NCBI RefSeq assembly: GCF_006345805.1
Contig: NW_021827847.1
Location: forward strand, 1-10,016
Length of the DNA stretch: 10,016 nt
Source: Octopus sinensis
Lineage: Eukaryota
Direction of reading: 5' to 3'
The position numbers and the translations under genes were made by a program. The notes under the pieces are model-generated. The model saw only the letters and a list, made by a program, of their open reading frames with translations. It searched no databases and was not told where the DNA came from. Each line of letters opens with the position of its first letter. Positions within the stretch are counted from its first letter, which is position 1. This document shows positions 1 through 10,016 of this stretch, in pieces.

Positions 1-1248
1 GTGTGGTGGAGTTGGTGATGAGTGGTGGTGGTGGTGTGGTGGTGGTGATTGATGGTGGTGGGGGTGTTGGAGTTGGTGATGATGATGGTGGGGGTGGAGT
101 GGTGGTGGTGGTGGTGGTGTGGTGGTGATGTGGTGGTGGAGTTGGTGATGATGATGGTGGTGGAGTTGGCGGCGACGGTGGTGGTGGCGGCGATGGTGGT
201 GGTGATGGTGGTGATGGCGGCGATGGTGGTGGTGATGGTGGCGGCGATGGTGGTGGTGATGGTGGCGGCGATGGTGATGGTGGTGGTGGTGGTGGTGATG
301 GTAGTGGTGGTGGTGGTGATGGTGGTGGTGGTGGTGGTCATGGTGGTGGTGGTGGTGATGGTAGTGGTGGTGGTCGCGGTGGTGATGATGGTGGTGGTGG
401 TCGCGGTGGTGATGGTGGTGGTGGAGTTGGTGATGGTGGTGATGGTGGTGGTGGTGGCGGCGATGGTGGTGGTGACGGCGCTGGTGGTGGTGGTGGTGAT
501 GGTGGTGATGGTGGCGGCGATGGTGGTGGTGATGGTGATGATGGTGGTGGTGGTGATGGCGGCGATGGTGGTGGTGATGATGGTGGTGATGGTCGCGGTG
601 GTGATGGTGGGGGTGGAGTTGGTGATGGTGGTGATGGTGGTGGTGGTGGCGGCGATGGTGGTGGTGGCGGTGATGGTGGTGGTGGTGGTGATGGTGGTGG
701 TGATGGTGGCGGCGATGGTGGTGGTGATGGTGGTGGTGGTGGTGGTGGTGATGGTAGTGGTGGTGGTCGCTGTGGTGATGATGGTGGTGGTGGTCGCGGT
801 GGTGATGGTGGTGGTGGTGGAGTTGGTGGTGGTGGTGGAGATGGCGGCGATGGTGGTGTTGGCGGCGATGGTGGTGGTGACGGCGCTGGTGGTGGTGGTG
901 GTGATGGCGGCGATGGTGGTGGTGATGATGGCGGCGATGGTGGTGGTGATGGTGATGGTGGTGGTGATGGTAGTGGTGGTGGTCACGGTGGTGATGATGG
1001 TGGTGGTGGTCGCGGTGTGGTGGTGGTGGGGTGAGTGGTGTGGAGTGGTGATGGAGGTGGTGATGGTGGTGGTGGTGGCGGCGATGATGGTGGTGGAGGC
1101 GCTGGTGGTGGTGACGGCGATGACGGCGCTGGGGTGGTGGTGGTGATGGCGGCGATGGTGGTGGTGATGGTGATGGTGGTGGTGGTGGTGATGGTAGTGG
1201 TGGTGGTCGCGGTGGTGATGATGGTGGTGGTGGTGGTGGAGTTGGTGA
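1..1248. repeat. Degenerate trinucleotide repeat (GGT)n with GAT/GGC/GGA/CGC variants and higher-order recurring blocks
   Basis: Almost entirely GGT/GAT/GGC triplets, with recurring blocks such as GGTCGCGGTGGTGATGATGGT and GGAGTTGGTGAT. The poly-Val/Met ORF 49-1146 is a by-product. Confidence 0.9.
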
Positions 1249-1315
1249 TACCGAAATACTACTAGGTGAAATTGTTGATTTATTAAATTAATTATATTTC
1301 ACCCTATATCTGTAA

Positions 1316-1317
<2 letters not shown>

Positions 1318-1369
<52 letters not shown>

Positions 1370-1380
1370 GTATATATATA
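1318..1380. repeat. (TA)n microsatellite
   Basis: Direct reading. Many other (TA)n tracts occur, e.g. 3868-3931, 7241-7271, 7480-7569, 7808-7849, 8258-8331. Confidence 0.95.
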
Positions 1381-1586
1381 GTTAATCCAAACAGGAAAGC
1401 ACAAAAAAAACACAACAACGCAAGGACGTGGAGCAAATATAGTATTATTGGACGATAAGGAAAGAAGGAAAGAAGGAGGGTTTAACGTTTCGAGGGGAGC
1501 TCTTCGTCGGAAACATAGGAGAAGGAAAGATCCAGAGAAGGGAAGACAGAGGGAAAAATCGCCAACGGTACACCCGAGGTCACATT
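1381..1586 (-). mobile_element. ~205 bp interspersed repeat, PLE pseudo-LTR-like (family A, copy 1), carrying an HHR-like motif
   Basis: Reverse complement of 7031-7240 with scattered substitutions; flanked by (TA)n on both sides. Confidence 0.7.
1480..1514 (-). ncRNA. Degenerate minimal hammerhead ribozyme motif (core CCGACGA, U4C)
   Basis: Minus strand reads GUUU-CCGACGA-A-GAG-CUCCC-CUC-GAA-ACGU-U-AAAC. Confidence 0.45.
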
Positions 1587-1589
1587 TTG

Positions 1590-1609
1590 ATATATATATA
1601 TATACACAA

Positions 1610-1643
<34 letters not shown>

Positions 1644-2065
1644 GAGAGAGAGATATGGAGATATATATATATATATATGTGTGTGTGTGTATATAGATAT
1701 ATATTCATATATTCAAATTTGCGTATGAATATTAGAAGAAATATATATATATATTATATATATACATACACACACATACATACATATATATATATACATA
1801 CACACACATTTTTCTATGCATACATACATGTGTGTGTTTAATGCAACTTTGTATACATGAACAACTGACGTAAGCTGCATGTAATATGAAAGCCTGCACA
1901 TGCTCCCCCCCCCGCTATATATACACACATACGCACACACCCACATATATGTATACACACACACACACAAAATTCAACCATCCGTAAACACATAAGGAAA
2001 TGCTCCATGCTTGATCGCATCGTTTTGACATATGCACATATTATGCATATACAAATATACATACA
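1590..2065. repeat. Compound TA/CA/GA/TG microsatellite region
   Basis: Alternating dinucleotide tracts; ORFs here translate to YI/TH/CV repeats. Confidence 0.85.
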
Positions 2066-2846
2066 CTAACAGCATGCCCAGCGTGCCCCAGGTATGTTAA
2101 GAGCCCCTAGTAGGCAACGACTAATCCCAATCTAGTCCTTTCCCTCTAGGGAACGAAGGCGCATGTGCAGTGGCAATGTCTTCTCTTTCACTCCCAAATA
2201 CCTATCAAACAGCTATCGATAATTCCAACCCAACCAATTGCGTCCCCTAGACAGTCTGTGTTTGTGTTTAATACACAAATCGTTTGCTATGTGTGCCACC
2301 TATGATTTTAATTAACCGATTTTTTCCAGTAATAAAGTATCATATTGGAATCAAAAGGGCCATATAGCTCCTTGGACCAGACATGATGTTCGCTGTGAAT
2401 TTTAAAAACAATTCCTGCCAATTTATGAAAGATATTGTCGAAAATATGTCATCTTGAATTTGAACGCGATTTCCCAAAATGGCATGATTTTATCGATTTT
2501 TTTCTGATGGTAAGGTATTGTATGGAAAACTAACGTCAGAATTAAGTTTCTTAGAGTAACATTAAGCTTCACTATGAGTTTGGTGAAAACCGATTGCAAG
2601 TTGCGAAAACTACAACAGAAAATGTGTTGCATATAAAAAGCTTAGATTCTCGACCCCATGTCGAATTTATCGATTTTTTCAGAACTGGGGGAACTTTTCA
2701 AAATTCTCGCTGCGTTAGTTTTGAATTATGACATTGGGTTATGTGTGTGTCAAGTTTCATCAGAATCGGTTGAAAGCCGTGGTCAGGGTGAGGGTACAAC
2801 CTGACAGACACACAGACAGACAAACTGCCGTTTATATATAGAGAGA
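2066..2846 (-). mobile_element. Non-autonomous Helitron-like element, long copy
   Basis: Minus strand starts A|TCTCTCTATATAT and ends TTAG|T after a GC-rich subterminal segment. 2645-2846 is nearly identical to 3101-3311, and 2238-2268 matches 3067-3098. Confidence 0.6.
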
Positions 2847-2949
2847 TTTTGATAATATTAATTAATACCTAAAAGGTTTATATTCCCATGATGACAACTT
2901 GATTCGATCGATAATTTAAATAACGATCTTATCCTTATTTATATAAAAA

Positions 2950-3311
2950 CTAGCAGTATCGCCCGGCGTTGCTCAGGTTTGTAAGGGAAATAACTATAAA
3001 GCATTTTTAGATAGTTATAGCCAAAAAATACGAAAAAAATTTTTTGAGAGTAAAAAAAGGTGGAGTTGCGTCCCCTAGACAGTTTGCGGTTTGTGTTTCT
3101 GATTCTCGACCCCATGTCGAATTTATCGATTTTTTTCAGAACTGGGGGAACTTTTCAAAATTTTCGCTGGGTTAGTTTTGAATTATGACATTGGGCTATG
3201 TGTGTGTCAAGTTTCATCAGAATCGGTTGAAAGCCGTGGTCAGGGTGAGGGTACAACCTAACAGACACACAGACACGCAGACAGACAAACTGCCATTTAT
3301 ATAGAGAGAGA
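2950..3311 (-). mobile_element. Non-autonomous Helitron-like element, short copy
   Basis: Minus strand has a 5' TC at 3311 and a 3' CTAG at 2953-2950, sits between A and T, and has an imperfect hairpin CCTGAGCAACGCCGGG about 8 nt upstream of CTAG. Contains an internal (GACA)-type microsatellite. Confidence 0.75.
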
Positions 3312-3345
3312 TTTATATATTTACTTCGTCATTATGTTCACAGCG

Positions 3346-3585
3346 GTGGTATTTTGACCGTATTGCACGTGGAATTTAGACGAGTAATTAAACCGCTCGT
3401 GTATATGCGTACACAATGCTGGTGTTTACGTCCAAGTGATTTAGCGGTTCGGTAAAAATAAAAGACCGATAGAATAAGTACTAGGTTTACAAAGAATAAG
3501 TTCTGGGGTCGATTCGTTCGACTAAAGGCGGTGCCTCAGCATGGCCGCAGTCAGATGACTGAAACAAGTAAAAGAATAAAAGAAT
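3346..3585 (+). mobile_element. SINE 3' portion (octopus-type)
   Basis: ~3415-3585 is a diverged reverse complement of ~6382-6545 (GACCGATAGAATAAGTAC...GGGGTCGA...AAAGGCGGTGC...CATGGCC...GAAACAAGTAAAAGA); A-rich tail runs into (TA)n. Confidence 0.75.
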
Positions 3586-3701
3586 ATATATATATATATA
3601 TATTGGTAAAAATGGTAAGATAACAAAAGAATGAAAGAGACCTCAATATTATGTAAATAGAAGAATCTATCTGTAAAATAATATGTGACAATTTTTCAGA
3701 T

Positions 3702-3773
3702 GGCCAAAATAAAACTCTGAGTTTCGGATGCCGAGGTGGAAATCCACAACACCATCTCTTCAGTTATCGGGCC
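3702..3773 (-). ncRNA. Hammerhead-like motif with long stem II
   Basis: AUAA-CUGAAGA-GAUG..(GUGG AUUU CCAC)..CAUC-C-GAA-ACUC A GAGU-U-UUAU; stem I extends via GGCC/GGCC. Confidence 0.5.
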
Positions 3774-3840
3774 GAATAACTGAAGAGAAGGTGTTGTAGA
3801 TTTCCACCTCGGTATCTGAAACGCAGAGTTTTATCTTGGC
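3771..3840 (+). ncRNA. Hammerhead-like motif, more degenerate inverted copy
   Basis: GCCGA-AUAA-CUGAAGA(3780-3786)...GAAA(3818-3821)-CGCAGAGU-U-UUAU-C-UUGGC. Confidence 0.4.
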
Positions 3841-3898
3841 TACCGAATAATTGTCAAATATTACGTTTATATATATATATATATATAGTAATATATAT

Positions 3899-3931
<33 letters not shown>

Positions 3932-3997
3932 ATGGATGTATGTATTATGTTACTCAAAAAATATGAACTGGATTACGACTGAAAGATAAGAGTTTAT

Positions 3998-4255
3998 GTA
4001 AATTAGCCGCCATCACCTTCCGCACACCCTCAAGATGGCTCCGGTGTCTGTTGTATATTTTCTTCAGTGTGTCCCTGGGGAGAACTCCGAGCACCTTCTC
4101 GATCTTGGGCCCCAGCTTAGCCTTTGTGCTGCAGGCAGAGCGTTTGGTCCCTTTCTGAACCGCGCCTAACGCATAGTAATCTACTGGATTCCAATCGCAG
4201 GGACTTGGAGACCCTAAAACTGGGGCTGGCAAAGTCGTAGGAAATTCTCCGAGAA
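3998..4255 (-). pseudogene. Tc1/mariner-superfamily transposase C-terminal remnant
   Basis: SPSPCDWNPVDYYALGAVQK resembles the SPDLNPLDY..WG motif. Downstream ...LPRDTLKKIYNRHRSHLEGVRKVMAA matches the typical C-terminal RL.AV...GG segment. No N-terminal part is present. Confidence 0.7.
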
Positions 4256-4284
4256 ACAATCTGTGTCCTTATATTTTTCCCTCG

Positions 4285-4428
4285 TTACGCTGTGAGTCGA
4301 GGTCGACTTTGGCTGTCATCTTTTCACCCTTAACATGGATTATAAGAAGACAGTTGAATACAGGAGCCAGGGAATTCGACTTACCCTCACCACCGAAATT
4401 GCTGGCCCCGTGCCAAAATTTGAAACCA
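4285..4428 (+). mobile_element. Degenerate SINE fragment
   Basis: GAGGTCGACTTTGGCTGTCATC resembles GACGTCGACTTTGCCTTTCATC at ~6818-6839; similarity is patchy. Confidence 0.45.
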
Positions 4429-4438
4429 GTATTCAAAC

Positions 4439-4697
4439 GGAGTTAAGGTTATTTGCCAACATAACATGGTTGTCCTGGTTTAGGACGAATGTTGCTGTTA
4501 TTTAGCCCCAGGAGACATCGTCTTCAGCTGGCTATACGACACAATCTGTGTCCTTATATTTTTCCCTTGTTTGAAAATATAAGGACACAGATCGTGTCGT
4601 ATAACCAGCTGGAAACGATGTCTCCTGGGGCTAAATTACAGCAACATTCGTCCTAAACCAGGACTGCCATGTTATGTTGGCAAATAATCTTTGCTCC
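4439..4697. repeat. Foldback inverted repeat, ~124 bp arms, ~11 nt loop
   Basis: 4439-4562 is the reverse complement of 4574-4697 with a few mismatches. Confidence 0.92.
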
Positions 4698-4887
4698 AAA
4701 GTACTGTTGCTGAATATCTCTCCTTGTGAGATTTACAAATAATAATTTTCTTGTTCATAGATCAGTGACAAGTTGTCACTCTGAAAACTATGTATTTCGA
4801 ACGGGAATTTGTATTGTTCTGCTTTGTCCCCTCTCTGTACGATAATAATTATCTTGATAAAAAATTCACCTCTAGGAGAACAATTAT

Positions 4888-4932
4888 TCTGTGCTGAGGA
4901 AGGGAAATAACCCAGAAATCGCGATGCACAGA
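4888..4932 (+). ncRNA. Minimal type I hammerhead-like motif with palindromic stem III; non-canonical G at the cleavage position
   Basis: UCUGUG-CUGAGGA-A-GGG-AAAUAA-CCC-A-GAA-AUCGCGAU-G-CACAGA; stem I extends via AACAAU/AUUGUU. Confidence 0.55.
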
Positions 4933-5093
4933 TATTGTTTTGAGCTGAGTGGGGGTGCTAGATTCCCTTGTTCGAAAATATAAGGACACAGATCGTGTCG
5001 TTTAGCCAGCTGGAGACGATGTCTCCTGGGGCTAAATTACAGCAACATTCGTCCTAAACCAGGACTGCCATGTTATGTTGGCAATCTTTACTC

Positions 5094-5496
5094 TGGAAGA
5101 CCAGAGTAAAAGGTATAATGTCAGACACCATGACCTCTGGCACCGCCCTAACGAACTTCTTCAGATTCCATCTGAAGAGGAAGGTGGAGCTAGAGAAAAG
5201 GTGTCTGACAGAGTCTATATTCATAAAAAGATGGATGCGTGTAGCACGGATGCTGAGTGTGAAAGGCCCTGCATGAACACCCCATGATCACCTACCAAAA
5301 GGTTTCAGCTAAAATAAAAGGGCCCGTGGGGTCGGCTATCCTGTTCTTTTAACTTCATTTGTTTATTCTGTTTATTTGTCTTTATTTAATTTTCATTGTA
5401 AATAACCCATCCGATTTTATTGTAAAAAGTTCCATGTTGACCCCAAACATTGTATTGTCCCCATCTGTGTTAATCCGTATGGATAATAAAGAAATT
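5094..5496 (+). mobile_element. 5'-truncated non-LTR retrotransposon 3' end (L1/Tx1-like ORF2 C-terminus plus 3' UTR) with 11 bp TSD
   Basis: AATCTTTACTC is duplicated at 5083-5093 and 5497-5507. Peptide WKTR...FFRFHLKRKVELEK...FIKRW resembles an L1/Tx1 ORF2 C-terminus. T-rich UTR with AATAAA at 5485-5490. Confidence 0.7.
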
Positions 5497-5979
5497 AATC
5501 TTTACTCCAAAGTACTGTTGCTGAATATCTCTCGTTGTGAGATTTACAAAAATTAATTCTCTAATTAGTATTCACAAGTCCTCTTCTACACCATGTCAGC
5601 TAATTTTTTTTTTAAATGCAATTTTAAAATCCTTATGCTCTCCAACGCCGTTGACTGTTCACCAAATACATCCAGCTTTTCCTAGAAAAAAAAAAGGCGT
5701 AAAATTTAACCAGGACATTCTGTATTTCTAGGTCAGTCCTGATGGAGTAGGTGTGTGGCTGGTCAGTTATTACTTGGGGTCGAGGGGTGGCTTGAGGGAT
5801 GGCGTAGTTGAGGGGTCATGGTGCGGCTTTAATCTACTCCATCATCAGCACACCACCACCACCACGCCCACGCATTTTAGTATTAGTAACCGACGTCATA
5901 ACTTCACATTAATTAAGCGCTAATTGGGCTAATTAGACGAATATTTTCCTCCGTATATCCACTCCTCATATATATATAC

Positions 5980-6381
5980 GCCCTCCACCTCCGCTGCGTT
6001 ACCCCACTCTCTATCATCCATTTTATCTATCTTTAGCCACCTTCTCATCTTCCCCGTTCCATATCCCCACACACCCCCCGTCTCATCCATTCCCACCCCT
6101 TTCTCTATTATTCCTCTTCATTCCGTACACAGGGATATCCGCATCCACGTCCACCTCGTCCTTTCTCCTTTTCCTCCTCTTCCTTCTCCTACTCCTCCCC
6201 GCTTCCCCATTCTGTCTATCTCTTTGACACTCCACCCGTCTCACACTCTGTCTGTCTGCCTGTCTGTCTCTCTCGCGAGCAAGCTACCCACGCTTATTCA
6301 CGAGAAGAGAGGGTGGTACATCGCGCTCTCTCCCTCCCCCCTTCCCTCCCCACTCTCTCTCTCTCTGTTTTATCTCATATA
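5980..6381. repeat. Pyrimidine-rich low-complexity tract with (CT)n/(CTGT)n
   Basis: Strong C/T strand bias; short CT repeats at ~6250-6275 and ~6325-6366. Confidence 0.6.
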
Positions 6382-6744
6382 CTCTTTACTCTTTTACTTG
6401 TCTCAGTCAGTTGGCTTTGGCCATGCTGGAGCACCGCCTTTAATCGAGCAACTCGACCCCGGGACTTATTCTTTTGTAAGCCCTGTACTTATTCTATCGG
6501 TCTTTTTCGCCGAACCGCTAAGTAACGGGGACATAAGCACACCAGCATCGGTTGTCAGGCGATGTTGGGGGGACAAACACACACACACATATATATATAC
6601 AAATATACGATGGGCTTCTTTCAGTTTCCGTCTACCAAATCCACTCACAAGGCTTTGGTCGGCCCGAGGCTATAGCAGAAGACACTGGCCCAAGGTGCCA
6701 CGCAGTGGGACTGAACCCGGAATTATGTGGTTGGTAAGCAAGCT
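6382..6744 (-). mobile_element. tRNA-derived SINE (octopus-type), 5' end clipped
   Basis: Minus strand has a B-box-like GGTTCAGTCC, then CACCTTGGGCCAGTGTCTT, an internal TA/TG microsatellite, and a 3' region homologous to ~3415-3585. Confidence 0.8.
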
Positions 6745-6981
6745 GTGTTTAGCCCCTTGTGGGTAGTAAAGAAATAGGTATTTCGTCTGCCGCTACGTTC
6801 TGAGTTCAAATTCCGCCGACGTCGACTTTGCCTTTCATCCTTTCGGGGTCGATTAAATAAGTACCAGTTACGCACTGGGGTCGATATAATCGACTTAATC
6901 CGTTTGTCTGTCCTTGTTTGTCCTCTCTGTGTTTAGCCCCTTGTGGGTAGTAAAGAAATAGGTATTTCGTCTACCGTTACG
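6743..6981 (+). mobile_element. SINE with Nin/Deu-domain-like core in a 184 bp-period partial tandem
   Basis: B-box-like GAGTTCAAATTC and core GCCTTTCATCCTTTCGGGGTCGATTAAATAAGTACC; 6743-6797 is repeated at 6927-6981. Confidence 0.75.
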
Positions 6982-7030
6982 GTTTGAGCATAGCCACAGT
7001 CAACTAACTGAAACATGTAAAAGAGTTTGT

Positions 7031-7236
7031 AATGTGACCGCGTGTGTACCGTTGGCGATTTTTTTCCCTCCGTCTTCCCATCTCTGGATCTTTCCTTTTC
7101 CTATGTTTCTGACGAGGAGCTCGGCTCGAAACGTTAAACCCTCCTTCTTCCCTTCCTTCCTGAGCGTCCAATAGTACTATATTTGTTCCACGTCCTCGCG
7201 TTGTGGTATTTTCTCTTTGTGTTTTCATGTTTGGAT

Positions 7237-7240
<4 letters not shown>
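7031..7240 (+). mobile_element. PLE pseudo-LTR-like repeat (family A, copy 2)
   Basis: Inverted homolog of 1381-1586; ends GGATTAAC directly into (TA)n, as copy 1 does. Confidence 0.7.
7105..7139 (+). ncRNA. Minimal type I hammerhead ribozyme motif
   Basis: GUUU-CUGACGA-G-GAGC-UCG-GCUC-GAA-ACGU-U-AAAC: intact core, palindromic ACGU stem III, predicted GUU site at 7133-7135. Confidence 0.65.
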
Positions 7241-7275
<35 letters not shown>

Positions 7276-7478
7276 ATTAATCAGCCGAAATTTGCCATGA
7301 TGATTCGGTTTCTGACTGAAGATTGAAGGCTTCGAATGACCTATCTGTTTTCTGTGTCGTCCCTTCGTGTATTTCACAAATTTTTTTTATTCTATATTTT
7401 GACTTTTTATTAAAATCTTATGTATTGATTAAGTCTTTCCTTGTTTGTTTTGCAAAATAGTGGTTTTGTCTCTAATTA

Positions 7479-7580
<102 letters not shown>

Positions 7581-7710
7581 AAGGAACACACGTGCAAACA
7601 AGGGAGTCAGAGAAAGGCAGAATCCACCTATATCTGAACACTACTATGGAAGTATTCCGTAAAAAAACCTTTCTTCTAATTTTTCTAAATTTTTCTAAAT
7701 TTAATTATTT

Positions 7711-7760
7711 AATCGTTACAGTGAAAAGGTCTCAAATGACCGAAACCGGTACTGAAGATT
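7711..7760 (+). ncRNA. Degenerate minimal hammerhead motif (family D) within a ~240 bp insert between (TA)n tracts (7570-7807)
   Basis: AAUC..CAG-UGAAAA-GGUC-UCAAAU-GACC-GAA-ACCGGU-A-CUG..GAUU; the 5' core deviates from CUGANGA. Confidence 0.45.
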
Positions 7761-7802
7761 CACTATAAAATCATCTTAGCATTTTCTATTTTTGACTTGT
7801 TT

Positions 7803-7852
<50 letters not shown>

Positions 7853-8253
7853 GAAGGTATATTCCGTTAAGAACAAAGCAGTGAACATAACTGAGCTAGT
7901 TCACCCTTAGAATTATCAACTTGCCAGTAGTGTTACGATATACTTCTAAGTCTAGGTTTGGGCATTCGTCGTGTGTGAAAACAAAATTGAATAAGATAGA
8001 ATCAACAAGGAGTACGGTTGGACAGTTATTTTTTAATTAGAACACATGATTCGTTACAAGGTCTCTCTCTCTATCCGCTCAGTCGAAGTCGACTCTCGGT
8101 TACTCGATGGATCAGTGTCCTCCAGTCAGTTCTATCCTGGGACGCTTCTTTCAGATTGGCTATGTCCATTCCGGTATCACTCTTGATGGTGTCAAGCCAG
8201 CGGGTTCTTGGTCGGCCTCTTCCTCTCTTGCCACTGACCATTCCGTATATATG

Positions 8254-8331
<78 letters not shown>

Positions 8332-8335
8332 GAAG

Positions 8336-8388
8336 GAGCTTCTACAGGACTAGAACTGTTTCATTCAAAAGGAATCATCAGGAAGCCC
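8336..8388 (-). ncRNA. Type I hammerhead ribozyme motif (family E, inverted copy)
   Basis: GGGCUUC-CUGAUGA-UUCCUUUUGAAU-GAA-ACAG-UUCUAGUC-CUGU-A-GAAGCUC. Confidence 0.6.
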
Positions 8389-8460
8389 TGACTGGAGGAC
8401 ACTGATCCAACGAGTGACCGAGAGTCGACTTCGACTGAGCGGAATATATATATAATATCA

Positions 8461-8513
8461 GAGCTTCCTGATGATTTCTCTTGAATGAAACAGTTCTAGT
8501 TCTGTAGAAGCTC
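8461..8513 (+). ncRNA. Type I hammerhead ribozyme motif (family E)
   Basis: GAGCUUC-CUGAUGA-U-UUC-UCUU-GAA-U-GAA-ACAG-UUCUAGUU-CUGU-A-GAAGCUC: 7 bp stem I, 4 bp stem III, GUA site with predicted cleavage after A8506. Confidence 0.72.
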
Positions 8514-8601
8514 CTTCTATATAATAAATTAATTTACTCTGCTATTATTGAGTACCTTATTTACTGTGGTTAACCCCGACTCAACCGGGACCTACAAATA
8601 T

Positions 8602-8643
<42 letters not shown>

Positions 8644-8825
8644 ATATATATATCGCTCAGTCGAAGTCGACTCTCGGTCACTCGTTGGATCAGTGTCTGT
8701 CCTCCAGTCAGTTCTATCCTAGGCCGCTTCTTTCAGACTGGCCATGCCCATTCCGGTATCACTCTTGATGGTGTCAGCCAGCGGGTTCTTGGTCGGCCTC
8801 TTCCTCCCTTGCCACTGACCATTCC

Positions 8826-8880
<55 letters not shown>

Positions 8881-9050
8881 TATATCCGCTCAGTCGAAGT
8901 TAACTCTCGGTCACTCGTTGATCAGTGTCTTCCAGTCAGCTCTATCCTGGGCCGCTTCTTTCAGATTGGCCATGTCCATCCGGTATTACTCTTGATGGTG
9001 TCAAGCCAGTGGGTTCTTGGTCGCTCTTCCTCTCTTGCCACTGACCATCC

Positions 9051-9085
<35 letters not shown>

Positions 9086-9249
9086 CTCAAGTCGAAGTCG
9101 ACTCTCGGTCACTCGTTGGATCATTGTCCTCCAGTCAGTTCTATCCTGGGCCGCTTCTTTCAGATTGGCTATGTCCATTCCGGTATCACTCTTGATGGTG
9201 TCAAGCCAGTGGGTTCTTGGTCGGACTCTTCCTCTTGCCATGCCATTCC

Positions 9250-9304
<55 letters not shown>

Positions 9305-9320
9305 TATATCATATGTATAA

Positions 9321-9685
9321 CTGCTCAGTCGAAGTCGACTGTCGGTCACTCGTTGGATCATTGTCCTCCAGTCAGTTCTATCCTGGGCCGCTTTTTCAGG
9401 GTTGCCATGTCCATTCCGGTATCACTCTTGGTGGGTCAAGCCAGCGGGTTCTTGGTCGGCCAATTCTCTCTTGCCAGGATCATCTGAGCATGATGTCCTT
9501 CTCCAGGGTTTTCTCCGACTAATATGACCGAAACATGCCAATCTATGCTTGGTGATCCTAGCTTCTAACGACATTTTCGGGCCTGAATCGCTTAAGAACT
9601 TCTCCATTGGCGAGCCTCGCTGTCTTCTCCAGTACCAAAGCTCGAATGCATTAATTCTCTTCTGGTCAGCTTTCTTTAGTGTCCA
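9321..9685 (-). pseudogene. Longer RTE ORF remnant (post-RT C-terminal region), frameshifted
   Basis: WTLKKADQKRINAFELWYWRR...SLEARITKHRLACFGHISR corresponds to RTE/BovB WT.KK...RI.AFELWCWRR...YFGH. Confidence 0.85.
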
Positions 9686-9941
9686 TATATATATACACAT
9701 ATATATACACACACATATATATACACACATATATACACACATATATATATCTATCTATCTATCTATCTATCCGCTCAGTCGAAGTCGACTCTCGGTCACT
9801 TGTTGGATCAGTGTCCTCCAGTCAGTTCTATCCTGGGCCGCTTCTTTCAGACTGGCTATGTCCATTCCGGTATCACTCTTGATGGTGTCAAGCCAGTGGG
9901 TTCTTGGTCGGCCTCTTCCTCTCTTGCCACTCACCATTCCG

Positions 9942-9974
<33 letters not shown>

Positions 9975-10016
9975 CTGCTCAGTCGAAGTCGACTCTCGGT
10001 CACTCGTTGGATCATT

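What the first reader, a model, noticed from the sequence alone, without database searches (positions are those of the whole stretch)
8461..8513. Best-formed hammerhead: 7 bp stem I, real stem III, GUA site, unusual U-U at base of stem II
All core nucleotides are canonical, and stem III (ACAG/CUGU, 8 nt loop containing CUAG) can close as a monomer, unlike minimal PLE HHRs. The usual G10.1-C11.1 pair is replaced by U-U. The inverted copy keeps stem I through an A-U to G-U change. It is the best candidate for an active variant ribozyme.
Basis: partly seen in the sequence, partly recalled or inferred. Interest (0 to 1): 0.7.

Follow-up and report, generated by a model that had tools for sequence, protein, structure and literature searches.

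The report
Jumping gene whose RNA starts hammerhead
This is one dead stub among thousands of copies of a Penelope-type jumping gene that carries a hammerhead-shaped RNA motif; its odd U-U pair is already known from related elements, but the copies' ends suggest that the gene's RNA likely begins on the motif's first letter and that the motif would cut mainly when two copies pair.

Summary
The motif is real: a type I hammerhead in the pseudo-LTR of a Hydra-clade Penelope-like retrotransposon, with 5,548 exact pattern matches in this genome. U10.1-U11.1 is family-wide (76 of 77 arms) and published: 14 of 25 Hydra families, and an axolotl hammerhead with it self-cleaves. The seventh stem I pair (G8461) and the 'A-U to G-U' change are insertion-junction bases. 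Stem III is predicted to be far more stable as a dimer. This copy has no promoter and folds back on its own mirror arm. Unexpected: of 54 sampled copies truncated near the motif, 24 end exactly at the first stem I base, often with a non-genomic G, and intact copies have TATAAA at -29. The capped RNA therefore likely starts with the ribozyme. A hairpin is predicted to block the monomer and to be displaced by dimerisation. About 1% of copies start at the cut site, so templates were mostly uncut. Cleavage and the start site are untested. The scan noted similar Hydra stubs on other DNA of this genome; none of the listed notes mentions the start-site reading.

The parts
8462..8512 (+). Type I hammerhead motif of the long arm (+1 to +51); native stem I is 6 bp (8462-67 with 8507-12)
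8461..8461 (+). Non-genomic G at -1 (likely the copied cap or a junction base); gives the apparent seventh pair
8468..8474 (+). Core CUGAUGA (C3-A9); N7 is U or A among subfamilies
8475..8486 (+). Domain II: U10.1 (8475) opposite U11.1 (8486), three pairs, 4-nt variable loop; weak
8487..8506 (+). GAAA, stem III with 8-nt loop holding the CUAG palindrome (8496-99), U16.1 and A17; predicted cut after A8506
8503..8521 (+). Predicted blocking hairpin (+42 to +60) that sequesters the cut site and the 3' strand of stem I
8514..8596 (+). Rest of the pseudo-LTR and tail; fixed 3' end of the long arm, followed in tandem copies by the ORF start 77 nt after the tail motif
8326..8387 (-). Inverted short arm (+2 to about +62) with a junction G at 8387 and a stem II mismatch
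8388..8460 (+). Spacer between the arms: 56-nt 3' end of an RTE-like LINE (55 of 56 identical to the copy at 9770), TA run, and a 4-nt fold-back piece
   Evidence: RTE label recalled from the translated motif
8246..8331 (.). Left (TA)n target
8598..8653 (.). Right (TA)n target

Best explanation
The motif is the hammerhead in the pseudo-LTR of a high-copy Hydra-clade Penelope-like retrotransposon, and it likely works as a mostly-off ribozyme at the very 5' end of the element's RNA that would cut only when two copies pair or the element's protein refolds it. Shown: family membership, ORF link, head-to-head two-arm insertion in (TA)n, family-wide U-U, TATAAA at -29, pile-up of copy 5' ends at +1. 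Inferred: RNA polymerase II starts at the first stem I base (A8462 here) and the extra G is the copied cap. Predicted: once +60 is transcribed a hairpin buries the cut site; the palindromic stem III lets two RNAs, or the two ribozymes of one tandem transcript, form a double hammerhead that displaces it. Most RNA would thus stay capped and uncut and serve as mRNA and template. The window copy itself is a promoter-less by-product: a short transcript copied to its 5' end, folded back with a captured LINE piece, and inserted in a TA run.
For: 5,548 exact matches, control 0. In 14 of 20 loci fetched by the ORF start the motif lies about 177 nt upstream of the ATG, and a second copy lies 4.6-5.8 kb downstream in 6 of them. 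ORF pieces show RWR, DKT, YRDD, CxCX5C, GIY-YIG-like and CxxC..E..N..CxH motifs, as described for Hydra in PMC8557442 section 11; atlas hits are RT / HTH_animal / GIY-YIG clusters at 0.95-0.99. In 100 tail-anchored copies taken in genome order: 46 read through the TATA, 24 end at +1, 2 end between -29 and -2, 28 end inside the motif (with L176 and L156 reassigned by hand). Of the 24, 11 have G at -1, 9 are palindromes, 4 other. First 100 of 1,461 hairpin-junction rows = 66 loci by hand count: 33 palindromes, 33 with the extra base, 0 with the native -1 base of the main subfamily. TATA-to-+1 spacer 23 nt in 63 of 70 and 22 nt in 7, while 12 of 23 spacer sites vary among subfamilies and 0 of 6 TATA sites do. 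The same AGCT palindrome at +48 gives only 9 hairpin loci. p(stem I) falls from 0.99-1.00 to 0.07-0.36 between 56 and 64 nt in all 6 sequences tested; dimer energies -25 to -32 against -18 to -21 for two monomers, and the window dimer's best fold has the intermolecular stems I and III. An untemplated 5' G is read as cap copying in L1 (PMC9341517, passages). The anole Penelope hammerhead cuts only with its protein and uncut RNA is the main template (PMC11167929).
Against: No cleavage assay and no RNA 5'-end data: only contigs were available, which cannot show starts. Stem II is weak in every fold (p 0.27 or less); in 4 of 6 sequences the forced double hammerhead lies 2.4-7 kcal/mol above the best dimer fold. 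The tail is about as conserved as the core across five subfamily copies, so conservation inside this genome does not single out catalysis. Copies are related by descent (about five lineages). The extra G also fits transient fold-back. The 9-locus control has very short arms that may be disfavoured. A second family in the window has a TATA-like box at a similar distance but a much less sharp 5' boundary (by eye). Of four published Hydra consensus ends read, one shows a clear TATA, one a weak one, two none. D. virilis Penelope uses a TATA-less internal promoter (PMC2377424, passages). No fully intact ORF among 20 loci.
Confidence: 0.6

Rival explanations
1. Active monomeric variant ribozyme: stem III closes on its own and the RNA cuts efficiently, for example co-transcriptionally before the blocking hairpin forms.
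For: In the 50-56 nt window p(stem I) is 0.88-1.00 and the hammerhead fold is within 0.3-3.1 kcal/mol of the best fold. Fungal and protist Penelope hammerheads with long helix III cut as monomers (PMC4209133). Modest excess of 5' junctions at +44 to +46: 22 events against 6 at +47 to +49 and at most 6 at +42 to +43 (hand counts).
Against: Only 1 of 100 sampled copies starts at +46 against 24 at +1; 18 hairpin loci near the cut site against 1,461 matches at +1. The excess is confounded by TA microhomology with the target. No loop 1 exists for the tertiary contact if the RNA starts at +1.
Confidence: 0.15
2. The 5' pile-up at +1 is a reverse-transcription artefact (fold-back on the mirror of stem I or on the AGCT palindrome), not a start site; the motif is an ordinary internal Penelope hammerhead of low activity.
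For: Mirror fold-back would also add the same extra base; 9 of 24 ends at +1 are AGCT palindromes; 14 joins use the stem I microhomology (hand count); TATAAA can occur by chance in AT-rich DNA.
Against: 0 of the 24 ends at +1 show the completed mirror fold-back junction; the identical AGCT at +48 gives 9 loci; 46 of 100 copies read straight through +1; ends are 2 in the 28 nt upstream against 26 in the 28 nt downstream (with hand reassignments); TATA spacing is fixed while the spacer diverges.
Confidence: 0.2
3. The motif is a catalytically dead relic kept only because the pseudo-LTR is needed for protein binding or priming.
For: Weak AU-rich stem II with U-U, blocking hairpin, almost no copies starting at the cut site, tail equally conserved; hammerhead mutants do not impair insertion in vitro in PMC11167929.
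Against: Shared variants inside the motif fall only on N7 and the loops (p 0.003); U-U above covarying stem II sequences recurs in three phyla; the axolotl U-U hammerhead cuts 22% as monomer and more as dimer.
Confidence: 0.15

Closest known systems
Hammerheads of Hydra-clade Penelope-like elements (Craig et al. 2021, PMC8557442; section 11, passages, supplement parts 2 and 53 read)
   Same: Type I motif near the 3' end of a (TA)n-targeting element with C-terminal endonuclease; U-U at the base of stem II in 14 of 25 listed families; the same stem III letters and cut-site A in several families.
   Different: Loop III is 8 nt with an inner palindrome (1-3 nt in all 25 listed families); stem II only 3 bp and AU-rich; unit 4.6-5.8 kb because of a long microsatellite-rich 3' region (published ones under about 3 kb); not the listed Hydra-1_Obim motif; a start site at the ribozyme was not seen in the parts read.
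Axolotl HHR_Amex2 retrozyme hammerhead (PMC7229834, passages) and natural U10.1-U11.1 hammerheads (PMC3088659, section 8)
   Same: U-U at the base of stem II; activity shown for Amex2, higher as dimer; U-U called the best tolerated mismatch.
   Different: Those are non-coding tandem repeats or microbial motifs with loop-loop contacts; this one sits in an autonomous element and has an open stem I.
Poseidon_Ac hammerhead of the green anole (PMC11167929, parts 1-2 of 4 read)
   Same: Two fixed 3' ends (tail), uncut RNA as main template, no RNA ends found at the cut site.
   Different: Different clade; that motif overlaps the ORF start and was shown to be protein-assisted; here it lies about 177 nt upstream of the ATG and is untested.
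Minimal metazoan PLE hammerheads (PMC4209133, parts 1-2 of 4 read)
   Same: Pseudo-LTR location, palindromic helix III region, dimer logic.
   Different: They keep G10.1-C11.1 with an extra base before it, have a long helix II and almost no helix III.

Membership tests
Type I hammerhead ribozyme | Core CUGANGA, GAAA, UH around three stems, stem I open | tested here: met
   0 of 500 shuffles under the strict descriptor
Type I hammerhead ribozyme | Purine-pyrimidine pair at 10.1-11.1 | tested here: not met
   U-U in 76 of 77 arms; a published tolerated exception
Type I hammerhead ribozyme | Match to an Rfam hammerhead model | tested here: not met
   no hit at 8461-8513 up to E 5
Type I hammerhead ribozyme | Site-specific self-cleavage | not testable with these tools
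   only weak genomic hint at +44 to +46
Type I hammerhead ribozyme | Loop 1 - loop 2 tertiary contact | not tested
   no loop 1 if RNA starts at +1; no search for a substitute contact was made
Penelope-like element | Single RT plus GIY-YIG ORF between pseudo-LTRs in partial tandem | tested here: met
   Pfam gave no RT or GIY-YIG hit for two ORF pieces, so the domains rest on motifs and atlas clusters
Penelope-like element | Inverted 5'-truncated copy and tail at one end | tested here: met
   93 long and 46 short arms in 100 loci, 3 cut by the region
Hydra clade | RWK-like motif, DKT in place of DKG | tested here: met
   RWR and DKT in L067, L068, L077
Hydra clade | CxCX5C linker, no CCHH, CxxC and CxH around E and N of a C-terminal endonuclease | tested here: met
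   L069 translation read by eye
Hydra clade | (TA)n insertion | tested here: met
Hydra clade | Short element (under 3 kb) | tested here: not met
   4.6-5.8 kb between ribozymes; described as general, not diagnostic
Hydra clade | Placement in the RT phylogeny | not tested
   reference proteins were not available as stored sequences
Non-LTR retrozyme | Non-coding head-to-tail units of a few hundred bases | tested here: not met
   linked to a coding element; copies are head-to-head stubs

The most novel reading that the evidence does not exclude
Hydra-clade Penelope elements transcribe from a TATA promoter so that the capped RNA begins on the first base of a hammerhead held off by a built-in hairpin; pairing of two ribozymes through the long palindromic loop III is a switch that removes the cap and turns translated RNA into an uncapped or circular form. 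Thousands of genomic stubs are natural 5' RACE products of this RNA, cap G included.
Probability: 0.3. Interest if true: 0.7.

Novelty: new member of a known kind. Interest (0 to 1): 0.42.

Why it matters
What hammerheads do in Penelope-like elements is an open question (stated in PMC8557442 and PMC11167929). This family offers a sharp test: a predicted start site, a predicted off-switch and a predicted dimer trigger lie within 90 bases, and thousands of insertions record which RNA forms were copied. It also shows that descriptors demanding a paired 10.1-11.1 position, and Rfam, miss a family of over 5,000 motifs. The U-U pair itself is not news.

Tried and rejected
Rfam: no hammerhead hit at the site. 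Pfam and PDB sequence searches on ORF pieces: nothing useful. Sequencing runs: no RNA holder listed on record, only contigs; laying four runs showed the motif present in all four and T8501 to be a rare variant, but cannot show starts, ends or expression; a second laying, meant to compare depth upstream and downstream of +1, gave no result, so that comparison is open. First guess that the element was a Naiad, or that the Neptune-like ORF in L042 was the parent: dropped once the ORF start was found joined to the tail. 3' splice site at the start of stem I, as in D. virilis Penelope: rejected because no constant upstream exon is joined and the AG is kept. Compensatory A-U to G-U change: rejected as a junction base. 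Cut-site hot spot: only a weak, confounded excess. The pairwise-mutagenesis paper (PMC9901934, passages) gave no value for the 10.1-11.1 double mutant. One script failed on an index error and was rerun; its reference panel misclassified minor subfamilies, so one search is the count used. Literature searches for a start site or TATA box at a Penelope hammerhead found none; the library lacks most subscription papers, and the 2017 papers on dimeric PLE hammerhead variants and on Terminons (recalled) were not read.

Full report
Observation. A descriptor scan finds the motif at 8468 (+) and its mirror at 8381 (-); the strict form (stem I of 7, stem III of 3 beyond A15.1-U16.1) occurred 0 times in 500 block-wise shuffles. 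Rfam has no hammerhead hit here up to E 5, and folding energy alone is not unusual (z -0.6).

The family. The window is the start of a small contig in a 2.7-Gb animal genome, probably an octopus (my recall of its repeats, and earlier scan notes; not determined by a call). An exact core pattern gives 5,548 matches and 0 for the reversed control. In 100 tail-anchored copies taken in genome order (first 100 of 2,657; fetched), 77 arms match a full-length core pattern: 76 have U-U and 1 has U-C at the base of stem II, and all 77 keep the three stem II pairs. Among 37 ungapped read-through copies, shared variants hit 0 of 38 core and stem positions, 4 of 13 tolerant positions (N7, loops) and 12 of 23 upstream spacer positions. 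The tail is also well conserved in five subfamily copies, which weakens this as proof of catalysis.

The parent element. L029 joins the tail to an ORF start. In 20 of the 40 loci found with that start, 14 have the motif about 177 nt upstream of the ATG and 6 of these have a second one 4.6-5.8 kb downstream. The ORF pieces carry RWR, DKT, YRDD, CxCX5C and the CxxC/CxH endonuclease motifs that define the Hydra clade in PMC8557442 (section 11); Pfam was silent, atlas clusters were RT and GIY-YIG types. No intact ORF was seen. Insertions are two-armed, head to head, in (TA)n, with a long and a short 3' end, as described for PLEs.

U-U is known. By my count of File S2 of PMC8557442, 14 of 25 Hydra families from three phyla have it; PMC3088659 reports natural U10.1-U11.1 as the best tolerated mismatch; axolotl HHR_Amex2 has it and cleaves 22% as monomer and better as dimer. 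The seventh stem I pair is not native: intact copies have T, A or C at 8461. The G of the inverted copy is the base at the junction with a captured LINE piece. What does differ from all 25 listed Hydra motifs is the 8-nt loop III. The stem III segment is a near-palindrome: -12.8 to -15.2 kcal/mol as a duplex against -2.8 to -4.0 for two hairpins.

Folding in context. In all six sequences tested (window and five subfamily copies) a hairpin at +42 to +60 takes the cut site and the 3' strand of stem I; p(stem I) drops from 0.98-1.00 at 56 nt to 0.07-0.36 at 64 nt. Two molecules together are 7-12 kcal/mol better than two monomers, and for the two dimers printed the best fold has stems I and III formed between molecules; the forced double hammerhead is 0.6-7 kcal/mol above the best dimer fold, and stem II stays weak. 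These are predictions without Mg2+ or tertiary contacts. The window copy, read from upstream, pairs with its own mirror arm and has no TATA box.

Where the RNA begins. Of the 100 copies, 46 read through an upstream TATAAA, 24 end exactly at the first stem I base, 2 end in the 28 nt upstream and 28 end inside the motif, only 1 of them at the cut site (L176 and L156 reassigned by hand; L121 and L122 are one duplicated event). Eleven of the 24 have a G at -1, nine are palindromes. In the first 100 of 1,461 hairpin-junction rows (66 loci by hand count) 33 have the extra base, 33 are palindromes and none continues with the native base of the main subfamily. The TATA box starts at -29 in 63 of 70 intact copies matched by the pattern and at -28 in 7. 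A start site at +1 with the cap copied as G fits all of this; such Gs are read that way for L1. Fold-back artefacts are the rival: the same AGCT at +48 gives 9 loci (an imperfect control) and none of the 24 shows the completed mirror junction. I put the start site at about 65%. Support from other families is partial, and D. virilis Penelope is TATA-less. Searches found no report of this arrangement; the library is incomplete.

Is there a trace of cutting? Hairpins near the cut site number 18 loci, and in 10 of 15 independent events an arm stops at +46 (hand count). Junctions at +44 to +46 number 22 events among 70 rows (plus 14 stem I microhomology joins), against 6 among 68 rows at +47 to +49 and at most 6 among 32 rows at +42 to +43; the other rows are point changes or fold-backs from farther upstream (hand counts). 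TA microhomology with the target may explain the excess. At about 1% of copies, cut RNA was at most a minor template, in line with PMC11167929.

Verdict. A real, ordinary-type hammerhead of a new Hydra-clade family; the flagged U-U is published and this copy is a dead stub. Odds that the family motif cleaves in some native setting about 70%, as an efficient monomer about 15%. The interest lies in the likely cap-proximal position and the predicted off/dimer-on switch, both untested. Earlier scan notes describe comparable Hydra stubs elsewhere in this genome; a look-up by this sequence found none. Papers seen: PMC4209133 and PMC11167929 parts 1-2 of 4; PMC8557442 passages, section 11 and supplement parts 2 and 53 of 59; PMC3088659 passages and section 8; PMC7229834, PMC2377424, PMC9341517 and PMC9901934 passages only.

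Noticed in passing
window 3703-3840: Head-to-head palindrome of a second hammerhead family (long domain II, 1-nt loop III); 88 exact pattern matches; read-through copies have a TATA-like box about 30 nt upstream of an extended bulged stem I.
   Followed up: partly
window 7105-7136 (+) and about 1480-1510 (-): Minimal PLE-type hammerhead with palindromic stem III; arms 1400-1558 and 7061-7219 are 88% complementary.
   Followed up: no
window 7708-7769: Degenerate hammerhead-like stretch, weak Rfam HH9 hit (17 bits, E 3.4).
   Followed up: no
window 8062-10016: Tandem 5'-truncated 3' ends (about 180 nt) of an RTE/BovB-like LINE on the minus strand, separated by (TA)n; label recalled from the translation.
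   Followed up: partly
window 4439-4697 and 4963-5084: 124-bp palindromic repeat with a third partial copy.
   Followed up: no
window 8326-8387 versus 8462-8523: The two arms of this insertion differ at three internal positions, whereas arms are usually identical; assembly error or two RNA templates.
   Followed up: no
L029:1172-1554, L065, L071: Copies in which the ORF start jumps to a ribozyme beginning at +1 with the extra G, two of them at nearly the same ORF position.
   Followed up: partly
L042:1270-3554 and L070:6175-7162: A Neptune-like PLE ORF and a second Hydra-like ORF lie beside copies of this family.
   Followed up: no
window 3-1247: Long (GGT)n-like low-complexity array at the contig start.
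   Followed up: no
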